A DNA stretch of 59,252 nucleotides, counting the filler, from Actinomycetota bacterium (lineage in GTDB: Bacteria > Actinomycetota > Actinomycetes > JAKEEW01), in assembly GCA_046725875.1 (NCBI GenBank). It is 5 parts of 5 records of this genome, joined end to end, with 100 filler letters (N's around TTAATTAATTAA, not from the genome) between each part and the next. Parts side by side here need not be neighbours in the genome. Positions count along the whole stretch, not along the records: positions 29,060 to 44,023 come from JBKOZJ010000112.1; 4 more parts are not named here. One strand, given 5' to 3'. A program made the translations under genes and the position numbers. Shown here one piece after another: positions 1 through 59,252 of the stretch. Positions within the stretch are counted from its first letter, which is position 1. Each line of letters opens with the position of its first letter. The notes beneath the pieces were generated by a model, which was given only the letters and a program-made list of their open reading frames with translations, did no database searches and was not told the DNA's origin.

Positions 1-645
1 ATGGGCCTCATCCACATCGAGCTGTTCGCAACCCTCGACCTCGTCGGGCAGGCGCCCGGCGGCCCCGACGAGGACCCGGTGGGGTTCCCGTTCGGCGGCT
101 GGCAGGCGCCCCTGCTGGACGAGGTCGCCGGGGCGCAGGTCAGTGCCGCGTATGAGGGCACCGACGCCCTCCTGCTCGGCCGGCGGACGTATGACATCTT
201 CGCCGCCTACTGGCCGTACCAGGAGGGCGGCGAGGACAACGAGATCGCCACGCTGTTCAACAACGTCCCGAAGTACGTGGCCTCCCGCGGCCGGCCCGAC
301 CTCTCGTGGGCCCGGTCGACGCAGCTCGGCCCGGATCTGGCCGGCGCGGTGCGCGAGATCCGTGACCGGCACGAGCACGTGAAAGTCGTCGGAAGCCTGA
401 ACCTGGTGCAGACCCTCCTGCGCGAGAAGCTCTTCGACCGTATCGACCTCTGGGTACACCCGGTCGTGCTCGGCGTCGGGAAGAAGGTGTTCGACGGTGG
501 CGCGGTGCCCACGAACGTCACACTCCTCGAACCGCCGGTAGCCGGTCCGAAGGGCACCGTGTACCTGCGCTACGGGCTCGCCGATGGCACGCCCGGGACC
601 GGGGACATGAGCGCACCCGATCGCGGTGCCGGGCGCGACGGCTGA
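1..645 (+). CDS. Dihydrofolate reductase-family (RibD C-terminal-like) protein
   Basis: TLDxxxQAPGGPDED, LLLGRRTY, VVGSLNLVQTL and PVVLGVGKKVF motifs. Confidence 0.9.
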   Translation: MGLIHIELFATLDLVGQAPGGPDEDPVGFPFGGWQAPLLDEVAGAQVSAAYEGTDALLLGRRTYDIFAAYWPYQEGGEDNEIATLFNNVPKYVASRGRPDLSWARSTQLGPDLAGAVREIRDRHEHVKVVGSLNLVQTLLREKLFDRIDLWVHPVVLGVGKKVFDGGAVPTNVTLLEPPVAGPKGTVYLRYGLADGTPGTGDMSAPDRGAGRDG

Positions 646-979
646 CGCCGCCCAGCGCCAGGTGGGTCCGTGTCGTCGGCGGTGAATCCGCCAGGTCGGC
701 ATTCCGTCACGGCGTGGGAAGTTAGAGGTGCCGGCGCCGTGACGAAGTGCCTCGCCAGAGGGTCGCCGCCGTCACGCAATGGCCTGGCAGGCCCCGTCGC
801 CCTAGGCTCGACCGGAGCACCCTTTCAAGAGCTGGCTTGCCGTCGGCGCGTCGTCCTGCCGCTTCGCTACACGTCTGACTACTCACGCAGATGGCGACGC
901 CGGGAGCGAGGATCAACCTGCCCTCACCCCCGGCGTCTGCGGCTACGGGAGACTCCGTCCGTCTCGGTGCTCCAGCCGC

Positions 980-2911
980 TTACGGTGTTGTATCGCCGTA
1001 AATGTTTTGGTCCAGCCCGCCCGCATATGGACAGGTGTCGGGGCCCCAGCTGCCGTCGGGGTTCTGCACTCTGCATTGATGGACGTCGGCCGTAGCGCCG
1101 TCCTCGTCGCCGGCGCCCTCGCGTGGGTCGGTGCCCTGAACGACGTTTCGCCAGTCGGTCCACGTCCCATAGGAGAACGAGCCGACCGAGGAGATGTACA
1201 GGTAATCACCCCCGAACGGGAAGCTACGGCCACCGAACTGCTCGTAGTTCGGGTTGGTCGTCACGTCACTCACCCTGACTGCAGGGGTCCAGGCGAGCGT
1301 CGCGGTGGACGCCTGGGTGGCGAAGACATCCAGCGAAGGCACCACCGTGCGGTCTGCGCAGTTGCCTAGCGGTCGCCTGGGGTCGAAGCACCTGTCGTTA
1401 CGGCTGTCCCACCAGAGGACGTGTGCTTGTCCCGCATCCACCGAGATGTCAGGGAACCGCTGAAGGCCACCGCGAGTGCGTGGGTCGTCGATGAGCGCCG
1501 GCGCCGTGTGCGTACCGTTGCTGCCATTGAGTCGCAGGAAATAGATGCCGGAGACGCTGCCGATACCGTGGTGGTACTTCTCCGGCAGGTCCGCCGATGT
1601 GATCGAGTCGTATGTGGTGCCGCTGGGGACCTCTGTGCCAGGGATCGACGGGTCGTAGACCAGGTAGACGTACTGGTGCGCCTTATCGCCCTGGTCGGCG
1701 GTCGACCGGATCTGCGTGCCACCGCGCATGAAGGTGTATCCGGACGCGCAGTGGGCGGCGAAGTCGCCGCAGGATCCCGCCACCGATCCCACGGCCCGTT
1801 CCTCGATCGCTTCAGGTGACTCACCACCGCCGGCCTTGGGCGCCGCCCCTACCGGCTGCGGGTCGGCGATGTCGGTTGGGTCGTACGGTTCGAACCCGGT
1901 AATCCGGTGCGGTGCGCTGAACGTGCGACCGCAGTTGCGCGACACGTTGTATGCGATCGCGTCTTGCTGCTGATGGCTCCGCACGTCCGCGAACTGCCGG
2001 TAAGTGATGAAGACCGAGCCGTCACCGGTGATCGAGATGTCCGGGAACTGGATGTCGTGGACCGTCTGGCTGATCTTCAGCGGCGAGCTGAACGTCCTAC
2101 CGTGATCGGTGGAGCGGACGACGTAGACGCTCGAGTTGAAGCCGTTGGGCGTGTTGCCGGTGAATCGCGCCCAGGCGAAGTACACGGTGCCGTCGCAGGA
2201 GCCGCCGGTTCTGTCGACCTCGATCGCCGTCTTGTCATGAAACTTGCCGAGCAGGTTTGGCGCGGCCGAGCCTTGCGCCACGGTGACCGTTCGGACAAAC
2301 CGCTTCCCGTCCTGCACGGTCGCCCCGCCGGTTCCGCCGGGGTTGTCGAAGGTGGCAACCCAGACGTCTCCGAAGGTCTTGGCGGTGCCGGCCGGGTCAC
2401 CTGAGCTCTCCGACCCGGCGAACAATCGACCGAACCGGTCCCAGGCAAGCACCGGGTCGCCGGCACCGGATGTGCGGACATGAGCATTGGCGGCGAAGGG
2501 CGAGGTGTCTCCCGGGTAGCCGGGCACCAGGGAACTCGTGAAGGAACTACCGGCATTCTCCGACCGGTAGTAGCCCAGCCACACGACGCCCACTCCCAGG
2601 AAGGACCCGTTGGCCTGAAAGACCCCGCAGTAGTCGTTGGAACTACCGATCACGACGTTTGGATTGCGCGGGTCGACCGCCACGGCGGGTTCGTTCTGCC
2701 GCCCGCGACTCTGTGAGCAGGCCGTCAGCACCGGATCCGTGTACGGCTGGCCCGTGACCATCGTGTAGTTACTGACGTAGCCGCCGGTTCCGGGGGCGTC
2801 GTTGCTGAGCCGGACATCTGCACCTACCGCGGACGCCGAACCTCCTGAGCTGAGGACGGTGGCTGCACCGAGGGCAGTCGCCAGGACCCCCACCGCTGAT
2901 CGCCGTAACAT
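980..2911 (-). CDS. Secreted Asp-box (BNR)/sialidase-like beta-propeller protein
   Basis: ATG at 2911 after a GGAGGT RBS; signal peptide MLRRSAVGVLATALGAATVL..ASA; Asp-boxes YRSENAGSSF, VRSTDHGRTF, VSRNCGRTF; QNEP, DK and GDY motifs. Confidence 0.75.
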   Translation of the reverse strand: MLRRSAVGVLATALGAATVLSSGGSASAVGADVRLSNDAPGTGGYVSNYTMVTGQPYTDPVLTACSQSRGRQNEPAVAVDPRNPNVVIGSSNDYCGVFQANGSFLGVGVVWLGYYRSENAGSSFTSSLVPGYPGDTSPFAANAHVRTSGAGDPVLAWDRFGRLFAGSESSGDPAGTAKTFGDVWVATFDNPGGTGGATVQDGKRFVRTVTVAQGSAAPNLLGKFHDKTAIEVDRTGGSCDGTVYFAWARFTGNTPNGFNSSVYVVRSTDHGRTFSSPLKISQTVHDIQFPDISITGDGSVFITYRQFADVRSHQQQDAIAYNVSRNCGRTFSAPHRITGFEPYDPTDIADPQPVGAAPKAGGGESPEAIEERAVGSVAGSCGDFAAHCASGYTFMRGGTQIRSTADQGDKAHQYVYLVYDPSIPGTEVPSGTTYDSITSADLPEKYHHGIGSVSGIYFLRLNGSNGTHTAPALIDDPRTRGGLQRFPDISVDAGQAHVLWWDSRNDRCFDPRRPLGNCADRTVVPSLDVFATQASTATLAWTPAVRVSDVTTNPNYEQFGGRSFPFGGDYLYISSVGSFSYGTWTDWRNVVQGTDPREGAGDEDGATADVHQCRVQNPDGSWGPDTCPYAGGLDQNIYGDTTP

Positions 2912-3359
2912 TAAGCACCTCCAGCTGTCAAGGAGCGTCATCGCTGACCATAGACCCCCGTCCACGCCGGGAGAAGCCGCACCGCCAAACCGGGTTGAGG
3001 ACGACGTCGCCGGGAGGTCGATCCATGCCCGAGGCTTGATCCTCGGCGCATCGGTGCCGAGCCTAGGTACGCACGTTGAGTGCGGTCGGTCGGCACTGGC
3101 CAAGAGCTCTGCTGGGCGTGATCACACATCGCAGAACCTCAGCGGGGGGAACCGCCACGACCGCACGCACGCACTTGAAACAGGCGCGGATCCCTGTGCG
3201 GCAGTTTCACCCACGGCACTTAGTCTTCAGACTCGGGCATGCAGATATGTACAGTGTCAAAAACTTGGATGTACGGTTCCAATTTGGAGTGATTTCTCAA
3301 GATGACCCGACGGTGGAGCCCCTGTAGAACTGGGTGAGTCCACTCGAGGAGCTGATGCG

Positions 3360-4283
3360 GTGTTCGGTAGTCAGCGCTACAGCGAACGACCGCCCAGACC
3401 GGAGCTCAGGAAGCTCGTCTCGTGCGTCTGGACACTCCAGGCTTCGAGCGACGGCCCCGCGTTCGAGCACCGAACGGTCCCGAACGGATGCGCCGAGATC
3501 GCGTACATCCATGACACCGGTCAGGTCCTGGTGGCTGGACCCAGGCGAGAGAGCACGCTAGAACGACTGGCTCCTGGTCGGACCGTCGTTGGCGTGCGGC
3601 TTCATCCCGGGGTCGCCCCGCGGATCCTCGCTGCGACCGGTGCCGAACTTGTCGACCTGAAGGTCGGCGCAGACATCCTCTGGGGACGCCGCACGGTCAC
3701 GCTCACCGAACGGCTTCTCGAAGCGCCCGCAGCAGAGGATGCGGCCAGGCTGCTCGAGCAGGAGATCCTCACGAGGCATAGTGCCGCTCGCGACCCCGAT
3801 CTCCTGGTCGCAGAAGCGCTCCGCCGCGTGCAACCATGGCAGCCAATACATTTGGCTGACACCGCCTCCGAGCTCTTCATCTCGCCGCGCCAGCTGCGAC
3901 GACGGTTTCTGTCTACGTTCGGATTCGGCCCAAAGACCATGCAACGCATCCTGCGTTTCCAGGGCTTCCTGGCGCTCGCGAACGCGAGCCACGCTGCCGA
4001 TCTCACGATCGGTCGCCTCGCGGCGGCCGCTGGCTACTCCGATCAAGCACACATGAGCCACGAGTGCTCCCGGCTCACTGGCCTCGCCCCGAAAGGTCTC
4101 CTTTCGGAGTTGCGGCGCACCTGCGGGCCGAATCACGATCACGCCACGTCTTTCGCACCACTGCGCCAGGCCCTCCTCCTGACCGCGCGACGAGAATCCG
4201 ACGTGATGCCCGCTCGGTCTCGAGCACCCTACCTGGATCGAGGCAGCCTGCCACTTTCGGTCAGATCATCTATGCGCCGTTAG
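3360..4283 (+). CDS. AraC-family regulator (DUF6597-type N-terminus plus HTH_18)
   Basis: YSERPP..LVSCVW, VPNGC, SPRQLRRRF..GFGPK..RILRFQ, AGYSDQAHM. Confidence 0.9.
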   Translation: MFGSQRYSERPPRPELRKLVSCVWTLQASSDGPAFEHRTVPNGCAEIAYIHDTGQVLVAGPRRESTLERLAPGRTVVGVRLHPGVAPRILAATGAELVDLKVGADILWGRRTVTLTERLLEAPAAEDAARLLEQEILTRHSAARDPDLLVAEALRRVQPWQPIHLADTASELFISPRQLRRRFLSTFGFGPKTMQRILRFQGFLALANASHAADLTIGRLAAAAGYSDQAHMSHECSRLTGLAPKGLLSELRRTCGPNHDHATSFAPLRQALLLTARRESDVMPARSRAPYLDRGSLPLSVRSSMRR

Positions 4284-4350
4284 GTTGCACGTTCGTCGTC
4301 GTCAAAGAGGCGTTGCTGGGCAAGTGGTAGGCCGGCCGCGTACCCAAGAG

Positions 4351-4399
4351 GTCCGTTTCTTCCAAGAGCCCAGGAACCGGGGATTCGTACGTTCGGCAC
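4351..4399 (+). promoter_or_regulatory. Candidate AraC target box plus leaderless -10 for the MFS gene
   Basis: GTCCGTTTCTTCCAAGAG at 4351-4368; TACGTT at 4388-4393, 6 nt before ATG 4400; no RBS. Confidence 0.4.
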
Positions 4400-5779
4400 A
4401 TGACGATCCGCGCACTCCCGGACGACCCACGAACCGCCGCGGCAGCAGTGTCGCTGCGTCTCCTCGCGGCGGCGACCGTGATCGGCAGCGTCGGTCTGGG
4501 TGCCGGCGGTGCGGCGGGACCTCTGCTCGCCGCAGACATAGTGGGCTCCGAGGCTGTCGCGGGCTTGCCGCTGGGTGTCTTGATCGGAGGAGCAGCGGTC
4601 GGCGCAATCGCGATCTCCCGTCGCACGAGCCTGCGCGGTCGCGGGTCCGGCCTCTCACTCGGGTATGCGGTCGGCAGTGTCGGTGCCGTCATCGTGATCG
4701 GTGGCGCCATCGTCAGCAGCCTCGTCGTCGTGCTCGCGGGAACCCTCCTCCTCGGAACTGCGAGCGCGGCAGTTTTCCTGTCGCGCTATGCGGCCGCTGA
4801 GCTCGCCGGCCCGGGCGCCCGTGGCCGGGGTGTCGGGACAATTCTGTGGGCCGCGACTGTGGGCGCAGTCGCAAGCCCCAACCTGCTCGCTCCAACCGGA
4901 TGGCTGGCGGCGCTCCTGGGCCTACCCAGACTGACGGGGCTGTTCGTCATCGCCGCCCCAGCCTTCCTGATAGCCGCTGCGACCACGGGAGTCGGGCTTC
5001 GTCGCGCTGCCCCCGATCTCGGACGAAGCAACCTGGTCCGGGGACGCGAGGTCCGGATACACGAAGCAGTCATGCAGAGCCTGCGATCGAAACCCTCACG
5101 CCTGGCCCTGACCATCCTCGCGACCACGAACCTGGTGATGGTGGGAATCATGGCCGTGGCGCCGGTGCAATTGATCGAACACGGTCACCACCTGGGTGCC
5201 GTTGGTTCCATTGTGAGCATCCACGTGGCAGGCATGTTCGCGCCCTCGCTCCTGACCGGTTGGCTCGCCGACCGCATCGGCGCTGCCCCCGTAGCGGCCG
5301 GCGGCACACTCCTGCTGGCCGCGAGCGGCGTTTGGGGTGCATTCGTCGACCTGGACGGATCGATGGCGGTCACGGCGTTTCTGCTGCTGGTGGGGATCGC
5401 ATGGAACGGCGGAATCGTCGGCGGGAGTGCCATGCTCGCGGCGTCGGTCCACGGGTCCGCGCGAGCGCAGGCCGAAGGGATCGGGGAGGTCGCGATGAGC
5501 ACCGCGGCGGCGGTAGCGGCACCTACCGCAGGCCCGATCGTCTCCGCCGGAGGGTTCGGCGCACTCACCGCGTTGGGAGCGGCAGCAGCCACAGCGGTAC
5601 TCATCGCGGGCGTCGCCGCTGGGCCCAGGGTATCGACGGCGGACATATCCCGTGAGGAGGAACCGATGCGCTTCCAGTTTGTGTGCAAGGCGAAGGTACA
5701 AGGGGCAGTCCCGGTCCGAGCGGACACCGGTCACGTCCGTCCAGCGGCAAGAGAGGCGAGCCTGCGGGCCCTCGGATGA
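4400..5779 (+). CDS. MFS transporter
   Basis: About 12 hydrophobic segments; GWLADRIG motif; SRYAAAE; HVAGMFAPS. Confidence 0.85.
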   Translation: MTIRALPDDPRTAAAAVSLRLLAAATVIGSVGLGAGGAAGPLLAADIVGSEAVAGLPLGVLIGGAAVGAIAISRRTSLRGRGSGLSLGYAVGSVGAVIVIGGAIVSSLVVVLAGTLLLGTASAAVFLSRYAAAELAGPGARGRGVGTILWAATVGAVASPNLLAPTGWLAALLGLPRLTGLFVIAAPAFLIAAATTGVGLRRAAPDLGRSNLVRGREVRIHEAVMQSLRSKPSRLALTILATTNLVMVGIMAVAPVQLIEHGHHLGAVGSIVSIHVAGMFAPSLLTGWLADRIGAAPVAAGGTLLLAASGVWGAFVDLDGSMAVTAFLLLVGIAWNGGIVGGSAMLAASVHGSARAQAEGIGEVAMSTAAAVAAPTAGPIVSAGGFGALTALGAAAATAVLIAGVAAGPRVSTADISREEEPMRFQFVCKAKVQGAVPVRADTGHVRPAAREASLRALG

Positions 5780-5803
5780 GAGGACTCGACGGAGGGAGAA
5801 ATC

Positions 5804-6265
5804 ATGACTGAGCAAGACACCATCCCAGCCACCACGCAGACGATCACCCCCCACATCGTGGTTCACGACGGCGCGGCGGCCGTGGCCTGGTACTCGACGG
5901 TCCTCGGCGCCAGGGAAGACCTGCGGATCGAACTGCCGAACGGCAAGCTGCTGGTCGAGCTGTGGTTTGGCGAGGCGCGGCTGATGTTGGCCGACGAATT
6001 TCCGGATATGGGGATCGTTTCGCCTCGAACCCTCGGGGGGACGTATATGGCCCTCTACCTGACGGTGGGGGACGTGGACGCTGTCTGGGATCGCGCCCTT
6101 GAAGCGGGTGCAGAGGTCTTCGTCCCGCTGGGCGACAGCTTCTGGGGGGATCGCCAAGGGCAGATCATCGATCCCTTTGGCCATCGCTGGGGCTTCTCCC
6201 AGCACCTCCGTGATGTCCCCGCGGAGGAGGTCAAGGCAGCCGCGATTGCGGCATTCGGAGGTTGA
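5804..6265 (+). CDS. VOC/glyoxalase (PhnB-like) protein
   Basis: ITPHIVV, LMLADEFP, FWGDRQGQIIDPFGHRW; GGAGGGAG RBS. Confidence 0.9.
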   Translation: MTEQDTIPATTQTITPHIVVHDGAAAVAWYSTVLGAREDLRIELPNGKLLVELWFGEARLMLADEFPDMGIVSPRTLGGTYMALYLTVGDVDAVWDRALEAGAEVFVPLGDSFWGDRQGQIIDPFGHRWGFSQHLRDVPAEEVKAAAIAAFGG

Positions 6266-6341
6266 TCGTGAAGACAGCCGATGAGAACAGCTTGGCTTGG
6301 TCGCCCAAGCGAGAACGACACACCGGGTCGGGAGCAGCGTG

Positions 6342-7391
6342 ATGCGTTACCACTTGTTCGGCCGGAGTGGCCTGCGGGTCTCGGAACTATTCCTGGGCAC
6401 CATGACATTCGGCGAGCAGGGCGGGGTCGGCGCTCCCCCTGAGGAGTGTCGCCGGATACTCGACGCGTACGCCGACGCGGGTGGCACGGTCGTCGACACC
6501 GCGAGCAACTACCGCGACGGGGCGAGCGAGGAGATTCTCGGAGAGCTCCTCGTCGGGCGTCGCGACCGCTTCGTGGTGATGTCCAAATACACGGTCTCGC
6601 GCGATCGCCATGACCCGAACGCCGCGGGCAACCACCGCAAGAACCTGCGGCTGTCCCTTGACCGCAGCCTTCGCCGGCTGCGCACCGACTACCTCGACGT
6701 GTGCTGGGTGCACGTCTGGGATCGACACACCCCCATTGAGGAGACCATGCGCGCCCTCGACGATGAGGTCCGCGCGGGACGCATCCTCTACATCGGCATC
6801 TCCGACACGCCCGCGTGGATCGTGTCGCGCGCGAACACGCTTGCCGAATGGCGCGGCTGGACTCTGTTCGTTGGGCTTCAGGTCCCGTACAGCCTCGTGC
6901 AGCGTGACATCGAACGTGACCTGCTTCCTATGGCCGAGGCATACGGCATGGCCGTGGCGGCGTGGGGACCGCTCGCTGGGGGAATCCTCTCCGGCAAGTA
7001 CACGCAACCAGGTGGCCCTGGGCCGCGCACCCGGATCGACCCCGCATCGCTGACCGACGATCAGCGCAGCATCGCAGCCGAGGTCCAGGCCGTCGCCGAC
7101 GAGCTCGGCGTTACCGCGTCCCAGGTTGCTATCGCATGGACGCGGGCGCGTTCACCGGCCATCCATCCGATCGTCGGCGCCCGTCACGTCGACCAGCTCA
7201 TCAACAACCTCGGCGCGGTAAAGTTCGAACTCCCGCCTGACATCACGGGACGGCTGGAGGCCGCGGCTCCCATCGAAGTTGGCTTCCCGACAACCTTCAT
7301 CCGCGAGATCACTCCGTGGGCCTTCGGCACAGCTGATCCCTTCACGGTCGCCGAGGGGAAGAGCGAGGGCAAGAATGGCGACTCTCGATGA
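6342..7391 (+). CDS. Aldo/keto reductase
   Basis: GRSGLRVSELFLGTMTFG, DTASNY, SLRRLRTDYLD, PIVGAR. Confidence 0.92.
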   Translation: MRYHLFGRSGLRVSELFLGTMTFGEQGGVGAPPEECRRILDAYADAGGTVVDTASNYRDGASEEILGELLVGRRDRFVVMSKYTVSRDRHDPNAAGNHRKNLRLSLDRSLRRLRTDYLDVCWVHVWDRHTPIEETMRALDDEVRAGRILYIGISDTPAWIVSRANTLAEWRGWTLFVGLQVPYSLVQRDIERDLLPMAEAYGMAVAAWGPLAGGILSGKYTQPGGPGPRTRIDPASLTDDQRSIAAEVQAVADELGVTASQVAIAWTRARSPAIHPIVGARHVDQLINNLGAVKFELPPDITGRLEAAAPIEVGFPTTFIREITPWAFGTADPFTVAEGKSEGKNGDSR

Positions 7392-8073
7392 ATGGTCGAC
7401 GGTGCTGCCCTCCCATGGAGACGGAACCAGAAATTCCACGTGGCGCGTGCATCGCTACCGTCCAGGACCCCACGTTGATCCGCGACAGGCGGTCCCGGGG
7501 GCGGGGGATCCCTCGGAGCCAAGCCTTCGTCGAGCGGACCAACGGGGGTGGGTCCGGCCGTGCATACCGGCCAGGCCATCGACGCGACCGCAGTTGCCAG
7601 AACGCTAGGTGACCTGGTCACTTGCGGTCGATACTCCGCAAGTGGAGCAGGACGCGGATCGGTTGGCCAACTAGGCAACGCGCTGGAAGGGGTTCGCTCG
7701 GGTACACCGTGCACCCCCCGCTGCTCCAGTCTCGGCGGGTGCCGCACGGGCTCATCGGCACATGGAGCGGTGAGAACTCCCGCCCTGGCCGGATTCGTGA
7801 CGATCGCGGCCCGCGGCCACTACCGCTCCGACGTGGGAGACCACGATGCCAAACCGAGCCGGGCGACGGTCAGCGCATGCCCCGCCGGTTGGCTTGATGG
7901 AACGCGCCGATGCTCCCCCGGTTCACCGCTTGCAGCGATTGGTGCCGCGCGACCATGCCGACCGGAATTTTCGTAAAACCTCACGATCTTGCTGTTTGGT
8001 CGGCCACTCGAGCCATGACTGGACCGTCCATGGACATTGTCGCCATCTAGGCTGGTTTGGGACGTGGAAGAGA

Positions 8074-9396
8074 TCACGCGGGGAGCGTGCGCAAGGCGCG
8101 GGTGTCTGCTGCGAGCAGATCGGCGATTTGTTCGGCTTCGCCGGGCTGGAGGTCGGCGATGGTGATACGGATGGCCGGCGGTGTGTCCAGGCGGAACCGT
8201 TCGCCGGCCGCCACCGCGAAACCACCGTCAAGGAGCCTGCGGACCACCAACGCCTCGTGTGCGACAGGTATCCAGACGTTGAGCCCGCTGACGCCGTACG
8301 CAGGCACCCCGTTGGAGTGAAGCGAGTTCAGCAGATCGCGGCGGCGGCTGTCATAGGTGCGGGTTGCCTTATCGAGCACCTTCGCGGATCGTGGATCCTG
8401 CAGCAGCGCTGCGACCAGTGACTGCAGGATGTGGCTCACCCAGCCGGTGCCGATGCGCTGCCGAATGGTCAACTGGCGGACGGTGTAGTCGTCGCCGGTG
8501 AGGATCGCGACGCGCAGGTCTGGGCCGAGGATTTTGGACATCGACCGCACCACGCACCAGTGTTCCGGTCCGCCCGTGGTAAGGCCGACATAGTCGACGC
8601 CGGCGACGGCACCGATGTAGTCGTCCTCGATCAGCAGGACCTCTGGGTGGACTGACAGTACCGCGCGCAGCTCTTTGGCCCTGTCCGCGTCGATACTCGC
8701 CCCGGTCGGGTTCTGCGCTCGTGGGGTCATGATGCACGCGGCAACCCGTTGCGCGAGCGCGCGCTGCAGGGACTCTGGCTGCGGGCCGCGGTCGTCGACG
8801 GTGATGGGCACCGGTACGAGCCCGGCCATGGTGACCAGATCGAGTAGGCGGGCAAAGCCTGGGTCCTCGACCGCGACCCGGTCGCCGGGTCGAGCGTAGA
8901 TGGCGAGCACCCGCTCAATGCCATCGAGTGCGCCAGCCACCACCGCGATCGCGCTCGCGTCGACTCCGTCGGCCGCGAACGAGCGGGTGGCCAAGTCGAC
9001 GAGCTCGGGCAGGGGAGACTGATCACCGTAGAGCCCGGCCTTGGACGGAACCTTCCGCAGCGCCGCCTTAATCGAGGGTAGTAGGTCAGGGTCGGGGTTG
9101 CTCTGCGCGAGGTTGCGCACCTCCGCCGGGATGGGGGGGTCGGGCAAGGCAAGAAGTGCCTGCGATCGGGCGGTCACCCGAGTCCCTCGGCGACCAGCGC
9201 CCGTCACTAATCCTCGAACAGCCAACGTGCGATACGCCGCGGCCACCGTCACCGGGCTGACACCCAGCTGGTCTGCCATCCGGCGGACCGGTGGCACGAG
9301 ATCCCCCGAGCGCAGTCCACCACGGTCGATCTCGTGCTCCAAGGCTCGCACAATCCCCGCAGCCGAGCGGTCCTTGATCCTCAGTCGGTCGACCAC
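8074..9396 (-). CDS. MocR/PtsJ-like GntR regulator with PLP-dependent aminotransferase domain
   Basis: N-terminal wHTH (LGVSPVTVAAAY); NPDP, VEDPG, AQNPTG, IEDD, RSMSKILGPDLR; TACAGT 6 nt before the GTG start (leaderless). Confidence 0.9.
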   Translation of the reverse strand: MVDRLRIKDRSAAGIVRALEHEIDRGGLRSGDLVPPVRRMADQLGVSPVTVAAAYRTLAVRGLVTGAGRRGTRVTARSQALLALPDPPIPAEVRNLAQSNPDPDLLPSIKAALRKVPSKAGLYGDQSPLPELVDLATRSFAADGVDASAIAVVAGALDGIERVLAIYARPGDRVAVEDPGFARLLDLVTMAGLVPVPITVDDRGPQPESLQRALAQRVAACIMTPRAQNPTGASIDADRAKELRAVLSVHPEVLLIEDDYIGAVAGVDYVGLTTGGPEHWCVVRSMSKILGPDLRVAILTGDDYTVRQLTIRQRIGTGWVSHILQSLVAALLQDPRSAKVLDKATRTYDSRRRDLLNSLHSNGVPAYGVSGLNVWIPVAHEALVVRRLLDGGFAVAAGERFRLDTPPAIRITIADLQPGEAEQIADLLAADTRALRTLPA

Positions 9397-9717
9397 GTAC
9401 GTACTGTAACAGTGTTTCTGAAGTTGTTACTGGACACCGTCCGGCAGTCTGGCCGTCTGGCCCTCCTGGTCCGGCTCGGGTCTCGGGCGAGCACCACTGA
9501 TCTTGAGAGATACGTACCATATCGATAGTATCTTGATACTGTAACGAAGTTGCCAACTGGCCTTGAGCGCGCCCGGTGACTGCGAAGTCTGGTCGGAGTT
9601 CGGGACTATCCGGCGACGATGCCTGATCCTGCACGGTGACGTCCGGACGCGGCCTTGCCCTCGCGGGCACTTCCTCGCGCTTAAGAGGCAACGAGCTTCT
9701 GGTGTTGGGGGTAGGCG

Positions 9718-10452
9718 GTGCGGCCGGTTGAGGCATGGCGGATCCTGGGACTGCGGATGCGGGAGCTGCGCCAGGGCGTCGGGGTCTCGCTGGGGGAAGC
9801 AGCGGAGGCGTCGGGGTGGGGCAAGAGTCATTTGTCACGGGTTGAGCGGGGGTTTACCAAACCCAGCCGTAGCCTGGTGACGTGGTATGACTCGACATTT
9901 GGCGCCGGCGGTGCGGTGCTTCAGCAGCTGGCCGATCTGGAAGAGGCGGTTCGGATCGACCGCGAGGTCAGCCGGTCGGACCAGCGGGACAACCTGCGCC
10001 GGGTGTCATGCCCAGGAGGTGGACCGGCCGGGTCGGGTTTTGCCAACGGTGGGAGCGTTCCGGCCGCGTACGACGCCCGTGACCGGTCTGTGTTGGTTGC
10101 CGAAACCGTCCCGGACGGCACGATCATGCCAGCAGGGGCGACGTTCGCGAAGACCTGGACGGTGCGAAACGCAGGCCCTGTTCCCTGGCGGCAACGCTGG
10201 CCTACCAGGCAAGGCAGACCGGGGGTACCTGGGTGGCTGCGCTCACCAGTTCGCGTTGAGGTCGGCGACGTCCGTCCCGGAGCAAGCGTGGTGATTAAGG
10301 TCGAGCTGACGTGTCCGGATGTCGCCAGGTCCAGCGCGGCGTATTTCAAGATGACCGACCAGGATGGTCGACCGTACCTTCCGACCGCTGAGCCGCTGCA
10401 CTGCACGGTCACAGTTTTGGTTGAGTCGGCGACGGCCGGCATGGTCGGGTAG
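9718..10452 (+). CDS. XRE-family HTH fused to an NBR1-like Ig (FW) domain
   Basis: HTH: RELRQ..SLGEAAEASGWGKSHLSRVERG; C-terminal ETVPDGT..FAKTWTVRNAGPVPW..YFKMTDQDG. Confidence 0.8.
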   Translation: MRPVEAWRILGLRMRELRQGVGVSLGEAAEASGWGKSHLSRVERGFTKPSRSLVTWYDSTFGAGGAVLQQLADLEEAVRIDREVSRSDQRDNLRRVSCPGGGPAGSGFANGGSVPAAYDARDRSVLVAETVPDGTIMPAGATFAKTWTVRNAGPVPWRQRWPTRQGRPGVPGWLRSPVRVEVGDVRPGASVVIKVELTCPDVARSSAAYFKMTDQDGRPYLPTAEPLHCTVTVLVESATAGMVG

Positions 10453-10508
10453 ATAGCGACGAGCGTCGGATGGAGATCACCAACCCGGACCCGACGCGAC
10501 AACCACGA

Positions 10509-11249
10509 TCAGGTGATGATCCGGTAGTGCGTGGTGAGCCGCCGGTCATCGTCGAGGATGTGGAAAGCCATCGCAGGGGGCAGGGAGTGGTCGAGTCCGT
10601 GGCCGCGCTCCCATGGCAGCCTAAGTGTTGAGACAACGCCCGGTGCCACGAGCAGCGGCCGTCCGGCGAAGGTCGTGGCCGCCGGTGTGTGGGCATGCCC
10701 GCACAGCACGGCGACGACCTGTAGATGGCTGGCGATGATCTCGGCGAGGCGCTGCTCGCCACGCTGCCGGATCTGGTCGATGAATGGGCTGTGCAAGGTA
10801 ACCGGCGGGTGATGGAAGCACACGAAGACTGCCGTGTCAGGGGACGTGCCTGCCAGCACCGAGTCCAGCCAGGCGAGCGTCTCGTCGGCGAGGGAGCCGT
10901 CGTCCCGGCCCGGGATGGTCGAGTCGCAGAGCACGAACATCGCGCCGGCCATCCGGCGTACGTCGTTAATCGGAGTGTCGACGCCGGGCTGCCCGAGCAG
11001 CACCTGGGCGTAGGCACGCCGCCGATCGTGGTTGCCCGGGCAGGTGAGAACCACGTGGCGCGAGGAGAGGATCTTGCGTGCCTGCTCGTACTCCTCGGGC
11101 AGGCCATGGTCGGCGATGTCGCCAGTGACCAGCACCGCGTCGGGTGGCGTTGCAAGGTCGTTGAGGTAGGACATCACCCGCTCGGCGCGCTCTGCGTTCC
11201 GATGGCTGCCGTCGAAATGCAAGTCGCTGATGTGAGCCAGGACGATCAT
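10509..11249 (-). CDS. Metallophosphoesterase (CpdA/Icc-like)
   Basis: HISDLH, VTGDIAD, PGNHD, HHPP, CGHAH; AGGAGG RBS. Confidence 0.92.
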   Translation of the reverse strand: MIVLAHISDLHFDGSHRNAERAERVMSYLNDLATPPDAVLVTGDIADHGLPEEYEQARKILSSRHVVLTCPGNHDRRRAYAQVLLGQPGVDTPINDVRRMAGAMFVLCDSTIPGRDDGSLADETLAWLDSVLAGTSPDTAVFVCFHHPPVTLHSPFIDQIRQRGEQRLAEIIASHLQVVAVLCGHAHTPAATTFAGRPLLVAPGVVSTLRLPWERGHGLDHSLPPAMAFHILDDDRRLTTHYRIIT

Positions 11250-11430
11250 TGATCACCTCCTGCTGACAGCACGCGCGATTGCCGGTCATTGCGTACGCGC
11301 CGCTCCCGTTCTTGGCTATAAGGGCAGACCACGCTTTGAGCATACGTTCCATGTTGAACACTAGATTGATAGTGTAACGAAATGTGGCCCCGGGACCGGG
11401 GCACGGGTGACATCGAGGATCGCTCAGGTG

Positions 11431-12210
11431 ATGACGAACATACGTATAGGAGTCCAGCTTCAACAACAGCATGCTGACTATTCCGAGATCAGACGCGCGG
11501 TCGCCGATGCGGAGGAGTCGGGCGTGGACATTCTGTTCAACTGGGACCACTTCTTCCCGCTCGGCGGTCCGCCCAACGGCAAGCATTTCGAGTGCTGGAC
11601 GATGCTCGGGGCGTGGGCCGAGGCGACGTCTAAGGTCGAAATCGGCGCGTTGGTCACGTGCAACAGCTACCGCAACCCCGAGCTGCTCGCTGACATGGCG
11701 CGGACTGTGGACCACATCAGCGGCGGGCGGCTAATCCTCGGTATCGGCGCCGGATGGTTCGAGAAGGACTACCGGGAGTACGGCTACGAGTTCGGCACGG
11801 CCGGCCGCCGGCTCGCGGTGCTGTCCGAGGCGTTGCCGCGCATCAAGAATCGGTGGAGCAAACTGAACCCGGCTCCCACCCGGAAGATTCCGATCCTGGT
11901 CGGCGGCGGCGGCGAGCGGAAGACGTTGCGCTATGCGGCCCAGCACGCCGACATTTGGCACGGCTTCGGCGATGCCGCCACTATCGCCCACAAGTGCGAG
12001 GTGCTCGACCGCTGGTGCGCGGAGCTTGGGCGTGACCCCGCCGAGGTCACCCGGTCGGTACAGGTTGAGCGGCCGCCGGACGAGGTGGCGGATGGTCTCA
12101 TCAAGGCCGGCGTGGGCCTGGTTGCGATCAGCGCCACCGGGCCGCGGTATGACCTCGGCCTCCTGCGCGACTGGCTCGCCTGGCGCGACGACCATCGCAC
12201 GCAGCCCTAG
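11431..12210 (+). CDS. LLM-class F420-dependent oxidoreductase
   Basis: NWDHFFP, HFECWT, LVTCNSYRNP, MARTVDHISGGR, GGGGERKTL. Confidence 0.9.
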   Translation: MTNIRIGVQLQQQHADYSEIRRAVADAEESGVDILFNWDHFFPLGGPPNGKHFECWTMLGAWAEATSKVEIGALVTCNSYRNPELLADMARTVDHISGGRLILGIGAGWFEKDYREYGYEFGTAGRRLAVLSEALPRIKNRWSKLNPAPTRKIPILVGGGGERKTLRYAAQHADIWHGFGDAATIAHKCEVLDRWCAELGRDPAEVTRSVQVERPPDEVADGLIKAGVGLVAISATGPRYDLGLLRDWLAWRDDHRTQP

Positions 12211-12297
12211 GTACCTGGTGCCGGACGACGTCCGTATGCCCGATCTTTCAATCGGGTCCGAGTTACAGAGCCTCGGTGTCGACGTCTTCAGTTCGGC

Positions 12298-12660
12298 TTA
12301 TGTGAGGCTGGTAATCGCCCCGACGACCGCCTCGGGCGCCTCGGCGGGAACGAAGTGTCCGACACCTGGTAGCACCCGACTCTGCGACCGTGGGTAGGCC
12401 AGCTCGAATCCCTCGCGGTGGTCAAGCGGTCGCATCGGATCGCTGTCGCCCCAGAGCGCGACTGTGGGGGGATCTCAACGGGCGTTGGAACCGTGGACCG
12501 GCTACGACGGGCTGCCCGAGCCCGATACCACCAATGCTGGATGCGAACGCTCCCGGGCGCGCGTAGGCCTCAGTCACGACGTCCAACTCCTCGGGCGTGA
12601 TTCGCTCGTGACCGGCCCAGTGCTCGTAGAAGTGCCCCAAGTACAGCTCAAGGCGCCGGC
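12298..12660 (-). pseudogene. Alpha/beta hydrolase (epoxide hydrolase-like) C-terminal remnant
   Basis: Pieces YLGHFYEHWAG..EAYARPGAF and VLPGVGHFVPAEAPE are in different frames; N-terminus absent. Confidence 0.65.
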
Positions 12661-12810
12661 GAAGCGCAGGCCCGCAGCAGTCGCGTCATCGCGTCCCTCC
12701 CAGGCCCGGCCCCTTCGGTGATCACGAAGGGTCGACGACTTCACCCGCCCTAACGAGGACCACTCCAGAGGCAGCAGACGAGCGATACCCCGACCCGGCG
12801 CCTCGGCCGG

Positions 12811-13971
12811 TCACGGGGTGCCTTCCCAGATCGACGTGTCGTGGACGAAGTGAACGCGCACGGGGTTGATCGACCGGAGCCGTTCGACGGAGGCGATGTA
12901 GTCATCGCGGCCGTCCTGGCCGAGCGCGGGTACGCCCGAGTCCATTTCGTCGGTGGCCCCGTTCCACTCGGTAAGCTGCTCCACAGCTTGCCCGGTGACC
13001 AGAACCGGGCCCGTGGCCGTCTCGACCACGAGGGACTGGTGGCCAGGCGTGTGTCCCGGTGTCGCGATCACCCGGAGCCCGGGAGCGACCTCGGCGTCGC
13101 CGTCCAGCAGCTCGTACGCGAGCCCGGGGACGTCGATCCACTCGGGGATGGTGTAGTCCGGCTCGTGGACCTTCGCCCACTCGGAACGCTGGACGAAGAT
13201 CGGACGCCCGGGAAACAATCCGTTCTGGCCGCCGTGATCCGCGTGCAGGTGACAATTCCCGACAGCGGTGACGTCCGCCATAGCGATTCCATGCTCGGCG
13301 AGTGCCTGGTCGAGCGGGCGGCGTCGCGGCGAGACCAGCTCCTCGACCTCAGGGTTGCCCGTCCCGATCCCGGTATCGAACAGGAAGACACCGTCCCGGT
13401 GGGTGACGGCGTGGGCGACGATCGGGAACGGCTTGCCCGGCGGCCATCGCTCGCTCGACGGCAAGGTCAGCTCGGCCAGGGCCAGCGGGAGGACCCGTGG
13501 GTCTTCGGCCGCGGACTGCCCGACCCGTTTGCGGAAGTAGACTCGCGAGAACACGTCCTCGGTCCCGCGCCCGGTCTCCTCGTAGCCGAGCGCCAGGTAC
13601 AGCCGCTGGTTCTCCTCCATCCGCTCGTGGGTGTAGAGCGTGACTGCCGAGAGTCCCAGCTCGCGGGCGCGCTGTTCGGCAAAGGCGATTAGGCCACGGC
13701 CGATTCCCTGGCGCTGTTCGATCGGCGCGACCGCGACGTTCTCCAGCTGCAGCACACCCTCGTGCGGCCGCAACACCACGACCCCGACAACCGTACCGGC
13801 CGAGTCCGCGACCCACACCTGACCGGCGGCAACCAGAGCGTGGTAGTCCCACAAGACCGGCGCGGGATGACGGCCGATTCGTGTCACATAAATGGCATAG
13901 GCGTCCCGGACGAGCCGCCCAATCTCGGCGGCTTCACCTGTGCGGGCTCGGCGGATCTCCCATGACATCAT
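12811..13971 (-). CDS. GNAT acetyltransferase fused to a metallo-beta-lactamase-fold hydrolase (AHL-lactonase-like)
   Basis: ENVAVAP..QRQGIG..LYTHERM..N..LY..LGY, then LFDTG, HLHADH, TPGHTPGH, FVHD in one ORF. Confidence 0.85.
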   Translation of the reverse strand: MMSWEIRRARTGEAAEIGRLVRDAYAIYVTRIGRHPAPVLWDYHALVAAGQVWVADSAGTVVGVVVLRPHEGVLQLENVAVAPIEQRQGIGRGLIAFAEQRARELGLSAVTLYTHERMEENQRLYLALGYEETGRGTEDVFSRVYFRKRVGQSAAEDPRVLPLALAELTLPSSERWPPGKPFPIVAHAVTHRDGVFLFDTGIGTGNPEVEELVSPRRRPLDQALAEHGIAMADVTAVGNCHLHADHGGQNGLFPGRPIFVQRSEWAKVHEPDYTIPEWIDVPGLAYELLDGDAEVAPGLRVIATPGHTPGHQSLVVETATGPVLVTGQAVEQLTEWNGATDEMDSGVPALGQDGRDDYIASVERLRSINPVRVHFVHDTSIWEGTP

Positions 13972-14184
13972 CACGCCTTCACTCCTCTGCGAGGCCGGCG
14001 AAACCACCCACGGCATGGATGGCAATCACTCCCGCTAGCTCGGCAAGCCCTCGAATCTTCGTAACATATCGATATACTATTTGTGATGATACGCTCTCTG
14101 CTCGCAAGATGAGCTCCTCGTATGTCGCGTTGACCGGCCAAGCCATGGAGGTATTTACCCGATGCAGGCGCACGGCCCAATCCC

Positions 14185-14265
14185 GTGACTGCAGTGGCGT
14201 TCATCGGCCTTGGTGCCATGGGAAGCCGGATGGCGCGGCGCCTCCTCGAGGATTCCTCGATGTAG
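14185..14265 (+). pseudogene. N-terminal remnant of a beta-hydroxyacid dehydrogenase-family gene
   Basis: VAFIGLGAMGSRMARRLL Rossmann start, then a stop after 26 codons. Confidence 0.6.
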
Positions 14266-14350
14266 GTCGACACCCGAGGGGCTGTTGGGGATTGCTTCGC
14301 ATCGGGCGTCGGGAACGCTGCCGCACGCCCGTGACTTGAGCAGGCAGTGG

Positions 14351-15280
14351 TCAGCGGTCCTTGCTGTTACTGGACTTGTTGACGAGGTAGATGCCGACGG
14401 CGACGGCGACGCCACCCAGCAGCAGCGCGAGGTGTGCCGTCTCGTCCAGGAACAGCACACCGAGCGCAGCCGCCAGCACAGGCACAGCAAAGATCCAGGT
14501 GCTCACCACCCCTGCCTTCCCACGGCGCAACAACGCGAACTGCAGCCCCAGGCCGCCCACACTCGCGCCCGCCCCGGCCCAAAGGCCCGTTACGGCCAGC
14601 GCGGGACCCCAGTCGTGATGTCCGGAGGCGGCTACCGCCAGCGCGGCGATCGGCACCAGGGCGTACCCGTTCATCACCAGGAGTAGGTCGAGGAGCGCGA
14701 TGTCCGTAGGGACCCGCTTGAACAGCACCGTGCCGACGGCCCAGGACAGAGCGCTGAGCAGCAGGAATACCACCGCGTGGACCGGCGTCCCGCCGAGGTC
14801 GAGTTCACCCGCCACCACGATCACCACGCCCAGCCAGCCCGCCGCCATGCCAGCCACCTGGACCGCAGTCAGCCGTTCGGCCAGGAATAGCCGAGCGCCG
14901 AGCGCGACCCAGAACGGCATCGTGTAGATCAGCACGGCGCCCACGCCGACCGGCGCGTCGGCCAGCCCGAGATTCTGGAACACCAGGAAGCCGACGACGT
15001 TCACCGCGCCCAGCGGCAGCCCGAACCGGTGCAGCCTAGGGTCACGCAACCGCCGCAGCCTCCGCTCCGCGACGACCACCGCCAGCAGTGAGACCAGCGC
15101 CATACCGACGCGGATCAAGGTGAACATGGCCGGGTCGGAGTACCGCAGTCCCACCTTGATCGCGACAAACGCCGTACTCCACACCAGCCACAGCGCGACC
15201 ACCAGCACGGCGGTCGCCACCAGCGGACCACCGTGTCCGGCCGGCGCCAAGCCAGCCGTGCCATCGCGGCGGCGGGCCAT
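14351..15280 (-). CDS. EamA/DMT transporter
   Basis: WSTAFVAIK, LIYTMPFW..FLAERLT, PVLAAALGVLFLDE; about 10 TM segments; start uncertain. Confidence 0.85.
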   Translation of the reverse strand: MARRRDGTAGLAPAGHGGPLVATAVLVVALWLVWSTAFVAIKVGLRYSDPAMFTLIRVGMALVSLLAVVVAERRLRRLRDPRLHRFGLPLGAVNVVGFLVFQNLGLADAPVGVGAVLIYTMPFWVALGARLFLAERLTAVQVAGMAAGWLGVVIVVAGELDLGGTPVHAVVFLLLSALSWAVGTVLFKRVPTDIALLDLLLVMNGYALVPIAALAVAASGHHDWGPALAVTGLWAGAGASVGGLGLQFALLRRGKAGVVSTWIFAVPVLAAALGVLFLDETAHLALLLGGVAVAVGIYLVNKSSNSKDR

Positions 15281-15320
15281 GTGGCGTCGCCTTCGGTGCA
15301 CTAAGGCGACTGGAACACGG

Positions 15321-15560
15321 TCACCTGCAGCCCGTCCCTGGAACGGAACCGCTGGTCGCGATCCCACGGGTCTCGACCGCCGGAGCCATCGGATCGGCCC
15401 CGGTCTCCTTGACGGATCGCGCTGCGTTCTCGAGATCGTCCACTTGTAAGGCTATCTGCACTCGCGTGTCCAGCTGGCCGCCGATCTCGATGCCGTCGAT
15501 CAGCGTGTCATGTCGCACATCAAACAGCTCCAGCGTCGCCCTTCTTGGCTTGCGCTTCGG
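15321..15560 (-). pseudogene. VOC-family remnant
   Basis: ATLELFD..IDGIEIG..IALQVDD..APAVET resembles the second half of a glyoxalase; no N-terminal half. Confidence 0.5.
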
Positions 15561-15960
15561 GTCTCGTTGGCACGCCACCCGCGCGGTGGTCGTGATCTGC
15601 GAGCCGATCATTTTCGGCGGTTGTTGGCCAACCGGGCAACAGCCATGCCTCCGGAGTGACCTCCGGTTCCGGTCGCCTGGCAAGTTCCTTAGTTAGATCA
15701 TTTGCGAAATATCCAGTGGACAGGGAATCTCCCACGTTCGTGAACTCCGACCGGTTAGCTGTGCGGGGCCCCCTTGTCACCGAACAGCCCAAGATCTGCC
15801 GTCCGGCACGAAGTAGCTCCTGACCGCACGGACGCCTTCTCCAGCAAGCACGCCGCTATCCACGCGCCCGGGGGTACCCGACTGGCAGATCGAGCAGGTG
15901 ATCGGCTCCGCCCTTGCCTTCGCCGCCGAGCCTCGCCGCTCGTTCCGTGAGCGTTGACAG

Positions 15961-16422
15961 TCAGGTCGTTGCCTCGCCAATCAGCTGCCGGATCTCGGTG
16001 GTGTGTTGCTCCACGAGATGGGGGCGACCGTGGTACTGCGCTGGCGTGTTTTGGAACAGCACGATCTGCCCGGCATCGTCACGTCGCTCCACGAGTAGCG
16101 TCTGGTGCGCGTTGGAGGTCGGATTCAGATCCGTACCTCCCCGCGGCACCATGCCGACGATGGCGCGAAGCAACGCGGCATTAGGGCCGACCTCTCGAAC
16201 GCCTCGAACCTTTGCAACATACGTCGCCGTCAGATGGTCGGCGAAGGTCGCCGCAAGGTGCTCGTAGATTTCGTGGCCAGCCACGACGCTGCCATCGAAG
16301 CCAACAAGTGTTCCGTCAGCGGCGAAGAGCGCAGCAATCTCATCCGCGCTCCGCCGGTTCCACGCATCAAGCAGGGCACTGTAGACATCGCGCACCAAGG
16401 TATCGACGGGAGCTGCCGTCAT
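15961..16422 (-). CDS. SgcJ/EcaC-family NTF2-like protein
   Basis: LLDAWN..FAADG..VGFDGS, LLRAIVGMVP, IVLFQNTPA; AGGAGG RBS. Confidence 0.88.
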   Translation of the reverse strand: MTAAPVDTLVRDVYSALLDAWNRRSADEIAALFAADGTLVGFDGSVVAGHEIYEHLAATFADHLTATYVAKVRGVREVGPNAALLRAIVGMVPRGGTDLNPTSNAHQTLLVERRDDAGQIVLFQNTPAQYHGRPHLVEQHTTEIRQLIGEATT

Positions 16423-16694
16423 CTGGTCCTCCTAGCGGCCATCCGAATCCCGAAGCACCAGGAAGGCTACTCGGGAGACACATGGATCATTGCCAAGCAG
16501 GCGTGTCTCCGCCTCAACCGCGTGAGCTGCCAACGCTCGCAGCGCGGCTTTGCCTCACGGCTTGGCGGGCTTGCGGTGATGGACATTTGGCCGTTGGCTG
16601 CGCACGGGAACAACTTCAAGGACGTCATGGAGCGGCGAGGCGACCGGTGTCAGCACCACGGAATCCGTCCGGTGCTGTCGCTCTGTGATGTTGT

Positions 16695-17555
16695 TCAGCC
16701 GGTGGGCTGATCGGCGACCTCGGCCACCAGTGACACCACCTTGTCGAGGTGACTCGGGGTGGTCAGGTGGCCCATGCCGGGGAGGATCCGCAGGTCGAGG
16801 TCCATGGTCCGACGCAGTGCCGGTGCAAGTCGCCGAGGTGGGAGGAACCGGTCATGCTCTCCCACCGCGACTATGCAGGGCCGGTCGACGCGTCGGGCCA
16901 GCAGTTCGGCTTGCAGGGGCGGCGGGGCCAGGGTTGTGTGGCAACTGGCGGCCATGAGGGTCATCCATTCCACCTCACTCTCGGGCGGGTCCTCGCCGGG
17001 GGCGACGAACAGCCGGAGCATGCGCCGGGTGTGTTCGGCTGTGGGACGCAGCAGCCAGCGGGCCGAAGCCAGCGCTAGTCTCGGGTCGACCGTGAGACGG
17101 ATGAAGCCGGCGGGCGAGATAAGCGCCCGCGCCGCGATCCGGCGTGAATTGGCGGCCAGGGCCACCGCCGCTCCCAGCGAATTGCCCACCAGCACAACCC
17201 GGTCCAAATCCGCGACCGTCAGGACCTCGTCCAGCACCCGGCCGTACCAAGCCAACCTGCCCCGCCGAGGCCGGTGCGCGTCGCTGAGCCCGGGCTGACC
17301 GGGCAGATCCACCACCGTGGTCGTCCAGCGCGCCGACAGCACCCGCAGCCACGGCAGGGCCACCGCGGCGTTGGAGCCGGTGCCAGGAACCACGACAACA
17401 CGCGGCCCTCCGCATCCCCCCGACACGAGCGCTACCCGGCCGATGCTGGTGTCCACCGTCGCGTTCGTGACTGGGAAGTCGACCCGCGCCAAAGCAGCCG
17501 AACACCACTGCCGCACGGCGAGCCGGCCGCGCGCACTCCTGTACACGGTGCGCAC
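16695..17555 (-). CDS. Alpha/beta hydrolase
   Basis: VDLPGQPGLS, GNSLG nucleophile elbow, VGEHD, GMGH; start uncertain. Confidence 0.85.
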   Translation of the reverse strand: MRTVYRSARGRLAVRQWCSAALARVDFPVTNATVDTSIGRVALVSGGCGGPRVVVVPGTGSNAAVALPWLRVLSARWTTTVVDLPGQPGLSDAHRPRRGRLAWYGRVLDEVLTVADLDRVVLVGNSLGAAVALAANSRRIAARALISPAGFIRLTVDPRLALASARWLLRPTAEHTRRMLRLFVAPGEDPPESEVEWMTLMAASCHTTLAPPPLQAELLARRVDRPCIVAVGEHDRFLPPRRLAPALRRTMDLDLRILPGMGHLTTPSHLDKVVSLVAEVADQPTG

Positions 17556-18109
17556 CGCGCCAGAATGCCCGACGGCACCGGGTCCGTCCCACCCGTCTGA
17601 CGCATTAGCGATGCCGGGCATCACAGCTCGATCCGATTCGCCGAACCGGCAACCCACCCAAACTGCCTGGACGACGCACTCGCTTGGTAGGCGTCGGCGC
17701 CGGACGGTCGCCGCAAAATGGCGCCGCCGCTGCTGCGGAGGTCTATTGCATAAAACGCCGTACGTTTCATCCGTTCGCCACGAGAGCCGTAGCGTTCGTG
17801 GCGGTACTCATTGGGGGTGACTTCCCAGGGGCGCGGACAGTCAAGGGCCGTCCCGATCCTCAAGGTTGAACCGGAGAACCGTCCAAACCTCCTGATCCAC
17901 GATCACATTGGTGCTGCGAGCTCACGCCCTCACCTGCTTATGTCTGACCGGCCGGTGCCTGCCTGGCTGCGGTCTTCAAGCGCGGTTGTCTACTTGGCCA
18001 ACACGAGCGGTCACCTGTTCGTTGGTTCTGCTGGCGAATGAGGTTGATAGGAGGTGCGAGCGATCGGCGTTCCGCGACGGGCGGCGTTCACGTGTAGTTT
18101 GCGGTCGGC

Positions 18110-18946
18110 ATGGCGGCTCCGATACTCCTAATGGTGCTCGCGGCCGCGGCCGCACACGCAAGCTGGAACGCGATCGCGAAGGCGATCCCGAGCCAATGGG
18201 CTGCGGCCGGCCTGCTGAGCGCGGCTGGCGCCGGCGCGGGCGCGGTGGGTGTGCTTGTTCTCCCCGCGCCGGACGGCGGCTCCTGGCCGTTTATCGCGGT
18301 GTCCTCGTTCCTGCAGGCGGGTTACCTGCTCCTGCTCGTGCGGGCATATAGCTACGGCCAGTTCAGCCAGGTGTACCCGCTGGCTCGGGGGTTGCCGCCG
18401 CTCCTGGTCATGCTGGGCTCGGTAGGACTGCTTGGGGAGCGGTTGACGGGTGGTCAGCTCGCCGGTGTGGTGCTCGTCTCGCTGGCTCTGAGCGGTCTCG
18501 TGTTGTCCAGCGGCCTGCCACGGTCAGGTTCGGGGCTCGGACTCGCGGCGGCCACCGGCGTGGTGATTGGCACCTACACGCTGATTGACGGCGTTGGCGT
18601 ACGGCAATCCGGTCATGCGCTGAGCTACGCCATGTGGCTTTTCCTCATCCAGGGCGTTCTGATACTCGCGGTGGCCCGGGCCACATTTGGCCGCGGCTTC
18701 GGTCCGGAGATGGCTCGGTCGGCCGCGCCCGGTGTGCTCGGCGGGTTCCTCGCGGTGGCTGCATACGCCACCGTCCTGTGGGCGCAGAGCAGGGCGCCGC
18801 TCCCGCTCGTCTCCGCTGTACGCGAAACTAGCCTGCTGTTCGCCGGCGTGATCGGAACGATGATCTTCGGTGAGCGGTTCAGCGTGACCCGGCTGATGGC
18901 CACCTCCGCCGCCGTCGCCGGAATCATCCTCGTCCAGACCGTCTGA
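18110..18946 (+). CDS. EamA/DMT transporter
   Basis: HASWNAIAK, SQVYPLARG, YTLIDGVGVR, SAVRETS. Confidence 0.9.
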   Translation: MAAPILLMVLAAAAAHASWNAIAKAIPSQWAAAGLLSAAGAGAGAVGVLVLPAPDGGSWPFIAVSSFLQAGYLLLLVRAYSYGQFSQVYPLARGLPPLLVMLGSVGLLGERLTGGQLAGVVLVSLALSGLVLSSGLPRSGSGLGLAAATGVVIGTYTLIDGVGVRQSGHALSYAMWLFLIQGVLILAVARATFGRGFGPEMARSAAPGVLGGFLAVAAYATVLWAQSRAPLPLVSAVRETSLLFAGVIGTMIFGERFSVTRLMATSAAVAGIILVQTV

Positions 18947-19009
18947 CCAGCTAGACGCTCGGCGACGCGCCAGGTCCGCTTCGCCACCCACGGCCGGTCG
19001 ACCTCCAAG

Positions 19010-19170
19010 GTGGCCGATCCAACCGGGATGAGCTTCAAGCAGATGGAGGAGGAGATCTTCGCTAAGCTGCCCCACCTCGCTGGTCGGACGCTTCATCGAT
19101 CCGACCGAGGTGGCCGCGATGGTGGTCTTTCTCGCCTCCGATCTCGCCGCGTCGACGGTGGTATCACCCA
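19010..19170 (+). pseudogene. SDR oxidoreductase C-terminal remnant
   Basis: QMEEEIF followed, in another frame, by PTSLVGRFIDPTEVAAMVVFLASDLAAST. Confidence 0.55.
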
Positions 19171-19862
19171 GCCTCCGCAGCCGCGGCAGCAAGGAGCCGG
19201 GCGAGTTCGACTGGCTTGCTGAACATAGGCCAGTGGCCCGAGTCGATGTCGACGAAGTCAAGGTGCTTGGCCTTGGCGAGCTCGGGCACGTCACCTGCGT
19301 TGATCCACTCCTGCGCCTGGGCAGGGGTGAACTCGGGGCACACGAGCACGACCGGGACGTCGAACCGTCGCTCGTCCGCAAGCCGCACGACGCCCTTGGC
19401 CACACGCTCGGGAACGGGGATAGCAGCAGACGCGATGAATCGCCTGTCCTCCGCGTCGAGGTCAGCAGAGTCTGGTCCCTCGAACGGCCCCCAGCCCGGG
19501 AAGGGCATGACGCCATCCTTCAGCTCGAAGAAGTCGGCGTAGGGCTCCCCATCGGCGGACGGGAAGCCGCCGATGAGGACGACTTTGGCCACGTGCTCGG
19601 GCCGGGCGTCGGCGGCCAGCCAAGCCAGGGTGGAGGCGGCGGAATGCCCCACCACCATAGGCTTTTCGGACGCTGAGTCCACGGCGGCGAGCACTGCTGC
19701 CACTTGGTCGTCGAGCGTGGCTGACGTGGATCGGTCACCCTGACCTGGGAGGGTGAGCGGGAGGGGGCGGTGGCCGAGTGGCTCGAGGGCGGACACGACG
19801 TCGTCCCAGGCGGATCCATCGAGCCACAGGCCAGCGATGAGCAGGATGTCCATATCAGTCAC
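19164..19862 (-). CDS. Alpha/beta hydrolase (Abhydrolase_6-like)
   Basis: LIAGLWLDGSAW, LTLPGQG, VGHSAA, IDSGHWPMFSKP. Confidence 0.9.
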   Translation of the reverse strand: MTDMDILLIAGLWLDGSAWDDVVSALEPLGHRPLPLTLPGQGDRSTSATLDDQVAAVLAAVDSASEKPMVVGHSAASTLAWLAADARPEHVAKVVLIGGFPSADGEPYADFFELKDGVMPFPGWGPFEGPDSADLDAEDRRFIASAAIPVPERVAKGVVRLADERRFDVPVVLVCPEFTPAQAQEWINAGDVPELAKAKHLDFVDIDSGHWPMFSKPVELARLLAAAAAEAG

Positions 19863-20070
19863 CTTTCTCCAGTACGGTCAGATCACGTTCGGCATAGCGC
19901 CGGTAGCTCCATTCCTCGTTGAGGACGATGCGGAGACATTCCTTGACGGGGAAGCTCTCCAGCCGGGGCCGTCCCGGCTCGGTGCGAGTCACTTCAGAGG
20001 CGAGTTGCTCGTCGGTGAGTGACGCCATGACGTGGCGAACCGTCGCCTGGCCGTTCGCGGCGGACCGTGA
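19856..20070 (-). pseudogene. DinB-family protein C-terminal remnant
   Basis: SLTDEQL..KECLRIVLNEEWSYRRYAERDL; its stop overlaps the hydrolase start; N-terminus absent. Confidence 0.55.
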
Positions 20071-20424
20071 GCCTATGCGTCGCTCAATGGGGGTCAGGAT
20101 GACGGTGCTGGTCGTACCGCACCGATGCGGTCGTATCGCGCCGCCACAGACGGGAGCCTACTGCGAGGTCTATCGAGACGGACCGGTGCAACCGCTCGCC
20201 AGCAGAATGAAGCCGAGGCCGGCCGATCAGCCCGCCGGTTGGGGTCACGTACCGCTGTCGCTGGGCTTGCCCTACCCGGATTTTCGAGGGGAGACCAACA
20301 TGGATGATCCGCTGGAACCGGTGATCCTCGGCCGGGGAGAGGAGTGCGACGCGAGGCACGCGGCGGTCGGCCAGCCACCTCGACGAGGCCTCACAGTGCG
20401 CGCACCCCGACGTGGGTTGTTCCG

Positions 20425-20630
20425 CCTGTCCGTCACGCTCTCCCGTGAACCAGTCGGCAAGCGGGCGGATGACCTCGGCGCAGTGCTCCAGGGAACATGC
20501 GCACAGAGCATCCACGTCGGTCGTGTCAAGGCAAAACGGCGGACATGCATCCGACGGTCCTCGGTGACAGTCGACCGTGCTCGGGAAATCGTCGGCGACC
20601 ATCATCCGCGAGAGCCCCAACCACAGCCCA
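20425..20630 (-). pseudogene. PhnB-like VOC remnant
   Basis: MMVADDFP..DVDAL..AEVIRPLADWFTGERDGQ; lacks the DPFGH end. Confidence 0.5.
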
Positions 20631-20707
20631 GGCGACCGCGTCACAGCCCACACGCGGTGCCGAGGCGGAAGTGCAGATCATTCGGTTGCTTAAGGAGGAT
20701 GCACGCC

Positions 20708-20980
20708 ATGACTGGACAGCGACCATTCGCCGATCTCGTAGCCGCCACCCGGCAGGTGGTGGATGCCTTCGATACCGCCGAGCGCCGCCCGTGGACGATC
20801 GAGGTGATCACGCTAGAACTCGCCAAACAGGTCGGCGATCTGACCAGGCGGATCCTGGCTGCCGAGGGCTACTATCTCGCCGACCGCGACCGCAGACCCG
20901 CGTACTCCGCCCACCCCGAGGACATCGGCGACGAGCTGGCCGACATTCTTTACTGTCTGATCCGCATCAGCGACCACTAC
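20708..20980 (+). CDS. MazG-like nucleotide pyrophosphohydrolase (cut by contig end)
   Basis: TAAGGAGG RBS; LELAKQVGDL..IGDELADILYCLIRISDHY. Confidence 0.7.
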
Positions 20981-21080
20981 NNNNNNNNNNNNNNNNNNNN
21001 NNNNNNNNNNNNNNNNNNNNNNNNTTAATTAATTAANNNNNNNNNNNNNNNNNNNNNNNNNNNNNNNNNNNNNNNNNNNN
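20981..21080. other. Artificial contig linker
   Basis: N44-TTAATTAATTAA-N44 (stops in all six frames). Confidence 0.98.
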
Positions 21081-21821
21081 GAGCTCGGCTGGGGCCCCGG
21101 CCGGACCGCGCAGGCGTGGGCGGAGCTGATGCGCCGCCTCGGCTACACCCGCTACGTCGCCCAGGGCGGCGACCTGGGCGCCATCGTGGCCGACGCGATG
21201 GGCCGCCAGGCGCCCGAGGGGCTGGTCGGCATCCACACGAACTTGCTCGTGACGACGCTGGGGGCCCCTACTCCACCGCCGGGAGACACGGAGGAGGAAC
21301 GCGCGGCGCTCGACGCGATCAACACGTTCACGACGAGCGGCTTCGGCTACTTCCTGGAGCAGTCCACGCGGCCGCAGACGATCGGCTACGCCCTGCTGGA
21401 TTCACCGGTCGCCCTGGCGGCCTGGATGCTCGACCACGACACGGACAGCTACTACAAGATCTCCCGCGCCTTCGTCGACGGCGAGCCCGTGGGCAATCTC
21501 ACCCGGGACCACATCCTCGACAACATCACGCTGTACTGGCTGACCGGCACCGGGGCCTCAGCAGCCCGGTGGTACTGGGACCTCGGACAAGCTCAGGCTG
21601 AAGCCCTCGCGGCCGGCCAGACTCCTCCGGAGGTCAAGCTTCCGGTCGGCTTCACCACGTTCCCCGGCGAGATCTTCCGGGCCCCGCGCAGCTGGGTCGG
21701 GATGTCGTACCCCACCCTCGCCTACTTCCACGAGGCCGACAAGGGCGGCCACTTCGCCGCCTGGGAGGAGCCCGAGGTGTTCGCGACCGAGATCCGCGCG
21801 GCGTTCAGCTCACTGCGCTAA
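21081..21821 (+). CDS. Microsomal-type epoxide hydrolase (5' end cut by contig edge)
   Basis: YVAQGGDLG, TRPQT..L.DSPV.LAAW, DNITLYWLT, GGHFAAWEEP. Confidence 0.92.
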   Translation, partial: ELGWGPGRTAQAWAELMRRLGYTRYVAQGGDLGAIVADAMGRQAPEGLVGIHTNLLVTTLGAPTPPPGDTEEERAALDAINTFTTSGFGYFLEQSTRPQTIGYALLDSPVALAAWMLDHDTDSYYKISRAFVDGEPVGNLTRDHILDNITLYWLTGTGASAARWYWDLGQAQAEALAAGQTPPEVKLPVGFTTFPGEIFRAPRSWVGMSYPTLAYFHEADKGGHFAAWEEPEVFATEIRAAFSSLR

Positions 21822-21860
21822 TAACACCATTGTCTTCGGCTCTTTTCGGGGGGAGGTTCC

Positions 21861-22562
21861 ATGCCAGCACAGACCACTAATCTCTTCCTCCTCGAGGATC
21901 TTGAGGACGTCAACAGGACGGGGGAGCTCGCGGAAAGCGATCTAGATGCGCTTCAAGCCGTCGCCGACTGGATCAAGACCTTCGTGGTCAAGCCTCACAG
22001 GGATCTCGGCCGCGCTGGGACCGTCTGCCCCTTCGTGCCCGGGTCATTGGAACGTAAGACACTCTGGCTCGCTCCGGAGCAGATCGCCGACCGGGACGTG
22101 CCGGAAGTTGTCGAGCTTATGAATGGCTACAAGAGGCTGTTGCTGGACACTCGACCGAGTGACGGCGACGACGTTATCTACAACGTCATCGTCGTTGTTT
22201 TCAGTGACTTGCCGGCTGATCGTGCCCAGGGCGTCTTCGCCGACGTCCTACGGCATCTTGCAGTTCCGTCGTATGTGGAAGACGGAATCCTGTTCGGGCC
22301 GTACTACGAAGGCAATGAGGGGACTGCGATATACAACTCGAGCTTCCGACCATTCCAGTCGCCCGTGCCGTTTCTGTTCGTGAGGCATGGAGTCACGGGC
22401 GATTGGAAGTTCTTCCTGGACGACGAGGAGTGGCTCAACTTGTGGGCACGTCGCGCCGGAGAGTCCGCAGTTCAGGTTCTTGCTGAGGAACTACGCCGCT
22501 TGCCGTGGCGCGTGGCGCGTCACCAATCCGAGAGTGGCCTCGCTTCGAAAGGAGCTACCTGA
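21861..22562 (+). CDS. DUF6875-like protein
   Basis: GGAGG RBS; PHRDLGRAGTVCPFV, G..Y..N..FRPFQSPVP..VRH..D..F. Confidence 0.7.
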   Translation: MPAQTTNLFLLEDLEDVNRTGELAESDLDALQAVADWIKTFVVKPHRDLGRAGTVCPFVPGSLERKTLWLAPEQIADRDVPEVVELMNGYKRLLLDTRPSDGDDVIYNVIVVVFSDLPADRAQGVFADVLRHLAVPSYVEDGILFGPYYEGNEGTAIYNSSFRPFQSPVPFLFVRHGVTGDWKFFLDDEEWLNLWARRAGESAVQVLAEELRRLPWRVARHQSESGLASKGAT

Positions 22563-22686
22563 TGCCGCCGACCGGCGGTCCCGAGGGAACCCTCGCCGGC
22601 GGCGCTCGTTGGGTGGGGCGAAACCGAGGTCGCGTTCCGGGCGAGCCTGCCTGGACGAGGGTGATGCCGGTGGCTCACCATCCCGT

Positions 22687-23315
22687 TGGCTCCGCACGGT
22701 GGCCTTCGTGCGCGCGTGGGCCGACCAGTATCGCGACCTCGGGCTCGTCGTCATCGGCGTGCATACGCCCGAGTTCCCGTTCGAGCGCGAGGTCGAGAAC
22801 GTCCGCGAGGCCGCCCAGGCCATGAGAGTCGAGTACCCGATTGCGCTCGACAGCGACTACGGGGTGTGGAGCGCCTTCGGCAACCGGTACTGGCCGGCCG
22901 TCTACCTCGCAGACGCGGAGGGCCGGATCCGGTACCACCACTTTCGGCGAGGGCGAGTACGACGAAGCCGAGTGGATGATCCAGCACCTGCTGCGCGAGG
23001 CCGCAGGCGATGGCATCGATAACGAGCTCGTCTCCGTCGCGCCGGACGGATTCGAAGCGCAAGCCGACTGGACGAACCTGCGCTCTCCGGAGACCTACCT
23101 GGGCTACGCGCAGGGTCAGAACCTCGACTCTCCCCACGGTGTCGCGTACGACGAGCCTCACAGCTACGTCGCGCCCGAGTCATTGCAGCTCAACACCTGG
23201 GCCCTCGCCGGAAACTGGACGATCGACGGGCGGGCGAGCGTGCTGAACGAATCCGGGGGCGAATCGCCTTCCGCTTCCATGCGCGCGACGTCCACCTCGT
23301 CCTGCGCTCGCGGGC
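22687..23315 (+). pseudogene. DipZ-like thioredoxin/redoxin, frameshifted and truncated
   Basis: WLRT..GLVVIGVHTPEF..NRYWPA..RYHHF | GEGEY..RSPETYLGY | FRFHARDVHLVL; shifts near 22943 and 23258; active-site Cys region missing. Confidence 0.8.
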
Positions 23316-23380
23316 CGGCACGGTAGGCGGCTGCCGCTTCCGAGGCCACGGTTGCGCTTCGCGTCTCGGGGCGAGCGGCC

Positions 23381-24481
23381 GTGCTGGCGCAGGTGGAGGC
23401 CGGCGAGGCGGCGCTGGCCGCCGGTGTGGTCGAGGCCGGTCTCCATCGGATGCGAGGTGCCGTTGCGGCCGCTCGACGTGTCAACGATGCCTCGCTCCTC
23501 GCCGGAGCGCTGGTGGCGTTGGGCGGTGCACTCGTCCACTCTGCGCGCGGTACGGACGAGGAAGGTGCGGCTGCGCTGCACGAGGGAACGACGCTCGCCG
23601 AGCGGGTTAGACGGTACGACATAGCCGCAACCGGATGGCGCGAGATCAGTTGGGTCCAGTTCCTGCGTGCACATTACGAGCGGGTGGAGAAGTCGCTGAC
23701 CAGTGCTGCCGAGCTTGCGGTCGGCAACAACGAGGAGCTCGCGTGGGTGGACCTGATCCGCGGTGCCTGCCGCCACGATGTCGGGGACTACCGGGCGGCC
23801 GGGGAGCTACTGCGCTCCGCCGTCGGGCGCGCCAGCCGGCTCGGGTCGGGGCAGCCCCTGGCTCAGGCTCTCACGATGCTGGGACGCTTCCACCTTCTAC
23901 GCGGCGAGATCGAGGAGGCGCTTCACCGGCTGGATCAAGCTCTCGACATGGTGGAGACACGAGGCATGACCGCCTTCGTGCCGTGGCCGGAGTCGTTTCG
24001 CGGCGAGCTCGACCTTGCCCGAGGGGACCTGATGTCGGCGAAGGAGCGGTTCGAGCACGCATTCGCCCTCGGGTGCGAGGTCGGCGACCCATGCTGGGAG
24101 AGCATTGCGCTGCGGGGCCTCGGGCTCGTTGCCGCCGCGCGCGGCGAGGTCTCTCACGCCCTCGAGCTGCTCGTCGACGCGCCCAAGTTGTGCCGCCGCC
24201 TCCCGGATACGTACCTCTGGATCGAGGCGTACGGCCTCGACGCTCTGTGTGCGGTCGCGGTCGAGCATCACGCGGAGGCCACCATGCGGTGGATCGATGT
24301 GCTCGAGGCGACCGCCGCACGTCGGGGAATCCGGGAGCTGGTCCTGCGTGCATCCGTGTATCGAGCCCGTCTCGGGGAGCCCGGGGCGCTCGACGTCGTT
24401 CGCACGCTCGCAGCGCAGATCGACAATCCAGGACTCGACAGGCTGCTCGAGTCCGTAGAGCCAAGCGCCGTCCCCGGCTGA
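23381..24481 (+). CDS. TPR-rich protein, probably the C-terminal part of a SARP/BTAD-type regulator
   Basis: Helical TPR-like repeats; DPCWE and YLW motifs; no DNA-binding domain; in-frame TAG at 23324. Confidence 0.55.
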   Translation: MLAQVEAGEAALAAGVVEAGLHRMRGAVAAARRVNDASLLAGALVALGGALVHSARGTDEEGAAALHEGTTLAERVRRYDIAATGWREISWVQFLRAHYERVEKSLTSAAELAVGNNEELAWVDLIRGACRHDVGDYRAAGELLRSAVGRASRLGSGQPLAQALTMLGRFHLLRGEIEEALHRLDQALDMVETRGMTAFVPWPESFRGELDLARGDLMSAKERFEHAFALGCEVGDPCWESIALRGLGLVAAARGEVSHALELLVDAPKLCRRLPDTYLWIEAYGLDALCAVAVEHHAEATMRWIDVLEATAARRGIRELVLRASVYRARLGEPGALDVVRTLAAQIDNPGLDRLLESVEPSAVPG

Positions 24482-24681
24482 CATTGCTACCGGGTTGTGA
24501 CTGTCGGCTGCATCACCCCAAGCGGCAGCAACGAGCCCAAGGGGCTGCCGACGACCACAACTGTCACCGGCTCGAAGACATTCGAGACGCCGCAGGGCAG
24601 GGGTACCTTCACCGTTAGCACGAATCCGGTGGGCGTCTCCTCGACCTTGACTCCCCGAGCCGCCACATGACGGAGACGCTT

Positions 24682-24713
24682 GTGAGCGTCACGTTCACGA
24701 ACGTCACGCTCAC
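24682..24713. repeat. 15-bp inverted repeat (1 mismatch), possible operator
   Basis: GTGAGCGTCACGTTC-AC-GAACGTCACGCTCAC. Confidence 0.6.
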
Positions 24714-24907
24714 CATTACGAGCCAAACCGGCACGATCACGGCAAACAGCGCAGGAACAGCACCTCACCGCCCGCAGCGCGAACGCTGTCGGTGACCTGC
24801 TGGCCAAGTTCCCCCGCGCCGCCGTGGAGGCGAGACGCCGGCTTTCCGCCGGTTGTTGCGGTCCCGGCCGCCAACCTCGCTTGCGGCCAGAGTGGTCAGG
24901 TCTGCAT

Positions 24908-25666
24908 CTACAAGGGGGTCGAGGCAGTCGCAGTCGCCTGGGGAACGACCGCACGCCGGCCGATGAGCAGGATCACGGACACCGCGCCGGCACTCACCAG
25001 CAGGCCAACGACGAACATCCCGAGTCCGGCCCAGATCGCCCAGTCGAGCTTGATCCCGGCGTCGGCCTCGACGTCGATGCCGGAGGCCGCGTCGGCATTC
25101 ATCACGATCGCGGTCCAGCGACCGGACTCCGCATCCCAGCTGAGCGCCTGCTCGCCGGAGCCTTCGGACTCGGCTACCCAGAAGTCCTGTTCACCGGGGG
25201 GCGTAGGCGGCGCAGTGCCCTCGTGCGGGTCGAACCGCGGGTCGTCGCCGTCGAAATCGATCAGCTCGTCGTGGGCGACGTCATCGAGGTAGCGATCGAC
25301 GTCCACATCGGACCCGATGCCGACGAACACCGGTTTTTCGCCGCCGTCGACCTGGACTCGGACATTGCCGAGGAACTTGTCCGGGGCCCAGTCCGCCTCG
25401 TCTACGCCGAGGTCGATGTCCTTCGTGGTGATCGCGTAGCTGGCGCTTTGGAGCTGCTTGCGATCCGAGTTGAAGTAGCCGTCGTCGTCGCGACCAAAGG
25501 CGTAGGCGGCCATCACGGCGACGCCCCCGACCAGCAGTGCCAGGCCGATCAGCCCACCGATGCTGGCGAAGACCATCCCGATCACGCGGGCCGCGGTCCA
25601 GTTCGACCGGGGCCGAGCAGCCGCGGCCGTGTTCGAGGTTGACCGTTGCTCGCCGCCGTCGGTCAC
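24908..25666 (-). CDS. Membrane protein with two TM segments around a beta-rich domain
   Basis: RDDDGYF, VFVGIG..DVDRYL, PPGEQDFW, GRWTAIVMNADA; TAGGCT 6 nt before GTG. Confidence 0.75.
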   Translation of the reverse strand: MTDGGEQRSTSNTAAAARPRSNWTAARVIGMVFASIGGLIGLALLVGGVAVMAAYAFGRDDDGYFNSDRKQLQSASYAITTKDIDLGVDEADWAPDKFLGNVRVQVDGGEKPVFVGIGSDVDVDRYLDDVAHDELIDFDGDDPRFDPHEGTAPPTPPGEQDFWVAESEGSGEQALSWDAESGRWTAIVMNADAASGIDVEADAGIKLDWAIWAGLGMFVVGLLVSAGAVSVILLIGRRAVVPQATATASTPL

Positions 25667-25926
25667 CAGCCAAGCCTATACGGCGCGAAAGCTGGACCCA
25701 GCGGCGACGTCGGGCGGAGGTGCTGTTCCACCGGATCGAGCAGCGGCGCGTCTGCGCCCACCGGACCGCGGTCGGCGAGGTAACGTCGAGGGCGTCGTTG
25801 ACCGCCGGTGGCCGGGCAACTCGGCCGGTGGGCCGCCACCGCTCTGCGGATGTTCGTCCGGCTCCGAACCTCGGACCGTCCGGTAGAAGGGACCCCCCTT
25901 GCTCTAACCGGCGTGGGGTAGAAGGG

Positions 25927-27555
25927 CTAGGGGAGGACGGTCTGTACGTCCAGCTTGCCGTCGGCGTATGCCTGTCGCATGGACTTCTTGTCGAACTTGC
26001 CGACAGATGTCTTCGGCACCTCGTCGATGAAGGTCCACCGCTCGGGCAGCTGCCAGGCGGCGATCCGGCCGGTGAGGAAGTCGCGCAGCTCGGCTGCGGT
26101 CAACGCCGATCCCTGGGTACGCACGACCGCCGCGAGCGGCCGCTCCACCCACCGATCGTCGGGCACGCCGACGACCGTCGCCTCGGCCACTTCCGGGTGC
26201 GCCATCAGGTGGTTCTCGAGCTCAACCGACGAGATCCACTCGCCACCGGACTTGATGACGTCCTTCGCCCGGTCGGTCAGCGTCAGGAAGCCGTCCGCCG
26301 AGAGGGTGCCGACGTCGCCGGTACGCAGCCACCCGTCGACGAAGCGGTCCGGGTCCTCACCGCCGAGATAGGAGGCCGTAACCCACGGACCGCGTACCTC
26401 GAGCTCGCCCACTGACTTGCCGTCGGGTGGCACAACATCGCCCGAGGGTCCGATCAGCCGTCCCTCGACGGCGGCCGGCAGCCGTCCCTGGCTGACCCGG
26501 TAGCCCCACTCGGTCTCCGTGTCCAGTCCACGGGGCGGTCTGGCGACCGAACCGAGCGGCGACATCTCGGTCATGCCCCATGCGTGGATGATCCGCAGCG
26601 CGTACCTCTCCTCGTACGCCTTCATAAGCGCAGGCGGCACCGCGGATCCGCCGACGACAACCTCACGCAGCGACGACAGGTCGAGCTTGTGGGTCTCGCC
26701 GTAGCGCAGCAGGTCGTTCCAGATGGTTGGCACCGCTCCCGCGAACGTCGGCCGCTCCGAGGCGATCATCGCGGCCAGCGGCTCGGCCTGCAGGAACCGA
26801 TCCGGCATCACGAGGGACGCGCCGACCATCAACGCCGCATATGGCAGCCCCCACGAGGTCGCGTGGAACATCGGCACGATCGCGAGCACCTTGTCCGCTT
26901 GGGTGAGGCCGAAGCCGTCGCCCATGCAGATCTGCATGGAGTGCAGCCACATCGAGCGATGGCTGTACGCGACCCCGCGCGGTTGCGCGGTGGTGCCCGA
27001 CGTGTAGCAGATGGCGGCCGCGTCCCGCTCGTCCACTGAGCCCCACTCGAACTCGTCCGGCTGCGCCGCAACCAGCGTGTCCCACGAATGCACGGCGACA
27101 CCGGGCGCACTCAGCGCCGAAGCATCCCCGGGCGCGGTGACCACGACGTGTCGTACCGTCTTCAGCTCCGGCAGCAGCTTGGCGAACAGCGGCAGGAGCG
27201 TGCCGTCGACGAGGACGACATAGTCCTCGGCATGATTTGCCACATAGACAAGCTGTTCTGGGAAGAGCCTGACATTCAGCGTGTGGAGCACCGAACCCAT
27301 CGCCGGCACCGCGAGATAGGCAGCCATGTGCTCGGTGTTGTTCCACATGAAGGTGGCGACCCGCAGGTCACTTGTCACGCCGAGTCCACGCAGGGCGTGC
27401 GCCAACCGGGCCGCCTGGCGTCCGAGGTCGGAATACGAGATCGTGCGGGCACCCTCAGCGGTCCATGTGGTGACCTGGCTGCCTCCGTGAATGGTCGTGC
27501 CGTACCTAACGAGCGTGGCCAGTGACAGCGGCCACTCCTGCATCGTGCTACGCAT
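25927..27555 (-). CDS. Long-chain fatty acid-CoA ligase
   Basis: CYTSGTT, VPMFH..SWGLPY, AWGMTE, WLRTGD, IKSGGEWISS, PKTSVGKFDK. Confidence 0.93.
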   Translation of the reverse strand: MRSTMQEWPLSLATLVRYGTTIHGGSQVTTWTAEGARTISYSDLGRQAARLAHALRGLGVTSDLRVATFMWNNTEHMAAYLAVPAMGSVLHTLNVRLFPEQLVYVANHAEDYVVLVDGTLLPLFAKLLPELKTVRHVVVTAPGDASALSAPGVAVHSWDTLVAAQPDEFEWGSVDERDAAAICYTSGTTAQPRGVAYSHRSMWLHSMQICMGDGFGLTQADKVLAIVPMFHATSWGLPYAALMVGASLVMPDRFLQAEPLAAMIASERPTFAGAVPTIWNDLLRYGETHKLDLSSLREVVVGGSAVPPALMKAYEERYALRIIHAWGMTEMSPLGSVARPPRGLDTETEWGYRVSQGRLPAAVEGRLIGPSGDVVPPDGKSVGELEVRGPWVTASYLGGEDPDRFVDGWLRTGDVGTLSADGFLTLTDRAKDVIKSGGEWISSVELENHLMAHPEVAEATVVGVPDDRWVERPLAAVVRTQGSALTAAELRDFLTGRIAAWQLPERWTFIDEVPKTSVGKFDKKSMRQAYADGKLDVQTVLP

Positions 27556-27832
27556 GCCGTGATTGTCATCCAGCGGATGAACAGAGACCAGGGGAACGCC
27601 GACCCGGCGTAGATCACGAATACGCAGGTCGGCGCACCGCTGGTCCGTACAATCGATCCCGACTACGAGCTGATCAAGGAGTGGGGACGCAAGCCGCGAT
27701 CGTCGCCGCGAGTGCGGCACCCCTCCGAGGACGGAGTCGTCCGGGGGTCCGCATCCGCCAACGATTACGGCAAAATCCCGCCAAAGTCCGAGATCAGGCC
27801 CGACTCGCCGGCGGGCGCCCGCCACGGCGTTG

Positions 27833-28666
27833 TCAGCGCCGGGCGATGAAGGTGAAGAGCACCGGCCCCGGGTGTGATCCGAGCATCAGCCGGTAGCGCC
27901 CGTCAGCGCCGCGGATGAGGATCTCGCCTCGGGGATCGGCCTGTGCGTCGAGGTGCTCGTGCAGCGACCGGACCACCAGCCGTGCCCGGCAGGCGGCCGT
28001 GACGACCTCGCCGAGCGAGTGCGCATACCCGACCGATACCGAGGCCTCTACCCGCGCATCCGGGTCTGCATAGGATCCTTGCGCGTCCTCGACATGAGGA
28101 CCGTCGAAGGCGTAGGGCCAGTCAAAGCTGACCGGGTTGACGCCCTCGACCATCTGGTAGAGCGGGTGGATGTCGACAAGCACGAGCGAACCGCCCGGCC
28201 GAAGGCAGGCTGCCACCGACTGCATCCAGGCCCGCAGGTCGGCAATCCAGCAAATGACGCCGATGGTGGCATAGGCCAGATCGAAGCGGTCGAGGAGTTC
28301 GACAGGCAGCCGTGTTGCGTCGGACTCGACTAGGTCGACCCGCACACCGCACTGACGCGCTATGGCCCCTGCCCGTTCCAGTGCGATCGGTGACAGATCC
28401 ACGCCGGTGACCCGGGCACCGCGGCGGGCGAGGGTCACGGTGTCGAACCCGATGTGGCATTGCACATGGAGGACATCCAGCCCGTTGACATCGCCGACTG
28501 CCTCGCGGACCGCTGCGTCCTCAACGTCGAGCATCGACGAGCGGCCGGCGAGCAAGGCCTCGAGGTCGTAGTATCGGTCGACGCCGCGTCCGTGCACCAT
28601 GGCGAGCGCGTCCCAGTATGCGCGGTTAACCGAAACCGGATCTGCGCTTGACCACAGATCGTCCAC
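27833..28666 (-). CDS. Class I SAM-dependent methyltransferase
   Basis: VLHVQCHIGFDT, VTGVDLS, LRPGG..DIHP; TAGGGT 6 nt before GTG. Confidence 0.9.
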   Translation of the reverse strand: MDDLWSSADPVSVNRAYWDALAMVHGRGVDRYYDLEALLAGRSSMLDVEDAAVREAVGDVNGLDVLHVQCHIGFDTVTLARRGARVTGVDLSPIALERAGAIARQCGVRVDLVESDATRLPVELLDRFDLAYATIGVICWIADLRAWMQSVAACLRPGGSLVLVDIHPLYQMVEGVNPVSFDWPYAFDGPHVEDAQGSYADPDARVEASVSVGYAHSLGEVVTAACRARLVVRSLHEHLDAQADPRGEILIRGADGRYRLMLGSHPGPVLFTFIARR

Positions 28667-28959
28667 GCCGGCACCCTATGCCCAACCGAACGCGTAGAAC
28701 CCAACGAAGAACATGTAGATGGCGAGCCCGGTCAACATCCGACTAGCATCTTCCCGTTCTGCAGGTCAAAACCGGAAGACCCTGCTCACTGTGGGATGCC
28801 TCATCTCATCGCCCGCCGCAGGGACGTGCCGGTCACACCTGTGGCGGGAGCTGCCGGCCCATCGCCAGCCGACGAGGGGGCGGCTGCTCTCCTCGCTTGT
28901 CGCGACAGCCGATGCTGGCAGTGCGCTCGCGGCCTAGGTCAGCCGATGACCCTCACCTT

Positions 28960-29059
28960 NNNNNNNNNNNNNNNNNNNNNNNNNNNNNNNNNNNNNNNNN
29001 NNNTTAATTAATTAANNNNNNNNNNNNNNNNNNNNNNNNNNNNNNNNNNNNNNNNNNNN
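28960..29059. other. Artificial contig linker
   Basis: N44-TTAATTAATTAA-N44. Confidence 0.98.
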
Positions 29060-29229
29060 GCCGGCTCTGCTTGTTCCACACCTCCGCGCGTGGGGTCCTG
29101 GTTCATTTGCTGGGTCGTGGTTTCGTGGTGATCCATCCTGGTCGCCCTCGTTGGGTCGGTTCGTACGGGAAAACTTCCGGGCCCGCCCGGCTGGCCGCGG
29201 CACCGCGCAAGGGTTTTCAAATTGTTACA

Positions 29230-29976
29230 TTGCCCGGTTTGACCGGAGCTAGACGGTGGGTTGTCTGGAGCGAGGGCGGGCTGGTCGCCGCCGCCCGATA
29301 TCACCGATTCCGGCAGTGCTGGCACGGCCGCGACATACCGATGGCCGGAATAGCGGGCGTGGTCGTCTCTCCGGACGTACGCGGCCGTGGCGTCGGCCAT
29401 CTGCCGATGACTGCGATGCTTGACCGAGTCGCTTCGCTCGGCTTCCCGCTGTCGGCGTTGTATCCCGCCACTTTGCCGGTCTATCGTGCGCTCGGCTGCG
29501 AGCTCGCTGGGCATCAGCCGTTTGTGACCCCTCCGACCGAGGCGCTGCGCGAGCTGGACCGTGGGAATGGGCGAACGCGGGGCCGGTCGGATGCAGTGAA
29601 GCTGCGCGAGGTCGGTGCCGAGGAGACCGTCGAGATTCTGGCCACGATTGCGCGGGTCTACGAGGAGAGCCGGTTCAGCGGCCCGTTCGAGTATCCGGCC
29701 TACCTCGTCAACCATTGGCTGGCGAAGGAGAAGCCCTTCGCTTATCTGGCCGACGACGCCTACCTCGAATACAAGTGGGACACCAGCCGCGACATTCAGG
29801 TCGTGTACGCCTTGGCCCGGTCAGAGGAGACGACCCGGGCGCTCTGGTCCCTCGTTGGGAGCCACTCGTCGATCGCAAAGAACGTCACAGTAGTGCTGCC
29901 GCCGAACGACCCGCTGCGCTGGTTGGTTGCCGGCCGAATCAGCCGGTCAACTGCCGGCGGTCGCAGCCGATACTAG
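29230..29976 (+). pseudogene. Eis-like GNAT acetyltransferase, truncated
   Basis: MAGIAGVVVSPDVRGRG, SALYPAT..VYRALG.ELAG, RALWSLVGSHSS; no C-terminal SCP-like domain and no clear start. Confidence 0.65.
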
Positions 29977-29997
29977 GCCTCGCTGCCGTCCAAGCTC

Positions 29998-32118
29998 CTA
30001 GGTCGTGGCGACACGTTCGGGCTCGGCGACAAGCTCCTCGGGTGAGATGTCGGGCTTCTTCGCCAAACTGCTTGGCCACCACATCTTCCCGCCGAGATCC
30101 ATGTTCAGCGCGGTGACCAGGACGGACCGCACGATCATTGTGTCAAGCAAGACACCGAGGGCGACCGCGAACCCGATCTCGGCGAATGCGACCAGCGGGA
30201 TCGTCGCGAGTACCGCGAAGGTACCCGCTAGGACCAGGCCGGCGGAGGTGATGACGCCGCCCGTCGCCGCGAGCCCAATAAGGGCGCCGCGCCTGGTCCC
30301 GTGCTGCCGAGCCTCCTCGTGGACCCGGGACATCAGGAAGATGTTGTAGTCGATTCCCAGCGCGACCAGGAACACAAAGACGAACAGCGGGAACCCCGTA
30401 TCGACCCCGGCGAAGTTGAAGACGTGGTCGAAGACCAGCCAGCTGATACCAAGGGCCGCAGCGAACGACAGCACCACGGTGGCAACCAGGATCAGCGGCG
30501 CGACGAGGGCCCGCAGCAGGATTGCCAGGATCACCAAGACCACGGCCAGGATCAGCGGCATCGCTGCCCGGTTGTCGTGCGCGGCGGCACGGTCGGTATC
30601 GAGCGCAATCGCCGTGTCCCCGCCGACGAGCGCATCTCCGCCGGGCACAGCATGGACCGCATCACGCACCCGCTCGATCGTCGCCCGCGCCGCAGGACTG
30701 TCCGCTGCCGATTCCAGCGTGCCCTCCATGAAGGCGATGTCGTCGTTGATCCGCGGCTCGGTAACGTCCTCGATTCCCGGAGTCGACTCGAACGCCTGCC
30801 GGACGGCAGGCGCCTGGGCCGCCGAGGAGATGACCATGACCGGTTGCCCGGAGCCGGCCGGGAAGTGCTGGGCCAGAACCTCCTGGCCGTCTATCGAGGC
30901 GGGCTTGTCGATGAACGCGTCCTTGTTGGACAGCACACCGGCATTGATGCCGATCAGCCCGAGGGCGGCGATCCCCAACAGGACGGAAGTTGTCACCCAG
31001 ACCGTCCGTGGCCTGACGGCAATCCGTCGCCCCACCCGGGCCCACAGCCCGGTCTCGGTCGGCTCCGGTGAGCCGTACCACGGCTTCCTCGGCCAGAAGA
31101 TCCAGCGGCCAAAGACGACCAGCAGTGCCGGCAGCAGCGTCAGCATCGCGGCGAGTGCGACGGCGATGCCGATCGCAAGGACCGGACCAAGGTCGCGCGT
31201 TGAATTCATCTCGGCGACCAGCAGGCAGAGCATGCCCAGGGCCACGGTCGAACCGGAGGCGAGGATCGCCGGGCTCGCCCGGTGCAGGCCGAACGCCATC
31301 GCCTCGTGCCGGTCCTCGTGCCTCCGCAACTCCTCTCGGTAACGGGCGACGATGAGCAGCGCGTAGTCGGTTCCCGCCCCGAAGACGAGGACGGTCAGGA
31401 TGCCGGCGCTTTGCGCATTGACCGTAAGGCCGGCGTGCTTCGCGAGCAGATAGATGACGCCCTGCGCAGTGAACAACGCCACCACCGCGGAGATCACAGG
31501 CAGGATCCACAAGAGGGGGCTGCGGTAGGTGAAGAGAAGGATCAGGATGACCACGCCGAGCGCGGCGAACAGCAGTGTCGAGTCGAGACCTTCGAAGGCA
31601 TCGGCGAAGTCAGCTGTCACGCCCCCAGGGCCGGTGATGTAGACCGTCAGCCCATTCGCGTTCGAGGTAGCGATCGCGTGTATGTCGTCGATGATGCCGG
31701 GGACGTCCTGCCAGCCGTTCTGGCCGATGTCGATGGTGACGATGGCCTCGATTGCCTGGCCGTCCTGGGACACGATCGGTCCCTCCGGCGCCGGGTTGTC
31801 GACCACTCGGTCAACGTTGCGGAACTTGTCGATGTCGGCCGCCACCTTCGCCCGATCGGCTTCGGTGGTCCCGCTTGGCCGTTCATAGAGGATGACCGTC
31901 GGTATCGTCTCGCTTGGCTGGAACGCCTCAGAGGCCTTGACGACCTTCGTCGACTCGGCGCTGCCGGGCAGCCAGTTGACGGCCTCGTTCTCCTGGACAT
32001 CGTTGAACTTGCTCGCGAGCGGTGAGACGGCCACGAAGACCACGACCCAGAAGACGACGATCAGCCACTTCGTCCTCCGGCCACCAACAAATGAAGAGAT
32101 CCTGCGGGTCGGGCTCAT
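29998..32118 (-). CDS. MMPL/RND transporter
   Basis: VFGAGTDYALLIVARYREE, ALGIDYNIFLMSRVHEE, TGGVITSAG. Confidence 0.95.
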   Translation of the reverse strand: MSPTRRISSFVGGRRTKWLIVVFWVVVFVAVSPLASKFNDVQENEAVNWLPGSAESTKVVKASEAFQPSETIPTVILYERPSGTTEADRAKVAADIDKFRNVDRVVDNPAPEGPIVSQDGQAIEAIVTIDIGQNGWQDVPGIIDDIHAIATSNANGLTVYITGPGGVTADFADAFEGLDSTLLFAALGVVILILLFTYRSPLLWILPVISAVVALFTAQGVIYLLAKHAGLTVNAQSAGILTVLVFGAGTDYALLIVARYREELRRHEDRHEAMAFGLHRASPAILASGSTVALGMLCLLVAEMNSTRDLGPVLAIGIAVALAAMLTLLPALLVVFGRWIFWPRKPWYGSPEPTETGLWARVGRRIAVRPRTVWVTTSVLLGIAALGLIGINAGVLSNKDAFIDKPASIDGQEVLAQHFPAGSGQPVMVISSAAQAPAVRQAFESTPGIEDVTEPRINDDIAFMEGTLESAADSPAARATIERVRDAVHAVPGGDALVGGDTAIALDTDRAAAHDNRAAMPLILAVVLVILAILLRALVAPLILVATVVLSFAAALGISWLVFDHVFNFAGVDTGFPLFVFVFLVALGIDYNIFLMSRVHEEARQHGTRRGALIGLAATGGVITSAGLVLAGTFAVLATIPLVAFAEIGFAVALGVLLDTMIVRSVLVTALNMDLGGKMWWPSSLAKKPDISPEELVAEPERVATT

Positions 32119-32697
32119 CGGCTCCCCCGAAATCGGTTACCGGCATGCTTGTTGTACATGTAACCAGACACGTCCGGCAACAAATTTCCGGGTCTCCTCT
32201 TAACTCGTGAATCACGGCTACATCCTGCATTTCTGGTGGATTTGCCCGACCTTCAGGACAGAGTCCTCGAAACATGAACGAGGCGTCTGACCGGGTCTCG
32301 TACAAAAATCTGCAAAACTTCAACCAACTGCGTGCAAAGGACAATCGTTCTGGGCGGTTGCGCGGTTGGCGTTAAAGCCGCCCATGCGGGCCGCCCTTAC
32401 GAGAACCGTGTCAGTGTGGCAATGGACGCGTCAGCGGCTCGTGCCCGAGCGTCATGCGGCCACTGGTTGGCGTCTTGAGACACGTCAGGCACGGCGGCGG
32501 TTCGAGCGTCTTACCGGCTGTGCTGAATCGCTTGTATGGAAACCTGCGCCACGTGCGCCTGTTCATCTGTGGACATCGCCTGCTGTCCACAGAGTGGTGG
32601 TTTCGTTGCGCAACGTGACGAGAAGTGGTCTACGCTTCTCGCCGTGCTTTCCAAGATCGTGGGTCTTGTTGGTGGGTTAGGCGCGCGTCTTGCCTCC

Positions 32698-33297
32698 ATG
32701 CTGCTTGTACGCAAGTCGGCCGTGCGCGGGGCGGTGACCACGTCGACGGCGGCCATACGTGCCTTAGCGGTTGCTGCCCTCGTCAGCGGATGCAGCGGTG
32801 ATGAAGCGGAACCATCGGGGCTGCCATCGCTCACGACCACCAGCAGTGCGTCCTGGACACCGTCGACCGCGACGACGGTCCCGAGCCCGCCCGTGGTGGC
32901 ACGGGAAAGGACATCGGATGGCGCGGCCGCCTTCGTACGCTTCTACATCTCGTTAATCAACAACGCCTACCGCACCGGCGCATCCGGACCGCTTCGCAAG
33001 TACGCCGCGCCGTCCTGCGATTCCTGTACCAGCATCGCCGCATCGGTCGCCGATCTTTATGCAAAAGATCTGGCCCATGGTGGCCTGCTTAGGGTCGAGA
33101 GCTCAACAGCGACCGGCATTAGTCCCAGCAACTACGTAACCGTCGTAGCTGTCGTTCGAACGAGTCGCTTTGAGCGCCTGGAAGAGAACGGATCCGTAGC
33201 CACGTTCAAGCCAGAGCGCATAGGCACACTGTTCTTTGATACTCGCTGGACAGACGGATCTTGGCTGATGACTGGCATTCGAGACCAGGAGGCCTAA
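32698..33297 (+). CDS. DUF6318-like lipoprotein
   Basis: Lipobox LVSGC, S/T/P linker, GAAAFVRFY..N.AY.TG, CDSC; start uncertain. Confidence 0.7.
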   Translation: MLLVRKSAVRGAVTTSTAAIRALAVAALVSGCSGDEAEPSGLPSLTTTSSASWTPSTATTVPSPPVVARERTSDGAAAFVRFYISLINNAYRTGASGPLRKYAAPSCDSCTSIAASVADLYAKDLAHGGLLRVESSTATGISPSNYVTVVAVVRTSRFERLEENGSVATFKPERIGTLFFDTRWTDGSWLMTGIRDQEA

Positions 33298-33298
33298 C

Positions 33299-34162
33299 AT
33301 GAGACGGGATCTCTTTACCGTCCTAGCGCTTATCTCGCTGACATTCGTAGTCCACGGCCGCGTGTTGGCTGATGAGCCAGACGGTGATGTGTGGGGCGAC
33401 ATCAGTGATGGTACCGATGAGATCGTCCTCACAGGTGACGACGCTCAGGACGCAGGTAGCAACGTGATTCCTGCAGCTAGCGGGCGAGTCACCGTCGAGA
33501 CTGCCTGGACCCCAGCGTGCAGCCAGAACTATCCGGGAATCCGGGACGAGTCTTGCCCCGCGGCAATCTCGCTATGTTCCGCGCCGGGGCCCGGAGAAAT
33601 ACCATCGATGATGATGTGGCGCTGGATTCGACAATGGGATCGTGTTGCTGCAACCGCTATTACAGATTGGCAAATAGCAGAGACGGTCTGCCTAGATCCA
33701 GATACCGCGGCTGTGCCGAACATCAGTCTGCTCATTCTGCAGGCGTTTCAGGAGCGGGTGAAGCTGCTTGAGGCCGCAGTTCAGATACAGCCGTCGAGCG
33801 GGCGGACACTGGTCAATCTCGACACCATCTTCTACACAGACGATCCGAGCACGACGGTCACAGGCATAGACATTCTCGGCCGCAGCGTTGATCTGCGAAT
33901 CACCGCAACTGTCTTCCACTGGTACTTCGGGGACGGCTCATCGGCGACTACCGCTACTGGCGGTCGTCCGTACCCAAGTAAGGACATAACGCACCAATAC
34001 GCGAGCACCGGCGCCGTGGCGCCCAGGGTGGACGTGACGTATGTCGGCGAGTATCGGATCGACGGCGGCGGTTGGCTTGACATACCGGGCGAGGCGACGG
34101 TGACCGGCCCGACGGTCCCGTTAACCGTCGTCGAGGCCCGCTCGCAACTAGTCGCCGGCTGA
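33299..34162 (+). CDS. Secreted Cys-containing protein with C-terminal PKD-like domain
   Basis: Signal peptide; QP..RTLVNLDTIFY, WYFGDGS, GRPYP..ITHQY, GEYRIDGG.W..IPG. Confidence 0.75.
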   Translation: MRRDLFTVLALISLTFVVHGRVLADEPDGDVWGDISDGTDEIVLTGDDAQDAGSNVIPAASGRVTVETAWTPACSQNYPGIRDESCPAAISLCSAPGPGEIPSMMMWRWIRQWDRVAATAITDWQIAETVCLDPDTAAVPNISLLILQAFQERVKLLEAAVQIQPSSGRTLVNLDTIFYTDDPSTTVTGIDILGRSVDLRITATVFHWYFGDGSSATTATGGRPYPSKDITHQYASTGAVAPRVDVTYVGEYRIDGGGWLDIPGEATVTGPTVPLTVVEARSQLVAG

Positions 34163-34198
34163 CCCGGTAAGCGCGAACTCCGCTCTCATTGCCCGCGG

Positions 34199-34280
34199 GG
34201 ATGAACGGCACGTTGGCTCGATAGGTTCGACTGACAGTGCCGTTCATCCTGCGGCCATTGGCATGAAAGTGCCGTTGATT
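34199..34280. repeat. REP-like palindromic element, copy 1 (possible terminator between convergent genes)
   Basis: Perfect 13-bp IR GGATGAACGGCAC (34199-34211) / GTGCCGTTCATCC (34237-34249), plus an extra ATGAAAGTGCCGTT unit. Confidence 0.75.
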
Positions 34281-34292
34281 CGGAACGCTCGG

Positions 34293-35225
34293 TCAGTCCG
34301 CCAGGGTTAGCAGCAGGCCGAACGCGGGGAAGAGTGCCGGGCCGAAGGTCGTGATCTCGGCGATAGCTCCGTCTTCGACCCGCAGCACGTCGAACTTGAA
34401 CGCGCGGAACTCCGAGTCGCCCGGCCGCCGCAGATAACTCGCCGCCGTTGGCATGCGGTTGGCGACGGTTGGGAGCAGCCGCCAGTCGCCCAGACTCGCG
34501 GCCTCGGCCACCATGGGCGCTACCGCGTCGACACCCTCGTAGACATAGGGGTACGGCGGCATGGTGACCCGGATGTCCTTCGCCGCGGCCGCGACGGCGG
34601 CCTCGGCGTCGCACCGCTCGTGCGCGTCGATGAAACGCTCGAGCAGCTCGCGTTCCTCGGGACTCGGTTCGGTCGTCGACCACTCGTGCCGCTGCGCGGG
34701 CAAATGCCGCTGCATGGTGCCACGCGCACGCTGCAGCGCGCTGTTCGCGGCGGCGACGCTGGTCTCGAGCAGCGCCGCGGTCTCGCTGGCCGTCCATCCC
34801 ATGACGTCCCGCAGGACCAGGGCAGCACGCTGCCGCGGCGGCAGCACCTGCAGCGCCGCGAGGAAAGCGAGCTCGATCGTCTCGCGGGATACCACGACCG
34901 CATCCGGCTGCTCGTCCGCGGCCGCAACCTCGTCGAGCAGCCGGTCCGGATAGGGTTGCAACCAAGACACCTCGGCGAACGACTTAAGCTCCGTCACCCG
35001 CCTGGATTTGCTGCGCAGCATGTCGAGGCACACGTTAGTTGCAATGCGGTAGAGCCATGCCCGGAAGAGCGTGCCCTCGAAGTTCTCCCGGCTCCGCCAT
35101 GCGCGCAGGAGCGTCTCCTGAACCGCATCCTCGGCCTCGTCGTACGAAGCGAGCATCCGGTAACAGTGGACGTGCAGCTCCCGACGGTGGTGCTCAGCAC
35201 GAGTGGCGAAGTCGTTCTCGGTCAT
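34293..35225 (-). CDS. ECF sigma factor with C-terminal SnoaL-like extension (SigG/ECF56-like)
   Basis: HRRELHVHCYRML..AEDAVQET..RAWLYRIATN, WLQPYPD, LPPRQRA, MPP, AN..P..A.Y. Confidence 0.92.
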   Translation of the reverse strand: MTENDFATRAEHHRRELHVHCYRMLASYDEAEDAVQETLLRAWRSRENFEGTLFRAWLYRIATNVCLDMLRSKSRRVTELKSFAEVSWLQPYPDRLLDEVAAADEQPDAVVVSRETIELAFLAALQVLPPRQRAALVLRDVMGWTASETAALLETSVAAANSALQRARGTMQRHLPAQRHEWSTTEPSPEERELLERFIDAHERCDAEAAVAAAAKDIRVTMPPYPYVYEGVDAVAPMVAEAASLGDWRLLPTVANRMPTAASYLRRPGDSEFRAFKFDVLRVEDGAIAEITTFGPALFPAFGLLLTLAD

Positions 35226-35698
35226 GCCTGGCTCGGGATGTCGGGGGAATGCTCAGCCTCACTCCGACTGCCAGCCCCTGTGCCGGCACTGTGATAGCCC
35301 CGCTCCTGCAAGATCCAGGTATTGCCGTCCGGGTCGGCGAAGTCGGCGAACGAGTTGTAGTCGGTGTGCGTCGGGTCCACGCCCGGCTTCCACTCGCCGG
35401 CGTCCATATGACGGATATCGCTTACCTCCACGCCACGACCGACGAGCTCCGCCCGTGCGGTATCGATGTCGGTCACGACAAGGTGGGTGCCGCGGACCGA
35501 GCCAGGCTCGGCATCGGTGATCCCGACGCCGAGTGTGGCCGAGCAGGCCGATCCGGGCGGGGTCAGCTGCACGACGCGGAAGCTGTCTCCGGCCTTGTGA
35601 TCAACGTCCAGGTTGAAGGCCACCTGGTCGATGTAGAAGCTCTTGGCCCGGTCGACATCCCTCACAGGCAACATGACGACTTCCAGCTTCATGTCCAT
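35222..35698 (-). CDS. VOC/glyoxalase protein
   Basis: MKLEVV.LPV.DVDRAK.FY, QLTPPGSACS, FADPDGNTWILQE; ATGA overlap with the sigma gene. Confidence 0.9.
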   Translation of the reverse strand: MDMKLEVVMLPVRDVDRAKSFYIDQVAFNLDVDHKAGDSFRVVQLTPPGSACSATLGVGITDAEPGSVRGTHLVVTDIDTARAELVGRGVEVSDIRHMDAGEWKPGVDPTHTDYNSFADFADPDGNTWILQERGYHSAGTGAGSRSEAEHSPDIPSQA

Positions 35699-35900
35699 GA
35701 TCTCTCCTCTGTTTCTGATCGATTCTCGCCCGTTCCGCGAGTTCCGGACATGAAACGCCGGCCGGTGAGAAGACTCATCGGTCCATCGATGATCCGATCT
35801 TCGGGGCCCTGCAGCTCCCGGTGAAAGATCTCCCTGATCCGCCATGGTTGGTCGAGCGACACACACGCGTAAATCGCCCGGCACGGGCGGTGCTCTCGCC

Positions 35901-35930
35901 CGTTGGGTCCGATGCAAGTGCCGTTCATGC
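35901..35930. repeat. REP-like element, degenerate copy
   Basis: CGTTGGGTCCGATGCAAGTGCCGTTCATGC shares GTGCCGTTCAT with the other copies. Confidence 0.45.
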
Positions 35931-35942
35931 GGATCGGTGCGA

Positions 35943-36767
35943 TCAGAGGGTGAGCAGGACGATCCCGGCCGCGACAAAGATCGACGCGATCACGCGCTGG
36001 CGTCCGAACCGCTCGTGGAAGACGAGCGTGCCGATTAGGGCACCGAGAATAATGCTGGTCTCCCGCAGCGCGGAGATCGGAGCCAGCGCGCCGCGGGTTT
36101 GCGCCCACAACACAAGCCCGTAGGCGAGCAGGCTGATCGCTCCGCCGCCCAGACACGGCAGCCAGATCGAGCGGATCGACCGAAGCAGCCCCTCTCGCCG
36201 TACAAGCATCGCCGCGACCCCTACCAGCCCGCCCTCCAGCAGGATCAGCCAGCCCGCATAGCCAACCGCGCTCCCCGAGCGCCGTACGCCGACTCCGTCG
36301 ATCACGGTGTACGTGGCAATCGTCAGCCCGGTGGCGATCGCGGCCAGCACGGCCCGCCGATCGGCGAGGGCAGCGGTCGCGCGGCCGGTCAGGGCCAGGC
36401 TCGACAGCGCACAGAACACCGTGGCGACGCCGAGTGCCTGCGTCACGGTAGGGATCTCACCGACGAACGCCGCGGCGAGGATCGTCACCACCAGCGGTGC
36501 CGTGCCTCTGGCGAGCGGATAGGTCTGGCTAAAGTCGCCGAGCGCGTACGACAACATGAGGCCGATGTTGTACGCCATGTGGACGGCGACAGACGCCGCG
36601 AGAAAGGGCCAAGCGGCAGCGGTCGGCATCGGCGTGAGGGCGGCCAGCGGCGTCGCACAGATGGCGCCGCCGACGCTGATCAGGCCCACCGCGAGGATCT
36701 TGTCCTTGACGGAGTGGGCGATCGCGTTCCAGGTGGCGTGGGCGACGGCCGCGCCGAGCACCGCCAC
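35943..36767 (-). CDS. EamA/DMT transporter (same subfamily as 18110-18946)
   Basis: HATWNAIA, SQTYPLARG, YTVIDGVGVR, SALRETS. Confidence 0.9.
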   Translation of the reverse strand: MAVLGAAVAHATWNAIAHSVKDKILAVGLISVGGAICATPLAALTPMPTAAAWPFLAASVAVHMAYNIGLMLSYALGDFSQTYPLARGTAPLVVTILAAAFVGEIPTVTQALGVATVFCALSSLALTGRATAALADRRAVLAAIATGLTIATYTVIDGVGVRRSGSAVGYAGWLILLEGGLVGVAAMLVRREGLLRSIRSIWLPCLGGGAISLLAYGLVLWAQTRGALAPISALRETSIILGALIGTLVFHERFGRQRVIASIFVAAGIVLLTL

Positions 36768-36990
36768 GGTGACCGCCGCACCCAGCCCGGACCCTGCGAT
36801 GCCAACCTCCTGCCACCGTCATCCCCGCGCCCGCACCATAACCGAGCGGTCCGACTCGCCGTACGCCCGCGCTTCACCTGTTCGCACGGTCCGTGGCCGA
36901 AAATGTCGGCGGGCGATCACGCTCGGCAGGCATTCGACGGCGTCAGTGGCCGTATCGGGATGTGAAGAGGTGCGAGCATTGGATGGCGGG

Positions 36991-38265
36991 CTAGGGGAGG
37001 AGGAGGTTGGAGTCGCCGAACTCGTGCCAGAGGTACCGGCGGTCCACCGCCTCGCGGTAGCAGCGCTCCAGCAGCATCCGGCCGGCGACCGCCTCGAGCA
37101 TAGCGAGATGCGACGCGTGCGGTTCGTGGAATCCAGTCAGCAGACCGTCGACCGCCCGCAACCCGCGCTCGGGCGTGACGACGAGATCGGTCCAACCGGT
37201 TGCGGGGTGTACGACACCGGAGGGGTCGGCCGCGCTTTCTAGCGCTCGTACCGCGGTCGTCCCAACCGCGACCACCCGGGCGCCGGCGCGGCGCGCAGCA
37301 TTGACCAGGCGGGCGGTCGCGGCGGGCACCTCAAAGCGCTCCGGGTAGGGCTTCTCGTGCGCCTCCGGTGACGCCACCCCGGTGTGGAGGGTCAACGGAG
37401 CGAACACGACCCCGGCCGCGACGAGCCGCGTCGCCAACGCCTCGGTGAAGGGACGGGCTGCGCTTGGCATCTCCGCACTGCCCGCTCGCGCTCGCTCCAC
37501 TGGCGGGGCGAAGACGGTCTGGTACGCAGAGAGCGGCCAGTCCCGTTCTACATAGCCGTAGCGGATCGGACGCCCGAAGTGCAGCAGGTACCGCACCAAG
37601 CCCGACGGCTCTGCATGCGCTCCGCGACGTCGTGCGGTCAACCTTGATAGATCGCGCGGTCCAAATGCTCCGCTGGCCGCGTCCGCACGGTTGGAGGCTT
37701 CGGAGGCCGGTGCGCCTGCGCCGCTGAGATCGAAGCGAGCCGTCCAGAGGCGGCCCTTTGTGTACGGAGCCACAAGGCGCATCCGGCCGCCACCGGGCAG
37801 TCCGTAGACCTGCCGAGCGAACCCCGAACGGTACGGCTCGTTCCCCCGATCCACCACCCGCCGCCGCAGCTCCACCACCCAGGTCCCATCGGGCAGTTCG
37901 GTCGACACGTGCACGACGATCCCGCCAAGAGCCGGCTGTTCGGCCTCCGCAACCCGGCGGTCCACGACGGCCGCCGGCGCCCGTTTGGTGTCGGCCTCGG
38001 TATGCCGATCATGGAGCATGGCCGGCGGTCCAGAGGTTGTGTCGATCGCCGCCGGCAGCGTCGCCGACGTATTGACGACGAGGACATCGCCCGGCGCGAG
38101 CAACGACGGCAGGTCGCGGAACCGGCGGTGGCTGAGCTCGCCGGGTGATCGGTGCGCGACGAGCATCCGGACGCCGTCACGAGCGAGCCCCCGCGCCTCG
38201 GGCGGTTCGTGGGCCTCCAGGGACCGCGGAAGGGTGAAGTCGAGAACCGCCGTGTCGGCGCTCAC
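36991..38265 (-). CDS. QueA-like protein (non-canonical paralog of SAM:tRNA ribosyltransferase-isomerase)
   Basis: LAPGDVLVVNTS, YQTVFA, GSAEMPSAARPF, LHTGV, AVGTTAVRALES, LLTGFHEP, YLWHEFGD. Confidence 0.85.
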   Translation of the reverse strand: MSADTAVLDFTLPRSLEAHEPPEARGLARDGVRMLVAHRSPGELSHRRFRDLPSLLAPGDVLVVNTSATLPAAIDTTSGPPAMLHDRHTEADTKRAPAAVVDRRVAEAEQPALGGIVVHVSTELPDGTWVVELRRRVVDRGNEPYRSGFARQVYGLPGGGRMRLVAPYTKGRLWTARFDLSGAGAPASEASNRADAASGAFGPRDLSRLTARRRGAHAEPSGLVRYLLHFGRPIRYGYVERDWPLSAYQTVFAPPVERARAGSAEMPSAARPFTEALATRLVAAGVVFAPLTLHTGVASPEAHEKPYPERFEVPAATARLVNAARRAGARVVAVGTTAVRALESAADPSGVVHPATGWTDLVVTPERGLRAVDGLLTGFHEPHASHLAMLEAVAGRMLLERCYREAVDRRYLWHEFGDSNLLLP

Positions 38266-38705
38266 CGGACGCTCCCGTCCGCCGACGTCGCAGTGGCACT
38301 GTTCGGCTCGCGCGCTGGCGGCGCCTCACTCCAAATCAACACCTCGACATCGTTCGGATCACGCAATCTGAAGGCGTAATAACCGCGATCGTAAATGGTA
38401 GGCGGTCCGGCGAGGGCCGGGGGACCCGCCCGGGCGGCAGCGAGAAGTCGCTGATACTCGGCGTCGACTGCCGACCAGGACGGCAGCTCGAGGGCGACGG
38501 TCAGGACCGACGGAACGCCCGTCCGCCTATCCGCATATGAGACAAATTCGAGATGCCCATCAGGCGCCGCCTCGAGGACGACCGCGTGTTCGTTGTCATT
38601 ACTCCACTCGTCGACGCGGCGCAGCCCGAGCCCGCGCTCCCAGAAGTCGACGGCGGCCTCCAGATCAGGCACCTCGAAGGGCAGCCATATGGAGAGGGGT
38701 GTCAT
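38262..38705 (-). CDS. VOC-family protein
   Basis: EVPDLEAAVDFWERGLGL, RGYYAFRLRDPNDVEV; 4-nt overlaps at both ends. Confidence 0.8.
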   Translation of the reverse strand: MTPLSIWLPFEVPDLEAAVDFWERGLGLRRVDEWSNDNEHAVVLEAAPDGHLEFVSYADRRTGVPSVLTVALELPSWSAVDAEYQRLLAAARAGPPALAGPPTIYDRGYYAFRLRDPNDVEVLIWSEAPPAREPNSATATSADGSVR

Positions 38706-39493
38706 TGGGCCGCCTCCACCCGGGCGGCATCGGCTTGTGCGCCGTTCCCGGCCGCCCCGGGCGTCGCGCCGACCGGGAAGTCGGCTGCCCGGTAGCGCCC
38801 ACTCGGCGGTTGCTTCCAGATCAGCCGCAGCAGCGAAGGGACCACTGTGGTTGGCTCGGGCCGGTCGGAGATGTCCTCGCCGGGAAAGGCGTCCTGGTGC
38901 ATCTGTGTACGCATGTCGCCCGGGTCAACCCACCACACGCGTAGGTCCGGCTCCTCGGCCGCGAGAACCCGGCTGAGCTGCTCGAACGCGGCTTTCGCCG
39001 CGCCATAGCCGCCCCACCCTTCATACGCCTCGACGGCGGCGTCCGATGTCATGTTGAGCACGGACCCCCGACCGGCCCGCAGCAGCGGCAGCGCCTCTTG
39101 TACGAGCCCGAGCTGCGCGATCACGTTCACCTCGAAAATGTCGCGCAGCGCATCGAGTGGGACGTCCGTCAGCCGCGGGAGCGGGCTGGGCCCGAGCGTT
39201 CCAGCGTTGTTGACGAGCAGGCCAAGTCCGGGACCAGGATGGGGGGCGAACCGTGACAGCTCACGCGCGGCGACCTGGCGGGCAGCATCCACAAGGTCCC
39301 TGCGATGCGCTTGGTCGGTGATGTCCCCCGGGATCGCGACCACATCAGTAAGCCTGGCGAGCGATACAGCGGACCGCTCGAGGTCGCCCGCACCGCGGGC
39401 GTCGATCACCAGCCGCCATCCGGCCTCGGCCAAACCCCGCGCCAGCGCCGCGCCGAGCCCTCGAGATGCCCCGGTGACTATCGCAACGGACAT
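38702..39493 (-). CDS. SDR oxidoreductase
   Basis: TGASRGLG, LVNNAG, SDAA..YEGWGGYGAAK, VDPGDMRTQMHQDAFPGEDI; GGAGG RBS. Confidence 0.92.
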   Translation of the reverse strand: MSVAIVTGASRGLGAALARGLAEAGWRLVIDARGAGDLERSAVSLARLTDVVAIPGDITDQAHRRDLVDAARQVAARELSRFAPHPGPGLGLLVNNAGTLGPSPLPRLTDVPLDALRDIFEVNVIAQLGLVQEALPLLRAGRGSVLNMTSDAAVEAYEGWGGYGAAKAAFEQLSRVLAAEEPDLRVWWVDPGDMRTQMHQDAFPGEDISDRPEPTTVVPSLLRLIWKQPPSGRYRAADFPVGATPGAAGNGAQADAARVEAAQ

Positions 39494-39675
39494 TAGGAAC
39501 GCCTCCATCATTCTCGAACCAGATCAGGCCGCCCGGAACCGACGGTCCGCGACGTCCTTGCTCGCGCCGCCGCGCCGCCGGGTCCCGGTGAACTGGACGG
39601 TGACGGGCTCGGCGGATGCCGGTCATGGCGCGGCGGCGAAAGCACCCTGCCGACGCTAGAAACGGCCGATCTCGG

Positions 39676-39808
39676 ATGACCTCGGCCGCCGGTCGCGACT
39701 TCACCACACCGAACGACCTACGACCTCGGTTCGACAACCCACGCTGCTAAGGCCGGTCCAGACGCTGACGGCCGCGTTCTCCGTCACCGGTCCTAGGACC
39801 GCGGCCGG
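39676..39808. promoter_or_regulatory. Candidate response-regulator boxes in the divergent promoter
   Basis: GACCTCGG at 39678 and 39722, GACCGCGG at 39797; perfect palindrome CGGTCCTAGGACCG at 39788-39801. Confidence 0.45.
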
Positions 39809-39826
39809 ACGCGGCGGACTCGTACC

Positions 39827-41077
39827 GTGGGTACCGTCGATCTCGTGGGCAACCGCACCCCTGCTTCGCGCTGTACGCCCAAGCCGGCGACGGAAGAACG
39901 CGCGCCGAGCGCCGCGGCAAGCGCCGGTGCCGATCTCGATGCGCTATGCGGCGGACAGACCCGGGCGGAGCTTGAAGCGGTCTCCGCGGCGGTCCTCGCC
40001 GTAACCAAGCACCTCGACGTCCGGGAAGTGCTGCAGACGATCGTGACCGCAGCACGGTCGCTGCTCCAGGCGCAGTATGCGGCCCTCGGCGTGCCGGACG
40101 ACAACGGCCGGTTCCGCGAGTTCGTCGTCGACGGGGTGAGCGAGGAGCAGTGGGCCGCAATCGGTCCGGTGCCGCGCCAGCACGGGATGCTGGGCGTGAT
40201 GCTGCGCGAGGCGCGGCCGCAGCGGCTGCCGGACATCACGAAGGATCCACGGTTCGTCGGAGACTGGCCGGCCGCCCACCCGAAGATCAAGGACTTCCTC
40301 GGCATGCCGATCGTGGACGGCGACGAGATTCTCGGCGCGATCTACTTGGCGAACAAGCGTGACACGGCCGGCTTCACCGAGGCCGACGAGCGGATGCTTT
40401 CGGTGCTTGCCGCGCACGCCGCGATCGCGCTAGCGAACGCGCGTTTGTACGAGCGAAGCCGGGAGCTGACGATCGTCCGGGAGCGCCAACGTATCGCCCG
40501 CGAGCTACACGATGCCGTCGCGCAAAAGCTGTTCAGCCTGCGGCTGACTGCCGAGGCCGCGGCTTCGGTTGCCGACCGCGATCCCTGGCGGGCGGCGGCC
40601 GAGCTCGCGACGGTGAGACGACTCGCGGCCGAGGCGCTGGACGAGCTCCGGCAGGTCGTGGTCGAGCTGCGCCCGGCCGACTTGGCCGGCGACGGGCTTC
40701 CGACGGTGTTGCGAAGGCAAATCGATGTGCTCGACCGAGCAGGCGGAGCGTCGGTAAGGCTGGTCGTCGATGGGTGGCGGCGGCTGCCGCTGGACCGTGA
40801 AGAGGCCGTGTTGCGGGTGGCACAGGAGGCGCTGCACAACGCGCTGCGGCACGCCGAGGCATCCGCCATCACGGTGCGGCTGGAACGGTCGCGCTCGCGG
40901 GCGACTCTCACCGTTGAGGACGACGGGGTCGGTTTCGACGTTTCGGACGCCACACGCGGCGCGCACCGGCTCGGGCTTGCGTCGATGCGGGAGCGGGCGA
41001 GGGCGGCCGGTGGCCGGTTGTCCGTACAGTCGGACGCCGGCCGCGGCACCACCGTGAGGCTCGAGGTGCCGGTCTGA
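39827..41077 (+). CDS. GAF-domain histidine kinase (HisKA_3)
   Basis: YAALGV..FLGMPI GAF domain; ERQRIARELHD; QEALHNALRHA; DDGVGF; GLASMRERA; start uncertain. Confidence 0.92.
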   Translation: MGTVDLVGNRTPASRCTPKPATEERAPSAAASAGADLDALCGGQTRAELEAVSAAVLAVTKHLDVREVLQTIVTAARSLLQAQYAALGVPDDNGRFREFVVDGVSEEQWAAIGPVPRQHGMLGVMLREARPQRLPDITKDPRFVGDWPAAHPKIKDFLGMPIVDGDEILGAIYLANKRDTAGFTEADERMLSVLAAHAAIALANARLYERSRELTIVRERQRIARELHDAVAQKLFSLRLTAEAAASVADRDPWRAAAELATVRRLAAEALDELRQVVVELRPADLAGDGLPTVLRRQIDVLDRAGGASVRLVVDGWRRLPLDREEAVLRVAQEALHNALRHAEASAITVRLERSRSRATLTVEDDGVGFDVSDATRGAHRLGLASMRERARAAGGRLSVQSDAGRGTTVRLEVPV

Positions 41078-41718
41078 TGGGCGAGCGGATCAGGGTGTTG
41101 ATTGCCGACGACCATCAGATCGTGCGGCAAGGGTTGCGCACCTTCCTTGATGTACAGGACGACATCGAGGTCGTCGGCGAAGCCAGCGACGGCGCCGAGT
41201 GCGTCGCTCTGGCCGAGTCGCTGGCGCCGGACCTGATACTGCTCGATCTGAAGATGCCAGGCACAGACGGCGTCGAGGCGCTACGCATGCTGCGGGAACG
41301 AAAGCTGGCGGCCCGGGTACTTGTCGTGACATCGTTCACCGAGCTCGACGCCGTAGTTCCGGCGGTCCGGGCCGGCGCGGCCGGCTATGTTTACAAGGAC
41401 ATCGATCCGGCTGCGCTCGCCTCTGCAATCCGATCGGTGCATTCCGGACATGTGCTGCTCACTCCGGACATCGCGGCCGCGTTGGTCGCCGGCAGCGTGT
41501 CCGACCGGGATGCGGGGCTGGAACGGCTGACCGACCGAGAGCGTGAGGTGCTCGCCGAGATCGCCCGCGGCAGGTCGAATCGAGAGATCGCACGCGCTCT
41601 GGTTCTCTCAGAGAAGACCGTCAAGACGCATGTCAGCTCGATTTTGCTCAAGCTGGACCTGCAGGACCGCACCCAGGCCGCCCTCTATGCGGTCCGGCAC
41701 GGCCTCGCCAACGGGTGA
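41077..41718 (+). CDS. NarL/LuxR response regulator
   Basis: IADDH, LLDLKMP, LTDREREVL..GRSNREIA..KTVKTH. Confidence 0.95.
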   Translation: MGERIRVLIADDHQIVRQGLRTFLDVQDDIEVVGEASDGAECVALAESLAPDLILLDLKMPGTDGVEALRMLRERKLAARVLVVTSFTELDAVVPAVRAGAAGYVYKDIDPAALASAIRSVHSGHVLLTPDIAAALVAGSVSDRDAGLERLTDREREVLAEIARGRSNREIARALVLSEKTVKTHVSSILLKLDLQDRTQAALYAVRHGLANG

Positions 41719-41758
41719 CATCTGGCGCCGCCCTGCCCGCCGCCGCCAGGCGCTGCCG

Positions 41759-42241
41759 CTACTCGGCGGCGTACTGGTCGTGCTTGGCTAGGAACTCCGT
41801 CCACTCGTCGCCGGTCATCGTCCGGCCGGTGTCGCGGATCTCGGCCAGCTCGCGGAAGTAGTTCTCGCGCGGCGCGCCGGGTGCGAACAGGATCAGCATG
41901 GACGAAGGCTCGTCGCTGGGTGCGCGGAAGCCGTGAATACCACCCATCGGGACGTAGAGGAAGTCGCCGGACCGTGCCGAGATCCACTGCTGCCCGTCGT
42001 AGAGCTCGACGAGCCCGGATACGACGAAGAACGCCTCGGAGAACGTCCGGTGGAAATGGGCGTCCGCGCCTGGGGTGTGCGGCCGCATATTCCACTCGAA
42101 CAGCCCATACTGACCGTTGGTCGCCGGACCCGGAGCCACGAACCGGACATGGGTGCCGCTGGTGCCGAAGGTGAGGCTGTCGACGGCGTCCCGGCCATGG
42201 AACGCGGCGCTTATCTCTCCCGTTTCCCGCAAATAGGTCAT
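41759..42241 (-). CDS. Cupin-domain protein
   Basis: HFHRTFSEAF, VP.GGIHGF, LFAPGAPRE.YF; TAGATT 6 nt before ATG. Confidence 0.88.
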   Translation of the reverse strand: MTYLRETGEISAAFHGRDAVDSLTFGTSGTHVRFVAPGPATNGQYGLFEWNMRPHTPGADAHFHRTFSEAFFVVSGLVELYDGQQWISARSGDFLYVPMGGIHGFRAPSDEPSSMLILFAPGAPRENYFRELAEIRDTGRTMTGDEWTEFLAKHDQYAAE

Positions 42242-42311
42242 CGCCGGAATCTACCGCGCATGTCCGATATCGACAGCCTCCGGACCGCGCCGACCGTGCC
42301 ACAGTTGCGGC

Positions 42312-42797
42312 GTGGCGAGGGAGGACTACGACCGGTTAGGGGAGTGGCGGCACCTGTTCGACCGGATCCGCGAGCTCCGGCCGCGGAGCGTCATATTCGA
42401 TGTTTAGCCGCTGATCGCCCATTGGAAGACCGACGAGATCGCCATCCAGCGCGGTGTCGGCGCCGTCCTCGACGAGCATCTGGAGTCGGCCGGTGTCGAA
42501 ACCGTCGTCTTCGCGACGAACTCGTGGCGGCGATTGCCTCCGTTGCCGGAGAAGGTCGGGCCCTCGGTCGAATATGTCGGCCGGGCTCGTAAACCGTTGC
42601 GCGTGGCGCCGTACAGGACGCTTCCGCGACCCGGCGTCGTCGTCGGCGATCAGGTTGCCGGAGAAGGGGTCCTGGCAAGGCGCCTGGGCTACCACTTCAT
42701 CCGGCGGGCGCCGGTGCTCGATTCCATACCACCGGGAGTCCGATTCGTGATGTACCTCAACGACCCGCTCGCCCGCCTCCTCTTCCGCGAGCGTTAA
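42312..42797 (+). pseudogene. HAD-like protein with a single in-frame TAG
   Basis: VIFDV*PL (TAG 42405-42407), FATNS, ARKP, VVVGDQ all in one frame. Confidence 0.6.
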
Positions 42798-42820
42798 TAA
42801 CGCCGGTTGGGGTCGCCGGT

Positions 42821-43792
42821 CTAGCGTTGCCGGCCGCGGGGCTTGAGCCGGGTCGTGGGCATGGGCGGTGCCGGCAACGGATCGCCTCGATATCCGCGAA
42901 CCGTTCCGAACCGGCGGCCGTTCATCCATTCGTCCCGGGCCTCGACGATCTCGTCGTGATCCCGCGCGACGAAGTTCCACCACATGACGATCTGCTCGTC
43001 GAACGGCTCGCCACCGATGAGCAGGACGCGGCCCGGCTGGTCAGCGGCGAGCGACAGGTCCGAGCGCCCGGAGCCGAGGTAGAGCAGCGGTCCTGGCGAC
43101 AGCGCGAGACCATCCACGGAGACCACGCCGGACAGCGCCAGCGCCGCATACTCCCAGTCCGGCTCCAGCGGCAGGCGGCTGTCGGCGTCGGCCCGAAGGT
43201 CGACCTCCGCGCCGACGAGTGCGCTGTGGACCACAGCCGGAGACTCGACACCGCCCAGCTCGCCCATGATCACGGTTGCCTCGACACCCGTGTCGGCGAG
43301 GACCGGCAGGTCGGGGTGGTGCTCGAAGTGGGGGTCAACATGACGATCGCGATCAGGGAGGGCCACCCACAACTGCACCCCGTGCAGCATCGGGGAGTGC
43401 TCGGGTGGCGTCTCCTCGGAGTGCGAGATGGCCCGGCCCGCCGTCATCAGGTTGAGCTGACCGGGCTCGATTAGCTGGAGGCTGCCGAGGCTGTCGCGGT
43501 GCAACACCTCACCTGCGACCAGCCAGCTGACCGTCTGCAGCCCGGTGTGTGGATGGGGCGGCACGCGCATGCCTGCCCCGTTGGTCAGGTCCTCGGGACC
43601 ATAGTGATCGAGAAAGCCCCATGCTCCGACCATCCGCCGCTGGCGGTTGGGCAGGGTGCGGCTCACCGTCATTCCGCGTGGACCGCCCAGGGGGACCTGG
43701 GCGCTGGCCTGGAGTTCGCGTACCGGCTCGGCGGCCACGGCAGCCAACCCGCCACTCTGGGTTTCCTCCGGTCGCGGCTCGAGGTTGCTCAC
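42821..43792 (-). CDS. Pirin-family protein
   Basis: FLDHYG, PHPHTGLQT, HRDSLG, MTAGRAISHSE, QLWVALP, MWWNFV. Confidence 0.93.
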   Translation of the reverse strand: MSNLEPRPEETQSGGLAAVAAEPVRELQASAQVPLGGPRGMTVSRTLPNRQRRMVGAWGFLDHYGPEDLTNGAGMRVPPHPHTGLQTVSWLVAGEVLHRDSLGSLQLIEPGQLNLMTAGRAISHSEETPPEHSPMLHGVQLWVALPDRDRHVDPHFEHHPDLPVLADTGVEATVIMGELGGVESPAVVHSALVGAEVDLRADADSRLPLEPDWEYAALALSGVVSVDGLALSPGPLLYLGSGRSDLSLAADQPGRVLLIGGEPFDEQIVMWWNFVARDHDEIVEARDEWMNGRRFGTVRGYRGDPLPAPPMPTTRLKPRGRQR

Positions 43793-43973
43793 ACCCGCCA
43801 CGCTACGGCCTGGATGAACAAGACCTGCCGCTCCCGGCTGGCGCCGCGATGTGGCGGACGCCTCCGCGGCCAGCGCCGCAGAAGGGCGTGCGTCCTGAAA
43901 GGTTGCTAAGAGTAGGGTCCGCCCGACCGCGAGCGGGGAAGTTCGGGTGCGAGCTGCGGTTATCTTTGAGGCG

Positions 43974-44023
43974 ATGGACGAGAACAAGGCGCGGCGGGTC
44001 GTCGATGCGCTGCGGGAACGCGG
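43974..44023 (+). CDS. Hypothetical protein, N-terminus only
   Basis: TATCTT 7 nt before ATG; MDENKARRVVDALRE runs into the linker. Confidence 0.45.
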
Positions 44024-44123
44024 NNNNNNNNNNNNNNNNNNNNNNNNNNNNNNNNNNNNNNNNNNNNTTAATTAATTAANNNNNNNNNNNNNNNNNNNNN
44101 NNNNNNNNNNNNNNNNNNNNNNN
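44024..44123. other. Artificial contig linker
   Basis: N44-TTAATTAATTAA-N44. Confidence 0.98.
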
Positions 44124-44125
44124 TC

Positions 44126-44434
44126 ATCGAGGGCTCGGGTGCAAAAGTCGCCAAGGGCGACCTGGTGGTCGTCAAGTACGTCGGCCTGAGCTGGAGCACT
44201 GGCAAGCAGTTCGACTCGTCCTGGGACCGCGGCGAGGCCGTTTCGTTCAACCTCGACGAAGCGCAGGTAATCAGGGGCTGGGCGGAGGGCCTGGCCGGCG
44301 CTAAGGCCGGAAGTCGCGTCCTGCTGGTGATCCCGCCCGCGTCCGGTTACGGCAAAGCCGGCCAGCCGGACGCCGGGATCAAGCAGAACGAGACTCTCGT
44401 CTTCGCGGTCGACGTCCTCGGCACGTTCTCCTGA
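44126..44434 (+). CDS. FKBP-type peptidyl-prolyl isomerase (5' partial)
   Basis: YVG..W..GKQFDSSW, VIRGW..GL, LVIPP..GYG, TLVFAVD. Confidence 0.92.
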   Translation: MEGSGAKVAKGDLVVVKYVGLSWSTGKQFDSSWDRGEAVSFNLDEAQVIRGWAEGLAGAKAGSRVLLVIPPASGYGKAGQPDAGIKQNETLVFAVDVLGTFS

Positions 44435-44442
44435 TCGCTTTC

Positions 44443-44525
44443 GGATGAATGTGCCGTCGGCTCCAATCGCGGGCATATGAATGTGCCGTTGGCTCGATAG
44501 GTTCGAGTGAAGGTGCCGTTCATCC
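44443..44525. repeat. REP-like element, copy 2
   Basis: Three TGAAnGTGCCGT units; 44487-44525 matches 34211-34249 at 36/39 nt. Confidence 0.75.
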
Positions 44526-44543
44526 CAAAGCGAGTTGATGCGC

Positions 44544-45629
44544 TTAGCGGAGGAGGCGGGCGGCGTAGCGGCCGGACACGGCGGCGGCTAGGAAGTACGC
44601 GGCGTCCTCGTCTAGCCCGCGCCCCATTGTCGAGAGACGCACAGGCGAGTTCTTGAGTACGTCCAACAGTCCGTCGATCGGCTCCATCACGATTCGGTGT
44701 CGGTGGGCCAGCTGCTGCACCGCGGCCCGTACGGATGCGCCGACGGCGCCAGGCAGGTCGGGCACGACGATCTCCGCCGGCGCAAGCGCGACCCGGCCGT
44801 AGGCGGTGAGGCTGTGATGGGACACGCCACGGTGTCGGTCCCGCGGGTCGGCCTCTGAGATCCGCAGGGAGACGACGGGCCGCCCCTGGAGCACCGCGGT
44901 TGCGTTCACCGCCTCGCCGGACTGCACGCCCGAGAAGCCCCAGCGCGTTCCGGTGCCGAGGTTGCCGGGTCCCTGAGTTACGACCGCGAGGTCGGCCTGG
45001 AGCGCATGCCTCGCCGCGAGGAGCCCGGTATGCAGAGTCACCGCCTCGAGGTCGCCGCCGTACGCCTGACCGACCGTCACCGTTCCGGCAATGTGACCGC
45101 AGGCCCGCAGCCCCGCGACGGTGCGGGAGAACCACAGGGGCAGAGCGCCGCCGTCGGTCATGACGTACACGATCTTCGTCGTCGGACGCGACGCCAGCAC
45201 GGCGGCGCTGATCGCGGGAAGAGCAGAGTGCAGGTCCGCGATCACGACGGGCATGCGGTCGAGTGAGTCGGCCTCTCTTAGCAGCTCGTGGTGGGGGGAG
45301 CCCTGCTCGTCCGCGCCGGCGACGGTGACCTGCAGTGGGCCATAGCGGTCCTTGACCAAGTGGCCGCGGCCCGTCGGGTCCGGCGGCAGCCGATCGGGCA
45401 CCGCGACGACCAGGGCGTAGCCGCCCGTCCCGAGTCCCAGGGCCGCAGCCGTGGTATTGAGCAGAACGGCATCGCCAAGCTCCGGCCGGCCCACCAGAGC
45501 GGGGTACGCCAGTGCCGGAAGCTCAACCCGATCGGTACTCCCGGGCTCGGCCAGGGCGACCCGAAGCTCGACCGCCCCGGGCCATTCCCGCCCGATCTCG
45601 AGCACCTTGCCGCGCCGCCAACGGATCAC
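44544..45629 (-). CDS. DUF3866-family protein
   Basis: LLNTTA..LGLGTGG, GHLVK.RY.PLQ, DLHSAL, YVMTDGGALP, GPGNLGTGT.WGFSG, RH.GVSHHS; TAGCCT 6 nt before GTG. Confidence 0.85.
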   Translation of the reverse strand: MIRWRRGKVLEIGREWPGAVELRVALAEPGSTDRVELPALAYPALVGRPELGDAVLLNTTAAALGLGTGGYALVVAVPDRLPPDPTGRGHLVKDRYGPLQVTVAGADEQGSPHHELLREADSLDRMPVVIADLHSALPAISAAVLASRPTTKIVYVMTDGGALPLWFSRTVAGLRACGHIAGTVTVGQAYGGDLEAVTLHTGLLAARHALQADLAVVTQGPGNLGTGTRWGFSGVQSGEAVNATAVLQGRPVVSLRISEADPRDRHRGVSHHSLTAYGRVALAPAEIVVPDLPGAVGASVRAAVQQLAHRHRIVMEPIDGLLDVLKNSPVRLSTMGRGLDEDAAYFLAAAVSGRYAARLLR

Positions 45630-45778
45630 CTGAGGAGGCTACCGTTGGTGTCAGTAATGCAGATGCGAATTGGGTGTACCGTCGCGGGGTTCCGGGCTGT
45701 GCCATTGGCCTCGAACCGAAGGGCTTCAGGGCTCCCGCCCGGAAGGCTCTGGCGACGCGGGGAAGAGGTGACGCCGGC

Positions 45779-46924
45779 ATGTCGGCACGCAAGACCGAAC
45801 GCCTGCTCAACCTCGTTATCTGTCTGCTCGCCACCAGCCGCTACCTGACAAAGGCGCAGATTAGGCGGTCCGTGCCGCAGTACGCGGATTGCGAGACCAA
45901 CGACGCCTTCGAGCGCATGTTCGAGCGCGACAAGGACGAGCTGCGCGAGATGGGCGTACCGCTGGAGACCGGCAGCTTGCAGCCGTGGCCGGATGACGAC
46001 ATCGGCTACCGGATCGACCGCAACCGCTATGCGCTGCCGGAGGTGAGCTTTGCCCCAGACGAGATGGCGGTGCTCGGTCTGGCCGCCAGGGTATGGCAGC
46101 AGGCGAGCGTCGCCCAGGCCGCTTCCTACGCGCTCCTCAAGCTCAAGGCGAGCGGAGTGGAGCCGGACGAGTCGTCCCTGGTGGGCATCGAGCCGCAGGT
46201 GCGTGCGAGCGAGCCGGCCTTCCAGCCGCTGTGGCAGGCGCTGTGCGTTCGCCAGCCAGTCACCTTCCCCTATCGCCGCAGCGGCGCCGACCAGGCCACG
46301 GAGCGGCACGTCGAGCCGTGGGGGATCGTGTCCCGGCACGGCCGCTGGTACCTCGTCGGCCACGATCGGGACCGCGCGGCCACCCGGGTGTTCCGGCTCA
46401 GCCGGATCGCCGGGGCGGTCCGTCCGGACGGCTCGCCGGGCACAGTCGAGGTCCCCGACGGCACCGACATTCGCAAGCAGGTGATGACCTTCGAGCCGGA
46501 GGTGCCGCAGGCCACAGCGACCGTCCGGGTGCGGCCGGGCTCCGGTCTGGGCCTGCGCCGCCGAGCCCTGACTGCGGACGAGGCCGCTCCCGCCGGCCTC
46601 GACAGTGCCGCCGGCGATGACATCGCGGGCGAGGGTTGGGACGTGCTGCACGTGCGGTTTTGGGACGAGGAGTCCTTCGCCGAGGAGATCACCCAATACG
46701 GCGACCGGGTCGTCGTGGTCGAACCGCTCGCCGTTCGCGACGCAGTTGTCCGCCGCTTGCGTGACGTGGCAGTCGCCCACGCGGGCCGTCCGCCCACAAT
46801 CCACAACGGCGGCAACCCGCCGGCCATCCAGCCCCAACGGTCGCATCTCAGCAGCGGCGCAATCGGCCAAGAGGACCAGGCGGGCGGGTCCGTCGAGTCG
46901 CCGACGGGGGTGTCCGCACCATGA
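45779..46924 (+). CDS. pafB: WYL-domain regulator PafB
   Basis: KTERLLNLVICLL, FERMFERDKDELREMG, VEPWG..RWYLVG.D.DR..FRLSRI. Confidence 0.9.
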   Translation: MSARKTERLLNLVICLLATSRYLTKAQIRRSVPQYADCETNDAFERMFERDKDELREMGVPLETGSLQPWPDDDIGYRIDRNRYALPEVSFAPDEMAVLGLAARVWQQASVAQAASYALLKLKASGVEPDESSLVGIEPQVRASEPAFQPLWQALCVRQPVTFPYRRSGADQATERHVEPWGIVSRHGRWYLVGHDRDRAATRVFRLSRIAGAVRPDGSPGTVEVPDGTDIRKQVMTFEPEVPQATATVRVRPGSGLGLRRRALTADEAAPAGLDSAAGDDIAGEGWDVLHVRFWDEESFAEEITQYGDRVVVVEPLAVRDAVVRRLRDVAVAHAGRPPTIHNGGNPPAIQPQRSHLSSGAIGQEDQAGGSVESPTGVSAP

Positions 46925-47883
46925 CCGGCGCGACCTCGCGGCTGTCTCGCCTGCTCGCGCTGGTGCCGTATCTCCTCGCCCGGCAGGGCGTTCCGATCGG
47001 CGACGCGGCCCGCGAGTTCGGCATCAGCGAGCGGCAGTTGGTCAAGGACCTCGAGCTGCTCTTCGTCTGCGGCCTGCCCGGCCACCTTCCCGACGATCTC
47101 ATCGAGGCGGACTGGGAGAGCGGGGAGGTGTATGTCTCCAATGCGGACACCATTGCCCGGCCGCTGCGGCTCGGCGTGGACGAGGCGGTCGCCCTGCTCG
47201 TCGGCCTGCGCACACTCGCCGAGGTACCCGGACTGCACGACCGGGATGCGATCGACCGGGCGATCGCCAAGCTCGAACAGGCCGCCGGCGACGCAGCCGC
47301 GCCAGGCGGCCGGGTCGCGGTCGAGGTGGACGGGCACGGCGGCGGTGCGATCCTTGCGCTCTGGCACGAGGCGCTGGCCCGCGGCCGCCGCCTCCACCTC
47401 AGCTACCACGTTCCCGCCCGGGACGAGACGACCGAGCGCGACGTCGATCCGATGCGGGTCGTGGTCGTCGACGGGCGGCCGTACCTCGAGGCGTGGTGCC
47501 GGCGGGCCGACGACGTCCGCCTCTTCCGGCTGGACCGCGTGGTTGACGCCAAGCTGCTCGACGTTCCGGCCGAGGTGCCACCGGACGCACCCCGCCGCGA
47601 CTTCGACGAGGGAGTCTTCCAGCCATCGCCGGACGACCTGTTGGTCACCATCGACTTGGCTCCCAGCGGTCACTGGGTGGCCGAGTACTACCCGTGCGAG
47701 CGGACGGAGTTCCTCGCGGGCGACGTCCTCAGGATCGGCCTGCGTACGCCGGATACCAGGTGGGTGGAGCGACTGATGCTGCGGCTCGGCGGCGCCGGCA
47801 CTGTGGTGGATCCGGCAGGCCTGGCCGAGCGGGTACGCGAGAAGGCCACCGCCGCCCTCGCCGCCTACACCACAGCGGCCTGA
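46921..47883 (+). CDS. pafC: WYL-domain regulator PafC
   Basis: RLLALVPYL, CGLPG..DLIE, R.VDP..YLEAWC..FRLDR; downstream of pafB, upstream of tatAC. Confidence 0.9.
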   Translation: MTGATSRLSRLLALVPYLLARQGVPIGDAAREFGISERQLVKDLELLFVCGLPGHLPDDLIEADWESGEVYVSNADTIARPLRLGVDEAVALLVGLRTLAEVPGLHDRDAIDRAIAKLEQAAGDAAAPGGRVAVEVDGHGGGAILALWHEALARGRRLHLSYHVPARDETTERDVDPMRVVVVDGRPYLEAWCRRADDVRLFRLDRVVDAKLLDVPAEVPPDAPRRDFDEGVFQPSPDDLLVTIDLAPSGHWVAEYYPCERTEFLAGDVLRIGLRTPDTRWVERLMLRLGGAGTVVDPAGLAERVREKATAALAAYTTAA

Positions 47884-47973
47884 CTGTCACGGGCCGGGTT
47901 GACGGGCCGTTCGTGCCGATCAGGTTGGAGCCAGTGGCACCTCTACCGGGTGGGATCCGGCTACGCTCAGAGC

Positions 47974-48279
47974 GTGATCTGGGGGATCGTGTATGGCACG
48001 CTGGCGGTCGGCACGCTGGCCGTGCTCGTCCTGCCCGGTGTCCAGATCATGAAGCAGGTCAGGGCGCTGAGCAAAACCGTGGCTGACTCCAGCAGCCTGA
48101 TCGGCGGTGCGCTCGCCGATCTCGAGCGCGTCTCCGGACCCGCTAGCCACCGCGATCATCGGGAGCGCAGTCTCGTCAACGAGACCGACGTAGTGGAGGA
48201 TGGGACGGCAGGCACGTACCATCCAGGAGGTTCCGGACCATTCCGGCACCAACGCAGCCGCTCTTCAAGAGGTTCGTGA
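47974..48279 (+). CDS. Small membrane protein
   Basis: TACGCT 6 nt before GTG; N-terminal TM then amphipathic helix; stop overlaps the tatA start. Confidence 0.6.
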   Translation: MIWGIVYGTLAVGTLAVLVLPGVQIMKQVRALSKTVADSSSLIGGALADLERVSGPASHRDHRERSLVNETDVVEDGTAGTYHPGGSGPFRHQRSRSSRGS

Positions 48280-48545
48280 TGTTTCGTAACTTCGGCACCG
48301 GCGAGATCATTCTCATCCTCGTCGTCGTCATGCTCCTGTTCGGGGCCAAGCGGATGCCGGACGCCGCCCGCTCGCTCGGCCGGTCGCTGCGCATCTTCAA
48401 GTCCGAAACCAAGGCCCTGCGTGACGATGACCAAACGCCGCGGACGGGCACGATCGTGCAGGAGCCACGGCAGATCGACGCCACCAGCCCGGACGCGAGC
48501 CAGGTTCGCCCGACGGCGCCCGAGACCGAACGTACCGAGCGGTGA
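48279..48545 (+). CDS. tatA: Twin-arginine translocase TatA
   Basis: GEIILILVVVMLLFGAKRMPDAARSLGRSLRIFKSE. Confidence 0.95.
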   Translation: MFRNFGTGEIILILVVVMLLFGAKRMPDAARSLGRSLRIFKSETKALRDDDQTPRTGTIVQEPRQIDATSPDASQVRPTAPETERTER

Positions 48546-48575
48546 TCGCCGCCTGACACAGCAGAACCTGCGGCG

Positions 48576-49538
48576 GTGAGCGGAATCATCCGGGCGCGAC
48601 GTGGCGCGCCCGGCCCGGCGATGGATCCTGAGGGGCGGATGCCCCTGGTTGAGCATCTGCGCGAGCTGCGCAGCCGGCTGGTCAAATCGGTCCTCGCTAT
48701 TGCCGCCGGCTCGGTCGTCGGGTTCGCGCTCTATGACCGCATCTTCGACTTCCTCAAGGCCCCTGCCTGCGACATCAAGGCCAACATCACCCCGATTCAC
48801 GAAGGCAAGTGCGGCGTGCTCACCGTGAGTGGGCTGCTCAATCCCTTCTCCCTGCAGCTCAAAGTCTCGCTGATCGCCGGTCTGCTCATTGCGAGCCCCG
48901 TGTGGCTCTACCAGCTCTGGGCGTTCGTCGCGCCCGGCCTGCACAAGCGGGAGAAGCGCTGGAGCATCGCGTTCGTCGGCGTCGGGGTTCCGCTCTTCCT
49001 GGCAGGCGCGCTTGCCGTCTATTGGATCATGCCGAAAGCGGTCGGCATCCTGCTGTCGTTCACCCCGGCGGACGTGGCTAACAACGTCTTCCTGACCGAG
49101 TATCTCGACTTCGTGCTGCGGATGATCTTGGTCTTCGGGCTTGCCTTCGAGCTGCCGCTGATCCTCGCCATCCTCAGCCTGGCTGGAATCGTCGATGCGC
49201 CGAAGCTGCTGTCGTGGTGGCGTATCGCCATTTTCGTGATCTTCATTTTCGCGGCGATCGCAACACCGACCGGAGATCCGCTGACCATGACAACCCTGGC
49301 CGCTCCGATGATCCTGCTCTACTTCGGGTCGGTCGGATTTGCCATGCTCGTCGACCGTCGCCGGGCTCGAACGCGCGTCCCCGGCAACTGGTCGGACGAT
49401 GAGGCATCGCCGCTGGACACCACGGCGAGTCGGATCGACGAAACCTCGGGACCCGTGGACGGCCCCGCCCCGGTAGACACCCGCGGAGGACCCCGAACCA
49501 GCGGTCCGTCCGGCCAGGACTCCACCGATATCACCTAG
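48576..49538 (+). CDS. tatC: Twin-arginine translocase TatC
   Basis: MPLVEHLRELRSRL, YQLWAFVAPGL..EKR, FGLAFELP, TPTGDP. Confidence 0.95.
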   Translation: MSGIIRARRGAPGPAMDPEGRMPLVEHLRELRSRLVKSVLAIAAGSVVGFALYDRIFDFLKAPACDIKANITPIHEGKCGVLTVSGLLNPFSLQLKVSLIAGLLIASPVWLYQLWAFVAPGLHKREKRWSIAFVGVGVPLFLAGALAVYWIMPKAVGILLSFTPADVANNVFLTEYLDFVLRMILVFGLAFELPLILAILSLAGIVDAPKLLSWWRIAIFVIFIFAAIATPTGDPLTMTTLAAPMILLYFGSVGFAMLVDRRRARTRVPGNWSDDEASPLDTTASRIDETSGPVDGPAPVDTRGGPRTSGPSGQDSTDIT

Positions 49539-49603
49539 CCCGCGCCTGGCCGATCGCGTCGGACGCAAGCGGTGTCGCGGGCCTTCCTCCGCCAAGGCCA
49601 ACG

Positions 49604-49703
49604 NNNNNNNNNNNNNNNNNNNNNNNNNNNNNNNNNNNNNNNNNNNNTTAATTAATTAANNNNNNNNNNNNNNNNNNNNNNNNNNNNNNNNNNNNNNNNN
49701 NNN
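49604..49703. other. Artificial contig linker
   Basis: N44-TTAATTAATTAA-N44. Confidence 0.98.
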
Positions 49704-52323
49704 CGCTCTCCGTGAGCTCACCTTCACCGGCCCGCCGGCGCCCGCCGATCCGGTGCGTCTCTGCTCGCGCTCGCTCCGCCCACAGTCGCGTGCCCATGCG
49801 ATCGAACTCTCGCGTCGCCTCGTCCAGCGCTCGTCTGGCACCGCCTCGGCGCCGCGCGCGGCGCTCCGTCACTCCCTTCGCGAGCAGCGTGCGGGCGCGC
49901 TCGAATGGCATGTCGAGCCGCTCGTGCTCGGCCAGCGCGCGATCGAGCGCCGCGGCTGCACCGGAGAGATCACCCCGCGCGCTGAGAAGCAGACCACGGC
50001 AGCGTCCTGCGGTGGCGAGCGCCCAAGCGCGATCCAGCTCGCGACCGCGGCGCTCGAGCTGATCCAGAAGCACCTCCGCCCGATCGAGGTGGCCGAGCGC
50101 AATGAGCGCCTCGAGCCCGTCGGGGAGGAAGAAGAGTGGGACCGGCTCCGCGATGCCGAATCGTTCGACCGCTTCTACCGACGCTTGGGACGCTTGCCAG
50201 GCCGCCTCGAAATTGCTCACCGGTAGCTCAACCAACGTGCGCGCCGCGGCAACCCAATGCGCGATCTGTGCTACGCCGCGGCCTTCCAGTAGTTCGGCTT
50301 CGGCAGTCCGTCGCCGCAGCTCGATGACCTCTCCGCGGTGCGCGTGGACGAGCGCGCGCTGTCCGATTGCCCACCGCCGCACCGAGAGGTTGCCGGCGAC
50401 CGCGGCGCAGGCGATCGCCTCCTCTGCGAGCTGCGCGGCCCCCTCCAAATCTCCACATTGCATCTCCAGCCAGGAGAGCCAGAAGAGGACATGGGCGAGG
50501 TTATCGTCGTCACCGAGGTCGGCAAGGCGCCTGCGAACTGTGCTCAGCAGATCGCGTGCTTCTGCATGTCGACCCACATAAAGCAAGATGCAGCCGACGA
50601 CCGCGCGCGGCGGGAGTCCCATTGGTGCAATCCTGTCCGGGTCCTCGAGCAGCAGCGCCCGCTCGATCTTTTCGAAGTCGGCTCCGCTGCCGGACAGGAA
50701 GTCGGCCATCGCGGAGTAGGCGAGCGCCTCGGACAGCACTGCGTCGTCGTTCGATCCTTCAAGCTTCTCCAGCGCCCGCCGCCCGAACTCGGCCGCCCCG
50801 GCGAAGTCCAGCCGGGTGGAACTGATGTAGGTGAGGTTGAGCAGGGCGCGCACGGCGCGCCGCGGGTGGTCGTCGGCCGAGACCGCCTCGAGTAGCAGCC
50901 GCTGGGCCTCCTCGGGGTCTTCCTCGCCGAAGGAAAGCTCGGCGAGGAGCCGAAGCACCTCTGCCCGCTCAGGGGGCACCAGCGCCTCCCCCAGCAGCTC
51001 ATCGAGGAGCATACGTGCGCGGACCCGGTCGCCGCTGCGGATGTGGAGCTCGGCGGCGTGGATGGACCGCCGACGGGATGCATTGCCATCGCCCGGAGGG
51101 GTGAGCGTTCGCGCCGCCTCGAAAAGCTCGGCGGCCGATTGCAATCCGCCCCTCGCACGAGCGGAGATTGCTGCCTCCTCCACGAGACTCGCCGTCGCCT
51201 CGTCCGCGGTGATGGCTGCGAGCGCGAGATGGCGAGCCCGCTCCTCCAGGTCCTGCACAACCTGCGCCAGCCGGCCGTGCATGCGCCGCCGCTCGGCCCC
51301 GGTGGCCAGCGCCTCGACCGCCGCCGCATGGATCGGATGCGCGAACGCGACGGCGGTCCCGACGCGTGCCGCGACCCCCGCTCGCTCGGCCGGTTCGAGA
51401 TCCGTGTCGAGCGCACTGCCGAACAGGCTGCTGAGGGTCTCGATGGCCGGCCGGGCCAGCAACGCCGCGGCGAGCAGCACTTCCCTCGTAGCGCCGGGCA
51501 GGGCCGCCACCCGCGACCGGACGAGCTCGCGGACGTCATCGGGGACTGGCAGCGGCTCGCCAGCTGCCGACGTACCGCGCTCCATGAGCAGGCGGCCCAC
51601 CTCCAGCGCGAACAGCGGGTTGCCGCGCGCGACCGCGTGCACGCGGACGAGCGTCGCGCGGGGAAGCGATACTCCGAGGCGCTCGCGGAGCATCCGCTGG
51701 AGCGCGCCAAGACTGAGCGGTCCAAGCTGAAGGCGCACAATGGCATCCGGCGGGGTGAGGGCCGCGACGTCGAGCCGCGCTGCCTCAGGGAGACGACGCG
51801 TCACCAGCAGACCGACGCGCTCTGTGCCGAGCCGGCGAAGAACGAACGACAAGATCGTCGCCGATGCCACGTCGAGCCAATGAACGTCATCCAGGGCGAG
51901 CAGCACCGGCCGCTCGTCAGCGAGACGGCCTAGGACTGAGCGCAAACCCGCCCCGATCGCCCGCTCGTCGACCACCCAACCGGGCAGCTCGGTCCGGAAC
52001 AGCACCACCTCGAGGGCCCGTCGCTGCGGCGTCGGCAGTCCCTCCCAGGCGCTGTCCGGGACGGCGCCGAGCATATCGCCGATGACAGCCAGCGACAGGC
52101 TCGCCTCCGATGCCGTCGGCCGACCGACAAGAATGCGGAAGCCGTGCGCGTCAGCCAGCTGGAGCGCCTCGTTGAAGACCGCCGTCTTCCCGATTCCCGC
52201 CTCGCCCTCGAGCAGCAGCGCCGCGACGCGGTCACGCGCAGCCACCAGGAGCCGCTCGATCGCGGCAAGCTCCTCATCGCGTCCGAGAACCCGCCGGCTC
52301 ACGGTCGCCGCCGTCTCCCCCAC
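49704..52323 (-). CDS. LAL-type AAA-ATPase/LuxR regulator (HTH cut by contig end)
   Basis: GRDEEL, GEAGIGKT, LDDVHWLD, GNPLFALE, TPR region, ends at ELTES. Confidence 0.9.
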
Positions 52324-52430
52324 AAGCTCCTCCCCTGACCAACGGTAAGGCTCGCGACAGCAGGGCGCAGAGCTAAGTTTGCGGTTTTCCGCTATTTCAT
52401 CCCCCGTATGAGCGGGCTAGCGTCGGCCTC

Positions 52431-52730
52431 GTGCCGGAATTCCTGATCGAGGTCTATGTCTCGCGGAGGGACCCGGTCGCAGTCGAGCGTGGTGAGGAGC
52501 GCGCGCGAATCGCCGCCGAGGAGCTGGCGCGGGAGGGGACGCCGGTTCGCTTTCTGCGCTCGATATTCATCCCGGAGGACGAGACCTGCTTCTATCTCTG
52601 TGAAGCAGGCTCCGTCCACGCCGCCACCGAGCTGGCCGCGCGTGCGGACCTGTCCCTCGACCGAGTGGTCGAGTCCGTCGCCCCGGCCAGTGCCGGCCGG
52701 TCCGCGAACGCGCCGCTCCAGAACGAGTAA
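52431..52730 (+). CDS. DUF4242/SCO4226-like small protein
   Basis: FLIEVY, VRFLRSIFIPEDETCFYLCEAGS, DRVVE; TAGCGT 7 nt before GTG. Confidence 0.65.
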   Translation: MPEFLIEVYVSRRDPVAVERGEERARIAAEELAREGTPVRFLRSIFIPEDETCFYLCEAGSVHAATELAARADLSLDRVVESVAPASAGRSANAPLQNE

Positions 52731-52991
52731 GCGCGAGAGAGCAGCGCGATCAACACATCCGTCTCGTAAACACGCTCCTCCCTCACCTGGGACGGGCAAC
52801 GCTCTACTTCGGCCGCGCACCGGGGCCGGAGGGGATGTCCGACATCTACCTCGCCATCCGAGACAAGGTCGCTGGATCGGGCCGGTAACGGTAACGCAGG
52901 TGGGGGGCCCCCAAATGGCTCGCCTCCCAGGCTTCGGCGACGCCGCGCCGGTGCCGCCGGAGTCGTAAACCGGGAGCGACAGCTCGTGGAT

Positions 52992-53783
52992 CTATAGCAG
53001 GGCCTGAAACTCGGCCTCGCTCAGCTGGATTTCCAGCGCCGCAAGGTTCTCCTTGAGGTGCGCCAGCGAAAGGGTGCCGGGGATCGGCAGCATCGTCGGC
53101 GAGCGTCTCAGGAGCCACGCAAGAGCGATCTGTGGTCGAGTGGCGCCACGTCGTCTGGCGATCTCGGCAACCGCCCGGCCGCCGTCGCCGTGTAGGGGGA
53201 AATAGGGAACAAACACGATGCCCTCACCGGCGCAGTAGTCGACCACGTTTTCGTACCTGCGCTCGGAGAGGTTGTAGGGGTTTTGAACCGCGGCGACCGG
53301 GACCACCTGACGGGCGCGCTCGATCTGGTCGATTCCAACCTGGGAGAGGCCGACGTGCCGGATCTTTCCGCTGTCCCGGTATTCCTTGATCGTGGCGAGG
53401 CTCTCCTCGAGGGGGGTCTGTGGGTCGACCCGATGCAGGTAATACAGCGCGATGCTATCCGTTCTCAGCCGGCGAAGACTCTCCTCGATCTGGCCCCGGA
53501 GCACCTCCGGGCGGCCATGCCCCGCGGCGTAACCGCCCTTCGTTGCTACGACGCATTGGTCAGGGCTTGGCGAGAGGGCAGCGCCGATCGTCTCCTCGCT
53601 TTCTCCGCCGGTATATGTGTGCGCGGAGTCGATATGGTTCGCTCCCGCGGCGACCGCTTCCTTTACGAAGGCGACATGCTCGGGGGAGTTGGTGAGGCGA
53701 TTCGTGCCAAGCCCGATCCGGGCCACCTCGGTGTCCCCAAGCCTCAGCTTGGGCGTAGCGTTCGCGGGCAGCCTCGGTGCCAT
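52992..53783 (-). CDS. Aldo/keto reductase
   Basis: RIGLGT, IDSAHTY, VATKGG, LYYLHRVDP, LPIPGT..HLKEN. Confidence 0.9.
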   Translation of the reverse strand: MAPRLPANATPKLRLGDTEVARIGLGTNRLTNSPEHVAFVKEAVAAGANHIDSAHTYTGGESEETIGAALSPSPDQCVVATKGGYAAGHGRPEVLRGQIEESLRRLRTDSIALYYLHRVDPQTPLEESLATIKEYRDSGKIRHVGLSQVGIDQIERARQVVPVAAVQNPYNLSERRYENVVDYCAGEGIVFVPYFPLHGDGGRAVAEIARRRGATRPQIALAWLLRRSPTMLPIPGTLSLAHLKENLAALEIQLSEAEFQALL

Positions 53784-54037
53784 TCTTTCCTCCGGCGGAA
53801 CGATCGATAGGTGCAGCCGCGCCTCGAGTTGCGGCAGTAACCATTCGCTCACATCGCGGCGGACTTTGCACCCCGCGAGCTTGCGCAGACGTGGAAGCCC
53901 TGGCTGTCGATTGCGAGCCGTGCCGAGAGGCGCAAGGTGCGGCCCGCGGCAGAGAATCCCTAGCCGCGGGCCGTTGGTCACGATCGCGGCGGGGTGCGAT
54001 GGGGCCGGCGGCCCGGTGAGCACCACCGCTGCGGCCG

Positions 54038-54457
54038 CTAGCTGACGATCTCCTTGCGGTCGCCGGACCGCGTCACCTCGATCCGGCGCGGCTTCGCCTC
54101 CTCCATCACCGGGATGCGGATGGTCAGGACGCCGCCGCTGTAGTCGGCGTCGAGTTTCTCGACATTCAGCGTGTCGCCGAGAAAGATCTGCCGGGTGAAG
54201 GTCCCGGTCGGCCGCTCGGACACGATGATCTCGCCGACCTCGAGCGGCCGGCGCTCGGCCCGCACGGTCAGGACGTTCTGCTCCACCGTTACATCCACAC
54301 TGTCCGGGTCGACGCCGGGCAGGTCGAAGTGGATGTTGAACCAGTCGTCCTTGCGGTAGGCATCCATCGGCATGACGAGGACGCCTCGGCTGGGGGTGCC
54401 GAACAGTTGCTGGGTAAGACGGTCCAGCTCCCGGAAGGGGTCGGTTCGCATGAGCAT
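54038..54457 (-). CDS. Hsp20/alpha-crystallin (Hsp18-like)
   Basis: MLMRTDPFRELDRL, DLPGVD, ERPTGTFTRQ, Y..GVLTIRIP; AAGGAGG RBS. Confidence 0.95.
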   Translation of the reverse strand: MLMRTDPFRELDRLTQQLFGTPSRGVLVMPMDAYRKDDWFNIHFDLPGVDPDSVDVTVEQNVLTVRAERRPLEVGEIIVSERPTGTFTRQIFLGDTLNVEKLDADYSGGVLTIRIPVMEEAKPRRIEVTRSGDRKEIVS

Positions 54458-54531
54458 CTGGTGCGTCACCTCCTTGCCATCGGCGATCTAGCTCATAAGC
54501 TACAACCAAGCTACCGTTTAACACCGATACT

Positions 54532-54553
54532 ATCTATGTGTCAAGCCATAGAT
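54532..54553. promoter_or_regulatory. Inverted repeat enclosing a minus-strand TTGACA; candidate operator
   Basis: ATCTATG-tgtcaagc-CATAGAT between hsp20 and the J-domain gene. Confidence 0.55.
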
Positions 54554-54579
54554 TCAAATTAGCGACGAGGGAGCAGGTG

Positions 54580-54996
54580 ATGTTCGCGAAGCGGAGCCGG
54601 GACTGGCAGGGGCATGACTACTATGCGATCTTGGGGGTGCCGGTGGCGGCAACGCCGGAGGAGATCGTGCGCGCTTATCGCCGGCTCGCCCGTACCACGC
54701 ACCCGGACATCGACCTGCACAATTCGGCGGCGGCCGAGCGGTTCGAGCAGTTGACCGCCGCTCGGGAGGTGCTTGGCGACCCGGTCGCCCGCGCCGCGTA
54801 CGACAGGATGCGGTCCCGCGGCGACCGCGGGGACCCTAACCCCGGTCCGGCCGATGAGGGGATCGTACCGACCGATCCGGTCGAAGTCCGCCGTCAGAAC
54901 CGCAGTCGCGATGACCCGCGGCGTCCCGCCGGAGCGACGATCCGGGTGGGTCCGGTCATCTGGGCACCGAGTTGGCGGCGGGGGCGTGATGGCTGA
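54580..54996 (+). CDS. Small J-domain protein
   Basis: DYYAILGV..EI.RAYRRLA..HPD..F..L..A.EVL.DP..RAAYD. Confidence 0.85.
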   Translation: MFAKRSRDWQGHDYYAILGVPVAATPEEIVRAYRRLARTTHPDIDLHNSAAAERFEQLTAAREVLGDPVARAAYDRMRSRGDRGDPNPGPADEGIVPTDPVEVRRQNRSRDDPRRPAGATIRVGPVIWAPSWRRGRDG

Positions 54997-55336
54997 GCGA
55001 GAGGTCCGCTGGCCAAGGTCCGACGGAGCCAGGCATCCGCCGGCGGCCGACCGCGCCGTCTATGCGATCTCGGTGGCGTCCGAGTTGACCGGTATCGGGC
55101 CGCAGACGCTTCGTTTGTACGAGGACAAGGGCATAATCACACCCGCCCGCACGAATGGCGGCACTCGGCGTTACAGCCATCACGACATCAGCCGAATCCG
55201 AAGGATCGCCGAGCTCACCGCTGCTGGACTCAACCTGGCCGGTGTTGCACTCGTACTCGAGCTGGAAGACGAGACGTCACAGCTGCGCGAAGAGCTGGCC
55301 CGGGTCCTCGCCGCGCAGCCTCGGGACAAGGATTGA
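54989..55336 (+). CDS. HspR-like MerR-family regulator
   Basis: VYAISVASELTG..PQTLRLYE..PARTNGGTRRYS..GLNLAGV. Confidence 0.88.
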   Translation: MAEREVRWPRSDGARHPPAADRAVYAISVASELTGIGPQTLRLYEDKGIITPARTNGGTRRYSHHDISRIRRIAELTAAGLNLAGVALVLELEDETSQLREELARVLAAQPRDKD

Positions 55337-55438
55337 ACCTCACGGGGTATGCCGCCTCGGGGGCAGGAGTGACACTTTGGCCAAGGGGTGAAGCCCGAAT
55401 TGTGACGGCGTCCGGGGCGCCCGCGGGAGTGAGGACGG

Positions 55439-57844
55439 ATGCGCATCGCGGTGATCGGTGGGGGACCGGGCGGTCTTTACTTCGCCGCCCTTGACCAGCA
55501 GCTGGCAGCGATGGCTGGCCGACCGCATGAGATCACCGTTTGGGAGCGGAACGCCGCGGACGACACCTTCGGCTTCGGTGTGGTCTTTTCGGACGAGACC
55601 CTCGGCGGCATCGAGCACGCCGACCGCGCCATCTACGCGGCGATGGAGGCGGAGTTCGCTCGTTGGGACGACATCGATGTCCATTACAAGGGCGAAGTGA
55701 TCACTTCCGGTGGGCACGGATTCGCCGCGATGAGCCGGGTGCGGCTGCTCGACATCCTGCGCGATCGAGCGACCGCGCTCGGGGTTTGCGTACACATGCT
55801 GGCCGAGTCACCCGCCGCGGACGAGCTCGCGGCGGACCACGACCTGGTCGTTGCGGCGGACGGCCTGAACTCTGCGACGCGGGCGAAGTTCGCTGATGCG
55901 TTCCGGCCCACACTGGACGCGCGGCGGTGCCACTACATGTGGCTCGGTAGCGACCTTGTCTTCGACGCGTTCAAGTTCTATATCGTCGACACGCCGTGGG
56001 GAGTCATGCAGATCCACGGCTACCCGTACGACCGCCCTCGGTTTGGCCAGGACCCGCTCACGCCGATGAGCACGTTCATCGTGGAGATGCACGAGCGGGT
56101 GTGGCGGGCCGCGGGCTTCGACCGGCTCGCCGCGCAGACCCTCCGCCCGGGAGAGTCCGACCTTGCCAGCGTCGAGCGCTGCACGGAGCTCTTCGCTGAG
56201 ATCCTCGACGGCCATCGGCTCATCGCGAACAACTCGCGCTGGATCCGCTTTACCACCGTGCGCAACGAGACCTGGCGACGCGGGAATGTCGTGCTCCTCG
56301 GCGACGCCGCGCACACCGCGCACTTCTCGATCGGGTCCGGTACCAAGCTGGCGATGGAAGATGCGCTCGCTCTTGCGGCGTGCCTGCACGAGCAACGAAC
56401 GGTCGACGACGCTCTCATAGCCTACGAGGCCGAGCGCCGGCCGGTCGTCCTGTCCACCCAGCGTGCGGCGCAGGCGAGCCTGGAATGGTTCGAGAACATC
56501 GGGCAGTACGTGCACCAGGAGCCGCTGCAGTTCGCCTTCAACATCCTCACCCGCAGCCGTCGGGTGACCTATGACAACCTGCGGCTGCGTGATCCCGAGT
56601 TCGTGGACCGGCTGGACCGCTGGTTCGCGGCAAGCGAGGCGGATCGCGGAGTCTTGCCGGGTCCGGTTGAGGTCCGGCCGCCGATGTTCCAGCCCTTCCG
56701 AATGCGCTCGATCAGCTTGCCCAACCGGATTGTCGTCTCTGCGATGGATATGTACACCGCGGACGACGGACTCCCAGGCGACTTTCACCTCGTCCATCTC
56801 GGCTCGAAGGCGCTCGGCGGCGCGGGCCTGGTGATGACTGAAATGGTGTGCGTTTCCCCGGAAGGCCGCATCTCGCCGGGGTGCACGGGACTGTACGACG
56901 ACGAACACGAGCTGTTCTGGTCGCGGATTGTCGACTTCGTACACGATCACAGCCAGGCGCGGATCGGCCTGCAAGTTGGACATTCCGGGCGGAAGGGCTC
57001 GACCAAGCGGATGTGGGAGGGGATGGACGAGCCGCTACCCGAGGGCAACTGGCCGGTGGTGGGGCCGTCCGCGATCCCCTATTCGGCAATCAACCAGCTG
57101 CCGCGAGAGCTCACCCGCGCGGACCTGGCGAACATCAAAGAGATGTTCGTCGCGGCGGCTCGGCGCGGCAGCCGCTGCGGATTCGACCTGTTCGAGCTGC
57201 ATTGCGCTCATGGCTACCTGCTCTCGAGCTTCATCACACCGTTGAGCAACCGGCGCACCGACGAGTACGGTGGCTCGCTCGACAACCGCCTGCGCTATCC
57301 GCTGGAGGTGTTCGACGCGGTCCGGGCGGTCTGGCCGAGCAAGAAGCCGATGACCGTTCGCATCTCCGCGACCGACTGGGCGCCCGGCGGCGTCGACGCG
57401 GACGAGGCCGTTGAGATCGCGCGGGCGTTCGCGGCGCACGGCGTTGACGCGATCGACGTATCAACGGGACAGACGACGGCCGAGGCGCGGCCTGCCTTCG
57501 GGCGGTCCTTCCAGACGCCGTTCGCCGACCGCATCCGCAACGAGGTCGGCATCGCGACTATCACTGTCGGGGCCATCTCATCCTGGGACGATGTCAACTC
57601 GATCATCCTCGCCGGCCGCGCGGACCTGTGCGCGCTCGGCCGGGTTCATTTGTATGACCCGGCCTGGACGCTGCACGCCGCCGCAGAGCAGGGCTACTCC
57701 GGGCCAGGCGCGGTGTGGCCGGTCCAGTTCCAAGCGGGTTCACGGCAGCCGCAGACCGGACGGGCCGAGGGGCCGAAACCGCGCCTGGAGCTCGTCCGCG
57801 ACCCGGCCGCCGGCCGAACCCGTCACCTTCGCTGGCGCCCCTGA
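55439..57844 (+). CDS. Bifunctional salicylyl-CoA 5-hydroxylase/anthraniloyl-CoA monooxygenase-reductase-like flavoenzyme
   Basis: [37 protein letters not shown], then an OYE-like domain ([20 protein letters not shown]). Confidence 0.92.
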
Positions 57845-58046
57845 GCCTGCGGGTAGACGCTTCCCCTCACGCGGCGAGCCCAACCCGAGATACCGGGCGG
57901 CTCCTGCCGTCTTGGCTGGGGCCTGCAGTATGACAGCGGCGATCGCCACTCGATTCCGGCCGGTAGCCTTCGCGCGGAAGAAGACCGCGTTTGAGTGAGC
58001 GTTTAACCGGCCGAGTTGGAAGGACCGAGCCAAGAAGGAGGACGAG

Positions 58047-58472
58047 GTGGATAGATCCGATGTGGACGGCTGGCTCGACGCCTACGTGGAAGCGTGGAAG
58101 GCATACGATCGCGAGCAGATCGCGGCGCTGTTCGCAGATGACGTCGAGTACCGCTATCACCCCTACGACGGGCCGATTAGGGGACGCGAGGCCGTGGTCG
58201 CGACCTGGCTCGGCGAGGGCGAGGACGAGGGAGCGTCCAGCCGCGACGAGCCCGGCACGTACGAAGCGTCCTATCGGGCGGTCGCGGTGGATGGCGATGT
58301 CGCCGTTGCGACCGGCAGTAGCACGTACCTGAGCAGGCCCGGCGGGCCAGTGGAGCATATCTTCGACAACTGCTTCGTTATGCGCTTCGACACCACTGGT
58401 CGGTGTCGAGCGTTCACCGAGTGGTTCATGGAGCGGCCTGCCTCTGGCCCCGAGTCGCCGCCGCTCGACTGA
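58047..58472 (+). CDS. NTF2/SnoaL-like protein
   Basis: WLDAYVEAW..LFADDVEYRYHPY..GREA, FDNCFVMRFD..C..FTEW. Confidence 0.85.
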   Translation: MDRSDVDGWLDAYVEAWKAYDREQIAALFADDVEYRYHPYDGPIRGREAVVATWLGEGEDEGASSRDEPGTYEASYRAVAVDGDVAVATGSSTYLSRPGGPVEHIFDNCFVMRFDTTGRCRAFTEWFMERPASGPESPPLD

Positions 58473-58479
58473 GCGTCGC

Positions 58480-59252
58480 GGATGGCGCGCTCGCGTCGGA
58501 CAGACGATGGCCTCCGGTTGCGTATGACAGGACGCTCGCCTCGACCCGGTCGGCCGCCGCCGGGTGGAGCACGTCCAGCCCGTCGGGGAGGATGCGGGCG
58601 CGGCGCATGTCGATCATGCCGGACTCCAGCGCGGCCAGAGTGGCTCGCCGCGGCCCGGTCAACTGCTGTGCGGCGTCGACCCGATAGGTCGCCGATAGGA
58701 GGAGATCTGCAGCCGAGCCGAGATCTCCGACCCGGCGGCGTGCACCGAGTCCAGGCCATCGCGGGAGACCGTCAGGCCGGCGAAGACCGGTCGGTCGGCC
58801 AGGGCGGCGATCGCCGCGGCCTGCCGGGCGGGCGCCCACCGAATGATCCGCTCCCAGCCGGCGATCGCCCCGACCACGTCGTAGTCGTCCAACGTCGCTA
58901 CGTGAAGCGTGTCCAGCCTGGCCAACGCACTGTCCGGCGCGGCGTTCGCCCACGACTCCGGCCAGCTTCTCAGCAACGGGTTAGCGTCTGGCACTGGCGT
59001 CGGCGCCAAGTCAGGCGCAGGCGCCGGGCATAGGTCAGGTGCAGGCACCGGGCATGGCTCCTGCCGGTCGGCCAGTAGCGCTCGGCGTCCGGCGCTAGCC
59101 ATTCGTCGGGCCACTCGGCGGGCGGCTGCATCATGTCCGGCCCCGAACCGGTCCCTGTCACCGAGACCGGGTGGTCTCCCCCGCCAGGCAGGTCGATCTC
59201 GCCCCACCAGTCGACGAGCGGGTCGACCGGCTCACCAACCGGGTCGACCGCC
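58480..59252 (-). pseudogene. DUF222 (13E12-repeat/HNH-associated) gene remnant
   Basis: AIAGWER..WA.ARQ..SEISARL | ATLAALESG.ID..RARIL..VEASVL in different frames; no HNH domain. Confidence 0.6.
59010..59057. repeat. Two 24-bp tandem units (Pro-rich linker)
   Basis: GTCAGGCGCAGGCGCCGGGCATAG / GTCAGGTGCAGGCACCGGGCATGG. Confidence 0.7.

Follow-up and report, generated by a model that had tools for sequence, protein, structure and literature searches.

A QueA paralogue coupled to a short-chain dehydrogenase/reductase beside a DevS/DosT-like two-component system: a candidate small-molecule module outside queuosine synthesis

The closest described enzyme to the protein studied here is QueA, the tRNA preQ1(34) S-adenosylmethionine ribosyltransferase-isomerase (PF02547; NF001140/TIGR00113; structures 1vky, 1yy3 and 1wdi), which in the excerpts of PMC9092360 and PMC5699537 makes an epoxy-cyclopentanediol from the ribose of S-adenosylmethionine (SAM). 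The closest signalling systems are DevS (DosS)/DosT-DevR, the hypoxia/NO/CO system of Mycobacterium tuberculosis, and OsdK/OsdR of Streptomyces coelicolor, each with a HisKA_3 kinase, a NarL-family regulator and a palindromic GC-rich operator. SoxR regulons of non-enteric bacteria (S. coelicolor and Pseudomonas aeruginosa) have a palindrome between a TTGACT -35 and a -10-like element and a small target set of reductases and transporters, as given in excerpts of PMC4146615 and PMC3534580. We analysed a stretch of 59,252 nucleotides, filler included (the window), from an Actinomycetota bacterium (GCA_046725875.1) that carries a HisKA_3 kinase, a NarL-family regulator and a palindromic candidate operator beside a gene for a QueA-like protein.

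The initial annotation had described SDR, VOC and QueA-like genes joined by ATGA/GTGA overlaps, followed by an EamA gene and divergent from a GAF kinase/NarL pair. Gene order and coordinates were as claimed (Table 1), and Pfam bore out the families of all six genes. The SDR stop and VOC start form a 4-base overlap (AATGACA), the VOC stop and QueA-like start meet in GGTGAGC, and the regulator start overlaps the kinase stop. EamA lacks this overlap-type coupling to the SDR, VOC and QueA-like genes, because a gap of 223 bases separates it from the QueA-like gene. We found 589 relatives; since the SDR/QueA-like arrangement recurs across hundreds of genomes, it is well beyond chance.

Table 1. Features of the locus, in window coordinates
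Feature	Coordinates	Strand	Description
SDR (269 aa)	39511..38702	-	classical short-chain dehydrogenase/reductase; first gene of the operon; PF00106, 115 bits
VOC protein (147 aa)	38705..38262	-	glyoxalase/bleomycin-resistance/dioxygenase superfamily; PF00903, 39 bits
QueA-like protein (424 aa)	38265..36991	-	PF02547, 238 bits
EamA-family membrane protein (274 aa)	36767..35943	-	drug/metabolite transporter family; PF00892
Sensor histidine kinase, cytoplasmic	39827..41077	+	Pfam: one GAF, then HisKA_3, HATPase
NarL/LuxR-family response regulator (213 aa)	41077..41718	+	PF00072 + PF00196
12-bp perfect palindrome GGTCCTAGGACC	39789..39800	none	candidate response-regulator operator
CTAGCGT motif (-10-like TAGCGT)	39653..39659	-	candidate operon promoter

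The QueA-like protein scored 164 bits against NF001140 (cut-off 324) and 129 bits against TIGR00113 (cut-off 267), about half of what an equivalog must reach. Other clade members scored 145 to 206 bits against NF001140 (13/13), whereas canonical actinobacterial QueAs scored 403 to 489 (9/9). Phmmer gave 275 to 565 bits inside the QueA-like clade versus 93 to 144 bits for canonical QueA, and a tree of 106 rows split the two with an SH-aLRT of 100. Judged by sequence, the window protein is a paralogue of QueA and not QueA itself, because it falls under both NCBIfam cut-offs and into its own clade. This agrees with the initial annotation, which had proposed a paralogue, and the tree places it apart from canonical QueA and not among its members. 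HMMER alignment of the window protein to the solved QueA structures (1vky, 1wdi and 1yy3) reproduced the motif changes that had been quoted: canonical PLPPYI reads PIRYGYV, GSVAAPTAGLHFT reads GSAEMPSAARPFT, TNFHLP reads TGFHEP and YRFFSFGD reads YLWHEFGD, and AVGTT.VR.LES is kept. The PDB titles of these entries, the structures matched by sequence, mention no SAM. The two-domain fold is common to both proteins; an AF2 model of the QueA-like protein (pLDDT 85, pTM 0.85) had QueA structures as its sole Foldseek matches (E about 1e-21), and two lineage-specific insertions, at about residues 77 to 112 and 186 to 222, were modelled with low confidence.

Conservation within and between the clades bears on the chemistry. 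Both share 59 conserved columns, including GDxLVxN, YQT, AVGTT..R..E, D...T..H.P and FGD. Another 25 strictly conserved columns are fixed differently in the QueA-like clade and in canonical QueA (among them IRY for PLP, EM for AA, RP for LH, G378 for N and LW.E for RF.S), 65 columns are invariant inside the QueA-like clade, and the changed site is evidently under purifying selection. The altered motifs include several that canonical QueA conserves most strongly, as would be seen if SAM chemistry had been lost and the QueA scaffold now served another reaction or bound the SDR noncatalytically. We regard such a loss as distinctly unlikely: many of the 59 shared columns are polar (R29, R33, H46, D60, N65, YQT, S263, T274, E309, TT336-337, R340, E343, D373, T377, H380 and D418), and the changed positions are themselves invariant, a pattern that fits an enzyme still active but changed in specificity, and not decay. 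The residues conserved in the core would allow SAM-ribosyl chemistry.

We searched all 197 contigs of the assembly (3.76 Mb; completeness 89%) for the queuosine pathway and found no match to TGT, QueC, QueF, QueG or QueH, so what had been noted for the contig, the absence of tgt and other que genes, extends to the assembly for these families. The only PF02547 locus in the assembly is that of the window. One PTPS/QueD-family match lies on a different contig. Among sampled genomes, TGT was present in 7 of the 76 whose best PF02547 match is of the weak, QueA-like type versus 40 of 40 of the canonical type, which bears out the independence from tgt that had been put forward for testing, and tgt never adjoined the QueA-like gene in the loci examined. 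A genuine but divergent QueA, completing queuosine from salvaged precursors, would fit the public annotation of the whole clade (S-adenosylmethionine:tRNA ribosyltransferase-isomerase) and the few TGT-bearing weak-type genomes (4/4 in family f37, for example). We find this reading barely credible, given that TGT is absent from 69/76 weak-type genomes versus 0/40 canonical ones, that QueG and QueH were not found in the window's own assembly, that both equivalog scores are too low and that tgt is not a neighbour.

The partner that QueA lacks and the QueA-like protein has is the SDR. In 76 of 80 related loci and in 33 of 33 other loci, the gene directly upstream of QueA-like, in the same orientation, is an SDR orthologue, as expected from the proposed link to a reductase, and 4-base overlaps also join the SDR/QueA-like pairs of distant genomes. 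The constant core of the locus is therefore SDR plus QueA-like. The SDR translation shows TGASRGLG, NNAG and S...YGAAK, the TGxxRGxG, NNAG and YxxxK motifs of classical SDRs such as YciK (3iah, 74 bits) and sepiapterin reductase (1sep, 66 bits), which are among its closest solved relatives. However, its best match is the unrelated ketoreductase 6yc8 (84 bits), and it reached no NCBIfam equivalog. It appears to be a generic classical SDR, and its modest likeness to sepiapterin reductase gives no substrate class.

Other members of the operon vary. The VOC enzyme had been counted as part of the unit, but a VOC gene lies between SDR and QueA-like in only 3/80 loci (L003, L004 and L007) and is a lineage-specific addition outside the conserved unit; the protein matched no NCBIfam family, and YycE was its only, weak, PDB match. 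The EamA gene is indeed present in the window (TIGR03340, 130 bits, under the cut-off of 288), but an orthologue was found in none of the 80 related loci, and it is other transporters that recur: other EamA genes divergent from the pair (L141 to L143) and MFS genes downstream (L140) or inside the operon (L015). EamA or MFS genes have thus joined the operon several times. Being lineage-specific, the transporters and VOC say little about the substrate. A SnoaL-like gene was seen at L124.

These neighbours also bear on whether the QueA-like protein might, upon stress and with no need for Tgt, hypermodify a different amine-bearing base, be it in tRNA, rRNA or DNA. The model keeps the whole predicted QueA fold, small beta-barrel domain included, and every characterised QueA activity is on tRNA. 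However, the genome has no Tgt/DpdA-type PF01702 match and no preQ0/preQ1 synthesis genes, the median pI falls from 8.8 in canonical QueA to 6.7 in the QueA-like clade, and the constant SDR and the recurrent transporters, VOC and SnoaL-like proteins are small-molecule proteins. We therefore hold a nucleic acid target to be very unlikely.

The GAF domain of the kinase (residues 64 to 212) matches DosT (2vzw; 108 bits, E 4.5e-30) and DevS (2w3d), and the GAF-A domains of DosT and DevS align with it end to end. The histidine is kept; His151, at what we take to be the position of the haem ligand (proximal His) of DosT/DevS GAF-A, was invariant in 78/78 orthologues. The domain is DevS/DosT GAF-A-like and probably haem-binding. 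The position of Tyr173 is Tyr in 14 orthologues and Phe in 64; because 64/78 kinases thus have Phe in place of the distal Tyr of DevS, ligand specificity may differ from that of DevS. Unlike DevS and DosT, the window kinase has one GAF, not two. The regulator scored 196 bits against the NarL equivalog, under the cut-off of 250; its best PDB matches were VraR, NarL and DevR, and DevR is not nearer to it than VraR or NarL are. A kinase orthologue lies within 5 kb in 68/80 loci and a regulator orthologue (about 70% identity) occurs in 69/80, in keeping with the linkage that had been put forward for testing.

The region between the kinase and SDR genes contains a likely control site. The palindrome GGTCCTAGGACC precedes the kinase start by 26 bases, and its core, CCTAGG, was found in the kinase-SDR region of 49/59 divergent loci, at 5.43 per kb versus 0.049 per kb elsewhere in the same loci (about 100-fold enriched), with the consensus GGnCCTAGGnC. 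GGNCCTAGGNCC has only 2 sites genome-wide, versus 21 for the reversed pattern, and the second site is inside an ORF. On this enrichment, GGTCCTAGGACC is a candidate operator of the response regulator, which lends support to the earlier suggestion of signal control. A TTCCTAGCGTCG / GTTCCTAGGTTGAGG motif recurs near the SDR start in related loci, and in the window CTAGCGT precedes the SDR ATG by about 140 bases. The actinobacterial -10 consensus is TANNNT, and by its likeness to this CTAGCGT is a candidate operon promoter. In contrast to DevR and OsdR, the apparent regulon here is a single divergent locus, and GGnCCTAGGnC differs from the OsdR/DevR-type operator AGGGCCGATCGGCCCT given in the excerpt of PMC5069765.

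In many lineages, a different regulator occupies this place. SoxR is divergent from SDR-QueA-like in 14 of the 33 other loci (TIGR01950, 196 bits, cut-off 117), with a TTGACTTGAAGTTnACTTCAAC SoxR-box promoter in 13/13 readable spacers, so that these loci resemble the non-enteric SoxR regulons in both promoter and gene content. The "GAF kinase" of the initial annotation therefore stands as to its GAF, which is better described as resembling the haem GAF-A domain of DevS/DosT, but it is not universal. The window genome has no SoxR above the cut-off and relies instead on the haem-GAF-type kinase system. The regulator type switched several times along the QueA-like tree; the regulator varies, yet stays redox-sensing in kind. 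Neither the kinase pair nor SoxR was within 4.5 kb in 12/33 sampled loci, some with cut contigs, and the link to regulators is not obligatory. Because the GAF is haem GAF-A-like and SoxR substitutes for it in many lineages, the signal, by analogy, is probably redox or gas stress. The excerpts of the S. coelicolor SoxR regulon literature do not name a QueA-family gene among the targets, and a literature search pairing SoxR with QueA returned nothing relevant.

SDR pairing in actinobacteria without the queuosine pathway, with redox/gas-stress sensors nearby, points to an undescribed small-molecule reaction. We favour, at a probability of roughly 0.55, a stress-induced two-enzyme module that acts on a small molecule outside queuosine through a QueA-type SAM reaction and responds to a redox or gas signal. 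The conserved unit would be a translationally coupled two-gene pair, the SDR and a neofunctionalised QueA-superfamily enzyme, with no role in tRNA queuosine and acting as an effector of redox/gas-stress signalling. A dedicated two-component system, divergent here and in most relatives, would sense the signal through a DevS/DosT-like, probably haem-binding GAF kinase, and its NarL-type regulator would probably bind GGnCCTAGGnC between the two promoters; SoxR and a classic SoxR-box promoter would take over this job in other lineages. The QueA-like enzyme, with a kept QueA-fold core and the residues differing from QueA re-fixed as a new invariant set, would still cleave SAM, and its acceptor would be a small molecule, not preQ1-tRNA. 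The SDR may reduce or oxidise the substrate or product of the QueA-like enzyme, a transporter (EamA here, MFS elsewhere) may carry one or the other over the membrane in some lineages, in either direction, and VOC here and SnoaL-like elsewhere could be optional trimming enzymes.

The pair might instead be biosynthetic and neither detoxify nor modify, converting SAM upon the redox or gas signal into a carbocyclic ribose-derived protectant or signal that EamA/MFS exports and that possibly feeds back on the GAF sensor. The epoxy-cyclopentanediol chemistry of QueA, the recurrence of exporter-family genes and a self-contained system with a candidate operator almost unique in the genome are in its favour. 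However, no further biosynthetic genes are conserved nearby, the neighbours outside the four genes being plain synteny, nothing indicates that the GAF binds anything but haem, and SoxR regulons, according to the excerpt of PMC3534580, are associated with how redox-active compounds are processed and exported. We consider this version possible but unlikely, and retain the small-molecule module as the preferred reading.

We found no publication that describes an SDR/QueA-like system. SCO1801-SCO1804 of S. coelicolor are the probable counterpart of the window locus, likened by annotations, which run in the same order (NarL regulator, kinase, SDR-type oxidoreductase and "QueA"). SCO1804 is entered as QueA (PMC4932002), SCO1802/SCO1801 as an unnamed HK-RR pair (PMC9739842) and SCO1803 as a dehydrogenase homologue (PMC11272600), and the excerpts of the literature found give no function for any of the four. 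In two Streptomyces-like genomes, the kinase-regulator pair persists although SDR-QueA-like is missing. A chaplin gene adjoins the regulator in Streptomyces loci; we take SCO1800 to be chpE.

Scans of the ORF list against Pfam and NCBIfam confirmed the gene order proposed by the initial annotation, in which an SDR, a VOC-superfamily protein, a QueA-like protein and an EamA transporter follow one another and face a divergent kinase/NarL-type regulator pair. The ATGA and GTGA overlaps joining the SDR, VOC and QueA-like genes were checked in the sequence and are real. Because the window is made up of several contigs (positions 1-20980 on contig C110, the SDR/QueA-like locus on contig C112 and a run of N near 44.05 kb), we confine claims of linkage to about 21-44 kb. 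An Rfam scan of 35800-41800 (E up to 1) found no riboswitch in the long SDR leader, returning one meaningless sub-threshold miRNA match.

Genes of the SDR/QueA-like locus and its flanks in the window
Feature	Position	Strand	Basis or placement
ECF sigma factor with C-terminal SnoaL_2 domain	34293..35225	-	
EamA transporter	36767..35943	-	downstream of QueA-like gene after a 223-base gap
QueA-family protein	38265..36991	-	PF02547, 238 bits
VOC-superfamily protein	38705..38262	-	ORF list and Pfam
Classical SDR	39511..38702	-	ORF list and Pfam
GAF-HisKA_3-HATPase kinase	39827..41077	+	divergent from SDR; Pfam/NCBIfam scans
NarL-type regulator	41077..41718	+	divergent side; Pfam/NCBIfam scans
Cupin	41759..42241	-	just past regulator
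Pirin	42821..43987	-	just past regulator; start probably later than listed TTG

Beyond the EamA gene on the minus strand lies a second VOC gene, with a likely start (MDMKLEV) at ~35695 and a stop at 35222 that overlaps by 4 bases the start of the sigma factor gene at 35225. Since the closest relative, locus L003, lacks EamA and carries the second VOC gene immediately 3' of its QueA-like gene, the operon may extend as far as the sigma factor. Pirins are often tied to redox stress; neither the pirin nor the cupin was among the conserved neighbors of related loci.

The window QueA-like protein is distinct from canonical QueA. It missed both equivalog cutoffs, scoring 164 bits against NF001140 (cutoff, 324) and 128.7 bits against TIGR00113 (cutoff, 267.45). 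Thirteen of 13 further clade members from distant genomes scored 145 to 206 bits, and 9/9 canonical actinobacterial QueAs scored 403 to 489. A phmmer search with the window protein gave 275 to 565 bits inside the clade versus 93 to 144 bits against canonical QueAs. In a 106-row maximum-likelihood tree that combined 86 members of the clade with 20 canonical QueAs (the latter actinobacterial only, after 32 near-redundant Streptomyces rows were dropped), the clade split from canonical QueA with an SH-aLRT of 100. The earlier proposal of a QueA paralog distinct from QueA itself thus holds, and the protein does not cluster with the canonical enzyme.

The motif differences described initially were visible in HMMER alignments to three solved QueA structures. 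Where canonical QueA has PLPPYI, GS.AAPTAGLHFT, TNFHLP and YRF.SFGD, the clade has PIRY.Y, GSAEMPSAaRPFT, TG.HEP and YLWHEFGD, each conserved across the clade. When we aligned the 86 clade members with the 20 canonical QueAs, 59 columns were conserved in both groups, 25 were fixed differently in each, and 65 were invariant inside the clade. This pattern is typical of an active enzyme whose specificity has changed, and not of decay. An AlphaFold2 model (pLDDT 85.2, pTM 0.85) matched only QueA structures in the PDB (1vky, 1yy3 and 1wdi), and the QueA fold is retained; two low-confidence insertions in the model (~77-112 and ~186-222) are missing from most relatives. The median pI is 6.7 in the clade versus 8.8 in canonical QueA, which fits weakly with a loss of RNA binding. 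Matches in the ESM Atlas came from the same clade only and were labeled QueA. We predict that the protein is a functional variant within the QueA superfamily that is misannotated as QueA. A search for fusions among longer proteins returned six singletons, several with truncated domains, and we gave these no weight as Rosetta stones because they may be assembly or gene-calling artifacts.

The genomes that carry the clade generally lack the queuosine pathway. The window assembly (3.76 Mb in 197 contigs, 89% complete) has a single PF02547 locus, the QueA-like gene itself. The initial annotation had seen no tgt or other que gene on the contig, and this extends to the whole assembly: profile searches for TGT (PF01702), QueC (PF06508) and QueF (PF14489) gave no match in this 89% complete genome, nor was QueG (TIGR00276) or QueH (PF02677) found in it. 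The only queuosine-related family match was a PTPS/QueD-type protein (contig C170, 2719-3042; 64 bits), whose partners QueC, QueE and QueF were not found in the window genome; it is possibly an enzyme of folate or pterin metabolism. Among 401 genomes sampled evenly across the phylum, the matches to PF02547 were bimodal. TGT occurred in 7/76 genomes whose best PF02547 match was of the weak, clade-like type (7/71 without five unpublished genomes, G018, G120, G174, G239 and G268, all of which lack TGT) versus 40/40 for the first 40 genomes with a strong, canonical-type match, in which TGT often adjoins queA. The assignment of the weak type to the clade was borne out by protein search in 39 of a subset of 40. 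The clade is therefore independent of tgt. Five genomes had TGT with only the QueA-like paralog and no canonical QueA (loci L103-L107, L117, L118 and L126, from families f37 and f26), and such genomes may salvage queuine. The control, Corynebacterium glutamicum, likewise had TGT and no PF02547 match. The parts seen of two surveys of queuosine genes report that tgt is missing from many Actinobacteria and contain no discussion of a QueA paralog (PMC10570037, PMC6063277).

We asked which neighbors travel with the gene. One scan of species-representative genomes yielded 589 relatives, and the best 80 of these 589 formed a first set of loci. In 76/80, the gene immediately upstream in the same orientation was an SDR orthologue; three of the misses were cut contigs, and the fourth was locus L023. 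Within 5 kb, the kinase was present in 68/80 of these loci (62 divergent and 6 codirectional) and the regulator in 69/80. A second set, built to offset the bias toward close relatives, comprised 31 loci from 39 matching genomes of the phylum sample plus two Mycobacterium-like loci; four unpublished genomes and four with matches at short contig edges were omitted. Here, the SDR was directly upstream in 33/33, a kinase and regulator lay codirectionally upstream in 7/33, and a divergent SoxR was found in 14/33. The regulator type switched several times along the QueA-like tree. Because the SDR is nearly always present and the regulators differ between loci, the constant core is the SDR plus the QueA-like gene, and the regulator is exchangeable. 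The initially proposed partnership with a reductase and a VOC enzyme therefore stands for the reductase; VOC genes occurred in only 3/80 of the best 80 loci, and an EamA gene of the window's type occurred in none (0/80). The expected linkage to the kinase and regulator held for most of the first set; in the second set, 12/33 loci had neither regulator type within 4.5 kb.

Clustering of neighbors in the 80 loci revealed no extra pathway genes, only Streptomyces/Streptosporangiales synteny (an ABC ATPase, a chaplin, a SerB-like protein, SLT, FHA-ABC and an H+-PPase). In two loci of a Mycobacterium-like genus (L112 and L113, genus g4), the soxR-SDR-QueA-like unit is inserted with PEPCK on one side and, on the other, a FadD4-type acyl-CoA ligase (NF038341, 1024 bits) together with an enoyl-CoA hydratase that has an N-terminal extension. 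The FadD4, hydratase and PEPCK genes are probably synteny.

The two regulator types were compared with known sensors. The kinase GAF domain matched DosT GAF-A (2vzw) over a full-length alignment of residues 68-212 (108 bits, E 4.5e-30), and four distinct DevS GAF-A chain sequences gave 103 to 107 bits. Kinase His151 is invariant in 78/78 orthologues and lines up with the heme-ligand His in the YHPPMR motif of DevS; residue 173, the counterpart of the distal tyrosine in DevS, is Tyr in 14 of the 78, the window kinase among them, and Phe in 64. Unlike DevS and DosT, which have tandem GAF-A/GAF-B domains, the window kinase has a single GAF (64-202) before HisKA_3. By these alignments, the domain is predicted to be of the DevS/DosT type and is a putative heme domain. 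In further lineages, the divergent position is taken by a true SoxR (TIGR01950, 196 bits versus a cutoff of 117) with the cluster motif CIGCGCLSLKRC. The SDR promoter TTGACTTGAAGTTnACTTCAAC...TAGTCT was present in all 13 readable spacers of these SoxR-type loci (the 14th, L145, was unreadable), and the SoxR box sits between its -35 and -10. The window genome had no TIGR01950 match above the cutoff. DevS-like and SoxR sensors respond to redox-active compounds, NO or oxygen. Since a heme-GAF-like kinase in some lineages and SoxR in others accompany the same enzyme pair, two unrelated sensor types appear to control it, which points to redox or gas stress.

The region between the kinase and SDR genes also holds a candidate operator. 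A perfect palindrome, GGTCCTAGGACC, lies at 39789-39800 in the divergent promoter region of the window. CCTAGG was found in the kinase-SDR region of 49/59 divergent loci. Its density was 5.43 per kb within that region and 0.049 per kb outside it in those loci, and the candidate consensus is GGnCCTAGGnC. The 12-mer pattern GGNCCTAGGNCC had two sites in the whole genome versus 21 for a reversed control. The second site is inside a 731-amino-acid ORF and was taken as chance, so we did not propose a wider regulon. Membership in a DevR regulon was rejected because the half-site spacing differs from that of the OsdR/DevR-type box as given in the part seen of PMC5069765.

The SDR is a predicted generic classical SDR (PF00106, 115 bits) with the Rossmann TGxxxGxG, NNAG and the catalytic Ser-Tyr-Lys. 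Across 44 orthologues, T13, G14, G18, G20, S156, Y169 and K173 are invariant, and N101 and N102 are nearly so. Among solved structures, it is closest to a ketoreductase, YciK-type enzymes and sepiapterin reductases. Transporter genes joined the SDR-QueA-like pair independently several times: EamA is downstream in the window, three loci from a different family (L141-L143) have other EamA genes in divergent orientation, and an MFS gene is downstream in locus L140 and between the SDR and QueA-like genes in the Actinomadura locus L015. The recurrent transporters, together with the VOC proteins (3 loci) and a SnoaL-like protein (locus L124), hint that the substrate may be a small molecule. FosA and FosX are VOC enzymes. 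A role for the window VOC protein as a Fos-type epoxide opener was left as speculation, as it fell into no NCBIfam family and its only PDB relative was YycE at E 0.007.

In the mechanism that we propose, the heme-GAF kinase would sense a redox or gas signal and phosphorylate the regulator, which would use the palindrome to act on the two divergent promoters. The QueA-like enzyme would then use SAM in a QueA-type ring opening and transfer onto a non-tRNA acceptor, the SDR would act on a carbonyl or hydroxyl group in either the substrate or the product, and EamA would move the compound. The most far-reaching reading goes beyond this and is a tentative one, to which we give about three chances in 10. 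In it, actinobacteria, including Streptomyces-type and Mycobacterium-like genomes, would respond to redox, NO or hypoxia by making a SAM-ribose-derived carbocyclic epoxy- or hydroxy-cyclopentyl unit, or by decorating a redox-active compound with one, and the SDR-processed product would be exported by the transporter. Three observations weigh against the proposed mechanism: the second-set loci without either regulator type, the variation of accessory genes between loci, and the existence of 2 of 10 Streptomyces-like genomes (G039, locus L114, and G282, locus L115) that keep the kinase-regulator pair (>430 bits) and have no QueA-like gene anywhere in the genome. Both of these genomes either lost the SDR-QueA-like pair or never acquired it; the kinase-regulator pair adjoins FHA-ABC transporter genes, and an SLT gene is also near in L114.

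Few known SAM reactions are as unusual as the one that QueA catalyzes. If the most far-reaching reading is true, this would be the first QueA-type chemistry outside tRNA, its products would form a family of SAM-derived metabolites that has not been described, and DevS-like and SoxR sensing would gain a new output; confirmation of the chemistry would extend the known uses of SAM as a ribosyl donor and perhaps define a new class of stress metabolites. The fixed reductase partner and the two unrelated redox sensors already supply a concrete condition under which to seek the reaction. The SDR-QueA-like pair can also be added, as a candidate, to the SoxR regulons of actinobacteria. Dietrich et al. 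reportedly described SoxR boxes across bacteria in 2008, and the supplement might list such genes.

The module is real and widespread, tied to the SDR and under redox-type sensors, and is uncharacterized as far as the literature searched. That search, which left the supplementary tables of SoxR and two-component papers outside its scope, found no description of the function of the clade or of its link to SoxR, and in the portions of the literature seen the name QueA always referred to tRNA queuosine synthesis. Public annotation names the clade QueA. Because carriers of the clade apparently cannot make queuosine, the name is probably an error throughout Streptomyces and in many other actinobacteria.

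In Streptomyces loci, the regulator adjoins a chaplin gene, and SCO1800 is chpE. The probable Streptomyces coelicolor counterpart, matched by table annotation, is SCO1801-1804. In the parts seen of the respective papers, tables list SCO1804 as QueA (PMC4932002), SCO1803 as a dehydrogenase homologue (PMC11272600) and SCO1802/SCO1801 as an unnamed HK-RR pair (PMC9739842), and SCO1801 is present in a transcriptome table (PMC3897704). The enzyme pair is the first candidate output for this unnamed, conserved Streptomyces two-component system (probably SCO1801/1802). In the Streptomyces loci L036-L081, the genes flanking the regulator code for a chaplin (ChpA-C) and for an ABC ATPase/permease pair. 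The module is ~10 kb from a contig end in many of these assemblies, which suggests a nearby repeat, e.g., an rRNA operon.
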